64,000 nucleotides of DNA from Blastocatellia bacterium (GCA_963765495.1 CAVXWP010000009.1:576001-640000), one strand, 5' to 3'; shown: positions 1-64,000, counted from the first letter of the stretch. The notes: a model not told the origin generated them from the sequence alone. Made by a program: numbers and translations.

Positions 1-168
1 AAGATTGCGGTCACGCTCAAGCGAGGCTTTGCTCATCAGGTCGGCGATACGATCATAGTCGTAGAGTACATCGAGGTTGCCACTGCACGCGGGGCAGACG
101 TATTCGACTTCATTCGTCGTATGCTCGCGCCCGCATTCCAGACATTTGAAACCGATTGCGTTGCTCAT
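1..168 (-). CDS. Threonine synthase-like PLP enzyme, N-terminal part (runs off the window)
   Basis: Manual translation from ATG at 168: MSNAIGFKCLECGREHTTNEVEYVCPACSGNLDVLYDY...; the CxxC...CPxC..L.V.YDY N-terminus is typical of ThrC-family proteins; co-oriented with the cysK-like gene. Confidence 0.6.
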   Translation of the reverse strand, partial: MSNAIGFKCLECGREHTTNEVEYVCPACSGNLDVLYDYDRIADLMSKASLERDRNL

Positions 169-176
169 GATGGGTA

Positions 177-276
177 ATGCGCGATGCGTGATGCGCGATG
201 CGCGATTCTCAGGGTAGCTGCCTGTTAAAGGTAACTTGCAAGCCTGCTAAATCATGAATCACGAATCACGAATCAC
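177..276. repeat. Intergenic heptamer inverted tandem repeat (GCGTGAT / AATCACG family)
   Basis: GCGCGATGCGTGATGCGCGATGCGCGAT ... AATCATGAATCACGAATCACGAATCAC. Confidence 0.75.
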
Positions 277-1316
277 TCAATAATTTCCCAGCTACTTTGA
301 TATTTATCCAGTTGCTGCCGGGTGTAATCGTCAATAGGGTGATCGCGTTCGGGCGACCGTACGTGTTTGGAAGTGCCGCACAGTTCGGTCGAAAAGTATC
401 GCTGCCCCGAATCGCAGATCATCGTGACGATTCGTTTCATCTCAGGATGACGCTTCGCAAGTTTCAGGGCGGCGACGATATTTGCTCCCGAAGAGATGCC
501 GCAGAATATACCTTCTTCTCCGGCAAGTCGGCGGGCCATCTTCAGGGCTTCATCCGAAGTGATGGTAACTATGCCGTCGAGAAGGCTCAGGTCGAGGTCA
601 CGCGGGACAAAGCCGTCGCCAATGCCTTCGATCTTGTGTTCGCCCCACTTGCGCCGCGAAAGCAAGGGGCATTCGGCGGGCTCACCCGCGTAGAGTTTTA
701 TGCCCGGTTTTTGCTTTCTGAGGAACCGGCCTATTCCGGTCAACTGCCCGCCCGTACCCTGCGTGGCTACGTACGCATCTAAGCGCCCCGAGGTCTGATC
801 CCAGATTTCAGGCCCCGTAGATTTGTAATGCGCCTGAATGTTATCGGGGTTGTCGAATTGAGAAGGAACCCAATATTTCTTCGGATTTTTGCGCCGAATC
901 TCGTCGATTCTCGCAAGCGCAAGGTCTACGTCAGACTCTCCGCCGGGAGTGTAAATCATCTCTGTGCCGTAGGCGATGTTCATCTTTTTGCGTTCCTCGC
1001 TCATGCCTTCGGGCATCACGATGATGCACGGATAGCCCTTGACGGCGGCTATAAACGAGCAGGCGATGCCGGCATTGCCGGTCGAGCATTCGAGTATCGT
1101 CATGCCCTTTTTCAACTCGCCCCGCCGCTCGGCCTTTTCAATCATATTCAGATATATGCGATCTTTGAGCGAGCCCGAGGGGCTGAAGTATTCGAGCTTG
1201 ACCAGTATCTCAGACTTTACGTCTTCGGCTACCCGGTTGAGCCGAACCAGCGGCGTATGGCCTATCACATCCAAAATCGTTTTCGCGTACTTGCGCTGGG
1301 TGTCCCATTTCAGCAT
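273..1316 (-). CDS. PLP-dependent cysteine synthase family protein (CysK/CysM-like)
   Basis: IGHTPLVRL, SGSLKDR (PLP Lys), STGNAG, GTGG, IEGIG, GISSGA motifs. Confidence 0.9.
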   Translation of the reverse strand: MLKWDTQRKYAKTILDVIGHTPLVRLNRVAEDVKSEILVKLEYFSPSGSLKDRIYLNMIEKAERRGELKKGMTILECSTGNAGIACSFIAAVKGYPCIIVMPEGMSEERKKMNIAYGTEMIYTPGGESDVDLALARIDEIRRKNPKKYWVPSQFDNPDNIQAHYKSTGPEIWDQTSGRLDAYVATQGTGGQLTGIGRFLRKQKPGIKLYAGEPAECPLLSRRKWGEHKIEGIGDGFVPRDLDLSLLDGIVTITSDEALKMARRLAGEEGIFCGISSGANIVAALKLAKRHPEMKRIVTMICDSGQRYFSTELCGTSKHVRSPERDHPIDDYTRQQLDKYQSSWEIIE

Positions 1317-1424
1317 AGGCTTTTGTTAGACTGCGCTTCCTTTCATATATTCTCATTAGAATGCCCGATACGTGGCTACTCTATCAGAGTAGCGGATGTG
1401 AAACAATTAAGGGGTGGTTGCGTG

Positions 1425-1580
1425 CAGGGCTATTGCAAAGTCGAGCAAAAATGTAGGGGCAGCCCTTGTGGCTGCCCGAATCGCGCGTAAGCGCGATGAC
1501 AGTCATCGCCCTTCGGGCGATCCGGGCAGGGACAAGCCCTGCCCCTACCATACATGTCAAGCTACTTTGCAATAGCCCTG
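1425..1580. mobile_element. Non-autonomous MITE, 156 bp, carrying two REP-like palindromes
   Basis: Perfect 17-bp TIRs CAGGGCTATTGCAAAGT (1425-1441 / 1564-1580) flanked by the 10-bp direct repeat TGGTTGCGTG (1415-1424, 1581-1590); internal GTAGGGGC-type palindromes in opposite orientations. Confidence 0.85.
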
Positions 1581-1644
1581 TGGTTGCGTGACGGGCAGGA
1601 GTTCCAATATTATGCGCTCGAACTTCTTATGGAGAGGGTAGATC

Positions 1645-3351
1645 ATGTCTAAATCAATCTGGACGAGCGCGGTTTTGATGATGGCTTTGCTCACGCCGCT
1701 GTTGAATTATGGGCAATCACGGCCAAACGTTTCTAAAGAAACATTTGATGTTTTGATAAAGGGCGGAACCGTTTATGACGGCACTGGGAGCAAAGGGTTG
1801 CGCGCCGACGTAGGCATAAAGGCGGATCGCATCGCGGCTATAGGCAACCTCAGGACGGCCACGGCGAAAACCGTTATTGATGCTTCCGGGCTTGCCGTCA
1901 CACCCGGCTTTATCAATATGCTGTCGTGGTCAACTGAAACCCTGATCGTTGACGGTCGCTCGCAGGGAGAACTCAGGCAGGGCGTGACTACCCAGATATT
2001 CGGCGAAGGCGAATCGATGGGTCCGCTCAATGAAGAGATGAAGCGGCAGCTAAAGGCTCAGCAGGGCGATATAAAATACGATATAGAATGGACCACCCTG
2101 GCCGAGTATCTGACCTGGCTTGAGAAGCGCGGCGTATCGCAGAACGTTGCCTCGTTTGTCGGCGCTACAACGATTCGCGAATATGTGATCGGACTCGAAG
2201 ACAAAAAAGCTACGTCTGAACAACTCGATCAGATGCGCGAGCTTGTGCGGCGCGAGATGGAAGCCGGGGCTTTAGGCATAGGCTCGTCCTTGATCTACGC
2301 GCCCGCCTTTTACGCCTCTACCGAAGAGCTGATCGAGATGTGCAAGGTAGCTGCCCGGTACAAAGGCAAGTACATTTCTCACATGCGAAGCGAGGGAAAC
2401 CGGCTGATCGAAGCGGTTGAAGAGTTGTTGCGAATCAGCCGCGAGGCGGGACTCCCGGCAGAGATATATCATTTGAAAGCGGCGGGCCGAGAGAACTGGG
2501 GCAAGATGGATCGCGTCATCAAAATGGTCGAAGCGGCGCGGCGCAAAGGGCAAAAGATCACGGCCGACATGTACACTTACACGGCAGGGGCGACGGGGCT
2601 GGATGCGGCGATGCCGCCGTGGGCGCTCGACGGTGGATACGAGGCCCTGTTCAAACGGCTTCAAGATGCGCCCACTCGCGCGCGTATCGCAGAAGCCATG
2701 CGAACACCTACGAATGATTGGGAAAACCTCTATCTGGCGGCAGGCTCGCCGGATCGCGTCCTGCTGGTCGATTTCAAATCAGAAAAGCTGAAGCCATTGA
2801 CAGGCAAGACGCTTGCGGAGGTGGCCGAGATGCGCGGCACTGGCCCCGTAGAAACGATTATGGACCTCGTGCTTGAAGATCGCTCGCGTGTGGGGACGGT
2901 CTATTTCTTGATGTCGGAAGAGAATGTCAGAAAGCAGCTACGCCAGCCGTGGGTGTCGCTTGGTTCCGATGCTGGATCAATGGCACCGGAAGGGGTGTTT
3001 TTGAAATCGTCCACTCACCCTCGCGCCTACGGAAATTTCGCTCGATTGCTTGGGAAATATGTACGGGAAGAGAGAGTGATTTCACTTGAAGAAGCCGTGC
3101 GCCGGTTGAGCGGATTGCCCGCCACAAACCTGGGGCTGGATCATCGCGGATACTTAAAGAAAGGGATGTTTGCCGACATAGTGGTCTTCGATCCCAGGAC
3201 CATTGCGGACCGGGCGACATTTGATAATCCGCATCAGTACGCGGTCGGAGTCAAACATGTATTCGTAAACGGAACGCAGGTAATCAAAGACGGAGAGCAC
3301 ACGGGCGCAAAGCCGGGCCGGGCGCTCTGGGGACCGGGCAAGATCAGGTGA
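1645..3351 (+). CDS. N-acyl-D-amino-acid deacylase (D-aminoacylase) family amidohydrolase, secreted
   Basis: Signal peptide; DVLIKGGTVYDGTG, PGFIN, HMRSEG, HPRAYGNF, ADIVVFDP motifs. Confidence 0.85.
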   Translation: MSKSIWTSAVLMMALLTPLLNYGQSRPNVSKETFDVLIKGGTVYDGTGSKGLRADVGIKADRIAAIGNLRTATAKTVIDASGLAVTPGFINMLSWSTETLIVDGRSQGELRQGVTTQIFGEGESMGPLNEEMKRQLKAQQGDIKYDIEWTTLAEYLTWLEKRGVSQNVASFVGATTIREYVIGLEDKKATSEQLDQMRELVRREMEAGALGIGSSLIYAPAFYASTEELIEMCKVAARYKGKYISHMRSEGNRLIEAVEELLRISREAGLPAEIYHLKAAGRENWGKMDRVIKMVEAARRKGQKITADMYTYTAGATGLDAAMPPWALDGGYEALFKRLQDAPTRARIAEAMRTPTNDWENLYLAAGSPDRVLLVDFKSEKLKPLTGKTLAEVAEMRGTGPVETIMDLVLEDRSRVGTVYFLMSEENVRKQLRQPWVSLGSDAGSMAPEGVFLKSSTHPRAYGNFARLLGKYVREERVISLEEAVRRLSGLPATNLGLDHRGYLKKGMFADIVVFDPRTIADRATFDNPHQYAVGVKHVFVNGTQVIKDGEHTGAKPGRALWGPGKIR

Positions 3352-4003
3352 AAATTCAAAAAAATGAAATTTTTACGATTTTTTCTATTGACATAATGTA
3401 ACTTTCATACTATTACTGAATGGACGATTTAATACATAACGCTTCTCGGTAACGATGCTCGGATATAGCAGGGCAGGCTGGTTTATAAATAGTCAGTTTG
3501 ATAGAGCATCAGAACGACCTTTCCTTGGGTAATTGGGTTCCCGCAAATTCAATAGACCGATGCAAAAAGTGGTGCCCGGGCCAGATCCAGTATTCAGTAT
3601 CTGTCTGGGTTGCAGCCCGAGCAATCTCATAGCGCCAGTAACAGAAACTGGCGGGGCGGACAGATTTATTAACCGTCACCCGTCGGCGTTAAGTGCGGAG
3701 GTCTGGGGAATTTTTGTGTTGAAGTTGAATGAAGATACACACTTTTCATAGTTTTATCTTAATTTGATGAATAGCAAAAGCGGCATCTATGGGTGCCAAC
3801 ACGGCGAGGGTTAAAGCCGGGCGTCTTTAATAAGTCGCCTGATCTGGTCTGTTTTTTCACCCGCAATTCTTGCAAGCATTCTCGCATTAAACACGTCGCC
3901 ACTTGGCGTTTCAGTACAGGTGCGATCAAACCCTAACACTATAACCACCAGTGGAGCAATTACAGGAACTTTTCAATCTCGATACTGAGAGGAGGACTCT
4001 AAT

Positions 4004-6025
4004 ATGTCGAAACCTCAAGAGAGGAAAAAGAAGGAATCTATGAAGAAGGGGGACGAGGTCAGCAGAAGAACGGTGCTGAAGATGGGAGCGGCAGCGGGGG
4101 CTGCGACCCTTTTACGCCCGATCATTTTGACATCGAAGAAGTCAAGCGTCTACGGCATGACTGGAGTCGCGGAGCCCGTATTATGCGCTCCAACTCCGGT
4201 GCCGCAGAGCCCGCCGCACACGCCGTTTGTCGACGACCTGCCGGTCCCAAATCCGGCAATTCCACAACTCCTACTCCCTCTGCCCACGAAGAACGCCAAC
4301 ATAGCCCACGGCGAGGCCGCGCGCGACCCGCACCAGCGTTGGGAGGAATTCACCCCTGCCGTAACCTATCAATTTGAGGCAAAAGCTGGAACCCATCAGT
4401 TCCACCGCGACTACCTGCCGTCATACACGTGGGGATTCAACGGCGTGTACCCGGGGCCGACGGTCCTCAATGCCTACGGCGTGCCATCGCTTGTGCGAAT
4501 CAAGAACAACCTGCCGCTTTCGACTACCAGCTTCGGCAGAAACCAGACGACCATCCACCTGCACAACGGGCATACCGCGTCGGAGAGCGATGGATTTGCG
4601 GGCGACTTCTTCGATCCCGGACTGTTCAAGGACAATCACTACGCAAACGCATATGCCGGGATTGACGCCTTCGGCGGATTTCCGAAAGGCGACCCGCGCG
4701 AAGCCATGCATACTTTCTGGTATCACGATCACAAAGCGGGTGACACGGCCAACAACAACTACCTTGGAATGAACGGGGTGTATCTGGTATACGACGATAC
4801 AGACCCGCCCTGGGAGTTCAACACGCCAGGCTCTCTCAGGCTGCCCGCCTACTACGGCGTAACCGATATTCCGCTGGTATTCCTCCGGCAAAGATTCTGC
4901 GCTACCGACCCCTCTACCGGGCGCACCGAGCGGTTCCAGGTAGTGGGTGGAGCAGCACCGGCTACCGACAAGGTGACGGTTAATGGAAAGATTCAGCCAA
5001 AACTATCCGTCAGGCGGCGTAAATACCGTTTTCGCATGGTCAACACCGGCGTGGTATTGCCCGTTGCGGTGAGCCTCGTGGGGCCGGACGGCTCGCAGAA
5101 GCGGATGACGGTCGTCGCCGCCGATGCCAATTTCCTGCATCAGCCTGCTGACGTCAGCGCCACAAGCGGGTTTCCCTCTCTCGACATCAACGTGGCGTCG
5201 CGCTTTGACGTGATCATTGACTTCAGCCAGTTCCAGGTTGGCCAGTCGGCCTATCTGAGAGAGGACACCACCACTCCGCAGTTTGTCAGTACCCCGACGC
5301 CACCTGATCCAGCGCCGGGACTGCCCATCGGAAACGTGCTTATGCGGTTCGACATTATCGGGAATGCCATCATACCCGATACGCCGCCGATACCGAATAC
5401 GCTGGTTGAACTGCCGCCGATACCGCCTGCGGCGCCAGGGGTTGATCCTTTCGAGTGGGGCTTCCGGTTTATTCCGGGTCAGGCAGATGGGAACAATTTC
5501 CGCGTCTCTCACTCGGATGTAACTGACAATGACACACAAATGACCAACAACTTTTTGCCGTTCGATCCGTTCCGTGTAGACCATGCGGTGTTGAAGGGCA
5601 CGACGGAAGAATGGATCATCAGAAACGATACGCTTGCGGGCAACTGGCTCCATCCCGTGCATATTCATCTGGAAGAGGGCCGGATACTCGAACGAACTGT
5701 GTGCAACGTTCCCAGCCAAACCGGATGCTTGCCGCAAGACCGAGTTCCTGTCGCGATGCCTCCGTGGGAGGACGGCACCAACGCGCGCAGGGATGTCTAT
5801 CCGGTGCCGGGTCAGCATAGGTTGAGAATCAGGCTGGCATTCAGGGATTTCCACGGGCGCTATCTGATCCACTGCCACAATATGAATCACGAAGACGCCT
5901 TCATGATGGTGCGCTGGGATGTGGTCGAAACCATGGCCGAATTGCGCAAGCGCCGAGAGGAAATCAATGCGGACCGCATCGCCAGGGGCTTGCCGTTGCT
6001 GTATAGAAAGGAGGATTTGGGCTAA
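4004..6025 (+). CDS. Tat-exported multicopper oxidase (bilirubin oxidase/CotA-like)
   Basis: SRRTVLK Tat motif; Cu ligands HLH, WYHDH, HPVHIH, HCHNMNHEDAFM; RBS GAGGAGG upstream. Confidence 0.9.
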   Translation: MSKPQERKKKESMKKGDEVSRRTVLKMGAAAGAATLLRPIILTSKKSSVYGMTGVAEPVLCAPTPVPQSPPHTPFVDDLPVPNPAIPQLLLPLPTKNANIAHGEAARDPHQRWEEFTPAVTYQFEAKAGTHQFHRDYLPSYTWGFNGVYPGPTVLNAYGVPSLVRIKNNLPLSTTSFGRNQTTIHLHNGHTASESDGFAGDFFDPGLFKDNHYANAYAGIDAFGGFPKGDPREAMHTFWYHDHKAGDTANNNYLGMNGVYLVYDDTDPPWEFNTPGSLRLPAYYGVTDIPLVFLRQRFCATDPSTGRTERFQVVGGAAPATDKVTVNGKIQPKLSVRRRKYRFRMVNTGVVLPVAVSLVGPDGSQKRMTVVAADANFLHQPADVSATSGFPSLDINVASRFDVIIDFSQFQVGQSAYLREDTTTPQFVSTPTPPDPAPGLPIGNVLMRFDIIGNAIIPDTPPIPNTLVELPPIPPAAPGVDPFEWGFRFIPGQADGNNFRVSHSDVTDNDTQMTNNFLPFDPFRVDHAVLKGTTEEWIIRNDTLAGNWLHPVHIHLEEGRILERTVCNVPSQTGCLPQDRVPVAMPPWEDGTNARRDVYPVPGQHRLRIRLAFRDFHGRYLIHCHNMNHEDAFMMVRWDVVETMAELRKRREEINADRIARGLPLLYRKEDLG

Positions 6026-6705
6026 TGCAAAGAAGGAAATTTTTCACAAACCTCGCAAGCGACAAGTCGGCAAGCGCGATACCTGCGCCCGTGCAGGGCG
6101 TGCCGCACGTGGGGTCGCCGGGGCCTGCGGTCTTTACCAATGCCCTTCTGCGCACCCACGAAAACAAGGAGGTCCGCTTCTACGATGACCTGATCCGGGG
6201 CAAGCAGGTGTTGATCAACCTGATGTATGCGACCTGCGAAGGGGCCTGTCCTCTGGTCACCGCCAGAATGCGGCTAGTCTACGATGCGCTGAAAGATCGG
6301 ATGGGTAAGGACCTGTTCATGTACTCGATGACCGTCAAACCGGAAGAGGACGATCCGGCGGCGCTCAAGGAGTATGCGAAGATGCACCGGGCGCTGCTGC
6401 CGGGCTGGACTTACCTGACGGGTGATCCGTATGACCTCGAAACCATCCGTTACCGGCTTTACAACATGGGCCATATCATGGTGGATACGGACATCTATTC
6501 GCACGCATCGTTTATGCGCATCATCAACGATGCCACCAACGTCTGGCTGCACGTTGATCCCATGGCAAGCATGTCGACGGTGCTGCGGAAAATCTCGTGG
6601 GCCGATCCTCCCAAGACGCACGAGCAAATTATGGAGGCCAATCGAAAACTCCAGGAGCAGATCGACAGGGAGCGAAAAAAGTTCGGCTACCGAATGACTG
6701 ATTGA
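6025..6705 (+). CDS. SCO1/SenC family copper chaperone
   Basis: YATCEGACP (CxxxC) plus distal His (YSHAS); QRRKFF Tat-like N-terminus; start overlaps the oxidase stop codon. Confidence 0.85.
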   Translation: MQRRKFFTNLASDKSASAIPAPVQGVPHVGSPGPAVFTNALLRTHENKEVRFYDDLIRGKQVLINLMYATCEGACPLVTARMRLVYDALKDRMGKDLFMYSMTVKPEEDDPAALKEYAKMHRALLPGWTYLTGDPYDLETIRYRLYNMGHIMVDTDIYSHASFMRIINDATNVWLHVDPMASMSTVLRKISWADPPKTHEQIMEANRKLQEQIDRERKKFGYRMTD

Positions 6706-6835
6706 CGAAGAACATTGAGGGCGAAAGGGCCGCGACAACCTCTCAGCCCTCAACGGTTCGTTCAATGTGGAACTAAGAATAGAAGTTGTCGAAAGGCGAC
6801 TTCTATTCTTAGCCCTTTAATTCAAGGAGATTGCC

Positions 6836-7798
6836 ATGAAACGACTTGCCATGATAGCTGGATTGATCCTTGTTGGCCTGACTCCAATCACCACGGCATT
6901 GGGTCAGAATGGTTGCGAACTCAACATCGTCGGCACCTGGAAAGCTGAGAAGTCTGACCAGGCAAACCCGATCCTTTATCGTTTCACGCCGGATGCCAGG
7001 GTGAGGGTGCTATCGAGGTCGGGGCAGAGTTCAGAATTGCGCGAAATCGCCAGCGCCGGCTATACGCTGGATAATCCCAAAGCCCCGAAGACTATCCTGG
7101 TCAAAGCCGAAAAGGGAGTTAGCGGCTTTGCAAAGGGTATCACCTCGCTCGTCATAACCGGGTACGACGACACCTCGATGACACTGGTAAAATCGAGTGC
7201 CGAGCCCGTGCGCTGGGTCAGAGTAGACCCTTATAAATACTACATCGTCCTCGCCGGGCGTATTGGAACGTTCTATGATCGCAGCGGGCCGACGTTCCCG
7301 ATGTTGATCAAGACAGACGGAAAGCAGACGCAAATAGATGCTGTGGGCACTTATGCGGACGGCAGTTATTGGGCTTTCGGCGCGGTCCCCCCGGAAACTT
7401 ATAACGAGTTTATGAAAGAATCCGGCAAAGATTCGGACGTGATGCTGCGTCTTGAAATCACGGCGGCCCAGTATGAGAGAGGTTTGAAGATCGTCAAGAC
7501 CTGGGAAAGACGCGCCAGCAACGACGAACTCTTATACTTCGACGTTTTGCTGGATAACATTTTGATGGTGAAGCAGGTAGCCGAGAGCCTCAACCAGTGC
7601 GGGGAAAGCTTCAAGTTGTACAAGCTGGATTGGAGCCTTGAGGATAACATCTCTTCGTCTTCGCCGCGCGATGACAACCCGTTTTCGCGCATCCCGTTCC
7701 TGTATTTTAAGGAACTGAAGCGACTCAATCAGTCGCTTCACGTCACGGATGCGGAGTTTTACGGACACGAGAAGATGCTGAAACAGACAGGGCAGTGA
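6836..7798 (+). CDS. Secreted hypothetical protein (paralog 1)
   Basis: RBS AAGGAG, signal peptide; shares motifs with the next ORF. Confidence 0.75.
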   Translation: MKRLAMIAGLILVGLTPITTALGQNGCELNIVGTWKAEKSDQANPILYRFTPDARVRVLSRSGQSSELREIASAGYTLDNPKAPKTILVKAEKGVSGFAKGITSLVITGYDDTSMTLVKSSAEPVRWVRVDPYKYYIVLAGRIGTFYDRSGPTFPMLIKTDGKQTQIDAVGTYADGSYWAFGAVPPETYNEFMKESGKDSDVMLRLEITAAQYERGLKIVKTWERRASNDELLYFDVLLDNILMVKQVAESLNQCGESFKLYKLDWSLEDNISSSSPRDDNPFSRIPFLYFKELKRLNQSLHVTDAEFYGHEKMLKQTGQ

Positions 7799-7843
7799 CT
7801 CGGTCACTCCCTGCGCGCTGCCGTACGAGAAAGGAGGGCCTGA

Positions 7844-8857
7844 TTGATGAAACGAACCATCTTCCTCTGTTCGTTTGCGCTCATTTGCCTGCTGGCCGGG
7901 CGTGCGGACCCAGGCCAGTCAAATGCCAAATCTGATGGCAAGGTGGCGGCCTGCCCCTTCAGTATCGTCGGCCTTTGGAGAGCAGAGGGGACAACCGAAA
8001 TGACCCGCCTCCTTTTCGACTTTTCGCCCGAAGGCTATGTTACGATGCTCGGTTATTCTCCGAACGCATTGCCCCAGGATTTCGAGATGGTGGGGGCAGT
8101 CGATTACAAGCTGGACAGGACAGGTGCGCCCAAACGCATCGACTTCATAAATACGCGCGGAAATGATGCCTTCCAGCCGGGGATCACTATACTCGAAATC
8201 ATCGAGTATAGTGACACAAACTTCACCACAAAGGACCCCGCATCCGGGCAACAAACGCGATGGGTCAGGGAGCAGATGCACAGGTATTTCCTCACCTTCG
8301 CCGCCCGCAACGCGCCCGACGGCGGGGCTGCGCTGGCAATGTGGACCGTGCTGGACGGACGCAATACGAAAAACGACGCGCTCGGCCTTCAACATCTCAA
8401 GGATGATGAGGGCAAAACCGCGCCCGTGTTCGGACCTGTTCCGGTCGATGTCTACGACCAGATCAATAAAGAGAATGAAAAGGAGAAGAAAACCAACAAG
8501 AATGAGACCGCGATCATGCGCTTTGAGTTGACTCAGGCAGAGTTTGAGGCGACCTACAAGACCTATCAACTATGGGAGAAGCAGGTGAAGGATCACAAGC
8601 TCCCGAACCGGAACGCTTATTTCAACGCGCTGGAGTTTTTGACGAGAGTGGCTGATGGTCTCAATCAGTGCGGTGAAAAGGCAAGTCTCTACAGGCCGAC
8701 CCGGAGCGAGCAGGACGAAATCGCCTCCAGATATGCTCTTCCCCGACGTATGCTGGAGTATATAAGGATGTTGAGGAAGAAGAACGAAGATCTGCACATC
8801 AGTGACGCGGATTTTCCCTGGCAATGGCGACCGATGATACAGATGCCGGAGCAATGA
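7844..8857 (+). CDS. Secreted hypothetical protein (paralog 2)
   Basis: RBS AAGGAGG, signal peptide; shared CxxxIVGxWxAE, FGxVP, LNQCGE, LHxxDAxF motifs with 6836..7798. Confidence 0.75.
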   Translation: MMKRTIFLCSFALICLLAGRADPGQSNAKSDGKVAACPFSIVGLWRAEGTTEMTRLLFDFSPEGYVTMLGYSPNALPQDFEMVGAVDYKLDRTGAPKRIDFINTRGNDAFQPGITILEIIEYSDTNFTTKDPASGQQTRWVREQMHRYFLTFAARNAPDGGAALAMWTVLDGRNTKNDALGLQHLKDDEGKTAPVFGPVPVDVYDQINKENEKEKKTNKNETAIMRFELTQAEFEATYKTYQLWEKQVKDHKLPNRNAYFNALEFLTRVADGLNQCGEKASLYRPTRSEQDEIASRYALPRRMLEYIRMLRKKNEDLHISDADFPWQWRPMIQMPEQ

Positions 8858-9029
8858 TTGCGGGAGGATTGTTTTGAACATCGCATCACAGCCCCCTGCA
8901 TTTAGTCAGCAGACGATCACCTGTGAATCAGAAGTTCGTCTGGAGTGATTGGCATACTCGCATAGTTTCGTCAGTACTGAATCCTCAGTACTGTAGGGAT
9001 ATAACTTCTAACTTCGAAGGAGAATCAGT

Positions 9030-9212
9030 ATGACTACAACTGCAACCAGTATTTTCGCTCAACAGGGCAGGACTGGCCAGGAATGTCAAACGAGCGGTCC
9101 GTACAGGTCTGACAGAAATCCCACTATCATTGTGTACTTCAAGAAAGGGGATAAGTTTACAGTTGACCCCGTTGACGGACGCGACACGACCTGGTCGATG
9201 GTACGTGACTGA
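9030..9212 (+). CDS. Small protein, YjzC-like
   Basis: Strong RBS GAAGGAG before ATG; TGQECQTSGPY...KGDKF...W pattern resembles the YjzC family. Confidence 0.55.
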   Translation: MTTTATSIFAQQGRTGQECQTSGPYRSDRNPTIIVYFKKGDKFTVDPVDGRDTTWSMVRD

Positions 9213-9304
9213 AACATATTTCGTGAGGGGATAGAGATGTCGCGCTCTACCCTCGTCATTTTCCTGATGCCCGACTTTCCCTGCCATCTAAGAAGGATCG
9301 AAAT

Positions 9305-9391
9305 AGGCCACGGATGACACGGATGCGACGGATCAACACGGATTTGATTCTATTTGATCCGATCCGCGAAAACCCGTCGAATCCGTGGCCT
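9305..9391. repeat. CGGAT 9-mer inverted tandem repeat
   Basis: AGGCCACGGATGACACGGATGCGACGGATCAACACGGAT ... ATCCGTGGCCT; related copies near 18525, 36369, 39007. Confidence 0.8.
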
Positions 9392-9854
9392 GCTTCTGAT
9401 TACCTTACTCTGGAGTTTCGTTCGCCCACCTGTGTTTCGATGATCATATCGAGCCTTCTTTCCCCCTTAACACAACTTCACAAATTCTTTATAAAATCTT
9501 GACACACGCTTTAGGGTTTTTGACGTTCAACCTGACGAAAGAGCTATAACATTACGAAACTTGCATTCTCACAAGGCCCGCTCCTCGCAAGTGAGATGGG
9601 CTGAGTCGAGCTGGAGACCTCCTCATCTCTAGCCTCGGACTATAATCTCATCGCGCCCCTTGCGTGGGATTTTGGAATGTATCTTGAGCACTAAGGGTGG
9701 AACCACTCTGAAACGTCGTTTCGCCTGCTAACTTACTGCCCGACTCGAACAACCGCATATCTTTTAGACCGATGGCAAGAATTGATTTCATTTGCCTCGT
9801 TTGGGACAAGTGTTTTCACATTCATCATCACCGATCACTTAAGAAAGGAACTCT

Positions 9855-11219
9855 ATGGTTATGAGATCAGCCAAAATAGTTGTTTTGATGTTTTTCCTGG
9901 GAGTGATTCTCTTCCCGACTGCGTTCACCAGATCCTTCATGGCTAAACCTTTAACAGTGCCGAGCCACGCCCACGGCAATCAGACCCGCGCAGAACGCTT
10001 CCGCAATAGGGGCGTGATTGAGGACGAAGACACAGACAGCGCAAACAGAAGGAGGAGGGTGTCCGAGGCCTTGACCGGTTTTGATAATCAAACCAATGGA
10101 TTCGATATACAGGGCCCCCCGTTCAATACTATTAATGAAGACAATGTCGTTGCGTTGCGCTCTTTCAACGATAACCGATTCATTTTCGAAGAGGTCGAGG
10201 GTGTAGCCGATGGGCTCGGGCCTACGTATAACGCGCAGAGTTGCGCCGAATGCCACCAAAACGTTGCGACGGGAGGCGCGAGCCAGATCGCCGAGCACCG
10301 AACCGGGCGTCTGGATAACGGAGTCTTTTTTGAATCTCTCGGAGGTTCACTCATTCAGTCGCGGGCCATTCATCCCGATATCGTAGAGCGCGTTGCCTTT
10401 GAAGATGGGGTTCGGACGTTTCGGATCTCAACCAACACACTGGGAAACGGGTTCATAGAGTGCATATCAAACAGTACGCTTCTCGGCCTGCGTGACAGGC
10501 AGCCTGAAAGCATGCGAGGCACAGCGATTATCGTTCCGGTTCTCGAAGCCAACAGTGAAGCGCGCATCGGGCGTTTCGGGTGGAAGAGCCAGCATGCCAG
10601 CCTCGAATCTTTTGCCGCCGATGCTTACCTGAATGAGATGGGTATCACAAGCCCTCTCTTCCCGGAAGAAAACACATCCGGGGGGCGCGATGTCAGCCGC
10701 TATGATACGGTGGCAGACCCGGAAGACGATGGCGAAGATATTATGGCCTTCGCCAATTTCATGCGTTCGACAAAAGCACCGGCACGCGGGCCGATAGATT
10801 CAGCAGTCAGGGCCGGAGAGAGTCTATTCATTCAAGTCGGATGCGCAATCTGTCATATCCCCTCTATCACGACGGCATCGCCGGGGTCGAGAATCAATGG
10901 CGGCACGTTTAACGTTCCTGATGCTTTGGGAAACAAGCTCGTTCACCCCTACAGCGATTTCCTTCTACACGACATTGGAACCGGCGACGGGATACCTTTT
11001 CTGCCCACGCCCGAATATGCCTCTACAGCGAATCAGATTCGCACAGCGCCGTTGTGGGGGCTCAGAACTCGAAACCGATTGATGCACGACGGGTTGACTT
11101 TCACCACGCAGGAGGCGATCCAGCGCCATGCCGGGCAGGCTGCTGCCGTGACAGACAAATATAACGCGCTTTCAGAGACGCAGAAGAGTCGACTTCTGGC
11201 CTTTCTGGATTCGCTCTAA
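9855..11219 (+). CDS. Di-heme oxidoreductase (DHOR) family protein
   Basis: Two CxxCH (CAECH, CAICH); DGLGP.YNA.SC, GRFGWK, YSDFLLHD, RTAPLWG, MHDG motifs; signal peptide. Confidence 0.85.
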   Translation: MVMRSAKIVVLMFFLGVILFPTAFTRSFMAKPLTVPSHAHGNQTRAERFRNRGVIEDEDTDSANRRRRVSEALTGFDNQTNGFDIQGPPFNTINEDNVVALRSFNDNRFIFEEVEGVADGLGPTYNAQSCAECHQNVATGGASQIAEHRTGRLDNGVFFESLGGSLIQSRAIHPDIVERVAFEDGVRTFRISTNTLGNGFIECISNSTLLGLRDRQPESMRGTAIIVPVLEANSEARIGRFGWKSQHASLESFAADAYLNEMGITSPLFPEENTSGGRDVSRYDTVADPEDDGEDIMAFANFMRSTKAPARGPIDSAVRAGESLFIQVGCAICHIPSITTASPGSRINGGTFNVPDALGNKLVHPYSDFLLHDIGTGDGIPFLPTPEYASTANQIRTAPLWGLRTRNRLMHDGLTFTTQEAIQRHAGQAAAVTDKYNALSETQKSRLLAFLDSL

Positions 11220-11355
11220 CATGACTTGAGGACGAGGGATTTCGTATTAAGATGCGTCATGTGAAAAGTGGTGCGTGGCTTCGGGCTGTCTGCCCTTTAA
11301 GAGAGCAACAAGTTATGTAAATCACGCATCACGCATCATTCGCCACTTTGCCGGG

Positions 11356-13449
11356 CTATTGTTTCACTCTGAAGGCGTCAGAATATGACAGCCCTCTCAC
11401 TACGCGAATGGTGTTGTCGCCTGCGACTATTCCAAGCTCTTCTTTTTTGCCTTTGATCTTGATCTTTGACCCTGAGATGCTCTTGATCCGGTCCGTGCGG
11501 TCTAATCCGTTTATGATCACGCGAGGCTGCTCGCCCAACCCCTCGGCTTTTATAATAAGTTTCTTGCCGTTGTACTTTGCGGAGTTTACTATCGGCGGAT
11601 TCATAACGGTCACTGTGAGCCTCGCCGTTTTCTCGACCCCTCCGCCGGAGGCTCTGATTGTGACGTTGTATGATTGAGGCGGGCTGTTCGGTTCTGCTGA
11701 AACGATGAGGCTCGCTTTCTGAGACGAGGTCAAAGTCGGTTGAACCATCGAGATATCGAGTGGAGTTGTTTCATCGGCTTCCGCCGAGATCGAAACCGGC
11801 GCGTCGAAACCGTTCGCAAACACCGCTGCGATATCGAACTCGGCATCTTCACCAACATTGATGGTCCGCGAAGACGGAGTGACGGACATCTCGAAATCCT
11901 GACCTTGCGGCAACAGAGAGATTACCGCTATCGAATATGGAGGCAGGGTGTAATCGAAAGCGGTTCCGGCCTCGTGAAAAAGCGACTGCGCTATATCGGG
12001 AGAACCGGCGAGGTTCCTCGCCGCCTCATCCTCTGCTTTGCCGTATGAATAAACAACCGCTGACGGTGAAGGCGAATACCCGGCGATATTTATCTGAGCG
12101 GTGATCTCTTCGCCGGGGCTCTTGTTTATCAGCATCAGTTTCAATCTGCCGTCGCCGCTCTTTACGCCGTAAGAAGAGAGCAGCGAAGACTGGCTCTTTG
12201 CCTCAACCACGCTGTCGGAAGGAAGGGCAAAGTGGGATAGCAGCTTGAAGACGTAATAAGACGGGTACGGCTCGTTGTCCACGGATGATATGCCGTAATC
12301 TCCATACTGTCTCCAGCCGTAAAGAGAAGGGCTGTTATTTTTTCCCGTAACGTAGCCGTTTCTCAAATCCCACCACACGAACATATTGAACTCGGTCTGA
12401 AGGATATTGCCTACGCTGTCGGCGAGAAACAGCCCGTTTACAAGACTCGTCGTCTGTTTTCCGGGATCGAAAGAGACGGAATTGTTTTCCGTGCAAATGA
12501 TCTCTATAGGGTCTGCGGCGCTTCCCAGATAATCCTCCAATTGTCTGCGAAGGTCGGCGGCGTCATTCTTCCATGTAGCGGTAGATTGCAACAAACGCGC
12601 ATCGCTCTCGTTTCCGGGGTTCTGTTCGTATCTGTGATAGATCACGAAATCGGGTATGGTGTTCAGAGATTTGAGCGTGGCAAGCAGCACGGGAGTCCAC
12701 CCGTTGTGCACAATACCCGTGCGCGGATTCGTGGCCGGATGCGCTGTGTTGTTGATGTAATTGTCTTCGCCTGTTGTTACGACCACTCCTATCTTGATAG
12801 CCGGGTCCGCCAGTCTCATCTTCTGGATGTATTCGCTTGCTTCAAGCCCGTATGTGTAAGGGTCATTGCGGGCCTTGTGACCGTCCGTCTCCCAGGTGCC
12901 GTAGTTTTCGTTTCCTATCTCCCAGTATTTGAATCCATACCCTCTGGTTGTGTTCGAATACTCGACCCACCGGGCGGCCTCGTCCGCCGAGCCGGTGCCG
13001 TAATTAACAGTGATGATGGCCTGAGTTTTTACGGCGTTTGCTATCGCGGCGAAATCATCGAAACTCGTTGCCCACGTCCACGTATTTTTGAGAGTCGTGT
13101 TTGTCTCCCAGTGATACTCATCGGAAAGAGAGCCGCCGGGGAAACGCAGAATTCTCGCGCCCATGGATTTAAGAAACGTGATGGTCGTCTGCGATTCGAA
13201 AGAGCTATCCCAAACGGCCGCGTTGATGCCTGTGAAATCCGCGCCCACGTTGCGAATTACTTTCGCCGCGTCAACGTTGACCGCGACCACAGAACTCGCC
13301 GCCGTTACGTGCATTTTCTGATCAGCGCCGGCCCTTGAATCCGAGGGAAGCGCCAGCCGCGCGGGTTGCGCCCTGCGCCCCTGCGCCGCGATGTTAAAGG
13401 CCGGGCCAAGCAGTAATAATAAGATGAAAATCGCAATCGCTCTGTGCAT
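11356..13449 (-). CDS. Secreted clan GH-A glycoside hydrolase (GH51/alpha-L-arabinofuranosidase-like) with C-terminal Ig-like domains
   Basis: Signal peptide; LRFPGG, YWEIGNE (acid/base) and ICTEN (nucleophile) motifs. Confidence 0.7.
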   Translation of the reverse strand: MHRAIAIFILLLLLGPAFNIAAQGRRAQPARLALPSDSRAGADQKMHVTAASSVVAVNVDAAKVIRNVGADFTGINAAVWDSSFESQTTITFLKSMGARILRFPGGSLSDEYHWETNTTLKNTWTWATSFDDFAAIANAVKTQAIITVNYGTGSADEAARWVEYSNTTRGYGFKYWEIGNENYGTWETDGHKARNDPYTYGLEASEYIQKMRLADPAIKIGVVVTTGEDNYINNTAHPATNPRTGIVHNGWTPVLLATLKSLNTIPDFVIYHRYEQNPGNESDARLLQSTATWKNDAADLRRQLEDYLGSAADPIEIICTENNSVSFDPGKQTTSLVNGLFLADSVGNILQTEFNMFVWWDLRNGYVTGKNNSPSLYGWRQYGDYGISSVDNEPYPSYYVFKLLSHFALPSDSVVEAKSQSSLLSSYGVKSGDGRLKLMLINKSPGEEITAQINIAGYSPSPSAVVYSYGKAEDEAARNLAGSPDIAQSLFHEAGTAFDYTLPPYSIAVISLLPQGQDFEMSVTPSSRTINVGEDAEFDIAAVFANGFDAPVSISAEADETTPLDISMVQPTLTSSQKASLIVSAEPNSPPQSYNVTIRASGGGVEKTARLTVTVMNPPIVNSAKYNGKKLIIKAEGLGEQPRVIINGLDRTDRIKSISGSKIKIKGKKEELGIVAGDNTIRVVRGLSYSDAFRVKQ

Positions 13450-13480
13450 TAGTGCCTATTTTACATGGGAACCGTTTTTT

Positions 13481-13547
13481 TTGACAGGATTAACAGGATT
13501 TCCAGGGATTCAATCGTGTTCTCTGTTAATCTTGTAAATCCTGTTAA
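13481..13547. repeat. ACAGGATT inverted tandem repeat
   Basis: TTGACAGGATTAACAGGATT ... AATCTTGTAAATCCTGTTAA; half copy at about 56019-56040. Confidence 0.7.
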
Positions 13548-13568
13548 TGCTGCCCGGGTCTCTATTTT

Positions 13569-14444
13569 ATGACAAGCAGAACGACTCTAAACGCAGGCGT
13601 TCACACATCGATTGCCGGTGGCATGGCAAACGCCGTAGCGATGGCCGAGGCTAAGGGCTGCGACGGGTTTCAGATTTTCGCCCGCAACCCGAGAGGCTGG
13701 TTTGAGCGTCCTCTGACACGCAAAGAGATAAAGGGATTCCGAGCGGCACGCGAACGCGCAGGGCTCTGGCCTATGGCTATTCATTCGGTCTATCTGATAA
13801 ACCTCGCCGCGCAAGACCCTGTGGTGCAGGCCCGGTCTCGCGAGGCGTTCCGGCAAGAGATAAAACGCGGCATCGCGCTTGGCGCGGATTTTCTGGTAGT
13901 CCATCCCGGCAATCCAAAGACCGTATCTGCCGACATCGGAATAATGACAGCGACTGAATCCATTCGCGTCGCGGCACGCGGGCTGAAACTTGAAGGCGCG
14001 GGGCTGACAATTCTGATTGAAAACACCGCCGGGCAAGGTTCTTCCATCGGATGCGACTTCGAACAGGTCGCCGACATCCTGGCGGCGCTCGATGGTCTCC
14101 CTGTAGGCGTATGCCTCGACACGGCTCATACTTTCGCTTCGGGCTATGACCTTTCAACCGAGCGAGGCTTTCTCGCAACTACAAAAGCCATAGACCGCTC
14201 GTTCGGGTTCGAACGCATAAAGCTGATCCACTGCAACGACTCGAAAGCGCCGCTCGGCTCTCGCGTAGACCGCCACCAGCACATAGGGCTCGGTCATATC
14301 GGAGACGCGGGCTTTCGCCGTCTGACCCGCAACTTGAAGTTTCGCCGCATACCATTTATTTTAGAAACTCCGGTTGATGCGGAACGCGGCGACGAAGAGA
14401 ACCTCGCGCGAATACGCGAACTGAGTCGCAAGTTGAGAGCTTGA
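13569..14444 (+). CDS. nfo: Endonuclease IV
   Basis: GVHTSIAGG, HSVYLINLA, HPG, ENTAGQG, CLDTAH, HCNDS, DRH, ILETP motifs. Confidence 0.92.
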   Translation: MTSRTTLNAGVHTSIAGGMANAVAMAEAKGCDGFQIFARNPRGWFERPLTRKEIKGFRAARERAGLWPMAIHSVYLINLAAQDPVVQARSREAFRQEIKRGIALGADFLVVHPGNPKTVSADIGIMTATESIRVAARGLKLEGAGLTILIENTAGQGSSIGCDFEQVADILAALDGLPVGVCLDTAHTFASGYDLSTERGFLATTKAIDRSFGFERIKLIHCNDSKAPLGSRVDRHQHIGLGHIGDAGFRRLTRNLKFRRIPFILETPVDAERGDEENLARIRELSRKLRA

Positions 14445-14816
14445 ATGACAAACAGCGGCAGGAGTGTACATCCAAATGCGTTACCTAATTATCAGGATGC
14501 GGTAATTCCACGCGAAAAGCTGGAAGGATATGCACTTAACCCGGATCATGATGATAGAAGGCATAAAGCACTCGTTTTTAAGAGTGTTCTTGATTTCGAT
14601 CAATCAAATTGGGAGTTTCTGGCGCAGCAGATTCAAAAGGGATTACCATATTATGAGGCGTTTCTCAAAAAAGACTTTGAATATGGAAAGATATTTGAAG
14701 TTGTTATACCTATAACAGGACCAAACGGGCGAACCGTAGAGGTATTGACTATTTGGATCGTAAGGGTTGGAACGAACTTTCCGTTTTTGGTTACAGCATA
14801 TATTACCAAGGCGTGA
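14445..14816 (+). CDS. DUF6883-like protein (putative toxin domain)
   Basis: LPN...IP.EKL.GYALNPDH...HKA.VF...GPNGR...TIWI...P.LVTAY pattern; AT-rich. Confidence 0.65.
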   Translation: MTNSGRSVHPNALPNYQDAVIPREKLEGYALNPDHDDRRHKALVFKSVLDFDQSNWEFLAQQIQKGLPYYEAFLKKDFEYGKIFEVVIPITGPNGRTVEVLTIWIVRVGTNFPFLVTAYITKA

Positions 14817-14828
14817 AAGAGGTGAGCT

Positions 14829-15824
14829 ATGATTGAAACAAGAAAGGCTCAGGAACTTGATGTCGTCGAATTAGCGGAGGACTTGCCGGAATACGGACTC
14901 AAAAAAGGCGAGCGAGGCACGGTAGTCGTAGCATTTGATGAGCCGGATGAAGCATATATGATTGAGTTCGTTGATGAATCAGGCACTTCATCAAGGTTTG
15001 CCGATATTGTAAAACCTTGTCAAATAAAAAGCGCAAATGAAACAGCAATCGAAGCATTGGAACGAGGAATAAAACTTCATAATGAGAGTAAGGGAGTAGA
15101 AGCTGAAAAGGAATTTCGCCGGGCCGTTGAGTTAAAGCCGGATTTGATAGAAGAGTTGCATGACCGCATTGTGAGAAGCTTTGAATTACAGAGGGATTTT
15201 GAAGAGACAGAAACTTTTGAAAAGTTCATTTTTGCAATGCGCTTGATTCTACGGCTTAAGCCTGATTTCAAGCTTGCGCGAAAGAATCTCGCAATCGCAT
15301 TTGAACATCAGGGCTTCTTGGAGGCAAAAAAAGGAAATCTCTATATGGCCATTACAAAATTTAGAATCGCTTTAGCCCTGGCTGAGTCGCCGGAAACTCA
15401 GTCACCGGACGTGATTACCCATATTAGAAGCAATCTTGCAGCAGCCTGGGGGCAATTGGGGGTTCAAGCCTATCAAAAGGGCGAAATAGAAGGATTGCCA
15501 AATTATATGGGGATGGCCTACGAGGCCGATCCCAACGAGCAAACAAAAAGTATTTTTGCAATGGCTTATGCAAGCCTTGCATCATGGTTGCTGGATCAAA
15601 ACAACTATGAAGCATCCAGAGAAAGTTTGCATCTGGCTTATGATATTTCAGGAGAAGTGCCTGAAAACTATGAATCTCTATCGTGTGATCAAAGTTTACT
15701 GGGGAGAGCAATTTTGAACTTCCTAAATAAGGGAACGCAAGAATTTTCCATTGATATGCAAACTAAGCAAGTTAAAGTCCGTATGCCCCAGGTGGAACGG
15801 CAAGCATACAAGACGGCTGCATAG
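14829..15824 (+). CDS. DUF4926-domain protein fused to TPR repeats (putative immunity/antitoxin)
   Basis: N-terminal ELDVVELAEDLPEYGLKKGERGTVV...AYMIEF (DUF4926 pattern); TPR-like helices follow; RBS GAGGTG. Confidence 0.65.
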   Translation: MIETRKAQELDVVELAEDLPEYGLKKGERGTVVVAFDEPDEAYMIEFVDESGTSSRFADIVKPCQIKSANETAIEALERGIKLHNESKGVEAEKEFRRAVELKPDLIEELHDRIVRSFELQRDFEETETFEKFIFAMRLILRLKPDFKLARKNLAIAFEHQGFLEAKKGNLYMAITKFRIALALAESPETQSPDVITHIRSNLAAAWGQLGVQAYQKGEIEGLPNYMGMAYEADPNEQTKSIFAMAYASLASWLLDQNNYEASRESLHLAYDISGEVPENYESLSCDQSLLGRAILNFLNKGTQEFSIDMQTKQVKVRMPQVERQAYKTAA

Positions 15825-15826
15825 AT

Positions 15827-18454
15827 ATGTTGAACACATTTATGAACGAAAAGTACTTTCCACAAGAAGTAGAGCAACGATGGCAGAAACGCTGGGCCGA
15901 AGAGAAGATATTCGAGGTTAAAGAAGACCCCGAGCGCGAAAAGTTTTACTGCCTCGAGATGCTGGCCTACACTTCGGGCCGCGCGCACATAGGTCACGTC
16001 AGCAACTTTACCATAGGCGATGCGCTCTCCTGGTACAAACGGCTGCGCGGGTTCAACGTGTTGCACCCGTTTGGCTGGGATGCCTTCGGGCAGCCCGCCG
16101 AGACCGCCGCTATCAAGGAAGGCATAAACCCGGAAAAGTTCACACGCGATGCCATTGCTTATATGAAGTGGCAATTTCAGCGCATGGGACTCAGCTACGA
16201 CTGGTCGCGCGAGATCGCTTCGTGCGACCCCGAGTACTACAAATGGAACCAGTGGTTCTTTATCCGAATGTACGAGCGCGGGATGCTCTATCGCAAGCTG
16301 GCCCCGGTCAACTGGTGCCCGAAAGAAGGCATATCGCTCTCAAACGAGCAGGCGTCGGGCGGGGTCTGCTGGCGCGACGGCACTCCCGTCATCCAGAAAG
16401 AACTGATGCAGTGGTTCGCTAGAATAACCGATTACGCCGACCAGTTGCTCGACGATCTGGATAAGCTGGAAGGCCAGTGGCCCGAGCGCGTAATCACGCA
16501 GCAGCGCAACTGGATAGGCCGCAGCCGGGGGGCCGAGGTTCAGTTCAAAATTGCAGACACCATAGACACCGTCACCGTCTTCACCACGCGCATAGACACT
16601 ATCTTTGGCGCAAACGCGATAATACTCGCGCCCGAGCATCCGCTGCTAGCCAAGATAGTCGAAGGCAAGCCTGAACGTGAAGAAGTGCTGGCCTTTGCCG
16701 AGCGGCTGAGAAACGAGCAGCGCACCGGGCGGGCGCTGGAAGAGATGGAGAAGGAAGGCATATTCACGGGCGGCTGGGCGGTGAATCCTTTCAATCAGGA
16801 GCGGCTGCCTATCTGGATCGCAAACTTTGTGCTGATCCAGTACGGGACGGGCGCGATCATGGCCGTACCCGCAGGCGATCAGCGCGATTTCGAGTTCTCG
16901 CGCAAATACGGGCTGCCGTTTCGGCAGATCAAGCTGACATCGGACGGTCGCGAGGTTGCACCCGAAGAGATGGAAACAGCCGACGATGAATGGACCGTGA
17001 CCGTAAACACCGGCCAGTGGAGCGGGCTCTCTTCGGAAGAGGCCAACCGGCTGATGACCGAATACGCCGAGGCTAACGGATTCGGGCGCGGCGCGATCAC
17101 ATTCAAATTGCGCGATTGGGGAATCTCTCGCCAGAGGTACTGGGGCACGCCCATACCTATGATTCATTGCCCGAAGTGCGGGATAGTTCCCGTGCCCGAC
17201 GATCAATTGCCGGTCGTGCTGCCCGAAAACGTAGACCTGAGCGTGCAGGGCGGCTCGCCGCTCGATCACGTGCCCGAGTTTGTCAATGTGGAATGCCCGA
17301 AGTGCGGAGGCGCGGCCCGCCGCGACACAGACACTATGGACACCTTTGTTGACTCAAGCTGGTATTATTTCCGCTACTGCGACCCGCATAACGACCGTCA
17401 GCCGTTTGACCCCGAAAAGATCGCTTACTGGTTGCCCGTGGATCAGTACATCGGCGGCATCGAGCACGCGGTATTGCACTTGATCTACACGCGCTACTGG
17501 AACAAGGTTATGCGCGATCTGGGACTGGTCAAATTCGACGAGCCGGTTTCGCGCCTGCTCACGCAGGGCATGATCAACAAGGAGACGTTTCGTTGCCCTG
17601 AACACGAGTGGCTGTTTCCCGAGCAGGTGACAGAGGATAAGACCTGCTCGATCTGCGGGAGGCCGGTCGAAGTAGGACGCGTCGAGAAGATGTCCAAGTC
17701 AAAGAAGAACGCGGTTGACCCGATTGAGATGATCGAAATCCACGGGGCAGATGCGTTGCGTCTCTTCGTGCTGTTTGTCGGGCCGCCCGAAAAAGACAAG
17801 GAGTGGTCAGACACCGGGTTTGAGGGAGCGTCGCGCTATTTGCAGCGCGTGTGGAGAATCGCCTACAAATGGCAGGGGCGCATCACGCAATCAGACGGCG
17901 CTGGCGAGCTTTCGGCAGATACGAGCGAGGCGAGCGATTATCAGCGAAGGCTGCGCCGTCGCACTCATCAAATCATCCGCTCTATCACCGAAAATTTCGA
18001 GGAGCGTTTGCACTTGAATACGTGCATCTCTTCGCTGATGGAGTTGACCAACGAGATTTACAGCTTCGATCAGGCAGTAGACAAAAACGGCAGCGCGAGC
18101 GTCGAAGATGTAAGGATTGCCCGCGAAGCATTCGAGGCTTTGATACGGATGCTGACTCCGTTTGCTCCGCATATGGCCGAAGAGCTGTGGCAACAATTCG
18201 GCCACAGCGAAAGTCTGGCCCATGCCCGGTGGCCCGAGTTCAACACCGATCTTGCGCGGGAGGAAGAGATCGAAGTGGCCGTGCAGGTAAACGGTAAATT
18301 GCGGAGCCGTTTGTTTGTCAGTCCCGACGTGAGCGAAAGCGACCTCCGCGAAGCGGCGCTCGCCGACGAGAAGATCAAGGCAGCATCAGCGGGCCGCGAT
18401 GTGGCTAAGGTGATAGTGATACCGCGAAAGCTCGTCAACGTGGTTGTGAAGTAA
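15827..18454 (+). CDS. leuS: Leucine--tRNA ligase (start may be the ATG at 15842)
   Basis: HIGH and KMSKS signatures; DWGISRQRYWGTPIP; VQVNGK. Confidence 0.97.
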   Translation: MLNTFMNEKYFPQEVEQRWQKRWAEEKIFEVKEDPEREKFYCLEMLAYTSGRAHIGHVSNFTIGDALSWYKRLRGFNVLHPFGWDAFGQPAETAAIKEGINPEKFTRDAIAYMKWQFQRMGLSYDWSREIASCDPEYYKWNQWFFIRMYERGMLYRKLAPVNWCPKEGISLSNEQASGGVCWRDGTPVIQKELMQWFARITDYADQLLDDLDKLEGQWPERVITQQRNWIGRSRGAEVQFKIADTIDTVTVFTTRIDTIFGANAIILAPEHPLLAKIVEGKPEREEVLAFAERLRNEQRTGRALEEMEKEGIFTGGWAVNPFNQERLPIWIANFVLIQYGTGAIMAVPAGDQRDFEFSRKYGLPFRQIKLTSDGREVAPEEMETADDEWTVTVNTGQWSGLSSEEANRLMTEYAEANGFGRGAITFKLRDWGISRQRYWGTPIPMIHCPKCGIVPVPDDQLPVVLPENVDLSVQGGSPLDHVPEFVNVECPKCGGAARRDTDTMDTFVDSSWYYFRYCDPHNDRQPFDPEKIAYWLPVDQYIGGIEHAVLHLIYTRYWNKVMRDLGLVKFDEPVSRLLTQGMINKETFRCPEHEWLFPEQVTEDKTCSICGRPVEVGRVEKMSKSKKNAVDPIEMIEIHGADALRLFVLFVGPPEKDKEWSDTGFEGASRYLQRVWRIAYKWQGRITQSDGAGELSADTSEASDYQRRLRRRTHQIIRSITENFEERLHLNTCISSLMELTNEIYSFDQAVDKNGSASVEDVRIAREAFEALIRMLTPFAPHMAEELWQQFGHSESLAHARWPEFNTDLAREEEIEVAVQVNGKLRSRLFVSPDVSESDLREAALADEKIKAASAGRDVAKVIVIPRKLVNVVVK

Positions 18455-18604
18455 GCAGTAGGCAGTAGGCAGTTTTTAAGGGAACACATCGCTCTCTATC
18501 CAGATGCCAAATTAGAACATTGGGAATAGGCCACGGATGACGCGGATTGGGCGGATTTACGCGGATTAGTTCTTGGCCTCAAAATAACTGCCTACTGCCT
18601 ACTA
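18455..18604. repeat. Nested repeat: GCAGTAG heptamer arms enclosing a CGGAT 9-mer array
   Basis: GCAGTAGGCAGTAGGCAGT ... AGGCCACGGATGACGCGGATTGGGCGGATTTACGCGGAT ... ACTGCCTACTGCCTACT. Confidence 0.75.
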
Positions 18605-19600
18605 TCTTGTAAGGTACAACAACAGGGTTGCAAAGACGTAGACGATCAATATCCCGAGAGAATCCCAGGTGAGAAACAATATCTTCTTCGTCGTCTTGTA
18701 GGTCAATCCTATCACGGCGATGGCCGTCACGATTATGGCTCCGTTGGCGGTTATGATGTGATTGGGTGTTAACTGCGCAATCAGCGGCCCCTTCGTATAA
18801 CATATGTCGTCTATCGCAAGTATCGCGATGTTGAACAGATTGCTTCCGAACAGGTTGCCGTAAACCATGTCCACGGCTCCGATTCGAAAGGCCGTCACAG
18901 AGACGACAAGTTCCGGCAACGAGGTCGAAAGAGCTATGAATATGCTGCCTACGAAGGATTGCCCGAGCCCCGTCATCCGGGCGATCTCTTCTCCGAGATG
19001 AGGCAGGTAGGTCGCCGCACCAATTATCACCAGAGCGTTGACCGCGTACAGGACATAAGCCTCGCGCTTCGAGATGTGCTCGTATTGTATCTCTTCGGCC
19101 ATCTCTTCCATGTATTCGCCCACGCGCCTCTTTTCATAGAAAAAGACCAGTCTCATCGTCACTACATAGACGGCAATAAAGACAAGGCTGTAGAGGCTGA
19201 CCCAGCCGATTGTCGGAACAGTTCCATTAGTGATAAAGCTGAGATTGACCAGTCCGAGCAGAAGTATACCGAACCCCCCGGTGAGCACCTGCCCCTGATG
19301 CGCTCTGGTTGAGAGCGGCACGGCGCTGCCCGAAAGATCGAGCAGGGCGATGATAAGAATGTTGAACAGACAACTGCCCAGCACATCGCCCGCCGCGATG
19401 TTTGGAGTATCAAAGATGGTAACCGAGCTTATCCCCGTAATCAGTTCGGGCAGAGAGGTGACGGAAGCCATAAGGATCACACCTATCCAGGTTCTTCCCA
19501 TCCCTGACTTTTCGGCGATCACGTCACCGTACTTTGAAAGCTTCGTGCCTGAAAACAGTATCACCGCCGTGCAGGCCGCAAATTCTAGCCATATCAACAT
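18602..19600 (-). CDS. Sodium:calcium antiporter (CaCA family)
   Basis: Two alpha-repeats ASVTSLPE...[10 protein letters not shown] and ALSTSLPE...[10 protein letters not shown]; about 10 TM segments. Confidence 0.9.
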
Positions 19601-19762
19601 TCGCGTCTCTTTCTGAAACCAGTAGGTGAGGGGCAGCATAAAATAATCCGGCTAATGCTGTCCATCATTGATTTATCTAAAAGTCTTTTTCACAAATCAC
19701 GGATCACGCATCAGTGAAGGCTGCTTGTGCGCCGCGCTGCCGGAAAGGTAATATCACCATTG

Positions 19763-20281
19763 ATGTTCAAGCCTCTTTTTTTAGCCATCTGCCTGGCGCT
19801 CGTCGTTGATGTTTGCGGTTACAAACCCGCGGGTAAGGGTAAAAGCCTGCCCGCTGACATCAAGACGATTGCCGTGCCTATTTTTCAAAATTCCAGCCTA
19901 AAATACAGGGTCGAGCAGCGATTTACAAAAGCCGTTATGGAAGAGGTACTAAACCGCGCTCGCCCGTTGCGCGTCACTACGAGAACGGACGAGGCCGACG
20001 CGGTCCTCAACGGCGATATTCGCAGCTTTCGCGCCACAGGCACCCTGCTCGACGATCAGGGGCGCACGCGGATGTGGAATGTCCGCATCATTATCGGCGT
20101 CACGGTGCGCGACACCAGATCAAACAAGATCATCTATAACAATCCTCGAATGTCGTTTGAGGGAGAGTATGAGTTGTCGGGCGACCCGGAATCGTTTTTC
20201 AACGAAGAGAACCCGGCGGTTGACCGCATAGCGAAGGATTTCGCCCGGACCATCATCTCGACGATTCTGGAAGGACTGTGA
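19763..20281 (+). CDS. lptE: LPS assembly lipoprotein LptE family
   Basis: Lipobox-like VDVCGY; SLPADIKTIAVPIFQN; position between leuS and holA. Confidence 0.75.
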   Translation: MFKPLFLAICLALVVDVCGYKPAGKGKSLPADIKTIAVPIFQNSSLKYRVEQRFTKAVMEEVLNRARPLRVTTRTDEADAVLNGDIRSFRATGTLLDDQGRTRMWNVRIIIGVTVRDTRSNKIIYNNPRMSFEGEYELSGDPESFFNEENPAVDRIAKDFARTIISTILEGL

Positions 20282-21342
20282 GCAGAAGAGCCAAAAAGAG
20301 ACTCGACGGGCTGGGATTCGACGAATTCCGCCGCCAGATAAAAGAAGGCCGCATCTCGCCGCTCTACCTATTTGCGGGCGAAGAGACCTACTTTCAAGAA
20401 CGCGCCCTTCGCCTGCTTGTGGGGACGCTCGATGAGGCGGGCCGGGTATTCAATTACTCGATTTACTCGCTTGGCGGAGACACATCTTCCGGCCCGAAGG
20501 TAAGCGCCGCTGCGGCCCTTGACGGGGCCAATCAGTTTCCGATGATGTCGGCGCGGCGCATAGTCGTAATACGCGACTTCGACAAGATAAAAGAAGAAGA
20601 AAATGATCTGGTAATCGAATACCTCAAGCGGCCCGCGCCGACAGCGACGGTGGTCTTTCAGGCCACATCGCTCGATCAGCGCCGCAAGATCACAACCGCG
20701 CTGATGAAAGCCTGCACGCTTGTGGCCTTCAATCGCCTCAGCGATCAGCAGGCCCAGAGATGGGCCGAGCAGTATTTGAAGAACCGCCAGTGTCGAATCG
20801 AGCCTTCGGCTCTCGGGCATCTGATAGGTCTTGTCGGCACACGAATGTCGAGGCTTGTAAACGAACTTGATAAGCTCGCGGCCTATGCAAACGGCGGATT
20901 CATCAATAATACGGTGGTCGAAGAGCTTGTGCCGCGCGCCCGCGAGCATACCAGTTTCGAGTTGTGGGATGCCATAATCGCGCGCGACCGCAAACGCGCG
21001 ATCCGGCTTGCCGTGCGCCTGCTCGACGACGGCTCCGAGCCTCTTATGATAGTCGGGTCGCTTGCGGGTCTTTATCGCCGTCTGCTTGCCGCGAAAGAAT
21101 TGACCATGCGCGGAGCCCCTTCCGAAGAAGTTATGAAAGCCACGGGCCAGTACGGGTCGCGCGCCCGCGATTTCAGCGGGCGAGTCTTGCGAACATCACG
21201 CGAAGAGATTGCACACGGTCTGAGCCGCATCAGTCAGGTCGACAACGCGATAAAGAACTCGGAGGCCACGCCGCGATTGCAGATAGAATATCTTGTGGCC
21301 GAATTGACTTTGCCCGAAGGCGCTCGCTGGGCTATATTTTGA
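20278..21342 (+). CDS. holA: DNA polymerase III delta subunit
   Basis: PLYLFAGEE, FPMMSARRIVV, NELDKL, FELWDAI; follows lptE. Confidence 0.9.
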   Translation: MSRRAKKRLDGLGFDEFRRQIKEGRISPLYLFAGEETYFQERALRLLVGTLDEAGRVFNYSIYSLGGDTSSGPKVSAAAALDGANQFPMMSARRIVVIRDFDKIKEEENDLVIEYLKRPAPTATVVFQATSLDQRRKITTALMKACTLVAFNRLSDQQAQRWAEQYLKNRQCRIEPSALGHLIGLVGTRMSRLVNELDKLAAYANGGFINNTVVEELVPRAREHTSFELWDAIIARDRKRAIRLAVRLLDDGSEPLMIVGSLAGLYRRLLAAKELTMRGAPSEEVMKATGQYGSRARDFSGRVLRTSREEIAHGLSRISQVDNAIKNSEATPRLQIEYLVAELTLPEGARWAIF

Positions 21343-21436
21343 TTGAGTTTCGAGTTTTGAATTTTGAGTTTTGAATACCGCGTATCAACTGGTTAATTCA
21401 AAATTCAAAACTCAAAACTCAAAACTTAAATTTCAA
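21341..21436. repeat. TTTTGAG / CTCAAAA heptamer inverted tandem repeat
   Basis: GAGTTTTGAATTTTGAGTTTTGAA ... TTCAAAATTCAAAACTCAAAACTCAAAA; second copy at 41566-41630. Confidence 0.8.
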
Positions 21437-21449
21437 GCCGGAGGTTCAG

Positions 21450-22325
21450 ATGCCCATCTTTGCTCACGAAGAAAACCCGCTAAATAATCAAGAGTGGGAA
21501 AACATCAATAACATAGTGATTGATGTCGCCCGCAAGCGGCTGGTAGGCCGTCGCATAGTTGACCTTCACGGCCCGCTCGGCCCGGGGATTCAGACAATCG
21601 TGCACGATCATTTTTCCGGCACCACGATTGGCCGCATAGGGCTTCTCGGCGAAGAAGAGTCGGACCCGGTTCGTTCCGTGCGCCGCGAAAGCGGGATCAT
21701 ACCCCTGATCTACAAAGACTTCATACTGCACTGGCGAGACATAGAGACCGCCAGGCAATCGGGTACGCCGCTCGATACTTCTGCCGCCGCGGGCGCAGCC
21801 GCCTTCTGCGCCGACGCCGAAGACGATTTGATCTTTAACGGCAGCGAAGAGATGGGCTACGAAGGCTTGATGGTGGTCGAGGGGCGACAGACGCTAAGCA
21901 GGCGTGACTGGTCGGAGGCCGGGAATTCGTTTCAGGATGTAGTGGACGCGACTCAACTGCTCGTGCAGGCAGGCTATTATGGTCCATATGCGATGGTCGT
22001 CAGCCCGACGCTCTACACCAATATGCATCAGGTGCATCCGGGTACGGGCGTGCTTGAAATCGAGCATATTCGCCAGTTGATAACCGACGGAGTGTATCAA
22101 TCGCCGGTCATACAAGAAGGCTACGGGATGATAGTGGCTACGGGGGCGCAGAACTTCGATCTGGCCGTGGCGCAGGATTTGACAGTCGCCTATCTGGGCG
22201 CGGAGCACATGAACCATCCGTTTCGCGTATTCGAATCGGTTTATCTGAGGATCAAGCGGCACGGTTCGATCTGCACGCTTGAGCCGGGGACTACTACAGG
22301 CTCGTCGAAAAAGCGCGGCAAGTGA
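21450..22325 (+). CDS. Family 1 encapsulin shell protein (linocin M18 / Myxococcus EncA-like)
   Basis: ENPL...W...V...AR..LVGRR....GPLG.G, IPLIYKDFILHWRDIE, AEDDLIFNG, GYYGPYA, NFDLAVAQD motifs; RBS GGAGG. Confidence 0.9.
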   Translation: MPIFAHEENPLNNQEWENINNIVIDVARKRLVGRRIVDLHGPLGPGIQTIVHDHFSGTTIGRIGLLGEEESDPVRSVRRESGIIPLIYKDFILHWRDIETARQSGTPLDTSAAAGAAAFCADAEDDLIFNGSEEMGYEGLMVVEGRQTLSRRDWSEAGNSFQDVVDATQLLVQAGYYGPYAMVVSPTLYTNMHQVHPGTGVLEIEHIRQLITDGVYQSPVIQEGYGMIVATGAQNFDLAVAQDLTVAYLGAEHMNHPFRVFESVYLRIKRHGSICTLEPGTTTGSSKKRGK

Positions 22326-22328
22326 ATT

Positions 22329-22370
22329 AGGGATTTGAAATTTGAGATTCGAGATTTCAAAGCTCAGATG
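22329..22370. repeat. GATTTGA / TCTGAGA heptamer repeat
   Basis: GGATTTGAAATTTGAGATTCGAGATTTCAAA; related copy at 27680-27722. Confidence 0.65.
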
Positions 22371-22395
22371 TAAAAGACGACCAGCAAAATGCAGC

Positions 22396-22434
22396 AAAAG
22401 AAGAGGACGGCCGCTTTGGCCGTCCTCTTCTTTT
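22396..22434. terminator. Bidirectional intrinsic terminator between convergent encapsulin and rpsT
   Basis: AAAAGAAGAGGACGGCC-GCTTT-GGCCGTCCTCTTCTTTT perfect 17-bp stem. Confidence 0.85.
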
Positions 22435-22554
22435 AAGATGAGGTAATAATGCGGTTTTTCTGCCCTGAATCAGTCCGGCAAAACAACCGGAACGCGGCAA
22501 AAGAAGCCATCCAGGACAAGGCGCTTCCGCGCCTACATCTTCGGGACAATATTT

Positions 22555-22821
22555 TCAGGCCGACATCTGGTTGACGGTGCTTGTCAGACGCGATTTATAG
22601 CGAGCAGCCGCGTTACGATGCAATATGCCCTTTTGAATCGATTTGTCTATAAGCGAGACGGTCTCTGGAAGCAATACCTGCGCTTCCTCCCGATTGCCCG
22701 CCACGATGGCGGCCCGGAGCTTCTTCATCTGCGTACGTAACCTTGAGCGATTATGGGTATTGACCGCGTTGCGCCGCTCGGTCTGTCTCATGCGCTTTTC
22801 TGCCGACTTATGATTAGCCAT
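22555..22821 (-). CDS. rpsT: 30S ribosomal protein S20
   Basis: MANHKSAEKRMRQ...KGILHRNAAARYKSRL. Confidence 0.97.
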   Translation of the reverse strand: MANHKSAEKRMRQTERRNAVNTHNRSRLRTQMKKLRAAIVAGNREEAQVLLPETVSLIDKSIQKGILHRNAAARYKSRLTSTVNQMSA

Positions 22822-23262
22822 GCTTTTACTCTCTCCTCAATACAGCTAAGAAAATTCCAGTCAAAAAGACTTACAAGGATACCTGTGGACCCGATTTGCT
22901 GTCAAGTATCGTCCAGAGAACCAAACCGGGATCAGAAACAGAGACGGGATTGCCATCAACCGGAGGCAGTGGTAGAATCACGCCCTGTAAGCGCGGATTG
23001 AGTCATGCGCGCAGGCTCTGTTTGATCTAAACTACTATCGGGTAACGTATCCGGTTATATAGCAACGACCCTTTGATATATTCAGCAATTGGAGCGACGG
23101 CAAAGACAATAATCTGTCGAAAGCCGATGGCGCTTACATAAGGGTTGCAGGTATCGAAGGGTTGAAACCGGCAAAAGCGATTGGGTAAGGCAGGGGGCGC
23201 GGTGCGGCTCGCCGGACTGATCGGCTGAATCTGGCAGAGGTTAAGTGAGAGAGGAGTACGCC

Positions 23263-24966
23263 ATGAGAGACAGGAAATTATCGTTATTATTAATCGCAGT
23301 CATTGCGGTTTGCACAATTTCATATGCCTCAAAAGCAGATGCTCAAACGCGGGAGCCAAATGATACAAACAAACTCCACATGAGGGCAAAACCCGCCATC
23401 GTGCGTATCATTTCAGGCTACGTAGGTAAATGGACGTGGCGTGGCCGTCAGTGGGATACGCAGTCGCTATCGAGCGGGTCGGGCTTCATCATCAACCCGA
23501 ACGGCTACATAATGACGAATGCCCACGTTGTGAGCGACATCAAAGAGGGAGATCAATACGGTCAGCGAACCCTACTTTATCAACTGGCGGTTCAGGTGCT
23601 TCAGGCACTGAGCCAGCCCGTCAACGACCAGACCATAAATCAGGCCACGCAGATACTGGCCAATGAAGCCCAGCTTGGAGATTTCAAACGCATCAACCTC
23701 GTCTTTCTTCAAAGCGGCAGCCGCTATCCTTACGAGATCAAGGCATACGGCGCGCCGCTCGGCAATGCAAAAGACCTGGCCATCGGCAAAGATGTTTCCA
23801 TAATCAAAATAGAGATCAAGAATGCGCCGACGCTCAGGCTCGGCAATTCCGACATCGTGCAGGTAGGAGACCCGGTCTGGGTGCTCGGCTATCCCGGAGC
23901 GGCGGATTCCGACGCTCTTGATGAAAAATCGCAACTGGAACCGACCACAAACGACGGGAAAATCTCTGCCAAGAAGACCTCGGCAGACGGAGCTCCGATA
24001 CTGCAAACCAATGCCAACACTACGCACGGGAATTCCGGCGGGCCCGCCATAAATGAAAGAGGCGAGGTGATTGGAATCCTCACCTTCCGTGGCAACACGG
24101 TAAACGGGCAGGAGGTCCAGGGGTTTAACTTCATAGTGCCGATCAACACCGGGCAGGAGTTTGTCAGACAGGCGGGGACGGATAACTCGGAAAGCCTGAT
24201 CGACAAGAAATGGGTCGAGGGCCTTAATTACTACTGGAAACAGGAGTACAGCAACGCGGTGCAGGACTTCTCGGCGGTGCTGGCGCTCTATCCCGACCAC
24301 ACGGAAGCGGCGAAACTCATAAGCGACTCGCAGGAGCATATCGCAAAGGGAGAAGATCAGTCGGGGGCCGTATTCGGCGGCATAGTATTGCTTGTGCTTG
24401 GCGGAGGCTTTCTGCTGCTGGTCGGCGCAGGCGTGCTGGTACTTGTGCTTGTGATGCGGAAAAAGAAGGGTGGAGCGATGCCTGCTCCCGGAATGCAGCC
24501 GCAGTTCGCGCAGCCGCATTCGGATTTCTCTCAGCAAGGCTATGGAAGCCCTGTTCCCTCCCCGGCTCAACCGATGGGGATAGGGGCCGCTCCTGCCCCG
24601 GAGAGGACAGCGCCGCTTGGCAATCAGGCCAAGACCCAGGCGTTCAGTCCCCCGGCGCAGGCTACGGCAAAGCTGATCTGCTCGATAGGCCCGTTGCAGG
24701 GGCAGGAATTCAACATCGGACAGGGAATCTATATCGGGCGCGACGGGGCCAGGTCACAGATAGTTGTCCCGGACATTCAGGTATCGGGGCAGCACCTGTG
24801 GGTAGGCCCGGTCAACGGGCGAATCGTGGCGCAGGACAAAGGCTCGACCAACGGCACCTTTATCAATAACCAGATGGGTAATCGAATAACGGAGGTCGAG
24901 CTTAAAGATCGGGATGTGCTGACGCTTGGCGGTGAGGGCACCGTAAAATTTGTCTTTAAGGCTTAA
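23263..24966 (+). CDS. Membrane-anchored trypsin-like (S1) serine protease with TPR-like helix, TM, Pro-rich linker and cytoplasmic FHA domain
   Basis: GSGFII, TNAHVV, DVSIIKI, GNSGGP; TM followed by RKKK; FHA IGRD...VSGQH...DKGSTNGTFIN; RBS GAGGAG before ATG 23263. Confidence 0.85.
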   Translation: MRDRKLSLLLIAVIAVCTISYASKADAQTREPNDTNKLHMRAKPAIVRIISGYVGKWTWRGRQWDTQSLSSGSGFIINPNGYIMTNAHVVSDIKEGDQYGQRTLLYQLAVQVLQALSQPVNDQTINQATQILANEAQLGDFKRINLVFLQSGSRYPYEIKAYGAPLGNAKDLAIGKDVSIIKIEIKNAPTLRLGNSDIVQVGDPVWVLGYPGAADSDALDEKSQLEPTTNDGKISAKKTSADGAPILQTNANTTHGNSGGPAINERGEVIGILTFRGNTVNGQEVQGFNFIVPINTGQEFVRQAGTDNSESLIDKKWVEGLNYYWKQEYSNAVQDFSAVLALYPDHTEAAKLISDSQEHIAKGEDQSGAVFGGIVLLVLGGGFLLLVGAGVLVLVLVMRKKKGGAMPAPGMQPQFAQPHSDFSQQGYGSPVPSPAQPMGIGAAPAPERTAPLGNQAKTQAFSPPAQATAKLICSIGPLQGQEFNIGQGIYIGRDGARSQIVVPDIQVSGQHLWVGPVNGRIVAQDKGSTNGTFINNQMGNRITEVELKDRDVLTLGGEGTVKFVFKA

Positions 24967-25013
24967 AGACCTGTTTGATGATTCGCCGAACGAGCGCGCT
25001 CCGCTTAACGGCG

Positions 25014-25060
25014 GTTCACATTCGAGGCCGCGTGTTACGGAAGCGGCTTCGGATGTGAAT
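25014..25060 (+). terminator. Hairpin downstream of the protease-FHA gene
   Basis: TTCACATTCGAGGCCGC...GCGGCTTCGGATGTGAA stem; weak U-tract. Confidence 0.4.
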
Positions 25061-25199
25061 CAAAGTCCATGTCCTCAAAAATAGTCAGGAACACAATTCA
25101 CACCCCTTTGCCGGCATCAATCTTATTTGCATTCAGGCGATGACCTGAAAACCGGCCACAGGCGCTATCAAACTATAGGCTTCACAGCAGGTTAAAAGA

Positions 25200-26009
25200 G
25201 TGAAATACAAAACGGTCGTAAGCATGTTAAGCGACGTGGGCTGTCATCGAGAGGTGAACGAAGACTCTTACCTGCAGGTTCAGCCGGAAGACGCGAAACT
25301 GCTCAAGAAGAGGGGAGCGCTTTTTGTCGTAGCCGACGGGATGGGCGGACATTCGGCGGGCGAAATTGCAAGTCGAATGGCTGTCGATATCCTGAATCGC
25401 GAGTATTACGCGCTGCCGGGCGATGCGCAAGCGGCGCTTACGGCAGCTTTGTGTCAGGCAAACCGCGAAATATACGAGGCGGCGCTCAAGAATGAAGAGA
25501 TGCGCGGGATGGGCACAACCTGCACGGCGCTCGTGCTGCAAGACGACGCGGCCCTTTCCGCTCACGTAGGCGACAGCCGGCTCTACCTCATCCGTGGCAA
25601 TCAAATACACCTGATGACCGAAGATCATTCCTACGTCATGGAGCTTGTAAAGAAGGGGGTGTTGAGCAGTCAGGATGCGCGGCGGCACCCGGATAAGAAT
25701 ATCATTTTACGGGCGGTTGGAAGCCACTCCGAGGTGGAAGTTTCAACCTGGCAAGAACCTTTCCCTGTTCACGGTGGCGACACCTTCCTGTTGTGCTCGG
25801 ATGGCCTTTACGACCTTGTGGAAGATGAAGAGATCAGGAAAGCGGTCATCAGAGACGAACCTCGACAGGCCTCGGAAAATCTTGTCGAACTCGCAAAGGA
25901 ACGGGGCGGGCATGATAATATCACGGTTGGAATCGTAAAGGTGAAGCCGCAAAACAAGACGGGTTACATAAAGACTCGCCAGACCCGCGACACGGAGGCA
26001 AGAAAATGA
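25200..26009 (+). CDS. PP2C-type Ser/Thr phosphatase (Stp1/PrpC family)
   Basis: NEDS, VADGMGGH, GTT, HVGDSR, CSDGL, GGHDNIT. Confidence 0.92.
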   Translation: MKYKTVVSMLSDVGCHREVNEDSYLQVQPEDAKLLKKRGALFVVADGMGGHSAGEIASRMAVDILNREYYALPGDAQAALTAALCQANREIYEAALKNEEMRGMGTTCTALVLQDDAALSAHVGDSRLYLIRGNQIHLMTEDHSYVMELVKKGVLSSQDARRHPDKNIILRAVGSHSEVEVSTWQEPFPVHGGDTFLLCSDGLYDLVEDEEIRKAVIRDEPRQASENLVELAKERGGHDNITVGIVKVKPQNKTGYIKTRQTRDTEARK

Positions 26010-27670
26010 TCGGCAGTATGATAGGCCCTTATGAGATCACCGAAAGTATAGGCGAAGGCGGGATGGGAACGGTCTTCAGAGGGATTGACACGATGCTCGA
26101 ACGCGAGGTCGCCATCAAGATGTTGCGGCCTGAACTGGCCAGCCAGCCCCAGGTCGTGGAAAGATTTCGAACCGAAGCCATAACCCTCGCAAAACTCAAT
26201 CATCCTAATGTCGCTACCCTCTACAGCTTTCTGCGCCAGGGCGACGACTACTTCATGATCATGGAATTCGTGCGCGGGGAGACGCTCGACGAGATCATAA
26301 GAAAACACGGCGCTATGAGTTGTGAACGAGCCATATCGCTTTTTTGCCACGCTCTTGAAGGCATTGAGCACGCGCATAAAATGGGCGTCATCCACCGCGA
26401 CATAAAACCCGCCAATATGATGCTGACAAAGGAAGGCGTGCTAAAGGTCATGGACTTCGGAATAGCCCGCGTGCTGGGGTCCGCCCGCATGACCCGGCAC
26501 GGAAACATCATCGGAACCATCGAATATATGTCGCCCGAACAGGTGCGCGGCGAAGAGACCGATGCCCGCTCCGATATTTATTCCCTCGGCATTTTGCTTT
26601 ACGAAATGCTCACGGGTCGCATCCCTTTCGAAAGTAAAAGCGAATTTGAGTTGATGAGATCGCAGATAGAAGACGCGCCGGAACCTCCAACCACTTTTGC
26701 CGATCACATACCGCTTGAACTGGAGCAGGCCATCATGCGTTCGCTGGCCAAAATGCCCGATGCCCGGTTCCAGACCGCAAACGAATTTCGCGCACAACTG
26801 CTCAATACAATCTCTTCGGGGACCAATAAACTCAAGAGCGCAGAGATCACCTATGCCGCGCCCAAAACTCGTATACTCGAACCCCTGCCTCAGTCTGAAC
26901 CATTGCCGACTCCGCAGCCGCCACAGAGCACAACCTTTAAGACCCGGCTTGATGAACCCGTTATTGCGAGAACAAAATTAAACGAACCCGTAGCTACCGG
27001 CGGTGATGAAATCAAAGCGACTCGCCTGGATGCAACCGTCCCGCTCGGGCCCGAACAGACCGAACTCCTCGCGCCGCCTCAAGAAGTTCAAGAAGTAAAG
27101 GAAGCTCAACAAGAAGTTCAACCGGCTCAACCTTCTTCAAAAAAGAGACTAAACTGGATGCATTATACCGGGGCGGCTGTCATATTAATGCTACTCATAG
27201 GCGTACCGTTTGCGCTCATAACCGGGAAGAAACAGACCCCTATCGAAGTTCCTGCGGCGGTCGAGTCGTCTGACGCCGCACCCGAAGCTTCTGAATCGTC
27301 CGCTCCTCCGGCTGAAACCGGAACCAATCCCTCCGATACATCGAACGCGGTCGCGCCGAACGCGCAGCCCGATTCCGAATCCTCAGACAGGGATAACACA
27401 AAGGCTTCGCCAACTCATACCCCTCGAAGCGAAAAGGATGCGGAAGGCCCAAAAGCGAGCGAGACGCCGACTGCCGCCGCCGAGCGGCCTGCGCCCGAAC
27501 AGACTCAACCTAAAGAAGAGACCGCAGCCGCTCCAAAAAAGGCCGAGAAACCCGCTGAAGCGAATAAAGACAAGAAAGAGAAGAAGGGATTGTTCGGCAA
27601 GATTAAAGGGATTTTCGGGGGCGACGATAAGGCCGACGACAAAAAGAAGAAGCCAGAGAAAAAACCCTGA
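26006..27670 (+). CDS. Hanks-type Ser/Thr protein kinase with TM and low-complexity extracellular tail
   Basis: GEGGMG, VAIK, HRDIKPAN, DFG, YMSPE; 4-bp overlap with the PP2C gene. Confidence 0.92.
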   Translation: MIGSMIGPYEITESIGEGGMGTVFRGIDTMLEREVAIKMLRPELASQPQVVERFRTEAITLAKLNHPNVATLYSFLRQGDDYFMIMEFVRGETLDEIIRKHGAMSCERAISLFCHALEGIEHAHKMGVIHRDIKPANMMLTKEGVLKVMDFGIARVLGSARMTRHGNIIGTIEYMSPEQVRGEETDARSDIYSLGILLYEMLTGRIPFESKSEFELMRSQIEDAPEPPTTFADHIPLELEQAIMRSLAKMPDARFQTANEFRAQLLNTISSGTNKLKSAEITYAAPKTRILEPLPQSEPLPTPQPPQSTTFKTRLDEPVIARTKLNEPVATGGDEIKATRLDATVPLGPEQTELLAPPQEVQEVKEAQQEVQPAQPSSKKRLNWMHYTGAAVILMLLIGVPFALITGKKQTPIEVPAAVESSDAAPEASESSAPPAETGTNPSDTSNAVAPNAQPDSESSDRDNTKASPTHTPRSEKDAEGPKASETPTAAAERPAPEQTQPKEETAAAPKKAEKPAEANKDKKEKKGLFGKIKGIFGGDDKADDKKKKPEKKP

Positions 27671-27679
27671 CTACATCTA

Positions 27680-27722
27680 CCATCTGAGATCTGAGATTTC
27701 AAATCTCCAAATCTCAGATCAG
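27680..27722. repeat. TCTGAGA heptamer inverted repeat
   Basis: CATCTGAGATCTGAGATTTCAAATCTCCAAATCTCAGATC between convergent genes. Confidence 0.7.
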
Positions 27723-28933
27723 AGGGTAAAATCGAGCACAATAGGATCGTGATCTGAGAGCGCCCCCGCAGAATCGGCAAGATCATAAACTACGTGAGGG
27801 CGCAGGTCGGGATAAACTGAAATCCCACGGCCCGCGAACCAGTCGAGTTTGAACGAGCAACGACCGTCGCGCCCCTTAAGCGCCCAATAAATAAACTTGA
27901 AACACCATTGCGGCAGCCATTCTCCCATGTTTTTGTTGGCCGCCATATCCGCCACATCATAATGCAGAGTGCAGGCTCCCGGCTCATTCATATCGCGGTA
28001 GTTGTACCCGCGCCGTCTTAAATCCTTGAAAAGTCCCCGCTCAAACCAGCGATCAGGGTAAGGGTAGTGATTCTCGCTGACGTTGCGCACTCCCATTGCT
28101 ACGCGTCTGAAATAGCCCAGTATCGAAGTAAAAGCCCTCTGCGAATTATAAGTGGACGTGTTCCAATCGCCGCCTATCAGCACGGGCAGTTTTGGAGTGA
28201 GGCTATCGAGGTGATCGAGCATCAATCGCATCTGGCGCTTGCGATGGCGGAGGCTCGAATGCGCGTCGAGATGCAGGCTGACGGCCCGGAAACGCCCCCG
28301 TGGATGATCCACTTCGGCCACGACCGCGCGCTGGCAGCCAAGCCGCTTCTCTTCCCCCTTCATCTTGTCTTTGCCGTTTGGCAGCGCGATTGAATGCGCC
28401 TCGATCAGCGGGTAACGTGACAACAGGGCATTGCCGTGGAGCGCGAAAGTGTTATCTCCGTCGGCGAGCTTTTCAAGCCCGCACCCCTTTGTCAGGGCCA
28501 GATAGCAGGGCGCGAATACGTAATTAAGACCAAGCGCCCTGGCAATTTCGCGTGTGATGTTCAGGTTGCCCGTCCGTGCCATCCCATAGTCGAGTTCCGT
28601 CAGCAGTAACAGGTCGCTCCCCTTCATCGAAGGGTGTTTCTCAAGCGCGCCGATGATCGCGTCAAGGCGAATGCCACGCTCGATATTCCAGGCCGTAGCC
28701 CGAATCATCATTGAATTCTCCCGGTTGGACGAAGGCGTTCGGGCGAAATTTTCCTGAGCCATCGCGCCCAGAACCTTTTCGATTTCAGGTTTCAGGGTGG
28801 CATATACCAGGGATGCTTCCATCTCTCTGGTTGATTCAAATTGCGCGAGTTCGGCCAGGTAAGGCGACAACTCATGGTCGAGCGCAGAGGCTTCTTTTGC
28901 AGGATAGCTGATCATAGGTTCAAAGGGAGACAA
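27719..28933 (-). CDS. Endonuclease/exonuclease/phosphatase (EEP) family protein
   Basis: TAWNIERG, TELD, GNALLSRYP, HLD, GGDWN, LDW, SDHDPI motifs. Confidence 0.85.
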   Translation of the reverse strand: MSPFEPMISYPAKEASALDHELSPYLAELAQFESTREMEASLVYATLKPEIEKVLGAMAQENFARTPSSNRENSMMIRATAWNIERGIRLDAIIGALEKHPSMKGSDLLLLTELDYGMARTGNLNITREIARALGLNYVFAPCYLALTKGCGLEKLADGDNTFALHGNALLSRYPLIEAHSIALPNGKDKMKGEEKRLGCQRAVVAEVDHPRGRFRAVSLHLDAHSSLRHRKRQMRLMLDHLDSLTPKLPVLIGGDWNTSTYNSQRAFTSILGYFRRVAMGVRNVSENHYPYPDRWFERGLFKDLRRRGYNYRDMNEPGACTLHYDVADMAANKNMGEWLPQWCFKFIYWALKGRDGRCSFKLDWFAGRGISVYPDLRPHVVYDLADSAGALSDHDPIVLDFTL

Positions 28934-28992
28934 TCTACCGGATTGCCCTCCTCTCTTTCAAGCGCTTCTCGCGGGTGTAAGAAATCATGATA

Positions 28993-29060
28993 GCCACAGA
29001 GGCACCGCAGACACAGAAAAAAGAATATAAAAGCCTCTGTGTCTGCGGTGCCTCTGTGGC
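28993..29060. repeat. 25-bp perfect inverted repeat (CACAGAG family)
   Basis: GCCACAGAGGCACCGCAGACACAGA (28993-29017) and its reverse complement (29036-29060). Confidence 0.85.
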
Positions 29061-29123
29061 GGATTCTCTCCTTTTCTGATGAGAGGCTCGCGAGCATATT
29101 CCAATTCGATTACAATATTCAGC

Positions 29124-30023
29124 ATGTGGGTGAGCAGCCGCAAGAAATCCATAGCCTTCTTTATCACCCTGGGGTCGTGCCTGGTGGCGCTCACCGTGGC
29201 GCTCAATGTCGGCTGGGTTCTGCTCAACTGGCGCGAGGTCGCGCTGCTGATACTCGGGATCATTTTTTTCATCGCGATCATCAGCGGCCTTGTGCTAAAC
29301 ACCATATTTCTGGTTCGAGAGATTCGCCGCAACGAACAGCACGACGCCTTTATCAATGCCGTTACGCACGAATTGAAGACCCCGCTTGCATCCATAAGGC
29401 TCTATCTTGAAACCTTGAAGACCCGCGACGTGGACGACACACGAAGACGCGAGTTCTATGATGTGATGCTTGCCGATAGCGACCGGCTGCTTCATACGGT
29501 GGAGCAGGTGTTGAAGGCGGGACAGACGGGGCAGCGCCGCCGCCCGATAACTCGGTCAGTCATCAACCTGTGCGATCTCACACGCGAATCAATAGAGCTT
29601 GCCCGCACGCGGTATCACCTGCCCGATGGCGCGCTCATCTACAGCGAATCGCTCGACTCCGATCAGGTAAATATCCTTGGCGACGAGGATGAACTGCGCG
29701 CCGCCGTGTCGAACCTGATTGACAACGCTATAAAGTATTCCGATACGGTTGTGCAGATTTCGGTCAGCGTAGAAACCTCCGGCGATAAATACGTGACCGT
29801 CCGCGTCACAGACCGTGGCATAGGCATTCCACGCACTCAACTCAAACGGGTCTTCAAACGCTTCTATCGAGTGCCTGAACGCGTGCTGACACACGTGAAA
29901 GGCTCGGGGCTCGGGCTGTTTATCGTTCGTTCAGTGGTGAAAAGGCACGGAGGCCGCGCCTTTGCCGAAAGTGAAGGCGAAGGCAAAGGCAGCACGTTTA
30001 CGATTCAACTCCCGAGGACTTAA
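29124..30023 (+). CDS. Sensor histidine kinase (two TM, almost no periplasmic loop)
   Basis: THELKTPL H-box, NLIDNAIKYS, DRGIG, GSGLGL. Confidence 0.9.
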   Translation: MWVSSRKKSIAFFITLGSCLVALTVALNVGWVLLNWREVALLILGIIFFIAIISGLVLNTIFLVREIRRNEQHDAFINAVTHELKTPLASIRLYLETLKTRDVDDTRRREFYDVMLADSDRLLHTVEQVLKAGQTGQRRRPITRSVINLCDLTRESIELARTRYHLPDGALIYSESLDSDQVNILGDEDELRAAVSNLIDNAIKYSDTVVQISVSVETSGDKYVTVRVTDRGIGIPRTQLKRVFKRFYRVPERVLTHVKGSGLGLFIVRSVVKRHGGRAFAESEGEGKGSTFTIQLPRT

Positions 30024-30027
30024 AGCG

Positions 30028-30822
30028 ATGAAGTCGTTACTGATCGTGGAGGACGAGAAACATCTTGCCGACGGATTGCGATTTAATCTCGAAGCCGAAG
30101 GGTATAGCGTAGACCTGGCCGAAGACGGCGAGGCGGCGCTCGAAGCGGTTATGCGCTCCCGCAAGACTTACGATGCGGTCGTGCTGGATGTGATGTTGCC
30201 CGGCATAGACGGATTCACCGTCGCCTCGGAGTTACGCAAGGCAAACCAGTTTGTACCCATCCTGATGCTGACGGCGCGGGGCCGCCCCGAAGATGTGCTT
30301 CGTGGATTTGAGAGCGGCGCGGACGATTATCTGACCAAACCCTTTGAGCTTGCGATATTGATAGCGCGTGTTCACGGTCTGATACGACGGCTCGAATGGT
30401 CGAGCAGAGAGCGCAAGCAGTCACAACCGGAACCTTCTTTATCCGAATATCGGTCGAAGGAAGCGGCATCTTCCAGCCCTTCGTCCGCGTCTGAAGATCA
30501 GGAATTTATCTTCGACGGAAAGACGATAGACTTCGATGCCCTCCAGATCAGAGTCGGCGAGCGGGTCGTGCAATTGACACTCATGGAAGCGGAGCTTTTG
30601 CGTTTTCTTACAAAGCGGACGGGTAAAGCCGTCTCGCGCAAATCCATGCTCGAAGAGGTGTGGGGGTTGCGCGAAGACACAGACACCCGCGCAATTGATA
30701 ATTTCATCGTCCGTCTGAGAAAGTACATCGAAGACGAGCCTTCAAATCCCCGTCACCTGCTGACGGTCAGAGGAGTCGGGTATCGCTTCGTTCCCTTTCC
30801 CGATTCGACAAACAACGTATGA
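30028..30822 (+). CDS. OmpR-family response regulator
   Basis: VEDE, LDVMLPG, LTKPF receiver; winged helix LTVRGVGY. Confidence 0.92.
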
Positions 30823-31187
30823 ATGAAAAGCTCGAAAAAACAGTCGAAACGCTCGGCGTAAACAGGATCAAACGCCACATCTTTTTGTGCTCGGATCAAA
30901 CCAAACCAAAATGCTCGGACAGAGTGTCGAGCCTTGAATCGTGGAATTATCTGAAGCGACGGCTCAAGGAACTGAATCTCGCGGAAGCGGGCGTCTATCG
31001 CACAAAGGCAAACTGCCTTCAGATATGTATGCAGGGGCCGATTGCGGTCGTCTACCCGGAGGGCACCTGGTATCACTCGTGCACGCCCGAGGTGATCGAG
31101 CGAATCGTTCAGGAACATTTGATCGAAGGCCGCCCGGTCAAAGATTATCTGATAACAGAACATCCCCTGCCCGACGCCTGCCGATAG
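30819..31187 (+). CDS. Thioredoxin-like [2Fe-2S] ferredoxin
   Basis: HIFLC...KC...[20 protein letters not shown]...IVQEHL.EGRPV. Confidence 0.85.
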
Positions 31188-31194
31188 AGGGACG

Positions 31195-31313
31195 AGTGAT
31201 TCGTGATTCGTGAGATTTGTAATTATAGTAGCCTGTAGGGGCAGGGCTTGTCCCTGCCCGGATCGCCCGAAGGGCGATGAGTTTCTTGTGCGAAGCACGA
31301 ATCACGAATCACG
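31195..31313. repeat. CGTGATT / AATCACG heptamer arms enclosing a REP-like palindrome (31235-31280)
   Basis: GTAGGGGCAGGGCTTGTCCCTGCCCGGATCGCCCGAAGGGCGATGA is identical over 46 bp to the reverse complement of 1503-1548. Confidence 0.85.
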
Positions 31314-31357
31314 TTTCAAAATTTCCCTAATCCATCTCAAGCGGTTATCTTCATATT

Positions 31358-33280
31358 ATGAGCAGGGATTTTCGCTACGGGCGCAACACTAAATCTGACG
31401 AGGCTCCATCCTGGCGCGAACGCATCGCGGCGCTCCGTTATGTGCCGCCGCTAATCCGGCTTGTCTGGCAGACGCATGGCGGCTACACCATCGCGATGGC
31501 TGTGCTGCGGCTGGTTCGCTCGTTTGTGCCCGTGGCCACGCTCTGGATAGGAAAGCTGATCATTGACACGGTAGTCGCGATGCGCGAGTCTCAACCCGAT
31601 TTCCCGCGCCTGTGGCGGCTTGTGGCGCTCGAATTCGCAATCGTGCTTGCAGGTGAAGCTCTGGCTCGCGCCTCCGCGCTTGTCGAAAGTCTGTTGAGCG
31701 ATCTGTTTTCCAATCACACCTCAGTGCGGTTGATGAAGCACGCGGCCACGCTCGATCTTTATCATTTCGAAGACCCGAATTTTTACGACAAGCTCGAACG
31801 GGCGCGCAGGCAAACGACCGGGCGAATCGGATTGCTCGAACAATTGCTTGGCATGGCTCAGGACCTGCTGACGCTCGTCTCGCTCGGGGCCGCCTTATTT
31901 GTCTACAGCCCCTGGCTTCTGTTGCTGCTGGCCGTCGCCGTATTGCCGAGCTTTCTCGGAGAGACGCATTTCGCCTCGCTCGAATATTCGCTGCTCTACA
32001 GGTGGACCCCCGAACGGCGGCAACTCGATTACCTCAGATATATAGGCGCAAGCGATGTGACGGCCAAAGAGGTTCAGCTTTTTGGCCTCGCGCCGTGGCT
32101 TATCGAGCGTTACCGCGTGCTGGCAGATCGTTTTTATGAAGAGAACAAACGGCTCTCGATCCGAAAGAGCATCATCTCGACCGGGCTTTCAATGATAGGA
32201 AGCGCGGGCTACTACGGCGCTTACGTAGTGATCCTTGCGCGCACCGTGCTCGGGAGCATCAGCATAGGTTCGCTGACCTTTCTGGCAGGTTCGTTTTCCA
32301 GGAGCCGCGATCTGATACAGCGGTTGCTGCTCGGCGCAAGCGGCATCTATTATCAAAGCCTCTTCCTCAAAGACCTGTTCGAGTTTTTCGAGATGAGACC
32401 CTCCATCACATCCCCGACCGAGGCAAAGACTTTCCCCGTTCCCGTGCGCGAAGGCTTTCGATTTGAAGATGTGGGCTTTCGCTATCCCGGCAGCGATAAA
32501 TGGGCCGTGCGACACGTGAGTTTTCACCTGCGTCCCGGAGAGCGTATCGCATTCGTAGGCGAGAACGGCGCGGGCAAGACTACGCTCACAAAGTTGCTTG
32601 CCCGGCTCTATGACCCGACCGAGGGGCGTATATTGCTCGATGGAGTTGACCTGCGCGAGTACGATCTGGCATCGCTGCGCCGCAACGTAGGCGTTATCTT
32701 TCAGGACTTCGTTCGTTACGCGATGCGCTTTGATGAAAACATCGGTGTGGGCGAGATAGAAGAGGTGCAGTCATATCTGGACCTGAATAACAACGGAGCA
32801 ACCGTTGATAAAAGGAGCGCATCAGAGGCAGCGAAATTGGAAAGCAGTGAAGTTCCGGAACCTATAGAAGCAGCCGCCGAAAAATCGCTGGCTGCTTCTC
32901 TGTTGCCGCGATTGCCGGAAGGGTACAGGCAGATGCTCGGACGCCGATTCGAAGGCGGCATCGATCTGTCGGGCGGAGAATGGCAGAAGGTGGCGCTTGC
33001 CCGCGCTTACATGCGGGACGCCGAGGTGCTGATACTCGACGAGCCTACGGCGGCGCTCGATGCAAGAGCCGAGTATGAGGTCTTTGTAAGGTTTTCGGAA
33101 CTTGTCGCGGGGCGGATGGCCGTAATCATCTCGCACAGATTTTCGACCGTTCGCATGGCTGATCGCATAATCGTGCTGCACGACGGCAGCATTATCGAAG
33201 ACGGCTCGCACGACGAGCTTGTAAGGCGCGGCGGATTATATGCCGAATTATTTTCCTTACAGGCCGAAGGATACCGCTGA
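31358..33280 (+). CDS. ABC transporter, fused permease/ATP-binding protein
   Basis: TM domain; GENGAGKT, LSGGEWQ, ILDEPT, SHR. Confidence 0.92.
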   Translation: MSRDFRYGRNTKSDEAPSWRERIAALRYVPPLIRLVWQTHGGYTIAMAVLRLVRSFVPVATLWIGKLIIDTVVAMRESQPDFPRLWRLVALEFAIVLAGEALARASALVESLLSDLFSNHTSVRLMKHAATLDLYHFEDPNFYDKLERARRQTTGRIGLLEQLLGMAQDLLTLVSLGAALFVYSPWLLLLLAVAVLPSFLGETHFASLEYSLLYRWTPERRQLDYLRYIGASDVTAKEVQLFGLAPWLIERYRVLADRFYEENKRLSIRKSIISTGLSMIGSAGYYGAYVVILARTVLGSISIGSLTFLAGSFSRSRDLIQRLLLGASGIYYQSLFLKDLFEFFEMRPSITSPTEAKTFPVPVREGFRFEDVGFRYPGSDKWAVRHVSFHLRPGERIAFVGENGAGKTTLTKLLARLYDPTEGRILLDGVDLREYDLASLRRNVGVIFQDFVRYAMRFDENIGVGEIEEVQSYLDLNNNGATVDKRSASEAAKLESSEVPEPIEAAAEKSLAASLLPRLPEGYRQMLGRRFEGGIDLSGGEWQKVALARAYMRDAEVLILDEPTAALDARAEYEVFVRFSELVAGRMAVIISHRFSTVRMADRIIVLHDGSIIEDGSHDELVRRGGLYAELFSLQAEGYR

Positions 33281-33295
33281 TCGGATTTGAAGATT

Positions 33296-33688
33296 ATGAA
33301 GATAAAATTGCTGACGGCTTCTTATATTTTGCTGCTGGCGACGATCATTTATATGGCCGACCACATGAGGTATCAATCTCTATTCTCGATCATCAGGAGC
33401 GTGCCCGGCGCCGATAAGCTCGGCCATTTCCTCCTGATGGGATTGCTCTCTTTCCTTCTCAACGTAAGCCTCGGTTGCCGCTCAATCAGGATTGCCGGAA
33501 AGCTCTTTCTGCTTGGCAGCGTTATTGTGATTGCGCTGGTCACTCTGGAAGAGTTCTCGCAGCTATTTATCCGATACAGGACTTTTGATCTGATCGATCT
33601 GGCAGCCGATTACACTGGCATATGGATATTCGGGCGTCTGGCTCGCCAAGTGATTGAAGGGATGAGGGATGAAAAGGACTCTCAGTGA
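33296..33688 (+). CDS. VanZ-like membrane protein
   Basis: DKLGHF, EEFSQLFI..RTFDLIDLAAD. Confidence 0.75.
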   Translation: MKIKLLTASYILLLATIIYMADHMRYQSLFSIIRSVPGADKLGHFLLMGLLSFLLNVSLGCRSIRIAGKLFLLGSVIVIALVTLEEFSQLFIRYRTFDLIDLAADYTGIWIFGRLARQVIEGMRDEKDSQ

Positions 33689-33772
33689 TTATCTTGATAA
33701 CTGGCAAGCCGCTTTTCACCGAGTTGTTACGCTACAGTCCTTTTCATCCCTCATCCCTCATCCCTCATCCCT
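33658..33772. repeat. AGGGATG heptamer inverted tandem repeat
   Basis: AGGGATGAGGGATGAAAAGGACT ... AGTCCTTTTCATCCCTCATCCCTCATCCC; second copy at 54107-54233. Confidence 0.8.
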
Positions 33773-33773
33773 T

Positions 33774-36275
33774 TTAAGATATTCTGGCGATACGATGAGG
33801 CAATTTCGTGACCTGTCCACGCGATTTCACATTATCCTTTGAGCGATACATCTGCTTATCGGCATTCATCATTAATTCTTCAAAGCTCTGCCCATCGGCA
33901 GGAGCGGTCGCGGCCCCAATGCTGGCTGTCACAGATATTTGTTCATCTTCGGAGATTGTCAGAAAGGGTCGGTTTATCGCCGCTTGAAGCCGGTTGATCA
34001 CATAAAGAGCCTGCTGTTGATCGGTCATCGGCATCAGGGTTACGAATTCATCTCCGGCATAGCGCGCCACCACATCGCAATCGCGCAATTGATGGCGAAG
34101 CAGTTGAGCGAAGTCTTGCAGTACGCGGTCACCCACCACGTGCCCAAAGGTATCGTTGACGCGTTTGAAATCGTTGAGGTCAATCAAGAGAATCGAGAGC
34201 GGATGATTCGACCGATTCGCAGAGCTGATTTCCCGCTCGAAATGCAGCGCGAAGGCGCGCATATTCGGCAAGCCAGTGAGCGCATCGGTGAGCGCCGTCT
34301 GCTGGGTATTTTCAAAGAGCACGGCATTATGCAGCGCGTCAGATACGGGTTGCATAATCATTTCGAGCAATCGCAGATGCTCATCCGTGTACTGCGGCGT
34401 ATCGACAGAATAAAGCGCCACGGCTCCAAGCGATTCGCCATCCTTTATTACCGGAAAGACCGCCACTCCCTTAAATCGTTCGGCCGTCTCCACGCCCAGA
34501 AACGTAAGGTCCAGCATCGGGCTTGTATTGTAGAGAGGACGGTGATTGGCTATGACCCACCCGGTCACCCCTTCGCCTACGCCAATCTCGCGTTCCCGAA
34601 ACATCTCCATACACAGGCCGCTCGCATACTTGGCTCGAATCCGGGTCTTGCCCGCATCCAGCAGATAAATCACGCAGGTCGAATAAGGCACGAGATTGGC
34701 AATGCGGCTGGTGATTATCGCAAACGCATCCTGTAAGCTGAGCGTGCTGCTCAATACCCGGGCTATGTCGTGCAGCGTAGCCACTTCCTGATGAGCGGCG
34801 GCGATCCGGCTCAACGCGACTTCGCTCAGGGGTCTCTGTTCTTCCGCGTATCCGGCGGCCGGTACCGAATTGTTCCCGGCAAGGGCCGAAGACGGCGAAG
34901 ACGAATCAGGCTCCATCACGGCGGCCTGCTCTATTTCAGCATCAAGGCTTTTGAGGCTCTCAAGAAAAATCCTGACCAGCGAAGGATCGAAAAACGACCC
35001 GCTCAGTTTTTCAATCCGGGATATGACCTCGGCGCGGGTCAGCGCCCTGCGATACGGGCGATCCGAATGCAGCGCGTCGAAATGATCTACGAGCGCCAGA
35101 ATCCTCGCCCCGAGCGGTATCTGCTCTCCGCGCAGACCGTCGGGATACCCTGCGCCATCCCATCGCTCGTGATGGGCGCGAACATAGGCCGCGACAGGAA
35201 AATCGAATTTCACGTTCGATAATATCTCTCCCCCGATCACCGTGTGGGTCTTCATCTTTTCGAATTCGTAGGGGGTCAGCTTCCCGGGTTTGTTCAAAAT
35301 GTAGTCGGGCACGCCGAGCTTTCCAATGTCGTGAAGAAGCGAAGCGGCTTCGAGCGCCTGCAACTGTTTCCCGCCCATCCCCATCAACTCGCCCAGCCGC
35401 CGGGCATAAATCTGAACGCGGCGTATGTGCTTGTGCGTTGTCTGATCCTTTGCGTCAATGGCCATCGCGAGCGCCTCAAGCGTAGAGCGGTGCAGTTCAT
35501 TGACCTGATCGAGATGGCGGCGCTCTTCTTCCAGTTTCGCGTGATAGGTCTTGAATGTGTAGTAGATTATCAGCGGCATCGGAAGGGCCAGCACAAGGAC
35601 AAGCAGCGCAGCCTCTAACGAGTATTTTGAGAGCGCGTAGCCGGTCATCCCCGCAGCCGTCGCGCCTGCCAGATAGGTGACGGGTATCCAGGGGAAAGTC
35701 TCTTTCAATGTGGATATAAAACCGGCTGTGCCTACGGCCTTCGAGAATATCGCCGTCAGGCTGATATTGACCGCGTAATGCGTGAGAGCCAGGACCGTCA
35801 AAGGAAATACCAGCAACTCTAAGGAGCGCTGCTCGCCGCCCAGAATCGTATTGCTTTGCAGGTAGCTTTGAACAATCTGATACATGCGGGCCGAGGCAAA
35901 GGCGGAAAGCGCCAGGATCGAGGCATTGATAGCTACATAGATTCGCAGCTTGGCAAGCTTTCGCGCTTCAAAGCCATCGAGCGTGCCAAGCAGGAATGCC
36001 TGATAAGGGCCGAGTATGATCGCAGCCAGGAAAATAACCGACTCCGAAACCGACACCATGGTCTTGGTCGTTCCGGGCAGCCGTATAGGATGAGAGCCCG
36101 TCCACACGGCTACGACGACCGCAAGCCCAAAAAGCAATGCCTGGTCGCGCGCCGATGTGTGTAAGATGTGGTTGAACGACTCAATCAGAATTCCAACGGC
36201 CAGTGTAATCAGGGCAAAACATAACAATCTGGCCTTTAGATTCAAATCGCGCAGTTCCTGCACCAGGCGATTCAT
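33774..36275 (-). CDS. Multi-TM sensor + HD-GYP + GAF + GGDEF c-di-GMP enzyme
   Basis: About 6-7 N-terminal hydrophobic segments; LLHDIGK and HHERWDGAGYPDGL; GAF (GVGEGVTGWV); DALTGLPN, RDCD I-site, RYAGDEF; RBS GGAGG. Confidence 0.9.
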   Translation of the reverse strand: MNRLVQELRDLNLKARLLCFALITLAVGILIESFNHILHTSARDQALLFGLAVVVAVWTGSHPIRLPGTTKTMVSVSESVIFLAAIILGPYQAFLLGTLDGFEARKLAKLRIYVAINASILALSAFASARMYQIVQSYLQSNTILGGEQRSLELLVFPLTVLALTHYAVNISLTAIFSKAVGTAGFISTLKETFPWIPVTYLAGATAAGMTGYALSKYSLEAALLVLVLALPMPLIIYYTFKTYHAKLEEERRHLDQVNELHRSTLEALAMAIDAKDQTTHKHIRRVQIYARRLGELMGMGGKQLQALEAASLLHDIGKLGVPDYILNKPGKLTPYEFEKMKTHTVIGGEILSNVKFDFPVAAYVRAHHERWDGAGYPDGLRGEQIPLGARILALVDHFDALHSDRPYRRALTRAEVISRIEKLSGSFFDPSLVRIFLESLKSLDAEIEQAAVMEPDSSSPSSALAGNNSVPAAGYAEEQRPLSEVALSRIAAAHQEVATLHDIARVLSSTLSLQDAFAIITSRIANLVPYSTCVIYLLDAGKTRIRAKYASGLCMEMFREREIGVGEGVTGWVIANHRPLYNTSPMLDLTFLGVETAERFKGVAVFPVIKDGESLGAVALYSVDTPQYTDEHLRLLEMIMQPVSDALHNAVLFENTQQTALTDALTGLPNMRAFALHFEREISSANRSNHPLSILLIDLNDFKRVNDTFGHVVGDRVLQDFAQLLRHQLRDCDVVARYAGDEFVTLMPMTDQQQALYVINRLQAAINRPFLTISEDEQISVTASIGAATAPADGQSFEELMMNADKQMYRSKDNVKSRGQVTKLPHRIARIS

Positions 36276-36329
36276 ATATTGCCTCCATCCGCTCGATAGA
36301 AGGGGTTATTGGCTAAATCGAAATGCACA

Positions 36330-36491
36330 AGATTGGTACAAACGAAACTCCAAAGTAGGGTGAGTAGAAATAGACCACGGATTTACGCGGATGCGGCGGA
36401 TTTACGCGGATCAGTCCCTATTTGATCTAATCCGCGCTAATCCGCCGCCTATTTCAATTTGCCTTTCATTCAAATTCATTTGTACCAATCT
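36330..36491. repeat. CGGAT array enclosed by a 13-bp inverted repeat
   Basis: AGATTGGTACAAA (36330-36342) / TTTGTACCAATCT (36479-36491) around CCACGGATTTACGCGGATGCGGCGGATTTACGCGGAT. Confidence 0.7.
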
Positions 36492-36504
36492 CTTGCGGAA
36501 TGAT

Positions 36505-38592
36505 TTAAAGCCGGGGCCTTGGATAAAGGGCGTGTGACGAGTTGGGCACGACCGAGGCCGATACACCTGAGAACCCTTCACCCAGGGTCAATACACCAGC
36601 AGCCATTCCCACAGACGAACTCTGATCCAGCAATTTCGCCGACCAGACCGCCTCGTCGGCCCACTGACTGCTCGCCCGTAATTGATCGAGAACCAGAGAA
36701 TCCGAAACGCTCCCCGCAATCATCACTCCGCCTGCGATCATCACTCCGCCTGCGATCATCACTCCGCCTGCGATCATCACCCCGCTGGCGAGCATGTTTC
36801 TGTTCGCAAGAATCATACCAACATATGGCACCAGGCGCAGCCCTATGATCAGGTAGTTTGTATCGAGAACATAAAACAACCCAGCCGAACGGTGCAGGAA
36901 TACTATGCCGTCCGAATATATGCAATCCCCCCAACTCACGGTCTCGCCCGCTATGGCGCTCTGAAATTCAAACTGCGAATTGACCGGGCCTATGAGGTTC
37001 CTGCCGGAGAGCAGAACCTGAGACCCCCAGATTCTTGCAGGTGTAGATGCGATCTGACTCGCCACTCGAAGAGCCCCCTCCGCATTCAACAGCCCCGCGC
37101 CTTCGCTCACGAGCGCGAGCGTGAACGGCTCAGGGGCAAGCGAAGCGAGTCGCTGCGCCGAAAAGCGGAGCACGGCTTTGACCGTTCGTGGAGTAAGCGA
37201 TGGATTGGCTTGCAGCATGAGCGCGACCACGCCTGAGACTGCGGGCGCGGCGACCGAGGTTCCGCTCATTCTGAAATAGACCGCCCGCCCGCTTTCCGAA
37301 TAGACGACCGCTTCGGGATGATCGCGCACAAGCGCAGAATCGGGGGCGCACGTCGCTACGATGTAATTGGCGGGCGCGAGGAGGTCAGGCTTTGCAAACC
37401 CGTCAACGAGCGTGGGGCCGCGCGAGCTATAACTTGCCACCACATCATCGGATCGGACATCGGACCCCTGAGTTGCGGCAGCGCCGACGGTTATAACATT
37501 GGGTGAGTTGGCGGGCGAAAGTATCGAACCATACAGTGTATTGCCCGCATTGTCTTTGCCGAAATTCCCCGCCGCTACGACCACGACAACGCCCGAGGAG
37601 ACCGCGGCTTCGGCGGCCTGACACAAGGGATCGTTTGCGTAAGAATCGGTTACGAGAGTACCTACAGAGAGGTTCGCAACGCGGATGTTATATGCCTGCC
37701 GGTTGGCGACTACCCATCCGAGGGCCATTATCGAATCGCTGACGCGGCCCGTGCCGTCGCCCTTGATCACTCGCAGGTCGAGCAGGTTGGCGTTGAAGGC
37801 CATGCCGGGATAGGCCGCGCCCGCACCCGTCATCCGCATGGAATCGACTCCGGTCCCGGCTGCCACACCGGCAACGTGAGTCCCGTGGCCGTAAGGGTCA
37901 TACCCGTTTTGCAATTGCTCCGGGGTCAACTGCTCGTCGGATACGAAATTTCTGCGGTATGTGATGCGGCTGGCGCTCGGATTGGTCAGGGATCGCAAGT
38001 CGTTGTGAATAGAATCTCCGCTAAAGATTCCGCTGTCGAGCACGGCGATACTTATGCCTGAGCCATTGACGCCCGCCCCTTGAATGTACCCGGTCTGCTG
38101 GATCACGGGCGAGCCTCCACTCAACCCGTTCGTGCCTATCACCTGCGAGGCTCCCGATGTGGTGATAAAATGAAGAGGGCCGCCCGTCTGCGCCTCGGTG
38201 GTAAAGGTAACCGAATCGGGCGACATATAGAGCGCGCTATTGCTTTCAGCGACAGGGGCCAGTGAATTGGCAGGGACCTCTGCCACCACCGCATCAATCA
38301 AGTCAAGATAGCCAAGCGGGCTGCCGCCCCGGGCGACGATCTCGTTTTGCAGGTCGTTTATCATGCCCTTTTGAGCGCGAACTATAACGCGAACCGGTTT
38401 GTCGTCCTTAGAGGGGTTGCGCGCAAGGCTGACAAGTTCAGGCGAAAGGCGGGAAGCATAGCCAGGGCCGCCGCTCTCCCTTTGCACATACGCGGACGAG
38501 GGTCGGGCAAAAGTGAGATTGAGCAGCGAAAAAAGGACCAGACACATCGAGAGAAGCCGTAAGCGGTTTCTAAAAGTTTGGCGGTTAATCAT
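36505..38592 (-). CDS. Secreted S8 (subtilisin-like) serine peptidase with C-terminal GVMIAG tandem repeats
   Basis: Signal peptide, prodomain; triad VLDSG / HGTHVAG / SGTSVAAP, oxyanion AAGN; (GVMIAG)x4; RBS GGAGG. Confidence 0.92.
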   Translation of the reverse strand: MINRQTFRNRLRLLSMCLVLFSLLNLTFARPSSAYVQRESGGPGYASRLSPELVSLARNPSKDDKPVRVIVRAQKGMINDLQNEIVARGGSPLGYLDLIDAVVAEVPANSLAPVAESNSALYMSPDSVTFTTEAQTGGPLHFITTSGASQVIGTNGLSGGSPVIQQTGYIQGAGVNGSGISIAVLDSGIFSGDSIHNDLRSLTNPSASRITYRRNFVSDEQLTPEQLQNGYDPYGHGTHVAGVAAGTGVDSMRMTGAGAAYPGMAFNANLLDLRVIKGDGTGRVSDSIMALGWVVANRQAYNIRVANLSVGTLVTDSYANDPLCQAAEAAVSSGVVVVVAAGNFGKDNAGNTLYGSILSPANSPNVITVGAAATQGSDVRSDDVVASYSSRGPTLVDGFAKPDLLAPANYIVATCAPDSALVRDHPEAVVYSESGRAVYFRMSGTSVAAPAVSGVVALMLQANPSLTPRTVKAVLRFSAQRLASLAPEPFTLALVSEGAGLLNAEGALRVASQIASTPARIWGSQVLLSGRNLIGPVNSQFEFQSAIAGETVSWGDCIYSDGIVFLHRSAGLFYVLDTNYLIIGLRLVPYVGMILANRNMLASGVMIAGGVMIAGGVMIAGGVMIAGSVSDSLVLDQLRASSQWADEAVWSAKLLDQSSSVGMAAGVLTLGEGFSGVSASVVPNSSHALYPRPRL
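36714..36785 (-). repeat. 18-bp coding tandem repeat, about 4 units, encoding GVMIAG
   Basis: GCGATCATCACTCCGCCT units on the + strand. Confidence 0.9.
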
Positions 38593-38719
38593 GGTTTCCT
38601 CCGATCAAGAAAACTTCTGGTCCGTGAGGTGAACGAAAGCTTCCCTAAACAAAAAGGATTCAACACCAATAGGCATGAAGTGAAGATGGTCCTGGCGGAG
38701 GTAAGGCGTAAACTGTGAC

Positions 38720-38818
38720 CTTCACTTCGGCAGTCGGGCCGCCTATTTGAATTCTCAAGGAGGCTCCGGCTTTGCGCCCATATCTTCTTAATCGAAGCGG
38801 TTGCCTTTATCGGTGAAG
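38720..38818 (-). ncRNA. Cyclic di-GMP-I (GEMM-I) riboswitch, predicted
   Basis: Minus strand CTTCACCGATAAAGGCAACC...GGGCGCAAAGCCGGAGCCT...AGGCGGCCCGACTGCCGAAGTGAAG has the GGCAA / GGGCGCAAAGCC / GGCGGC..GACTGCCGA hallmarks and P1 pairing; about 130 nt upstream of the S8 gene in a c-di-GMP enzyme locus; P2 loop atypical. Confidence 0.75.
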
Positions 38819-39006
38819 TAAATCCGTAAACATTCCCGGAAAAGATCATACTCTGCGGCTATCTGGTAAAGCCAAAAACGATAGCCGGATGGATTCTACG
38901 CCCGCGCCCTCGAAAGTGTCAAGATTTTTCAAGAAATTAAAGTAAGATCGCATACACCCCGAAATGGAATCATTCAGTTTTCCAAAATGTAAGATAGGGG
39001 AATAGA

Positions 39007-39107
39007 AATAGGCTGCGGATCGGACGTATCGGACGGATTTTCACGGACTAGCTTATATAGTGTCTGACCCGTGTTTATCCGTCCGATCCGCGTAATCCGT
39101 GGCCTGC
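39007..39107. repeat. CGGAT 9-mer inverted tandem repeat
   Basis: AATAGGCTGCGGATCGGACGTATCGGACGGATTTTCACGGA ... CCGTGTTTATCCGTCCGATCCGCGTAATCCGTGGCCT. Confidence 0.75.
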
Positions 39108-39143
39108 TATAACGGTTTGCGATTGCGTTTAGCTGTATAGGGA

Positions 39144-40478
39144 TCAGGAATCGGCAATAACGGATTCCGCGACATAGCTACGCACATCGCGCGGCCAAAT
39201 TACCGTAAAGGTGGAGCCGTGACCGGGCGCGCTTGCCACCTTGATCCTGCCGCCCAATAACTCGACAAGCCTCTTGCTTATGGGAAGCCCCAACCCCGTG
39301 CCTCCTGTGTGATGAGGACTTCCTACATTGATCTGTCGGAACTCTTCAAAGATGAGAGGCACCTGTTCCTCCTGCATGCCTATGCCCGTATCGCTGACCT
39401 CGACATACCACATCTGATCGCCGTCGGGACCGGCCTTGAGAGTGACTGTGCCGCCCGCGGGAGTGAACTTGATGGCGTTGGATGAAAGGTTGGTAATGAC
39501 CTGTGTGACTTTGGTTGCGTCGCTCATGACAGAGCGCATGTGGGGCTCGACTTCGTAGGCGAAAATCACGTCCTTGTCTTTTGCGGTCTGGTTCAACCCG
39601 TTGTAGATCGAGTCAATCAACTCGGCGGGTTCGAATGACTCAAGCTTTATCTGCATGCGACCGGCCTGGAGCCGCGAAAGATCGAGCAGATCATTCACGA
39701 GTCTGACAAGCATCGCGGTAGATTTTTCAAGCCGCGCCACGGTATCGTGCTGGCGCGGCGTGAGCGGCTCTGCCCTGTCGCGCAGCAACACCTGCACCAG
39801 ACCGAGAATCGCATTTAGCGGCGTTCTGACTTCGTGCGCGATTGTAGAGATAAACTGTGATTTGATCTCGTCTACCTGTTTGAGTTGCTGGTTGGCCTGA
39901 TGAAGCTCGCGATTTATCTGTTCAAGTTCGTGGCGGCTCTGGGTCAACTCGCCGAGTACACCCACAAGCTCCTGATTTTGAGATTGAAGCTCTTCGACCA
40001 TCCCCGATTCGCTTGCCGAAAAGAACTCCTTGCGAATCTGTTCCAGGTCTTTGAGCTGTCGCTGATCTGGAGCGAACCACTTTATAGCCTGAATGCGCGT
40101 GCCGCGCCCGGGCGCGCTCGCTATATAAAACTCATCCATTAACCGGCGTGAGCCGGTGAGCCCTTTGCCCAGTCCCGTTCGCGATTTAAACTCACCGGCC
40201 ATGATCTTATCGAGATCCTTTATGCCCGGTCCCTGGTCTTCACATACTATCTCTATGCCTTTGCGCCCGACCCTCTCGATCAATGAAACGGTAATGCTCC
40301 CCATGCCCGCATATTCGTAGATGTTTCGCGTCAGTTCCGATATTGCGGTCGTGAGCTTTATCTGCGTAACGTTATCGAATCCGAGTTCGCGGGCCGCAAG
40401 CCTGACGCGGTCGCGCACGCGCACTATGTCTGATTCACGGCGAACGAAAATCGAACCGATCTTTTCACGGCGCGACAT
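39144..40478 (-). CDS. RsbT-like HATPase domain fused to a coiled coil and histidine kinase (stressosome output kinase)
   Basis: N-terminal TAISELTRNI..DQGPG..GLGKGL; AHEVRTPL H-box, NAIKFT, DTGIG, GTGLGL. Confidence 0.85.
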   Translation of the reverse strand: MSRREKIGSIFVRRESDIVRVRDRVRLAARELGFDNVTQIKLTTAISELTRNIYEYAGMGSITVSLIERVGRKGIEIVCEDQGPGIKDLDKIMAGEFKSRTGLGKGLTGSRRLMDEFYIASAPGRGTRIQAIKWFAPDQRQLKDLEQIRKEFFSASESGMVEELQSQNQELVGVLGELTQSRHELEQINRELHQANQQLKQVDEIKSQFISTIAHEVRTPLNAILGLVQVLLRDRAEPLTPRQHDTVARLEKSTAMLVRLVNDLLDLSRLQAGRMQIKLESFEPAELIDSIYNGLNQTAKDKDVIFAYEVEPHMRSVMSDATKVTQVITNLSSNAIKFTPAGGTVTLKAGPDGDQMWYVEVSDTGIGMQEEQVPLIFEEFRQINVGSPHHTGGTGLGLPISKRLVELLGGRIKVASAPGHGSTFTVIWPRDVRSYVAESVIADS

Positions 40479-40507
40479 ATCTGGGGCTGAATCGTGCAAT
40501 TCCGAGG

Positions 40508-41560
40508 TCAAAAGCTTAATCTCCCGCAAAGTATTGTCGCATCATCTTTCGGGCGATTGAAATCGCGCATCACAACCGAGCATATAAGCTGCGGGTGAAG
40601 CCCGAGCAGACCGGGGTAATTCTCAGGGTCCCAGTTTTCCGATATGCCGTCTGTCGTCATCACAATGGTGGCGACTCTTGGCAGTTGCTCTTTGAAAACC
40701 TTGATGCGGTTCAAACGGGAACCGAGCGTGCCGTTGAGCGAGATAAACCTTAAAGGGCGAGGGCCGCCATAGACCCGGAAATCGGTATTGCCTATTCCGG
40801 CATACTCTACGACGCCGGTCGCGCGGTCAATTGCGGCGAGCCCGAGGACCGCGCCACGGGTTTCGCGCAAGGCTTCGTGAGTGGTCTGAATTATAGTCTC
40901 GACCGGTTGCAAAGCCTGTCTGTCAATCACAGCCACGGCCTCTGTGGATGCCTCTTTTGCCCCCGCGCCGTGACCAAGTCCGTCTATGACGGCCAGAATC
41001 TGGCGATCACCTTTTCGGTTGATGATGTAGGAATCGCCGTTATCTTCCGCTCCATCGACCGGGCGGGAAAATGCGCCCCACAGCGATTGCTTTCTGGCGG
41101 AGAGTTCGCCATCGACCGGCAGGTGTTTGCGGATTACTATGACCGTGCCGTGAGTCGTGCGCCCGTATAGCGGGAGGCGGCGGGTCTGGCTCGCGATGGT
41201 AGAGTAAATATAGAACTCATCCATCATGCGCTTTATAGCCCCAAGCCCCGCGCCAAGTGTGCCTGTAGTCGTAAAGCCATCCGAGATTGCGAGCGCCGTA
41301 TCGGGTATTCCAGGCCCCTTATCAGCGTAGATCAATTCAAGCCCCGCATGTTCGAGCCGGGCGGTGGTTTCAGCAACAAAAATCCTGCCCGTACCGCGCG
41401 CGAACTTTACTGCGTTCGAGCCGATCTCTTTCACCGCTATATCTATTTCAGCGATCCTTTGCTCACCGAACTGCATATCTGTGGCGCGCCGCCGGATGAT
41501 CCTCCGGGCGTGACCTATGTGCGCTTCTTCGGTGAGCGGTATTGTCTCGTATTTTTTCAT
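40508..41560 (-). CDS. HATPase + SpoIIE/PP2C phosphatase (RsbX-like)
   Basis: KEIGSNAVK, DKGPG, GTLGAGLG; NGD, IDGLGHG, TTDGI, DDAT. Confidence 0.85.
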   Translation of the reverse strand: MKKYETIPLTEEAHIGHARRIIRRRATDMQFGEQRIAEIDIAVKEIGSNAVKFARGTGRIFVAETTARLEHAGLELIYADKGPGIPDTALAISDGFTTTGTLGAGLGAIKRMMDEFYIYSTIASQTRRLPLYGRTTHGTVIVIRKHLPVDGELSARKQSLWGAFSRPVDGAEDNGDSYIINRKGDRQILAVIDGLGHGAGAKEASTEAVAVIDRQALQPVETIIQTTHEALRETRGAVLGLAAIDRATGVVEYAGIGNTDFRVYGGPRPLRFISLNGTLGSRLNRIKVFKEQLPRVATIVMTTDGISENWDPENYPGLLGLHPQLICSVVMRDFNRPKDDATILCGRLSF

Positions 41561-41565
41561 GAAAT

Positions 41566-41630
41566 TATGAGTTTTGAATTTTGAGTTACAGGAGTTTAAT
41601 TCAAAACTCAAAACTTAAAATTCAAAACTG
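41566..41630. repeat. TTTTGAG heptamer inverted repeat inside the rsb operon
   Basis: GAGTTTTGAATTTTGAGTT ... AATTCAAAACTCAAAACTTAAAATTCAAAA. Confidence 0.8.
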
Positions 41631-41631
41631 A

Positions 41632-42036
41632 TTAAAGCCATTTGGTTATTATCACGGTAGTTCCCTTGCCTGCTTCGGATTCAATCTTGAAATCATCAAC
41701 CAGCCGGCGCGAGCCGGGAAGCCCTTTGCCAAGACCCCGGCTCGTGGTGTAGCCGTCTGTCATCGCCAGATTGATGTCGGATATACCCGGTCCCTGATCG
41801 CTAAAACTCACCTGCAACCCTCGGCGGCTCCCGTCTCTGACCCGGGTTACTTCCACGTGGCCGCGTTCGGCATAGAGCCTTATGTTGCGGGCCAGTTCGC
41901 TTGCAGCCGTCACCAGTCGGACCTGATCCACCTGATTGAATCCCAATCGAATCGCTGCGTCCCGCACGAGTGCGCGGACTCTAACCAGATCGTCATTTGT
42001 TTCTACGGATACTCGGTTAGCTTCCGGCTGCTGCAT
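41632..42036 (-). CDS. rsbT: Stressosome Ser/Thr kinase RsbT
   Basis: TAASELARNI, DQGPGI, TDGYTTSRGLGKGLPGSRRLVD. Confidence 0.9.
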   Translation of the reverse strand: MQQPEANRVSVETNDDLVRVRALVRDAAIRLGFNQVDQVRLVTAASELARNIRLYAERGHVEVTRVRDGSRRGLQVSFSDQGPGISDINLAMTDGYTTSRGLGKGLPGSRRLVDDFKIESEAGKGTTVIITKWL

Positions 42037-42436
42037 GCCCGTCCGTGCCCAGAACGCGTCTTCGTTGCCGCTCTTTTATGCGATCTTTCAGGATTCTGAG
42101 TCCGTCATCAACATCGAGAGCCGTCGAGACCCCCTTCAATTCCAGACCCAGTTCGACAAGCGTGATCGCAACGGCGGGCTGAATGCCTACGACTACCGTC
42201 TCTGCATCCATGATCGAAGCCATCGAGGCGATGTCGGAAAGCATCCGCCCCGTAAACGAGTCAACCATCTCAAGCAGAGAGATGTCTATGAGGACCGCCC
42301 GCGCGTTTGTGGTCTCGATTTGCGAGAGCACCCGTTGCTGTAATTCGACCACGGTCCGGTCGTCGATGTCGGATTGAATCGAGACGAGCAACACGTCGCC
42401 GACTTTAAGGATGGGCACTTTGTACGCGCTCATCAA
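42017..42436 (-). CDS. rsbS: STAS protein RsbS
   Basis: VPILK, DISLLEMVDSF (phospho-Ser), VVVGIQPAVAITLVELG. Confidence 0.9.
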   Translation of the reverse strand: MMSAYKVPILKVGDVLLVSIQSDIDDRTVVELQQRVLSQIETTNARAVLIDISLLEMVDSFTGRMLSDIASMASIMDAETVVVGIQPAVAITLVELGLELKGVSTALDVDDGLRILKDRIKERQRRRVLGTDGHAAAGS

Positions 42437-43355
42437 ACTCTCCTCCCTCTCCGGTATTTTCCTGTTCTCCGACCGCGTTTATCGGCACAACCTTCTGGCG
42501 CGTCAACTCAAAAGCGAGCCGGATGCCGTCAGAGAGTTGATTGCGGGTGATAATGCCAGCCAGGTCTATGCCGAGGTGGACTATAGTTTGAGCTATCGAC
42601 GGGCCTACGCCTGTAATTATGCAGGTCGAGCCGAGAAGGCGGACGGCAGTAACGGTCTTTATCAGATAATTGGCTACCTGAGTGTCGACCGTGGGCACAC
42701 CCGTAATATCGAGAATCGCTACTTCGGCCCGCGAGCGCACTATGCGTTCGAGCAATCGCTCCATCATCAATTGAGTGCGGCGGCTGTCGAGCGTGCCTAT
42801 GAGCGGCAAACAGATTATCCGGTCCCAGATCTGGACGACCGGCGTAGAGAGTTCAAGCATATCCTGTTGCTGTTGACGAATCACACGCTCGCGGTTCTTG
42901 ATGGTTGAAACGAAGATAAATGATCCGAGTTTATCAAGCGCCTTCGACAGTTTGTTTACTTCTTCAAGCAGCAACTCGGGATCGTCGCCATATTCATCGC
43001 GCAGAAAGGGGATGAGCGTCTCTTTGAGGCTGAAGACATAAAAAGCGGTTTCGGAAGGAGAGAATGCCTGAGCCGCGCGCGCCTCTGACAGATCGAGCAG
43101 GAGCCGACGGATGGCGTTGTATTCTTTGCCGCGCATCTCGTCTACGTTGGAGTTTGCAGCCGCCGTGACAAAGGCGCGCAGGAAGGTCTGGGAATCGGCG
43201 CGCAACTCCTCGCCCGATATCAGCGTCTCTCGAAAGTCTGACGAGTTGATGCGGTTCTCGATCCAGGCTTCCTGTATTTCATTCTCCTTTTCGGTGAGTA
43301 CTTTGATGGTTCGCGGGTTTGGCGCGCCACTCGAACTGGCGTTGTCTGATGACAA
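42405..43355 (-). CDS. rsbR: Stressosome sensor RsbR (N-terminal RsbRD_N-like domain + STAS)
   Basis: ELSTPV, PLIGTLDS and DITGVPTVDT phospho-Thr motifs; RBS AAGGAGG before TTG. Confidence 0.9.
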   Translation of the reverse strand: MSSDNASSSGAPNPRTIKVLTEKENEIQEAWIENRINSSDFRETLISGEELRADSQTFLRAFVTAAANSNVDEMRGKEYNAIRRLLLDLSEARAAQAFSPSETAFYVFSLKETLIPFLRDEYGDDPELLLEEVNKLSKALDKLGSFIFVSTIKNRERVIRQQQQDMLELSTPVVQIWDRIICLPLIGTLDSRRTQLMMERLLERIVRSRAEVAILDITGVPTVDTQVANYLIKTVTAVRLLGSTCIITGVGPSIAQTIVHLGIDLAGIITRNQLSDGIRLAFELTRQKVVPINAVGEQENTGEGGEFDERVQSAHP

Positions 43356-43371
43356 GACTCTTATCCTCCTT

Positions 43372-43405
43372 AGCTGTAAAGCATCCTCAGCTGTAAAGCA
43401 TCCTC
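43372..43405. repeat. 17-bp tandem duplication in the rsbR leader
   Basis: AGCTGTAAAGCATCCTC x2. Confidence 0.85.
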
Positions 43406-43663
43406 AGGCGATATATTTAATTACCACGAGAAAAGCGCCCCTGCAATCAGAGTGAAGATGGATGGTTTGCCGGACAGGATGCGGGATGATTATTTTCGGT
43501 ACGACGGATTTTACGATTTGTACCGATACCATCCTCAGCGCCACACCATCATTCTAACAAAGAAATACCCGATCAGGAATGCGAGAGAGCTTTTCCCCGT
43601 AAAATTCGCCGGACAGGTGTCCCGCCTACATCAATCGAGATCGCGCCCGCAGACAGAAAGCTC

Positions 43664-43679
43664 TGGCACGATTCTTGTA
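43664..43679 (+). promoter_or_regulatory. Putative sigma54 -24/-12 promoter of csbD
   Basis: TGGCAC-GATTC-TTGTA versus consensus TGGCAC-N5-TTGCW. Confidence 0.55.
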
Positions 43680-43767
43680 CTTATCAACAGATGGTAGAGA
43701 CGCCGGAACAGGCTCTAGTGGCTGGTTTCGGGTCATCATTTAAGATTCTTACAAGGAGGGTATTTGA

Positions 43768-43980
43768 ATGGGTATGCCAAACAAAGACGAGATGGAAGGA
43801 AAATTCGACCAGGCCAAAGGCTCGGTCAAAGAGAATATCGGTCGCGCTATTGATGACCCTGATATGGTTCAGGAAGGCCAGGCTGACAGAGCCGGAGGCA
43901 ACATTCAAGAAGGCTATGGCAAGACCAAGAGGAAGATAGGCGAGACCATAGAAGACATTGGCGAGGAAGTAAAGCGTTAG
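43768..43980 (+). CDS. CsbD family general stress protein
   Basis: NKDEMEGKFDQAKGSVKE..G...D....EG.ADR..G..QE..G; RBS AAGGAGG. Confidence 0.9.
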   Translation: MGMPNKDEMEGKFDQAKGSVKENIGRAIDDPDMVQEGQADRAGGNIQEGYGKTKRKIGETIEDIGEEVKR

Positions 43981-44018
43981 CTTTGAGGCTTCCTCAACTG
44001 AAATTGATCAATCAAAGG

Positions 44019-44061
44019 AAAAGTGAGGCCGGGCCAGATGATTGCCCGGCCTCACTTTTTT
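44019..44061. terminator. Bidirectional intrinsic terminator
   Basis: AAAAGTGAGGCCGGGC...GCCCGGCCTCACTTTTTT. Confidence 0.85.
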
Positions 44062-44063
44062 CT

Positions 44064-44143
44064 GATCCGTGATCCGTGATCTTCAGACAGGTCGCCTGTC
44101 AAAGACAAGCAGCAAGACTGCTAAATCACGCATCACGCATCAC
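44064..44143. repeat. CGTGAT / ATCACGC heptamer inverted repeat with conserved spacer
   Basis: GATCCGTGATCCGTGAT ... AAATCACGCATCACGCATCAC; spacer related to those at 46441-46516 and 60500-60606. Confidence 0.75.
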
Positions 44144-45048
44144 TATTCGCGCTTCTCTTCGTCCTTCGACGAGCCAAACGCCTGAGAGAAAAATCCTTTC
44201 AAGCTGCGGCCGAGCCCGGCCGGCTGGTCGCCGCTGCGAACGACCAGCACAGGGCACTCGGCGCGATTGACGATCTCGCGTGTGATGTTTCCCATGATGT
44301 AAGTTCTGAGCGTCCCCCGGTCGGGCGAAGAGCCGGTAACGACAAGATCATAATCGCCCCGGCGTATCTCTTTGAATATCTCGCTGATCACAAGCCCGTG
44401 GCGCAGGCGCACTTCGTTATCCACGCCCATTATTTCGAGCACTTCCTTCTCGCGCCGCAGGTTCTGTCCCAGACCCGAGTTTGAATGAAGCAGGAGATTT
44501 ATATCCTCCTCCATCTTTATCAAATCCGAATAGATCGGAGGCGGTTCGGCCATGACGTGAAAGACGGTCATCATGGCCGAGGTCGCCCGCGCTATCTCGC
44601 CCGTGAACTCTACGGCGCGGTCAATATATTTTTCGCCGCCGCTGCAAAGCAGCACCCGCTTGAGTTCCGTGCGGTTTCCTATGACCACAAGCACCGGCGG
44701 AGTCACGGCCTTGATTATCTTGTATGCCTTTGCCGACATCAGAAACGGCCCGCGCGTCCCCTTGCGCACCGCGCCGATCACGACCAGATCATACTCGGTC
44801 CCTTCCGTGCGTTTCACGATTTCCGGCAGAGGCTCGCCGGCCTTGGTTATCAATTCCGCGCTGAGTCCTCTCTGCTTGAGCATCTGTTGGCTTCGTCTGA
44901 GAGAATCGAAAATCTCGTCTTCCTGACCGGGATGTTCCGTGATGCCGAGTATAGTGGTTTCCGCCTGACACGCTTCGGCGATGATTCCGGCGAAGCGCGC
45001 CGCATTTTCTGCCTGACTCGATCCGTCGCTACATATTAATATTTTCAT
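44143..45048 (-). CDS. Universal stress protein (tandem USP domains)
   Basis: MKILICSDGS, YDLVVIG, YDLVVTGS...MGNITREIVNRAECPVLVVR. Confidence 0.9.
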   Translation of the reverse strand: MKILICSDGSSQAENAARFAGIIAEACQAETTILGITEHPGQEDEIFDSLRRSQQMLKQRGLSAELITKAGEPLPEIVKRTEGTEYDLVVIGAVRKGTRGPFLMSAKAYKIIKAVTPPVLVVIGNRTELKRVLLCSGGEKYIDRAVEFTGEIARATSAMMTVFHVMAEPPPIYSDLIKMEEDINLLLHSNSGLGQNLRREKEVLEIMGVDNEVRLRHGLVISEIFKEIRRGDYDLVVTGSSPDRGTLRTYIMGNITREIVNRAECPVLVVRSGDQPAGLGRSLKGFFSQAFGSSKDEEKRE

Positions 45049-45073
45049 CTCGGATTGTTCGCCCCGTTTCCCA

Positions 45074-46018
45074 TTACTTCAAATGATGTCCCGTCAGCAG
45101 GCTGTAGAGCAGTACGGCTGCGCCGATGAGCGGCAACGGCACAAAGGCCAGCCTTATCTTCGGCCCGGCAAAATACTGCGTGGATGAGGCCCCTATCTGT
45201 GCGCCAATGGCCGCTCCCGTTTGCATGACGAGCGCTATCAACACGTCTACGTTCCCTTTGATCGCATGAGTGAATGTGCCGTAACTCGCCGATATTACAA
45301 TCTCGAAGAGGTCGGTCCCGACCGCGATGTGCGTGGGAATGCCCAGCAAATATACCATCGAAGGCATACGGATGTAACCCGCCCCTCCGCCCAGGAAGCC
45401 GCTGAACACACCGCCGACATAGGACACGATCAGGATTACCCATACCGAAATTCGTTCGATGCCCGAGGCGGGAAGGCTTATCATCGGGGGGAGATTTATT
45501 TTATGAATCCTGCTTGCAATATGGCCGAACGCCGATTCGTCTTCACCGGGTTCGAGCTTTTTGAGGTAGATGCCGGATCGCTCGGCTTCGGCTTCGCGCT
45601 CGCGTTGCATCTTGATGGTCTGCCAGCTTTCCCATCCGACAAAGGCCGAAATCAGGATGAGAACGATGATAAAGGCTATACCCACGATAAAATCAATATC
45701 GGCCGTGCGTTTGAGATACTCTATCCCCTGCGCGCCGGTCTCGACCCCGGCCACGGTGCCCAGGACCATGAACATGCCCAGTTTGAGGTCTACATTGCCA
45801 AGAGCGCGATGCTTCTTTGCGGCCACGATAGATTTGCCGACGATGTGCGCCAGATCGGTCCCAACCACGAAATTCATTGGAACGCCCACGGCAAACAGCG
45901 CCGGTCCAGCCAGAAAGCTTCCCCCGACCCCGAAAAACCCTCCCAACAGACCGATCAGAAAACCGATCACTATAAGGTAGGCAGGGTTGATATGCTGGCC
46001 GGAAATCAGGAAATCCAT
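45074..46018 (-). CDS. TauE/SafE family sulfite exporter
   Basis: GFFGVGG and GFLGGGAG repeats, AVGTDL. Confidence 0.88.
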   Translation of the reverse strand: MDFLISGQHINPAYLIVIGFLIGLLGGFFGVGGSFLAGPALFAVGVPMNFVVGTDLAHIVGKSIVAAKKHRALGNVDLKLGMFMVLGTVAGVETGAQGIEYLKRTADIDFIVGIAFIIVLILISAFVGWESWQTIKMQREREAEAERSGIYLKKLEPGEDESAFGHIASRIHKINLPPMISLPASGIERISVWVILIVSYVGGVFSGFLGGGAGYIRMPSMVYLLGIPTHIAVGTDLFEIVISASYGTFTHAIKGNVDVLIALVMQTGAAIGAQIGASSTQYFAGPKIRLAFVPLPLIGAAVLLYSLLTGHHLK

Positions 46019-46028
46019 TTGCGCTCCA

Positions 46029-46271
46029 TTATTCGGTCCTTGATCTGATCAGCTTCAACAAGAGAGTAGTCACCATCTCAAGCACCACCGCCTGACCTAT
46101 AATCAGCGCCAGCGCCGCGACGGCATACTCCCGCTTGCTATTTTCGAAGAGATGCTTCAGCCAGCCCACGAGAAAATAGAGCACGAAATAGACATACAGG
46201 CTTACCAGCAGCGAATAAACCGCCAGTTCGATAAGAAAAGACCTGAATGGATGGGAAGGTTTCTTGCCCAC
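46029..46271 (-). CDS. Small two-TM hypothetical protein
   Basis: 80 aa, two hydrophobic helices, co-oriented 10 bp upstream of the TauE gene. Confidence 0.6.
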   Translation of the reverse strand: MGKKPSHPFRSFLIELAVYSLLVSLYVYFVLYFLVGWLKHLFENSKREYAVAALALIIGQAVVLEMVTTLLLKLIRSRTE

Positions 46272-46409
46272 AGTTCACCGATGTCCTCTTCGACTCTCTT
46301 CGCAATATTTCGATTGTTCCAGCGCCTGCTACAGACGCCCCGATTTGCCGGTTAGGCACAGATCATACAACAAAGCATATGGAATTGGCACGAGTGAATC
46401 CAAAAACTG

Positions 46410-46516
46410 ATACGTGGTGCGCGTTGCGTGAAGAGTGATGCGTGATCCGTGATTTACCAGACTTGCAGTCTGTCTTTAACAAGGGATTGCCTGAAAGTCA
46501 CGCATCACGCATCACC
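46410..46516. repeat. GCGTGAT heptamer inverted repeat
   Basis: GTGATGCGTGATCCGTGATTTACCAGACTTGCAGTCTGTCTTTAACAAG...TCACGCATCACGCATCAC. Confidence 0.75.
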
Positions 46517-46523
46517 TACCTGT

Positions 46524-48443
46524 CTACCTGAGGTCGTCTACATTATTTTGAGAAGGCACTTTCTCGACCTGCGGCGGGTCTTTCTTTTTTGGCTGATTCG
46601 AATTTACGGGTTTGTCGCCGCCCTTTACGGGGTCCATAACAGGAGGCTGGCTGCGCCGATTTGTATTGGCATTCTCTTGATTCTTCTTGTCAGCCTTATC
46701 CGCATCCTCGCTCTTGGTTCCTTCCTCATCGGTCGCTTCGGCATCCGAATCGGCCTTGTCAGACGTTTCTACATTCGCATTGGCCGGAGGCGGCGATACG
46801 GTCGAACTCGAAATTGGAGGAGAACTCGAAGAATTACTCGTCCCCTGCGCCTCGACTGCCGCGCGCGCCTGATTGGAAATGTCCTCGGCTCTCTCCTGAT
46901 ACCGCTCGGCTTTCGCTATGACCTGAGGGTCGTTATTGCCTACCTCTTGATACGCTCGCAATTCGCCCTGCCACTGCGCGAGTTGAGGCAGGTAATTGCG
47001 CAAAGAGTTATCTCTTGGCAGCGAGTCAACCCGCGCCATGGCATCCGTTATAGCCTGTTGCGCGTCGATTATAGGATCGCCCGATGAGCGAGGGCCAAAT
47101 AGCCGATCTCCAAACATTATGTAGACCGCTGCGCCCCCCACAAGCACCACGAGGGCTACGACGGCGATTATCCAGCCCGAACTGCTGCCCTGTCTGTACT
47201 CGCGTCGAGAGACATAAGAGACGCCTCGCGCAGGCGTGGCATAAGGCACGGTATTGGCTTCCTCTATCAACCCGCCGCTTTGATTTGAAAGCTGAGAGGC
47301 TGTGTCTGGCGGATTGATGTATCGAGTTTCAAGACGCTGATTTGCTGCCGGAACGGGGGTGACAATTGCGGACGTCTCTGACCGTTTGCGCACAATCGTC
47401 GCCTCGCCGTCGAGGTCGTCTTCCTCTGCCTGCTCGGACAAAGGCTTCTCTGCGCCAATCGGAACGCTTATGCGGGAGTAGGCGTTGCCGCGCTCTGCGC
47501 GCGCAGGCTGCCCAAGCCCTGCCGAGGCATCGAATTCCTGAGACAGTTCGCCCGCGCTCTGCGGACGTCGGGCCGGGTCTTTGTCTAGAGCCTTCATCAC
47601 TACTGCTTCGATTTCGGCGGGCAGATTAGGATTTCTCTCTCTCAGGGGCGGAGGCGGCTCTGAGGCGTGAGCCATCAGGAGCCGGGTCGAAGAGTTTCCG
47701 TCAAAGGGCGCTTCGCCCGACAGCATTTCGTAGAGGACTACGCCGAGAGAGTATATATCGCTGCGGGCGTCCACGGGTCTCTCATCGCACTGCTCGGGGG
47801 ACATATAACGCGGCGTGCCGACGATGAAGTGAGCGCCCGTGAGCGCGCCGCGACGGTTCAGGTCTTCCTGTATCTTGGCTACGCCAAAATCGACAAGCTT
47901 GACCCATTCGTTTCCGTCGTATTCGGTCACGAGTATGTTATCGGGTTTGATGTCGCGGTGGACCACGCCTTCGGCGTGCGCGGCATCGAGCGCGCTTGAT
48001 GCCTGGCGGAGAATATTTGAGGCTCGCTCTATTGAAAAGGCCCCGTCTTTGCGGAGCATTTCGCCAAGCGTCTGACCGTTTATAAGCTCCATCACTATGA
48101 ATGGGGTGCCGTCTTCAATACCATAATCGGTTACGTTGATGGCGTGTGGATGATGAATGCGACTGGCGGCGCGCGCCTCCTGCTCGAACCGCTCGGCGAT
48201 CTTGGGATCGACCGCAAGCTCCGGCCTCAGAACCTTCACGGCTACCCGCTTGTCCATAGCAATGTGACGCCCGCTGTAAACATCGCACATACCGCCTGAG
48301 CCGAGGTGCTCTTCAAGCAGGTATTTATCGGCGAAAGTAGCGCCGACCAGCCTGCCGCTTGTGCCTAAGAGTTGCCTGCCGCATTCCGCACAGTGTTCGT
48401 CCGCTTCTGGAACGGTCGAACCACATCCCGTACAAGTTTTCAT
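46524..48443 (-). CDS. Hanks-type Ser/Thr kinase with N-terminal zinc ribbon, TM and extracellular tail
   Basis: CTGC...CAEC; GSGGMC, VAVK, HRDIKPDN, DFG, YMSPE. Confidence 0.92.
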   Translation of the reverse strand: MKTCTGCGSTVPEADEHCAECGRQLLGTSGRLVGATFADKYLLEEHLGSGGMCDVYSGRHIAMDKRVAVKVLRPELAVDPKIAERFEQEARAASRIHHPHAINVTDYGIEDGTPFIVMELINGQTLGEMLRKDGAFSIERASNILRQASSALDAAHAEGVVHRDIKPDNILVTEYDGNEWVKLVDFGVAKIQEDLNRRGALTGAHFIVGTPRYMSPEQCDERPVDARSDIYSLGVVLYEMLSGEAPFDGNSSTRLLMAHASEPPPPLRERNPNLPAEIEAVVMKALDKDPARRPQSAGELSQEFDASAGLGQPARAERGNAYSRISVPIGAEKPLSEQAEEDDLDGEATIVRKRSETSAIVTPVPAANQRLETRYINPPDTASQLSNQSGGLIEEANTVPYATPARGVSYVSRREYRQGSSSGWIIAVVALVVLVGGAAVYIMFGDRLFGPRSSGDPIIDAQQAITDAMARVDSLPRDNSLRNYLPQLAQWQGELRAYQEVGNNDPQVIAKAERYQERAEDISNQARAAVEAQGTSNSSSSPPISSSTVSPPPANANVETSDKADSDAEATDEEGTKSEDADKADKKNQENANTNRRSQPPVMDPVKGGDKPVNSNQPKKKDPPQVEKVPSQNNVDDLR

Positions 48444-48669
48444 TTCATCCACCTTTAAGAAACAGATGGCTGTAGGCAGCAGGCAGCAGGCAGTTAATAG
48501 TTCTGGAATCACCAAAACCATAACAGCCTGCCGTCTGAATCTCTCTCGTCGCTAACTCCATTGACTTATGCCTTCAGCCTTTTGCTCTCGTATCATTTTA
48601 CCTTCTGCATATTCTGTCACCGCATTTATTTGCATATTCCGTACCGCTTGCTGCCTACTGCATACTGTA

Positions 48670-50037
48670 TTACATAAACTCAGAGAGGTTGTACTTTCTG
48701 ATCTTGCTGTAAAGGCGGGGCCGGTAGATACCCAGAGCAGTCGCCGCCGCCTGTTTATTGCCTTTTGTTCGCTGGAGCGTCTGATAGATCACTTCGCGTT
48801 CGATATCTTCCAGCTTCATATTTGGCGGCACGAGGAATTCCTTGCTCGGAGAGGCAGGCGCTTCTGTGGCGGTAAACGGCAGATCGGTTGCCTCTATCCG
48901 GTCGCTCTTTGACAGCAGGACTGCTCGCTCGATGGCCGATTCCAGTTCGCGCACGTTCCCCGGCCAGTGATAATTGTACATCACGTTTGTGGCCGATTGC
49001 GAAAATCCCTTGAGCGGCTTTGTATACTTGTCGGCAAACAATCTCAGGAAGTGATCGGCGAGCAGTTGAATGTCATCCGTGCGATCTCTGAGCGGCGGCA
49101 CCTCGATGGTAATCGTAGAGATTCTATAATAAAGGTCTTCGCGCAAAGAGCCGTCCCGAACCGCCTCGGGCGGGTTGCGATTCGTGGCGCAAATCAGGCG
49201 GAAATCGACTTCAATAGGCCGTTCACTGCCCAGCCTGTAATACTTGCGCTCCTGCAAAGCCCTGAGCAGTTTCGGTTGCAGTTCAAGCGGCATCTCGGCT
49301 ATCTCGTCAAGTAAGAGCGAGCCGCCGTTTGCCCTCGCGATCAGACCTTCCTTGTCCCGGGCCGCGCCGGTAAAGGCTCCCTTCGTGTGCCCGAACAATT
49401 CGGATTCGATCAACTCTTTGGGCAGGGCCGCGCAGTTGACCTTTACAAACGGGCCTTTCTCGCGGTGCGAGTTGTAGTGAATCGCGTTGCCGATCAACTC
49501 TTTACCCGTGCCCGACTCTCCGACGATCAATATGTTGGCATCGCTTTTGGCTACGGCCTCGATCATCTCAAAGATGTTCTGCATGGGTTTGGAACGGCCC
49601 ACTATGTCACCATAAGTCGTGCGTTGTCTGAGAGTGCGCCTCAACTCTTCGCCCTGCTCGATCAGCGACTTGCGCTCAAGCGCCCGCTCGATTAGCAATT
49701 GCAGTTCATCGAATTCAAAAGGCTTTTCAACAAAGTGAAAAGCCCCGGCCTTTGTGGCTTCGACCGCATTTGAAACCGACCCGTAGCCGCTTATGATTAT
49801 CACCTCGATTGAGGGACGATTCTCTTTCAACTTCTTCAGCACGGCAGTGCCGGCCATGTCGGGAAGTTGAAGGTCGCAAAGAACCAGATCGTAATCCTGA
49901 TTTTCAAACAGGGCCAGACCCTCTTCGCCGGTCTTGGCCGTTGAAACGGAAAAACCCGTTTGCTCAAGGTTGAGTCTCAGGGCGTCGAGTATATGCTCTT
50001 CATCATCGATAACTAGAATATTGAATCTTGCCTTCAC
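48670..50037 (-). CDS. Sigma54-dependent response regulator (NtrC/AtoC family)
   Basis: Receiver; GESGTGKE, ESELFGH, GAFTGA, LLLDE, WPGNVREL; Fis HTH. Confidence 0.95.
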   Translation of the reverse strand: MKARFNILVIDDEEHILDALRLNLEQTGFSVSTAKTGEEGLALFENQDYDLVLCDLQLPDMAGTAVLKKLKENRPSIEVIIISGYGSVSNAVEATKAGAFHFVEKPFEFDELQLLIERALERKSLIEQGEELRRTLRQRTTYGDIVGRSKPMQNIFEMIEAVAKSDANILIVGESGTGKELIGNAIHYNSHREKGPFVKVNCAALPKELIESELFGHTKGAFTGAARDKEGLIARANGGSLLLDEIAEMPLELQPKLLRALQERKYYRLGSERPIEVDFRLICATNRNPPEAVRDGSLREDLYYRISTITIEVPPLRDRTDDIQLLADHFLRLFADKYTKPLKGFSQSATNVMYNYHWPGNVRELESAIERAVLLSKSDRIEATDLPFTATEAPASPSKEFLVPPNMKLEDIEREVIYQTLQRTKGNKQAAATALGIYRPRLYSKIRKYNLSEFM

Positions 50038-50600
50038 TGCGCTTCTCCTCTGCGAATTTTAGCCAGGTGCTCTATGAGCACATCAATACCTTTCAACATC
50101 TTTTCAACCGTCCTTAGCTCGTCCCCTTCGGTCAATTTTCTCTTCAGGAATGTAGCGTAGAGTTTTAGCCCGCCCAGATGGTTCTTTACATCGTGCCACT
50201 GTTCACGAGTAACCAGCGAATCGCCCTCGCCGACGGCGCAGACCATTCCGCCCACACCGCCGGGAAATAACTGAATGGCGTACTCTTGAATCTCGCTGTC
50301 GCTTTGCAAACTCTCAAGTCTTACAACCATCGCCCTTTTGCAGTCTCTCGATTCGTCGAGACAGAGTTCGGCGCTATGAGTTGGAAGCCTTCGAGCCTCG
50401 CTCATCTGTTCGGATAACCATTTGGTCAGCTTCGACTCGGAGCCGAACAGCTCCGCAAAATGCATCTGCTTGTGTCCCGCGCCCACAAGCCCGTTGTATG
50501 CCGCGCCCGAGGATGTGGCCTTGATTCTGCCGCCTGCATCACATATCAAGAGCGTGGTCGCGTCATCCGGCGGAGTCCAGCCCTGTTCTGCTTTACTCAT
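50034..50600 (-). CDS. PAS-like + HisKA(DHp)-only protein lacking a HATPase domain
   Basis: C-terminal QWHDVKNHLGGLKLYATFLKRKL resembles an H-box helix; the ORF ends there and overlaps the NtrC start (GTGA). Confidence 0.55.
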   Translation of the reverse strand: MSKAEQGWTPPDDATTLLICDAGGRIKATSSGAAYNGLVGAGHKQMHFAELFGSESKLTKWLSEQMSEARRLPTHSAELCLDESRDCKRAMVVRLESLQSDSEIQEYAIQLFPGGVGGMVCAVGEGDSLVTREQWHDVKNHLGGLKLYATFLKRKLTEGDELRTVEKMLKGIDVLIEHLAKIRRGEAQ

Positions 50601-50671
50601 AACTCTGCTTCCAATCGTGCTTCGATCAGCCCGGGGCTGAATAGTCGGATTCTCTAATATCCAAAGGTTAA

Positions 50672-50699
50672 GGCGGAAGGAACCGAGATTCCTTCCGCC
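50672..50699 (-). terminator. Hairpin terminator after the 538-aa gene
   Basis: GGCGGAAGGAA-CCGAGA-TTCCTTCCGCC. Confidence 0.6.
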
Positions 50700-50715
50700 G
50701 GTTCTCAGTCGTCTC

Positions 50716-52332
50716 TTAGCGTTTGTACTCGCTATCGAGAAAGTCCAGATTGCTGTTGACGATTGTGATCTGAGTCAGCTCATTTCGCAACTGATCCCAA
50801 TCATTCCACACTGTGGAAGAGACAGTCTGTCTGTTGATTCGCTTGAATGCGCGATGGACAAACCGGGCCTGCCTCATCACGGCGTCCGCGGCACCCTTTA
50901 TCGCATCCTGATCGTTGACTCGCCCGACCATACGGTCATAAAGCGAGGTCGCCGATTGCAGTGCGTCAAGCTGGAACAGCAATTCGACTTCATTCTCTCT
51001 GAAATTGCGGCGGTTATCGAAAACTACCTGCCCGCGATTTCCTCGTATGTTCAGGTCTCGTTGATAGTCCTGCAAGATGCGATTTGAGAGAAAGGCTATC
51101 TGCCGCGCATTGCCGATACCATTTGAGTCGTTGTTTCCGCCGACATTGCCGGTGTCAATATCAACCGGAAGGTCCTGATTAATGCCGTGAAACACAACGC
51201 GAGTAACGCTGGCCGGAACGTTGTTGAATCTTTCGTCAATCGGATGATGTTCGATGACCTGCGCGCCCGGTCTTTGCGGAGCCACACCCCTCAAAAAGAC
51301 GTGCAGGGTATCGTTTCTCACGAAATGATCCGTAAATACAGTCCATCCCGATGATCGCGTTTCGGCGTCTACGACTACGCGAATCGTGTCGTTGTCAACG
51401 CGACGCGCGCGCGGGTTATTGATCTGCACAAGGCTGCCAACGTACCCGGTTTCGTTGATGATACCGAGCGCACGGGCGGTCCTGATGTCAAGGTCGCCGC
51501 TCACGGGTATGCTCTGCGCCTGCTGGTAACGACGAAGCGATATGCGCGTGTTGTAATCCATCTGGCCGTTTATCGGGCCGTCGTAATACCCGCTGGTTCT
51601 AAGCACGGTCTGAGCCGAGCGTATCGCATCGGCGGAATTCAAGTCCCTCTGCGGATAGCCGGGATAATTTCCCGCGTTACCTTCCGTTTCGACCGTGAAG
51701 GCTCGCTCGACCCTCATACCGAATTCGGTTCCGGGCTGTACCTCTGCCTTATCGCCTTTTGTCAAAAGCACGCCGAGCGTACCCAGAACAGCACCGAGAC
51801 CGGCCCCTACGGCCGCGCCTTTTCCGCCACCGGCAATCGCGCCAATAAGCGCGCCCGCGCCCGCGCCGCCGCCTATAAAGACCACTGCGCGCTTGGTGCG
51901 GTCGCCGCCTCCCACGTTATCTTCATCGCCTATATCTTCCAGCCTGCGGCGAGACTCTTCGTTGAGTGAGGTCAACGACCCGTCAACCGGCACTGTGCGA
52001 CCATCGCGTATAATAAGTCGGTCGAACCCAATGGCTATGGTTCCGGCGCGGCTGACACGCTCGGATTCGTTGACGCCCGTCACGTGCCCTTCTACCTTTG
52101 AGTTGTCTGGTATGACCACATATCCATTTACCAGCACATCTTGAAACACGGTGGCCGTGAAGCGGTCGCCTACTCTGGAATTACTGGAACTCAGATACGT
52201 ATCCATTTTGAGAGGAACTATTGTCCCAACCGGAACAGTCACCGCCTGATAGGCCCAGGCCGGTGCCGCCATTACAAAAATCATCGCCAGCGTTAGCAAG
52301 ATGCCCGCTGATCTTTTGACAGAATTATTCAT
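50716..52332 (-). CDS. Secreted protein: TrbI/VirB10-like beta domain, glycine zipper, peptidoglycan-binding domain
   Basis: Signal peptide; VPVGT...LSS...GDRF; GGGAGAGALIGAIAGGGKGAAVG; AQTVL...GYYDGPINGQM...T...YQ....IPVSG.LD (PG_binding_1-like). Confidence 0.7.
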   Translation of the reverse strand: MNNSVKRSAGILLTLAMIFVMAAPAWAYQAVTVPVGTIVPLKMDTYLSSSNSRVGDRFTATVFQDVLVNGYVVIPDNSKVEGHVTGVNESERVSRAGTIAIGFDRLIIRDGRTVPVDGSLTSLNEESRRRLEDIGDEDNVGGGDRTKRAVVFIGGGAGAGALIGAIAGGGKGAAVGAGLGAVLGTLGVLLTKGDKAEVQPGTEFGMRVERAFTVETEGNAGNYPGYPQRDLNSADAIRSAQTVLRTSGYYDGPINGQMDYNTRISLRRYQQAQSIPVSGDLDIRTARALGIINETGYVGSLVQINNPRARRVDNDTIRVVVDAETRSSGWTVFTDHFVRNDTLHVFLRGVAPQRPGAQVIEHHPIDERFNNVPASVTRVVFHGINQDLPVDIDTGNVGGNNDSNGIGNARQIAFLSNRILQDYQRDLNIRGNRGQVVFDNRRNFRENEVELLFQLDALQSATSLYDRMVGRVNDQDAIKGAADAVMRQARFVHRAFKRINRQTVSSTVWNDWDQLRNELTQITIVNSNLDFLDSEYKR

Positions 52333-52442
52333 CGCTTTTACCCTCCTTCGAGTAAGTTGTTATCATTATTATTGCCTGTTCTCGATTGTGCATAACTTAG
52401 ACAGACCTCGCTGGTACAATCAGATTCTCTCAATAGTTAAGG

Positions 52443-52458
52443 GGCAACTACTGTGCCA
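52443..52458 (-). promoter_or_regulatory. Putative sigma54 -24/-12 promoter
   Basis: Minus strand TGGCAC-AGTAG-TTGCC about 110 nt upstream of 52332. Confidence 0.6.
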
Positions 52459-52673
52459 GTCTTAAGGCTCCAATATATGGGGGAACCGGAGCTATGTCAG
52501 TTCAGATCGCGGTCGAAAACGGGACGCTGCTGCAAGCGCCTGCGACTCATTTGCGAACACAAATTTAGGATTCAAGGATTTGAGATTGCTCCGGCAGGCG
52601 GTTGAGCGCAGGAAAAGTAATATTTGGATTCTGATTGATAGCTGTTAAAATGCACCTTGTAGGTATAGAAAGA

Positions 52674-53066
52674 ATGGCAGAGCAAGAAATGGTAAATGAC
52701 TCCAGACGAGTGCTTTTGGTAGAAGATTTCGAAGACAGCAGGTTTTCGCTTTCGAAATTGCTTGAGATCGAAGGTTACGAAGTGTTGGAGGCCAGTGACG
52801 GCGAACAGGCGATAAAGATAGCCATAAACGATAGACCCGACCTGATACTGATGGATTTGTCATTGCCGATAGTTGACGGGCTCAACGCGACCAAACAGAT
52901 TCGCGAGCACATGGGCAGCGTGCCCATCATAGCTCTGACGGCTCACGACCTGACCGATTACCAGAACAAAGCCCGGGATGCGGGCTGCACAGACTACATT
53001 ACGAAACCGATTGACTTTGACAAACTTATAGACATTCTGTCGAAATATCTGCCCGCCTCATCCTGA
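52674..53066 (+). CDS. Single-domain response regulator (DivK/CheY-like)
   Basis: VLLVED, LILMDLSLP, ALTAH, ITKP; start uncertain. Confidence 0.88.
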   Translation: MAEQEMVNDSRRVLLVEDFEDSRFSLSKLLEIEGYEVLEASDGEQAIKIAINDRPDLILMDLSLPIVDGLNATKQIREHMGSVPIIALTAHDLTDYQNKARDAGCTDYITKPIDFDKLIDILSKYLPASS

Positions 53067-53219
53067 CGAGGTTCTCTCTTATCATCTGATCTGAGAAGCC
53101 ACCTCGGCCAACAAACCCTCTTCTTCAAATCATCTCAGAGTATGGGTAACCGCTCTGTCGGTTGTGAATTAAACCTGCAAGACAGTAAAATACTAATGTT
53201 CAGTAACAGGAGATCACGG

Positions 53220-54107
53220 ATGTATAAAAGTATAAGCACTCTGATTCTTGCGCTGGCCCTATCGAGTCAGGCAGCGCTGGCCTTCCAGAATAATTCGACA
53301 CAGACAGCAAGACAGCTTCCGATTGACCAGGTCATTCAGAGGTTTGCCGCTGCCGAAAGTGAAAACAAGGTTGCGCGCAACAACTACACCTTCACGCAGG
53401 ATTTTGATGTGATGACGATGGGCGAAGCCGGCTCAATCACCGGGCGTTTCCACCGCATCTCAGACATTGTTTATGATGATCGTGGAAATCGGGTCGAGAG
53501 GATAACCTACTTCCCGCCTTCGACGCTACAGGCCGTCACCCTGACCCCGGAAGACATGCAGGATCTGGCCGGGATACAACCATTCGCGCTGACGACCGAA
53601 GACCTGTCGAAATATCAAGTGGATTACGTCGGAAAAGAGAAGCTTGACGAGTTGAGCACATACGTTTTCGACGTAAAGCCGAAACGTTTTGAAAAAGGCG
53701 AGCGATATCTTGAGGGGCGCGTTTGGGTCGACGACCAGGACCTGCAGATTGTGAAAGTGGCGGGCAAAGGCGTTCCCGAAACCGATAAAAGCAAGTACCC
53801 GCGATTTGAAACTTATCGCGAAAACATCGACGGCAAATACTGGTTTCCTACCTATACATATGCCGACGATGTGCTCGAGTTCAAGAATAATCCCGTTCGC
53901 CTGAAGATGGTCGTGCGTTATACGAAGTACAAGAAATTCACCACCGGCATCCGCCTCGCCGATGAAGGCGAAGCCGCAAGCGAAGAAGAAGTAAAATCGG
54001 GTGACAAGGAGATGAATAACAATAAGCCCGACATGACCAAAGAGAAGCAGGATGAACCGGATAATCCGGTCCTGAAAAAACCCAAACGCAAACCGAACGA
54101 CAAATAA
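53220..54107 (+). CDS. Secreted beta-rich protein, paralog A (LolA/MucB-like fold suspected)
   Basis: RBS AGGAG, signal peptide; Y..GKEKLDELSTYVFDV, GRVWVDDQDLQIVK, PRFETY, YWFP. Confidence 0.75.
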   Translation: MYKSISTLILALALSSQAALAFQNNSTQTARQLPIDQVIQRFAAAESENKVARNNYTFTQDFDVMTMGEAGSITGRFHRISDIVYDDRGNRVERITYFPPSTLQAVTLTPEDMQDLAGIQPFALTTEDLSKYQVDYVGKEKLDELSTYVFDVKPKRFEKGERYLEGRVWVDDQDLQIVKVAGKGVPETDKSKYPRFETYRENIDGKYWFPTYTYADDVLEFKNNPVRLKMVVRYTKYKKFTTGIRLADEGEAASEEEVKSGDKEMNNNKPDMTKEKQDEPDNPVLKKPKRKPNDK

Positions 54108-54233
54108 GGGATGAGGGATGAGGGATGAGGGATGAAAAGGACTGTCGGGGAACGCCCCGATATTTAGTTATCCCATTTCATCGAAATATTTCCCTGGACT
54201 CCTTTTCATCCCTCATCCTTCATCCTTCATCCT
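54107..54233. repeat. AGGGATG heptamer inverted tandem repeat
   Basis: (AGGGATG)x4 AAAAGGACT ... CCTTTTCATCCCTCATCCTTCATCCTTCATCC. Confidence 0.8.
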
Positions 54234-54275
54234 TTCTTTTTCTTACCCTCTGGCTTGCGCCGGTTTAACTTTGAT

Positions 54276-54302
54276 TGCTTTAAGTAATTTTCATGGTATA
54301 GT
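54276..54302 (+). promoter_or_regulatory. Putative sigma70 promoter
   Basis: TTGCTT...TGG-TATAGT extended -10. Confidence 0.45.
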
Positions 54303-54459
54303 GTCTGCGTTCGCAAACAGCGGTTTCCTTATCTTGCGGTCCCAGGTTTTCGCAGTCGCATAAGGAAATGAGGCAGGCTCCATCAGGAGCCGGTTGAAAC
54401 TCTTTCATTATTAAGAGCCGAACTGAAGCATCCACTGATGCTTCCAGTAAGAGTCAGCC

Positions 54460-55221
54460 ATGAAAATAAGCTACTTCTCTTTTTGCGGTATAGCTGCCGC
54501 TTTGCTTATGTCGGCATTTGTCTGCCCCGGAATCGGCATCCCTCCAAATAGGCAATCGAGCGTGTCCCCGGGTGAGGCGATCAGACGAGCGGCTGCAAAC
54601 GAAGAAAGGATGAGGGCTGCTGAACCAAATTTTTTCTATCGTCAAAAGATAGTCGTACAGGTCCCCGGAGAAGGCGGAAGCGTCAGAAGCCAGCTTCATC
54701 GCGTTTCTGAGATGGGCTATGACGATATGGGGAATCGCGTGGAGAAGATTATAGAGTTCCCGCCCTCGCGATTGATGACTACTCTTGGCGTCATGAAACC
54801 CGATTTCAAGAGCCTTTTAGGCATTGATCCATTCTTTCTTACGACCGATGCGCTCTCGCGTTACTCGATCAAATTCGTCGAGCGGCAAAAGATTGACGAG
54901 CTTAACACCTACGCCTTCGATCTGGAAGGCAAGCGGGGATCTGCGAAAGATATTGAAAAGGACGGCTGGCCCTTCAAAGGGCGCGTATGGGTTGAGGACC
55001 AGGATTTCGTGATAGTAAAGGTTGAGGGACGCGCCCTGACTACAAAAGATGATCGCCAGCGATTCCCGAAGTTCGAGTATTACAGAGAGAATGTTGAGAG
55101 TAATTTGTGGCTGCCGAGCTTCGCCTTCGGAGAAGACGTGCTCGATCTTCCACATTATGATTTGCCGGTTACGGTCAAGATCAACTATACAGAATATAAA
55201 CGGATTCAACCGAGGAAATAG
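54460..55221 (+). CDS. Secreted protein, paralog B
   Basis: QKIDELNTYAFDL, GRVWVEDQDFVIVK, PKFEYY, WLP. Confidence 0.75.
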   Translation: MKISYFSFCGIAAALLMSAFVCPGIGIPPNRQSSVSPGEAIRRAAANEERMRAAEPNFFYRQKIVVQVPGEGGSVRSQLHRVSEMGYDDMGNRVEKIIEFPPSRLMTTLGVMKPDFKSLLGIDPFFLTTDALSRYSIKFVERQKIDELNTYAFDLEGKRGSAKDIEKDGWPFKGRVWVEDQDFVIVKVEGRALTTKDDRQRFPKFEYYRENVESNLWLPSFAFGEDVLDLPHYDLPVTVKINYTEYKRIQPRK

Positions 55222-55225
55222 GAAA

Positions 55226-55996
55226 GTGAAATATATCGGTCGAGGACAGTCGAAATGTTTCGGGCTTACCATTGCGCGGTCATTGGCGATAGCCATTCTA
55301 GTCGCGCTCATCCCGGCAGCAGTTCCTGCCACCTTGAATCAACAGAAGCCTTCTCCGGCTGAGATACTCACGGCCACGACCGCTAACGGCAAACTGTTGC
55401 TCGACGCGATCCACAATTACACATACTATGCCGAGCTTACGCTCGAGGTCGTAAACGATGCCGACGTCATAGCCGGAAAGCTTTATCGCTTCTCGAAAAT
55501 CTCTTATGACCGCGACGGCACCAGACAGGAACGAGTCTTTGAGGATAAATCAGCCCTGCCCAAAGATGTCTACATCGGCACGAATGCCGTCAACAACCTT
55601 GTGCGCGTATACAGTTTCATGATCACGCCCGAAACGATCAATCAGTATGAGTTCAATTATGTAGGTCAGGAGCGGATTGATGAGTTGAATACATATGTAT
55701 TCGACGTGATGCCTTCGGTGAAGCTGCCCGACCCGCAAAAGAGCCGTGACCGATATCTGAAGGGACGAGTGTGGATTGATGACCGGGATTTTCAGGTTGT
55801 AAAAATTGAGGGTGAGGCGCTGCCTGAACAGAGCGCCCATCGAACTCCAAAGTTCGAGACTTATTTCCAGAACTATGCGAAGTACTGGTTCCCGGCCTTT
55901 ACAAAGGCGGATGATATTATTCGCGTGGGCAATCGCAAGATGCGCGTAGTTGTCGAGCTTCGCTTTACGAGCTACAAGAATGCCGATGAGCATTAA
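55226..55996 (+). CDS. Secreted protein, paralog C
   Basis: GTG start inferred; ERIDELNTYVFDV, GRVWIDDRDFQVVK, PKFETY, YWFP. Confidence 0.7.
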   Translation: MKYIGRGQSKCFGLTIARSLAIAILVALIPAAVPATLNQQKPSPAEILTATTANGKLLLDAIHNYTYYAELTLEVVNDADVIAGKLYRFSKISYDRDGTRQERVFEDKSALPKDVYIGTNAVNNLVRVYSFMITPETINQYEFNYVGQERIDELNTYVFDVMPSVKLPDPQKSRDRYLKGRVWIDDRDFQVVKIEGEALPEQSAHRTPKFETYFQNYAKYWFPAFTKADDIIRVGNRKMRVVVELRFTSYKNADEH

Positions 55997-56098
55997 ATAA
56001 GAATCTGGTTGAATCTTTCAAATCCTGTCAATCCTGTCTAAAAATTTGGGTTTACCTGCTTGCGCAAAATATCGGTTTGACTACACCATGTCGGTTGA

Positions 56099-58300
56099 AT
56101 GTCTGACGCAAGAATCAAAGTCGAAAACCAATCCATTCCTGTCACAATTCTGCCCCGGACGGAGAAGGCTCTGATCGCAAGCTCTATCGCTGTCTTCGCC
56201 CTGTCGCTTGCGCTTTACGCGGTGACGCTTGCCCCGACGGTGACGCTCGTTGACAGCGGAGAATTGATCGTAGCGGCGCAAGGGCTTGGAGTCGCCCACC
56301 CGCCCGGCTTTCCTCTTTACGTATTGCTGGCTCACATTGCAACGCTTGTGCCCGTGGGCAACGTAGCGGAGCGGGTAAATTTCGCTTCGGCCCTCTTTGC
56401 CGCGCTCGCATCGGCGATGATCACTCTCGTCCTGGCCGAGATGCTGTTCACCCCTTCAAAAAACGAGAGAGGGGAGACCAGAGCAAAAAGACAGGCCGGG
56501 CGAAAAGGGAGAAGAAAACGATCCGTAAAATCGGCTTTCGAAGAAACGGTTTCGCCCCGGAACCCGCTACACGTCTTTGTACCGGCGCTTGTCGCGGGGC
56601 TCTTACTTGCTTTCTCGCGTACGCTCTGGTCATACGCCACGATAGCCGAAGTCTATACGCTCAACACCCTGCTCATCCTGATAATCTTCTTCCTCATGTT
56701 TCGCTGGCGGCGCAAAATAGTCGAAGCCGAAACCATACGAATAGTTGGTACCCGCCTCCCATCCGGCGGTGATACAGGCGACAATATCCAGGCGGAGACG
56801 CTTCCGGTCAAACCGCGCGCTTTCGAGAATCGCGACCGATTGCTTTACATCGCGGCGGCGGTCTTCGGGCTTGCTCTGGGGGTTCATCACGTCAGCGTAG
56901 CATTGATGCTGCCTGCTTTTGCGGCGCTCGTGCTCTTTACGGAGGGGCTCAAATTCTTCGCAAGCAAAAGGCTCCTCTACGCGGCATTGTTTGCCTTTGC
57001 GGGGCTTGCCATTTACGTGTACCTGCCGATTGCCGCGTCGCGTTCGCCCGTCATGAACTGGGGCAATCCCGAAACGCTGGAGCGATTGTGGTGGCACGTA
57101 ACCGGCAGGCAGTATCAGGTTTTCTTCTCTTTTTCAGCGTCGAGAATGGGTAATCAACTAGGAGAATTCTTCCGGCTCGTCGGTAGAGAGTTTGGCCCGT
57201 GGTGGCTGCCCCTGGGGCTTTTGCTTGCGGCGGCCGGAGTGGTCCGGCTGTTCAGGCGTGACCGCGTGATCTTCTGGTTTCTCGCTCTTGTCTTCGCAGC
57301 CGATCTTGCCTATGCCCTCAACTACGAAATAGCCGAAGACAAAGACGCTTATTACCTGCCTGCATTTCTTGCCCTGGCAATCGCTGCCGGGTACGGCGCT
57401 CTCTGGCTTATCAGGGCGGCAGGCTCCGCGAGACCTCCGGTAAACATCCTTGGCGGTCGGGGCGCAGTCGCGGTATTGCTCGTTCCTGCGGTGGCGTTTG
57501 CCACGAATCTGCCTTACAACAATCGAAGTCAATATTACATAGCTCACGATTACGTCGAAAACATTATGAGCACGATCGAGCCGCAGGGCATGTTGCTCAC
57601 GCTCGACTGGCAAGTACATTCGCCCATGCTTTATACGCGCGAGGTCGAAGATTTTCGCCCCGATGTTGTGACGATAGATGTAAACCTGCTCAGGCGCTCG
57701 TGGTACTTCGATTATCTTGAGCGCGCCTACCCCGAGGTGATGGCCGGATCGCGCGACAAGGTAGATGCATATCTTGAAGACCTCCTCAACTGGGAACAGA
57801 ACCCGGAAGCCTATATCAATCCTGCGCTCAATCAGAGGATCAACTCGCGGTTTTACGACATGATCACGACGTTTGTGAGCCGCCACATAGAGCACGCGCC
57901 GGTCTACATCACACAGGATATAGCGACTGCTTCGGGGCCTGACAGCGAGTTGACTACGGCTCTTTCAAACAAGTACCAACTCGTTCCGCAAGGGCTGGTA
58001 TTTCAGCTATTCGAAGATCGCCAGTTTCATCAACCGGCCTCGCCCGACCTGGCGACGCGCGGGCTCAACGACGGCACGATCAGGTTCGAGGGCGATGATG
58101 TTGTGAGGCAAAAAGTGCTGCCGGTTTATCTGAATATGTTGACGAACAGGGGGCGCTATCTGGCGGCTTTCAATCAGCATCAACAGGCCATAGAGGCGTG
58201 CAAACGGGCGCTCGAAATTGACCCTCATTATAGCTACGCCGAGCGGCAGATGGAGGCAAGCGCGAATGCCTTGCGCAACGCAGGAAGCAATAAGCCCTAA
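56099..58300 (+). CDS. DUF2723 / TMEM260-like GT-C membrane glycosyltransferase with C-terminal TPR
   Basis: TLAPTV...DSGELI......GVAHPPGFPLY; AEVYTL; many TM segments. Confidence 0.85.
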   Translation: MSDARIKVENQSIPVTILPRTEKALIASSIAVFALSLALYAVTLAPTVTLVDSGELIVAAQGLGVAHPPGFPLYVLLAHIATLVPVGNVAERVNFASALFAALASAMITLVLAEMLFTPSKNERGETRAKRQAGRKGRRKRSVKSAFEETVSPRNPLHVFVPALVAGLLLAFSRTLWSYATIAEVYTLNTLLILIIFFLMFRWRRKIVEAETIRIVGTRLPSGGDTGDNIQAETLPVKPRAFENRDRLLYIAAAVFGLALGVHHVSVALMLPAFAALVLFTEGLKFFASKRLLYAALFAFAGLAIYVYLPIAASRSPVMNWGNPETLERLWWHVTGRQYQVFFSFSASRMGNQLGEFFRLVGREFGPWWLPLGLLLAAAGVVRLFRRDRVIFWFLALVFAADLAYALNYEIAEDKDAYYLPAFLALAIAAGYGALWLIRAAGSARPPVNILGGRGAVAVLLVPAVAFATNLPYNNRSQYYIAHDYVENIMSTIEPQGMLLTLDWQVHSPMLYTREVEDFRPDVVTIDVNLLRRSWYFDYLERAYPEVMAGSRDKVDAYLEDLLNWEQNPEAYINPALNQRINSRFYDMITTFVSRHIEHAPVYITQDIATASGPDSELTTALSNKYQLVPQGLVFQLFEDRQFHQPASPDLATRGLNDGTIRFEGDDVVRQKVLPVYLNMLTNRGRYLAAFNQHQQAIEACKRALEIDPHYSYAERQMEASANALRNAGSNKP

Positions 58301-58416
58301 ATCACACCGAAGGAGATAGGCACAATGTCAGGTTCAGACCCGTTTAGTTTTGTGGCTTGCTCTGATTCGAAGGGGGCTGGTAGGCTCAAATATTAAATTA
58401 ATTCAGGTATAAGAGA

Positions 58417-60498
58417 ATGAAAAGCTGTCCGCAATGTGGCAATTCATATAACGACGATTTCACGGTCTGTCCCGGCGACAAGACTGCGCTCATTCATATA
58501 GCGTCTTCGGGGGCCGACCCCATGCTTGGGAGGCTGCTCGCCGGTCGTTTCCTGCTCGTAGGGAAGCTGGGGCAGGGCGGTATGGGATCGGTCTACAAGG
58601 CGCTTCACACGCAGATGGACCGGGTCTGCGCCATCAAGGTGCTTTCGCCTATGGTGACCGATATCGAGGTGGGCATCGCTCGATTCAAACGCGAGGCGAA
58701 GATGGCCAGCCGCATAGATAATCCTCACGCCGTAACGATATATGATTTCGGCTCGGACGAGGGCGGCTTGCTCTATCTGGCCATGGAGTGCATAGACGGC
58801 AAGTCGTTGTCACAGATTCTCAAGCAACAGCATCCGCTTGAGATTTCCCGCATAGCTCACATCACAGAGCAGATTGCCTCGGCGCTCGCCGCCGCTCATC
58901 GCCTCGGGATAGTTCACCGCGACCTCAAACCGGATAATATCATGCTCACGAAAAAAGCCGGGGAAAGCGATTATGTAAAGGTGCTCGACTTCGGCATAGC
59001 CAAGACCATGGCCGATGATATGGGGGACCATGTGACGCAGACGGGCGCGGTGCTCGGAACTCCGCTTTACATGTCGCCTGAGCAATTATCGGGTGAGAAG
59101 CTTGACGGGCGGTCAGATACTTACGGGCTTGCGACGATGGTCTATGAGATGTTGAGCGGGCGGTTGCCTTTCGACGGAGAAAACACTCAGGCGATAATGA
59201 TAAAGCGGATAACGAATGATCCGATTCAGTTGGGTCTGGTCGCCCCTTCCGTAAGCGATTCAATCGCGCGGGCAGTCATGGACGGGCTTGCGCGCAATCG
59301 CGATGATCGGCCTCAAACGGTAGAGGGATTCGCGCACGCGCTAAGGGAGGCCGTAAAGATAAGCACGCATCCCATAGGTCCGCGCGCGGCAGACGAGAGG
59401 GGAGAGAGGGGATCGAGCCGCGAAACCGCTCCCTCATATAACGATAAGACGGTCACAGATGGCAGCCTCGGCTGGACGGGCGATAACGCAAACCTTTCAA
59501 CGGATTTCACGCGGGTGGATGGAGCCATCACGCCGACAACGCCTTTCAACCGCGAAGAGCATTCTGCGCCTGAAAGAATCGAGTATCCACCCGCCGCAAC
59601 CTATATAACAAAGCCATCGGTCGAGCCTGTAAAAATTCAGCCCGACCAGACGCAGCCGTCCGAACCCGGATGGGAGGCGACTAAAGATTTGCACAGCGCG
59701 CAGTCTGCCCCTACGGTCAAATCGAACGTGCCGCCGCCGCCTTATCCATCACCATATCCATCAGCGCCCGTGTCGGTTCAGGCTGCGCCGCAGAAATCCC
59801 GAAGCGCCGCCCTGATAATAACCGCCGTTGTCGTAGTGGCCTTCATAATCGTGGTCACAGTGGGCTATCTGATATTTCCACGACTCAGCGGGCAATCCCC
59901 TCCCCCGACAGTCCATCCTCCGACGATCAATACGCCTCCCGAAACAGGAAGGACAGTGGGGCCGTCCGAGCATTACGAGAATGCCAAGAAGCATCAGGAG
60001 CAGGCATATTTGCTTGCAAGTTCAGGGTCGAAAAGCGAGGCAACGGAAGAAAATCAGAAGGCCATACTCGAATATCGCATGGCGATCTCCGGGCGTCCGG
60101 TCTACCCGGAGGCTCACGAAAATCTAGGAGTAGCGCTTTATAATACGAGCCAGACCGAAGCCGCTCTGAGCGAATATCAGATAGCGATGAAGCAGTACAC
60201 AGAGCAATCGGGGCGACCCACGGCGCAGGTGTTGACCAATTACGGCCTGGCGCTCTATGACTTGAAACGCTACCGCGAGGCGGCCGATTCATTCGGGCAG
60301 GCGCTCGAAATTGATCCCAACGATTACGACCTTTACGCGCACAGAGGGTTTGCCCTGCAAAACGCCGGGAACCAGAGCGGCGCAAGGAGTGCTTATCAGC
60401 AATATTTGCGGCTCTCTCCTACGGGACAATACGCCGACTTTATACGCGAGATAATCGCGGGCCGCGCCCAACCTCCCACCGACAGCGGCAACCAGTAA
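58417..60498 (+). CDS. Hanks-type Ser/Thr kinase with TM and extracellular TPR repeats
   Basis: CPQC..CP N-terminus; GQGGMG, HRDLKPDN, DFG, YMSPE; TPRs (AHENLGVALY, YGLALY...ALEIDPN). Confidence 0.92.
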   Translation: MKSCPQCGNSYNDDFTVCPGDKTALIHIASSGADPMLGRLLAGRFLLVGKLGQGGMGSVYKALHTQMDRVCAIKVLSPMVTDIEVGIARFKREAKMASRIDNPHAVTIYDFGSDEGGLLYLAMECIDGKSLSQILKQQHPLEISRIAHITEQIASALAAAHRLGIVHRDLKPDNIMLTKKAGESDYVKVLDFGIAKTMADDMGDHVTQTGAVLGTPLYMSPEQLSGEKLDGRSDTYGLATMVYEMLSGRLPFDGENTQAIMIKRITNDPIQLGLVAPSVSDSIARAVMDGLARNRDDRPQTVEGFAHALREAVKISTHPIGPRAADERGERGSSRETAPSYNDKTVTDGSLGWTGDNANLSTDFTRVDGAITPTTPFNREEHSAPERIEYPPAATYITKPSVEPVKIQPDQTQPSEPGWEATKDLHSAQSAPTVKSNVPPPPYPSPYPSAPVSVQAAPQKSRSAALIITAVVVVAFIIVVTVGYLIFPRLSGQSPPPTVHPPTINTPPETGRTVGPSEHYENAKKHQEQAYLLASSGSKSEATEENQKAILEYRMAISGRPVYPEAHENLGVALYNTSQTEAALSEYQIAMKQYTEQSGRPTAQVLTNYGLALYDLKRYREAADSFGQALEIDPNDYDLYAHRGFALQNAGNQSGARSAYQQYLRLSPTGQYADFIREIIAGRAQPPTDSGNQ

Positions 60499-60499
60499 G

Positions 60500-60606
60500 A
60501 GTGATGCGTGATGCGTGATGCGTGATTTAGCAGACTTGCAATCTGTCTTTAACAAGAGACTGCCTGAAAATCACGCATCACGCATCACGTATCACGCATC
60601 ACGCAC
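60500..60606. repeat. GCGTGAT heptamer inverted tandem repeat
   Basis: GTGATGCGTGATGCGTGATGCGTGATTTAGCAGACTTGCAATCTGTCTTTAACAAG...AATCACGCATCACGCATCACGTATCACGCATCACGC. Confidence 0.85.
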
Positions 60607-60609
60607 CAC

Positions 60610-61926
60610 TCAACGATTAAACTGCGCGGGTCTGAGCTTCAACGTGAGCTTTGCCAGTTCGCCGCCTGCCGGGCCGGGGCTTGAAGACGGTACGCCGGTC
60701 GCGGGTTGCTTTCTAGGTCGCGGCTTGGGAGCTACGGCCAGATGCGGACGGACGGATTTTGCCTGTCCCGCCACGGCTTCGACTTCGATAACGTTTTCAG
60801 AGAAGGCCACCACGGGCGTCTTATAGGTCTTGCCTCCAACGACAAAACTCTGCTGATTGAACCACTCGTACAGTTCGAGATCATCCATGTCGGTTTCGAG
60901 CTTTAGGCGAGACGCGCCTCCGCTCATCCCCGTTCCGAGCGAAGCGGTCGCGCCCCTGCTCTTCAGCTTTTCAATCACAGCCTGCACGAGCGGCGCTTCT
61001 GCCGAATAGATGACAAGTGACAACTCTTCCTTCAACTGCGGCGTGTTATAGATCACGTCGCTGTCGGAATATATCGATTCGTAAAGCTGCGACATCGCGG
61101 TTCGAGCAATGACAGGCGCTACGGAATCGAGCGCGCGGTCGAATGCCAGCATGGGCGACGAGCCGCTGCCTCGCTCGCTTACGACCGACTCTCCGAGTAT
61201 CAACCCGCCGTTTGGTCGCAGGATGGTATAGATAAAATTTGCGTCCGAGATATAACCGCCCTGACTGAAGGGCTTCGTATCGACCTCGGCATCGATATAA
61301 ATCAGGTAATCAGCGCCGTACTGAGTCGCCTGACGTATCAGCGCCTTGCGCTCAACTTCGCCCTTCGTGATCTTTTCCGTCACCTTGAGATCGAGTGTCT
61401 GGCTCGTGCTTTCAAAAGCGACGGGGCGAAGCCCGGCCTCTTTGACTTGATCGTAGATCAGAGCGCGAAGCGTCTTGGCCGACTTCGGATCTTCGAAACG
61501 CGATGACGGCAAGACCATCACCTTTGGGGCCTCGCGCCCGAAACTGAGCACCTTGTTTTGAACAAGCGCCGTGATCATGGCGGAGAGGTCTATCTGGCCT
61601 TCGACGGTAAGTGTCACCTGCGTCTCGTCCTCGTTGGTTCGCTCGCTGACTACGTTGAAAGATGCGAGGTACTGATCGGGCGGATCGAGCGCGATGTCTA
61701 TGTCTTCGGAAAGCCGGTTGATGATTTCAGGGGAAAACTTCGCAGCCAGATAATCTTTTAGCAACTGCTTGCGCGCCTTTGTGATCGCAACCAGCGATGA
61801 TGCCTTGCGAGTGGTGCGGTCGTAAGGAAAAGTATACCGCTTGCGAATAGTTTCGGCCTGTGCCGTCAGGTGAACACAGGCAAACAGAACAAGCCCGGCA
61901 AGAGACAGTATAAATATTCTTTTCAC
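60610..61926 (-). CDS. Secreted hypothetical protein (possible FlgT_N/CsgG-like domains)
   Basis: Signal peptide; PKVMVLP and GADYLI strands reminiscent of the TolB_N/CsgG fold; RBS AAGGAG. Confidence 0.6.
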   Translation of the reverse strand: MKRIFILSLAGLVLFACVHLTAQAETIRKRYTFPYDRTTRKASSLVAITKARKQLLKDYLAAKFSPEIINRLSEDIDIALDPPDQYLASFNVVSERTNEDETQVTLTVEGQIDLSAMITALVQNKVLSFGREAPKVMVLPSSRFEDPKSAKTLRALIYDQVKEAGLRPVAFESTSQTLDLKVTEKITKGEVERKALIRQATQYGADYLIYIDAEVDTKPFSQGGYISDANFIYTILRPNGGLILGESVVSERGSGSSPMLAFDRALDSVAPVIARTAMSQLYESIYSDSDVIYNTPQLKEELSLVIYSAEAPLVQAVIEKLKSRGATASLGTGMSGGASRLKLETDMDDLELYEWFNQQSFVVGGKTYKTPVVAFSENVIEVEAVAGQAKSVRPHLAVAPKPRPRKQPATGVPSSSPGPAGGELAKLTLKLRPAQFNR

Positions 61927-62031
61927 GGCGAACTCCTTCTTTGCTACTCAGAGGCGGTGACGCAAAGACCGGTGTAACAGTCTCCGCCTCACCGCGTCGT
62001 TTTTCCGGGATTCTCTATTTAACGGGATTCT

Positions 62032-62982
62032 CTATTTAATCTGTTTGGCCGCGTAATTGACCTTGATGCGATCCGGCCTCGGCTGAGGGTCGGGCGTGCC
62101 GTTTTCGTTGTAGGTTTCCAGGATTGTAGCCCAGGAAAGTTTTGGCTCCACATCACTGATGCGAATGCGCGCATACTTTGTCGTCACGTAAGAGAGAATC
62201 TCACCGGCTGCATTCTTGATCGGATCATCCTGCGTGTAGATTTCGAATTCCTGCCCCGTCTGTATGGATTGATCGCTGCCAAGATCGAGGGCAACGCGCC
62301 CGCCTCGCACCAGTACCACGAGCCCTTCGACCGGAACAGAGGTTCCGATCTCTCCGGCAAACTGCGCGGCGATTTTGGCCATAGCCTTGCGATAACCTTC
62401 TTCGCGGATGTCGGATTCGCTCCGCGATTTCGTAAGCGTGTCTTTGCTGGTCTCTTCCTTATAAGTCTTTGACAGTTTCAGAACGCCGGTCTCTGAATCT
62501 ATCATCTGAATCTGCACCTGAGACTTCACATCGGCCGAAAACTCGCCCCCGGTGTCAATGCCTTTCCGACTGAGGAGTCCGCCGAGTTTGCCCGGCACCT
62601 TGCCCTTGGAAAGCGATACATCGAGGGCGTTTCCGACCACGATGTATTTGGCCGAAAGCAGCTTGCCCACTCGCGATGCCTGTTTCGGGTCAACAAGGTC
62701 CGAGTTGTTGAATCCCTGTTCGGACAGCAATTTGTCCCTCTGCGCGGCGGTAATCAATTCGAAACGTCCGCTTTGCGAGAGCGCGTCTTCGAGGGCCGCG
62801 GTTGTCATGTTAGTGGTCCAGCCTGTGTCGCCCGATCCGGTTGCGAGGACGACGACGCGAGGTTTCCCGCCCTGTGCAGCGGGAGCGTCTCCGCTTCGGC
62901 GCTGCGCATAGCCGGTTACAGAAAGAATCATCGCAATTGTGACGATAGCAAAACCCAAGAGATTGACCTTGATGCTCTTCAT
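62032..62982 (-). CDS. CsgG/HfaB family protein with FlgT-C-like domain
   Basis: KPRVVVL, LSQSGRFELI...LLSEQ...VGKLLSAKYIVVG; LDLGSDQSIQTGQEFEIY. Confidence 0.75.
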   Translation of the reverse strand: MKSIKVNLLGFAIVTIAMILSVTGYAQRRSGDAPAAQGGKPRVVVLATGSGDTGWTTNMTTAALEDALSQSGRFELITAAQRDKLLSEQGFNNSDLVDPKQASRVGKLLSAKYIVVGNALDVSLSKGKVPGKLGGLLSRKGIDTGGEFSADVKSQVQIQMIDSETGVLKLSKTYKEETSKDTLTKSRSESDIREEGYRKAMAKIAAQFAGEIGTSVPVEGLVVLVRGGRVALDLGSDQSIQTGQEFEIYTQDDPIKNAAGEILSYVTTKYARIRISDVEPKLSWATILETYNENGTPDPQPRPDRIKVNYAAKQIK

Positions 62983-63271
62983 AATCCCTCCAACTCAAGA
63001 CTACGAAAGGTAGCCGTGGCTAAAATCTGATAAGAATATTCCATCGGGGTCGAGGGCAAAGCCTGGCAACAGAGATATGAGGAAACACTCTTATCCTGCT
63101 TCAATAGTATCTGTTCTGACCGCCCTGTCCCTCTGTACGCTTAGTCTACATTAAGCAATTTTACATTAAATCAGACTATAGGCGAGCCAGGCTCGGAGTG
63201 TCAACGCTCGCTTCAATCTTCACCGAATGCATGGTCTTCGGCTATAATCGAATCTCTGGGAGCAAAATCTT

Positions 63272-63640
63272 ATGTCATCTACTCAGCAGGACAAACGGGC
63301 GAGAAGACGCCCGATGAACGGGTTTGAAATCTATATCGCAATGAAGAGGCGGCTCGAGCAGGGAGCGACAGCCGCCATGGCCACCATAGTCAAAACTCGC
63401 GGTTCCACTCCGCAACGAGCCGGGGCGAGACTCGTGGTATTTGATGACGGCAGTTTTATCGGCACAGTAGGCGGGGGATGCGTCGAGGCCGATATATACG
63501 CCGAAGCACAGGAAGTGCTGCGCTCGGGTAAGACGGGAATCTTTCATTTCGATCTGGCCGGGGATATGGAAGACGATGAAGGCATGATCTGCGGCGGACA
63601 GATGGATGTATTGATCGAGCGGTGGTCGCTGGACGAATAA
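63272..63640 (+). CDS. XdhC/CoxI family N-terminal domain protein
   Basis: ATIVKTRGSTPQRAGARL...GTVGGGCVE...GMICGGQMDVLIE. Confidence 0.88.
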   Translation: MSSTQQDKRARRRPMNGFEIYIAMKRRLEQGATAAMATIVKTRGSTPQRAGARLVVFDDGSFIGTVGGGCVEADIYAEAQEVLRSGKTGIFHFDLAGDMEDDEGMICGGQMDVLIERWSLDE

Positions 63641-63649
63641 TTCTAAACA

Positions 63650-63688
63650 AATAAATCGGGACGAATAAATCGGGACGAATAAATCGGG
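63650..63688. repeat. 14-bp tandem repeat, about 2.8 units
   Basis: AATAAATCGGGACG repeated. Confidence 0.8.
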
Positions 63689-63753
63689 CAGGAATCTCCT
63701 CACCTCATTCTGGCCGCTTGCCCTCACTTCGGGCTGTGCTAAACTCTGATGCT

Positions 63754-64000
63754 ATGGCGAATCAGCGCGTGCTTATCGTAGACGACGAAGAACCTGCTCG
63801 ACAGGGGCTGAGCGAGCTTGTGGCCGGATGGGGCTACGAGCCTGATACGGCCGCCGACGGGCGCGAAGCGCTCGACCGCGTGGATTCGTTCTCTCCGATG
63901 GTCGTAATCACAGACGTAGTGATGCCGCGTCTGGATGGATTTCAATTGCTCAGCCATCTGAAGCAGGAGCACCCGGAAACGGCCGTGATACTGCTGACCG
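63754..64000 (+). CDS. Response regulator, N-terminal receiver (runs off the window)
   Basis: Manual translation [19 protein letters not shown]...[11 protein letters not shown]...VILLT. Confidence 0.85.

Follow-up and report, generated by a model that had tools for sequence, protein, structure and literature searches.

We describe a two-gene cassette, common in Acidobacteriota as judged from genome comparisons, in which a protease gene with a tandem-repeat tail is paired with the gene for a membrane sensor. The copy on which we focused lies at 33774..38818 of a 64,000-nt stretch of DNA from a Blastocatellia bacterium (GCA_963765495.1 CAVXWP010000009.1:576001-640000), hereafter the window. The first gene encodes a predicted secreted pro-subtilisin whose C-terminal extension carries tandem identical short peptides (here GVMIAG x4), and the second a membrane sensor with a MASE9-like seven-transmembrane (7TM) input domain; the protease may feed the sensor through its repeat tail. 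We give about even credence to the full explanation, namely that the window holds one copy of this cassette, that the protease supplies the sensor input by way of the repeat tail, that the output is c-di-GMP, and that a riboswitch has been added. The pairing suggests an undescribed signalling route, leading in this copy into what is probably c-di-GMP control.

The original prediction named three co-oriented elements, an RNA motif, an S8 gene and a receptor gene, and all three are present where it placed them, on the (-) strand, as is every feature located below. The S8 gene (36505..38592) encodes a 695-aa protein that we annotate as a secreted pro-subtilisin (peptidase S8) on the basis of Pfam, its catalytic triad, a structure model and a fold match. 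Pfam Peptidase_S8 (PF00082) matched with an E value of 4.9e-49 and 167.6 bits (cut-off 21.8). The N-terminus resembles a signal peptide, in keeping with the secretion that had been proposed, and the triad is intact as claimed, with D186, H236 and S445 in DSG, HGTH and GTS motifs. The same D-H-S triad is kept in 29/29 paired S8 proteins. A first model built from 13 sequences was unusable (mean pLDDT 46.5), and we used instead a model built from 86 sequences (mean pLDDT 82.2), for which the closest fold found by Foldseek was pro-Tk-SP (3afg_A, E 6e-29), a match that covers the protease body only.

The repeat array (36679..36849, residues 582-638) was delimited by TRF, the codon table and pLDDT. 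The (GVMIAG)x4 repeat is genuine: TRF reports an 18-bp tandem repeat at 36719-36785 with 3.7 copies and 97% matches. Two further sequences had been put forward as degenerate units. VGMILA is acceptable, given that the in-register hexamers YVGMIL and ANRNML stand before the perfect repeats; AGVLTLG lies outside the array, within a conserved C-terminal segment. This segment, 3' of the array (36508..36675, with residues 640-695 modelled at pLDDT 84-96), follows the pattern W..W-x-x-x-L-L-D-Q-S ... G-E-x-x-x-G ... and ends in H-x-L-x-P-R; W650, L654, D656, G671, G676, H687, L689 and P691 are invariant across 13 orthologues. A PEP-CTERM or similar sorting signal was considered for the end of the tail and rejected, as no hydrophobic helix with a basic tail is apparent after the motif.

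The receptor gene (33774..36275) encodes 833 aa, and Pfam found the HD-GYP, GAF and GGDEF domains that had been described downstream of its membrane part. The N-terminal 7TM sensor domain (35511..36275, residues 1-255) was defined by an alignment of 29 paired sensors, in which P67, an acidic residue within a membrane segment, G89, W196, P232 and Y244 are conserved. Where about 6-7 membrane segments had been proposed, seven hydrophobic segments are predicted in residues 1-250, joined on the outside by what appear to be short loops only, with no periplasmic domain. The HD-GYP phosphodiesterase domain (34977..35474, residues 268-433) matched HD_5 with an E value of 1.5e-38 and 132.7 bits, and its HDIGK, HHERWD and GAGYP motifs are intact in the window and invariant in 9/9 orthologues. 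It is followed by a GAF domain (34329..34742, residues 512-649; GAF_2, E 1e-14) and a GGDEF domain (33825..34295, residues 661-817; E 2.4e-44) with an AGDEF site, an intact LIDLNDFKRVND and an RxxD motif upstream. AGDEF variants can be active. The GGDEF site is intact in 4/4 clade-A receptors and degenerate in 5/5 clade-B receptors, four of which keep RxxD. An atlas feature search with the 7TM domain returned MASE9 clusters first (score 0.94), which we treat as a lead only. Pfam MASE9 (PF20972, cut-off 24.3 bits) gave no match in 4/4 N-terminal domains at E values up to 10, and the best paralogue score, in 1/20 paralogues, was 21.7 bits, below the cut-off.

The check proposed for the original prediction, a search for adjacency between repeat-tailed S8 genes and multi-TM HD-GYP, GGDEF or kinase genes, was strongly positive, so that the absence of conserved linkage named as a refutation does not apply. 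The arrangement of a repeat-tailed S8 gene followed by a 7TM sensor gene recurs as an operon (44 cassettes examined, from 31 genomes), and the linkage holds across paralogues, genera, families and three or four kinds of output. At orthologous S8 loci the sensor lies directly downstream in 9/12 and is absent in 3/12. Among 20 paralogous cassettes, chosen for coinciding S8 and 7TM coordinates, 18 have between -47 and +153 nt separating the S8 stop codon from the start of the sensor gene. For other families of the phylum we sampled 20 genomes picked by 7TM match alone; 13/20 sampled 7TM genes have a co-oriented S8 gene as their immediate upstream neighbour, and no S8 gene lies upstream of the other seven. 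Complete maps of five genomes, with coordinates compared by eye, gave 8/17 7TM genes with S8 directly upstream; in the window's genome this holds for two of seven sensors, leaving 5/7 unpaired. By a rough estimate, S8 adjacency would be expected by chance for <1% of genes.

The array travels with the pairing. It is present in 20/20 paralogous paired S8 genes and is clear in 12 of the 13 out-of-class paired S8 genes (weak in the 13th). Within the window's genome, 2/5 array-bearing S8 genes are paired, leaving 3/5 unpaired, versus 0/8 array-less ones. The two proteins have also diverged together: identity between S8 catalytic domains correlates with identity between 7TM domains (r = 0.86, a value reached by 0/2000 permutations), and nearest neighbours agree in 19/29 cassettes. 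The sensor outputs vary. Eleven of the 20 paralogues have HD-GYP-GAF-GGDEF, six (PAS)-GGDEF-EAL and three PAS-HisKA-HATPase-REC (a hybrid histidine kinase), and one further cassette has an HD-GYP-GAF output. Since the 7TM domain stays constant while the output varies, it is the sensor domain, and not c-di-GMP as such, with which the protease is associated. Taken at the level of genome comparison, these data show that the S8 and sensor genes are passed on and duplicated together, with a constant 7TM domain and an interchangeable output.

This recurrence bears on the simplest alternative, that a riboswitch-controlled protease gene is next to a c-di-GMP gene by chance and that its repeat is recent, functionless slippage. 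The 97% identity of the window's DNA repeat would fit such an account, as would the strong REP-like hairpin between the genes. We nevertheless hold it to be highly improbable, as it is contradicted by the 44 cassettes with overlapping or near-touching genes, by the co-divergence of S8 and 7TM, and by orthologue arrays that are old at synonymous sites. The hairpin belongs to a dispersed palindromic (REP-like) repeat at 36371..36460, identified by its folding energy (-46 kcal/mol) and by BLAST, which found 128 hits spread over 16 of the genome's contigs. The two genes are 229 nt apart in the window, whereas the three closest orthologues have gaps of 36-58 nt. The REP-like insertion makes it less sure in the window than in the orthologues that the two genes are transcribed together.

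We then considered what the array might be. Pooled over 29 arrays, pS was 0.65 and pN 0.09 (overall pN/pS 0.14), where pN is biased downward because array units were chosen by peptide similarity. Arrays with 6-8 identical peptides had pS values of 0.57-0.79, with synonymous sites near saturation. These codon-level comparisons show that the array units are held constant by selection. The arrays thus resemble multi-copy peptide precursors in having tandem identical core peptides under peptide-level selection, with the same reservation about pN. The unit sequence differs between paralogous cassettes, and cassette-specific units persist across genera: AEGMTL occurs in g9 and g5, and AEGLTL in g10 and g11. 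Unit length varies too, with 7-residue units in one orthologue and 12-residue units in another. Some arrays consist of a core with optional spacers (QVIWTD with or without DDVRSN, IIVWGE with or without AAKD, TIVWGN with or without 1-4 residues), and in orthologues L046 and L050-L053 the units are degenerate and only the pattern is retained. In the 86-sequence model the array has a pLDDT of 29-45 and its flanks 78-96, which describes an unstructured stretch between two confident parts, although the low array values possibly come from poor repeat alignment and not from disorder. A membrane helix was rejected as an interpretation of the array, as clade-B units contain D and R in every unit and only clade-A units are uncharged.

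The main alternative to a role in signalling takes the array as a structural module (a short beta-solenoid, spacer or envelope anchor) of a large S8 subfamily. The 7TM domain would then sense products of proteolysis (hydrophobic substrate peptides) or the state of the membrane, and the pairing would link the breakdown of proteins outside the cell to signalling through c-di-GMP or a kinase. We regard this as possible, though short of likely. The repeat-tailed S8 genes without a sensor in the window's genome favour it, as do the orthologues with degenerate units and the loose fit of the units to [LIV]-[GAED]-x-x-[STAV]-x, the hexapeptide beta-helix consensus. Blastocatellia units gave weak, sub-threshold matches to LbH families and to Hexapep (PF00132), with scores of 16.7 bits for the window's tail and 23.3 bits for P0013 against a Hexapep cut-off of 27 bits; no Pfam cut-off was reached by the arrays. 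A search of PDB sequences with a tail profile found no significant match, and four of the five best non-significant ones were beta-helix proteins. A left-handed beta-helix, taken as a match at the PF00132 cut-off with a strict period of six, does not describe these arrays, since relatives have 7-residue units and irregular spacers. The 7-residue units and the cores with optional spacers of 1-6 residues also speak against a structural module more generally, as do units that are cassette-specific yet kept across genera, an array that is not modelled as a fold, and the constancy of every unit residue despite near-saturated synonymous sites. We know of no beta-helix that needs every residue of its unit to be constant. 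The purifying selection on units, the array modelled as unstructured and the 7-mer and spacer-containing arrays are easier to reconcile with a role as peptides than with a rigid structural repeat.

A third alternative is inside-out control, as in LapD-LapG, in which the membrane protein would use its GAF domain or the I-site of its GGDEF domain to sense c-di-GMP in the cytoplasm, and would hold or release the protease at the membrane, with the tail as a tether. In LapD-LapG, the protease LapG belongs to the cysteine class, LapD combines a periplasmic domain with a degenerate GGDEF-EAL part, and the signal flows from inside to outside. The cassette is alike in that an exported protease is encoded together with a c-di-GMP-related inner-membrane protein. 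The degenerate clade-B GGDEF domains with RxxD in 4/5 are moreover what would be expected of a c-di-GMP-binding, non-catalytic domain. The cassette nonetheless falls outside the LapD-LapG type: its protease is of the S8 family, its output is HD-GYP-GAF-GGDEF, and its relatives include kinase outputs. We think this explanation unlikely. S8 genes also accompany this 7TM domain where the output is a hybrid histidine kinase (3/20) or GGDEF-EAL (6/20), for which outside-to-inside flow is the norm; the short-looped 7TM domain offers no periplasmic domain to hold the protease; and HD-GYP is catalytically intact in 9/9.

We examined the leader of the S8 gene for the proposed riboswitch. A sigma-70-like promoter, TTGACA-N18-TAGAAT (38893..38922), matches the consensus at 11/12 positions, and its TTGACAC...TA[GC]AAT blocks are kept in all four clade-A leaders. 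Downstream lies a divergent GEMM-I (c-di-GMP-I)-like aptamer (38719..38818) closed by a CUUCAC/GUGAAG helix, assigned from an RF01051 match and from the orthologous leaders. The match (38726-38815) spans model positions 1-87 in full and scores 29.2 bits, with E values of 0.0052 for the 3.1 kb searched and 0.0029 for the whole genome; at the gathering threshold of 35 bits the leader is not reported. The three other closest orthologous leaders gave 31.2, 28.6 and 27.1 bits, and one other leader in the window's genome 35.3 bits. We take the match to be more than chance because it recurs at the same place in the three closest orthologous leaders. The GEMM-I-like motif of the original prediction therefore stands as a divergent match conserved in four leaders, but one below the family cut-off.

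The core blocks of the aptamer (AAAGG..., ...CGCAAAGC... and ...CUGCCGAA) align to the consensus with high posterior probability, and both they and the aptamer flanks are invariant in the four leaders. These blocks presumably hold the ligand-contacting nucleotides of the c-di-GMP-I riboswitch. MAFFT left the differing aptamer stems out of register, so each sequence was folded separately. The P1 helix forms in 7/7 related sequences with four different stem sequences, a set with too few independent sequences for covariation statistics. P2 forms in G023, G006 and G012 by RNAfold, and the window's copy has mismatches and non-standard pairs. In the common type of c-di-GMP-I riboswitch, a GNRA tetraloop on P1 docks into P2. 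The P1 loop is GAAA in G023 and G006 and GAUUAA in the window, whose aptamer is the weakest in the group of four: its loop is not of the GNRA type, its P1 has z = -1.5, and its P2 contains mismatches. RNAfold places in the expression platform (38593..38718) an alternative pairing of GAAGUGAAGG with CCAUCUUCACUUC, a weak hairpin with a U-tract, and a GGAGGA ribosome-binding site; at the same position G023, G006 and G012 have a strong hairpin with a U-run. As part of the joint explanation given even credence above, we read the element as a c-di-GMP riboswitch of a divergent GEMM-I type, coupled to a transcription attenuator. Such candidate riboswitches were found in 4/33 cassette leaders, all in this one orthologous group, so that c-di-GMP feedback would be a local addition and not the core of the system. 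The proposed feedback circuit thus retains a candidate riboswitch in the operon leader but loses its claim to be central.

In the mechanism that we favour, the exposed array would either be presented intact or be cut into short hydrophobic peptides, whether by the S8 protease or by a different one, and the 7TM domain would sense the array or its peptides inside the membrane. The output in this copy would be c-di-GMP turnover by the HD-GYP phosphodiesterase, GAF and AGDEF cyclase domains. With the operon additionally under the divergent GEMM-I riboswitch and attenuator, c-di-GMP could gate the synthesis of the protease and also of an enzyme that changes the c-di-GMP level. A complex prediction with the 7TM domain (residues 1-262) and the S8 tail scored 0.00; it was run without controls and counts neither way. 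A more specific version, which we advance only tentatively and consider rather doubtful, is a precursor fused to its own processing enzyme: the subtilase would shed peptides of 6-12 residues outside the cytoplasm, the adjacent 7TM sensor would detect them and relay to c-di-GMP enzymes or a histidine kinase, and each genome would hold several orthogonal channels, each with its own unit. Quorum sensing, which had been suggested for this circuit, is supported by no result. Reading the array as a peptide signal has points against it: producing the signal only once for each protease molecule would be unusual, and arrays and sensors each also occur alone.

Several known systems share parts of this arrangement. 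In yeast, the alpha-factor precursor carries tandem identical peptides that are processed by the S8-family protease Kex2 and recognized by Ste2, a seven-helix membrane receptor. The cassette likewise has tandem units, an S8-family protease and a seven-helix receptor. The yeast system differs in being eukaryotic, with dibasic spacers, a separate precursor and protease, and a G-protein-coupled receptor unrelated to MASE. Repeated core peptides on the same polypeptide as the processing enzyme occur in plant BURP-domain cyclases and fungal borosins. These resemble the proposed S8 array as enzyme-fused repeated peptides, and differ in that they are eukaryotic, belong to other enzyme classes and make modified natural products, not ligands for a neighbouring receptor. 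The zmpI leader of Clostridioides difficile has a GEMM-I aptamer and then an attenuator before a secreted protease gene. The window shares this order with its c-di-GMP-I-like aptamer and attenuator; unlike zmpI-type leaders, its aptamer is below the cut-off and without a GNRA loop, and its operon also encodes a c-di-GMP phosphodiesterase/cyclase.

Rap-Phr is a bacterial peptide system with a partly similar layout. Its receptor, a TPR protein, is cytoplasmic, and the peptide has to be imported to reach it. Rap-Phr (RRNPPA) quorum sensing includes tandemly duplicated pheromone propeptides, with several short-peptide copies in one exported precursor, maturation by extracellular proteases, an adjacent cognate receptor gene and many specificities (Felipe-Ruiz et al. 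2024, PMC11343458), all of which have counterparts in the cassette as proposed. In Rap-Phr the precursor is a separate small gene and the organisms are Bacillota, whereas here the array lies within the protease, the sensor is a 7TM protein, the host is a diderm, and peptide release is only proposed. For MASE9-HD-GYP-GAF-GGDEF proteins, which have the same domain order as the window's receptor (itself below the Pfam MASE9 model), MASE9 has been proposed to bind a ligand within the membrane, with no ligand named and no protease partner mentioned, the word 'protease' occurring 0 times in the text (Galperin and Chou, bioRxiv 10.1101/2021.11.05.467447). In the literature searched, we found no description of the S8/7TM-sensor pairing.

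To our knowledge, MASE sensor domains are common in c-di-GMP and kinase signalling, and their ligands are essentially unknown. A conserved, multi-copy partnership of a MASE9-like domain with an array-bearing protease provides a concrete, testable ligand hypothesis. The candidate riboswitch layered onto the cassette would be an example of how a c-di-GMP loop can be closed. The cassette also hints that Acidobacteriota, a soil phylum that is abundant yet little studied, may signal through peptides. If the proposal is true, MASE-type domains would gain their first ligand class, and a diderm phylum would have a native form of peptide communication.

The cassette in the window lies on the minus strand and begins with a strong sigma-70-like promoter (TTGACA-N18-TAGAAT, 38922-38893), followed by a GEMM-I-like RNA (38815-38726; permissive match to RF01051), a gene for a 695-aa S8 protease (38592-36505; Pfam Peptidase_S8), a gap of 229 nt and a gene for an 833-aa membrane protein (36275-33774; Pfam HD_5/HD, GAF and GGDEF). 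As originally predicted, the protease is a secreted subtilase with an intact triad: its N-terminus is signal-peptide-like, and D186, H236 and S445 are all present. The (GVMIAG)x4 run predicted in its tail is real and is encoded by an 18-bp tandem repeat at 36719-36785. The membrane protein likewise matches its description as an HD-GYP-GAF-GGDEF receptor, with seven hydrophobic segments (7TM), intact HD-GYP motifs, an AGDEF site and an RxxD motif.

Linkage of such S8 genes to genes for multi-TM sensors, proposed earlier as a check, proved recurrent, with 44 cassettes in 31 genomes. A full receptor of ~830-845 aa directly follows the S8 gene at 9 of 12 orthologous loci (10 relatives), and in the three closest orthologues the two genes are 36-58 nt apart. 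The gap is wider in the window because a palindromic, CGGAT-rich element sits there (36371-36460; hairpin of -46 kcal/mol), a dispersed repeat with 128 BLAST matches on 16 contigs of the window's genome. We note that a related CGGAT-rich stretch (15 matches) lies upstream of the promoter at ~39010-39110, and that the receptor at one of the nine loci (L048, contig C15 of G022) seems split, its 7TM part matching an overlapping ORF of its own (154 aa), perhaps owing to a frameshift or faulty assembly. With the 7TM domain of the receptor as query, we obtained 133 matches in 29 of 41 relatives' genomes, many of them just 3' of paralogous S8 genes. In five well-assembled genomes with complete S8 maps, coordinates compared by eye showed 8 of 17 7TM genes to come immediately after a co-oriented S8 gene; in the window's genome, a profile search gave 2 of 7. 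For 20 paralogous cassettes, picked because S8 and 7TM coordinates coincided, the distance from S8 stop to sensor start is -47 to +153 nt in 18 and ~900 nt in the other two. In those two, a protein of 257-325 aa whose C-terminus weakly resembles GNAT fills the gap; it also follows an otherwise unpaired S8 gene in a third case (L075:2978-3751 on C5 and L076:2386-3363 on C1 of the window's genome, G000; L060:3412-4308). The two G000 copies are 50% identical, and the window's cassette has no such protein.

Across the phylum, the 7TM profile has matches in 79 of the 301 genomes sampled and in 60 of 186 genera; this tally counts G087, a genome marked as unpublished that supports no other statement here. 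Outside the class, an S8 gene in the same orientation immediately precedes 13 of 20 matches; this sample was chosen blind to upstream content, with one match per 'same phylum' genome and a preference for long ORFs that had 3 kb or more of upstream sequence, and genomes G285, G087, G241, G282, G201, G324, G247 and others lie outside it. Identity of the S8 catalytic domain tracks that of the 7TM domain (r = 0.86 over 29 cassettes; 0 of 2000 permutations as high), and nearest neighbours by S8 and by 7TM agree in 19 of the 29. So tight a correlation indicates that cassettes are inherited and duplicated as units. The data thus contradict a merely coincidental neighbourhood, which we regard as barely credible.

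Among the 20 paralogous sensors, the output is HD-GYP-GAF-GGDEF in 11, (PAS)-GGDEF-EAL in six and a PAS-HisKA-HATPase-REC hybrid kinase in three; the second cassette of the window's genome has HD-GYP-GAF only. The constant partner of the S8 gene is the 7TM domain, not c-di-GMP. Within the window's orthologous group, the HD-GYP motifs are invariant in all nine receptors, and only clade A, the branch holding the window copy, has an intact GGDEF site (4/4); in clade B it is degenerate (5/5), with RxxD kept in four of five. With kinases and intact phosphodiesterases among the outputs, outside-to-inside signal flow is the more natural direction; inside-out control of the LapD-LapG kind is, on this evidence, very unlikely. 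One membrane segment of the 7TM domain contains an acidic residue, and the domain also has a conserved proline as well as conserved G, W, P and Y. MASE9 clusters rank first for it in an atlas feature search (0.94), and a Pfam search did not reach the MASE9 model. In its accessible part, the census of MASE9 and related domains by Galperin and Chou (bioRxiv 10.1101/2021.11.05.467447) proposes that MASE9 binds ligand inside the membrane, and mentions no protease. We also observed the 7TM domain in short ORFs of ~255-290 aa, apparently without an output domain (e.g. G049:C110, G324:C108, G076:C94 and G247:C7).

In the window's orthologous group, each of the 13 S8 proteins has period-6 repeats at an equivalent position, preceded by a beta-rich segment and followed by a C-terminal one that ends H-x-L-x-P-R, both of them conserved; the unit is different every time (GVMIAG, GVMVIG, GVVITG, GVMVVG, DGRMM[VT], DSRVLT, RLLASG, TDGRLL and others). 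Near-perfect arrays are present in all 20 paired paralogues (AEGMTL, AEGLTL, AEGIVL, AEGITL, AEGLVM, SEGIAL, SDGVLV, SDGFLL, ADGHLL, GDGVVI, AGDGVI). The 13 out-of-class S8 proteins, with 12 clear arrays and one degenerate, have Trp-containing units (TLVWGN, TIVWGN, SIIWGD, IIVWGE, QVIWTD, GIFWTD, GIGWSD). The full tail of the window's group occurs in only ~30 clusters among 5.8 billion proteins and, in a 50%-identity library, in two full-length representatives plus fragments. The tail profile also catches long, unrelated repeat proteins (P0002, P0017, P0045), for example one of 2071 aa with (DARLGSEGRLGQ)n, through the repeat segment alone; repeat-only matches are therefore no evidence of kinship.

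Such a tail could be purely structural, with the sensor reading products of proteolysis. Blastocatellia units resemble the hexapeptide beta-helix consensus loosely, weakly matching Hexapep and LbH families and PDB beta-helix proteins below threshold, and this reading would also suit the degenerate units of some orthologues and the arrays on S8 genes that have no paired sensor. In the window's genome, arrays occur on 5 of 13 S8 genes, and sensors are paired with two of these five versus none of the eight without an array. The conservation of the units speaks for a repeated peptide rather than a structural repeat: over 29 arrays, between-unit pS is 0.65 and pN 0.09, the latter biased downward since units were chosen by peptide similarity, so that the high pS is the informative part. 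GLTLAE x8 (pS 0.77), GMTLAE x6 (0.79), GVIAGD x6 (0.57) and TDGRLL x6 (0.67) combine identical peptides with near-saturated synonymous sites; hence the units are old and every residue has been held constant. Further points in the same direction are that each paralogous cassette has its own unit, conserved between genera; that units are 7 residues long in one orthologue (GWIMGGT, about ten copies) and 12 in another; and that in several out-of-class arrays a constant core recurs with or without spacers of 1-6 residues, a misfit with a regular solenoid. In the S8 model (mean pLDDT 82, 86-sequence alignment), whose closest fold is a pro-subtilisin with N-terminal propeptide (Tk-SP, 3afg_A, E 6e-29), array residues 582-638 have pLDDT 29-45, the domain before 78-90 and the C-terminal segment after 84-96. 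The model points to an array that is exposed and flanked on both sides by folded or docked parts, although misaligned repeats could also depress confidence. We consider a purely structural tail possible but rather unlikely.

The GEMM-I-like motif was confirmed, in a divergent form: the match to RF01051 in the window is full-length but scores only 29.2 bits against a cut-off of 35, and an Rfam scan found no family reaching its gathering score anywhere in the window. Leaders of the three closest orthologues match at the equivalent position (L006, RF01051, 31.2 bits; L007, RF01051, 28.6 bits; L008, RF03167, 27.1 bits). Common to all four are the promoter and the invariant flanks CUUCACCGA...GCCGAAGUGAAGG, by which the aptamer can be closed. 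Three more GEMM-I-like leaders in the window's genome have the same 5' half (L001, C15, 35.3 bits; L002, C10, 33.5 bits; L003, C12, 32.6 bits), and across all seven, the P1 hairpin is formed by four different stem sequences. L001-L003 have a clean P1 hairpin and GNRA loops, and an ORF follows each, two of the three with a secreted-protein-like start. Their P2 region is interrupted by a GGGATGA heptamer array, the same as that just past the receptor stop codon in the window (TCATCCC x4, 33744-33772; AGGGATG x2, 33658-33672). A strong hairpin and U-run lie between aptamer and start codon in the orthologue genomes G023, G006 and G012, with a weaker version in the window. Of the four aptamers, that in the window has degenerated furthest: it lacks a GNRA loop and its P2 has mismatches; we lean slightly towards its still binding c-di-GMP. 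A regular-expression scan of 33 cassette leaders picked up the aptamer core in just four, every one of them from the window's orthologous group.

On the minus strand, 5' of the cassette (39144-42036), lies a partner-switching-like cluster of an HATPase_c_2 protein, an HATPase_c_2-SpoIIE phosphatase and an HATPase_c_2-HisKA-HATPase kinase, syntenic at the three closest orthologous loci (64-72% identity). A VanZ-like gene and an ABC-transporter ATPase/permease gene (31358-33688, plus strand) converge on the receptor gene; neither is kept beside the cassettes at the orthologous loci compared.

The component parts of the cassette are of known kinds. Yeast alpha-factor/Kex2/Ste2 is one of its closest analogues, and the tandem pheromone propeptides of Bacillota, which extracellular proteases cut (PMC11343458), are another. 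In neither is the precursor fused to the protease, and neither uses a MASE-type sensor. Named relatives, Pyrinomonadaceae among them, put the lineage in class Blastocatellia of the Acidobacteriota; their S8 protein is annotated merely as 'S8 family peptidase' or 'serine protease AprX'. We found the S8/7TM-sensor pairing in none of the literature searched, nor in the accessible part of the MASE9 census (bioRxiv 10.1101/2021.11.05.467447).

The safest conclusion is that the repeat-tailed S8 protease and the 7TM sensor very probably act together. Our preferred reading, which we hold at about even odds, is that the protease tail is itself the sensor's cue; its bolder sub-case, release of free short peptides from the tail, we judge to be unlikely. 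In the window copy, the target of such a cue would be hydrolysis or synthesis of c-di-GMP, which would in turn gate the operon via the riboswitch.
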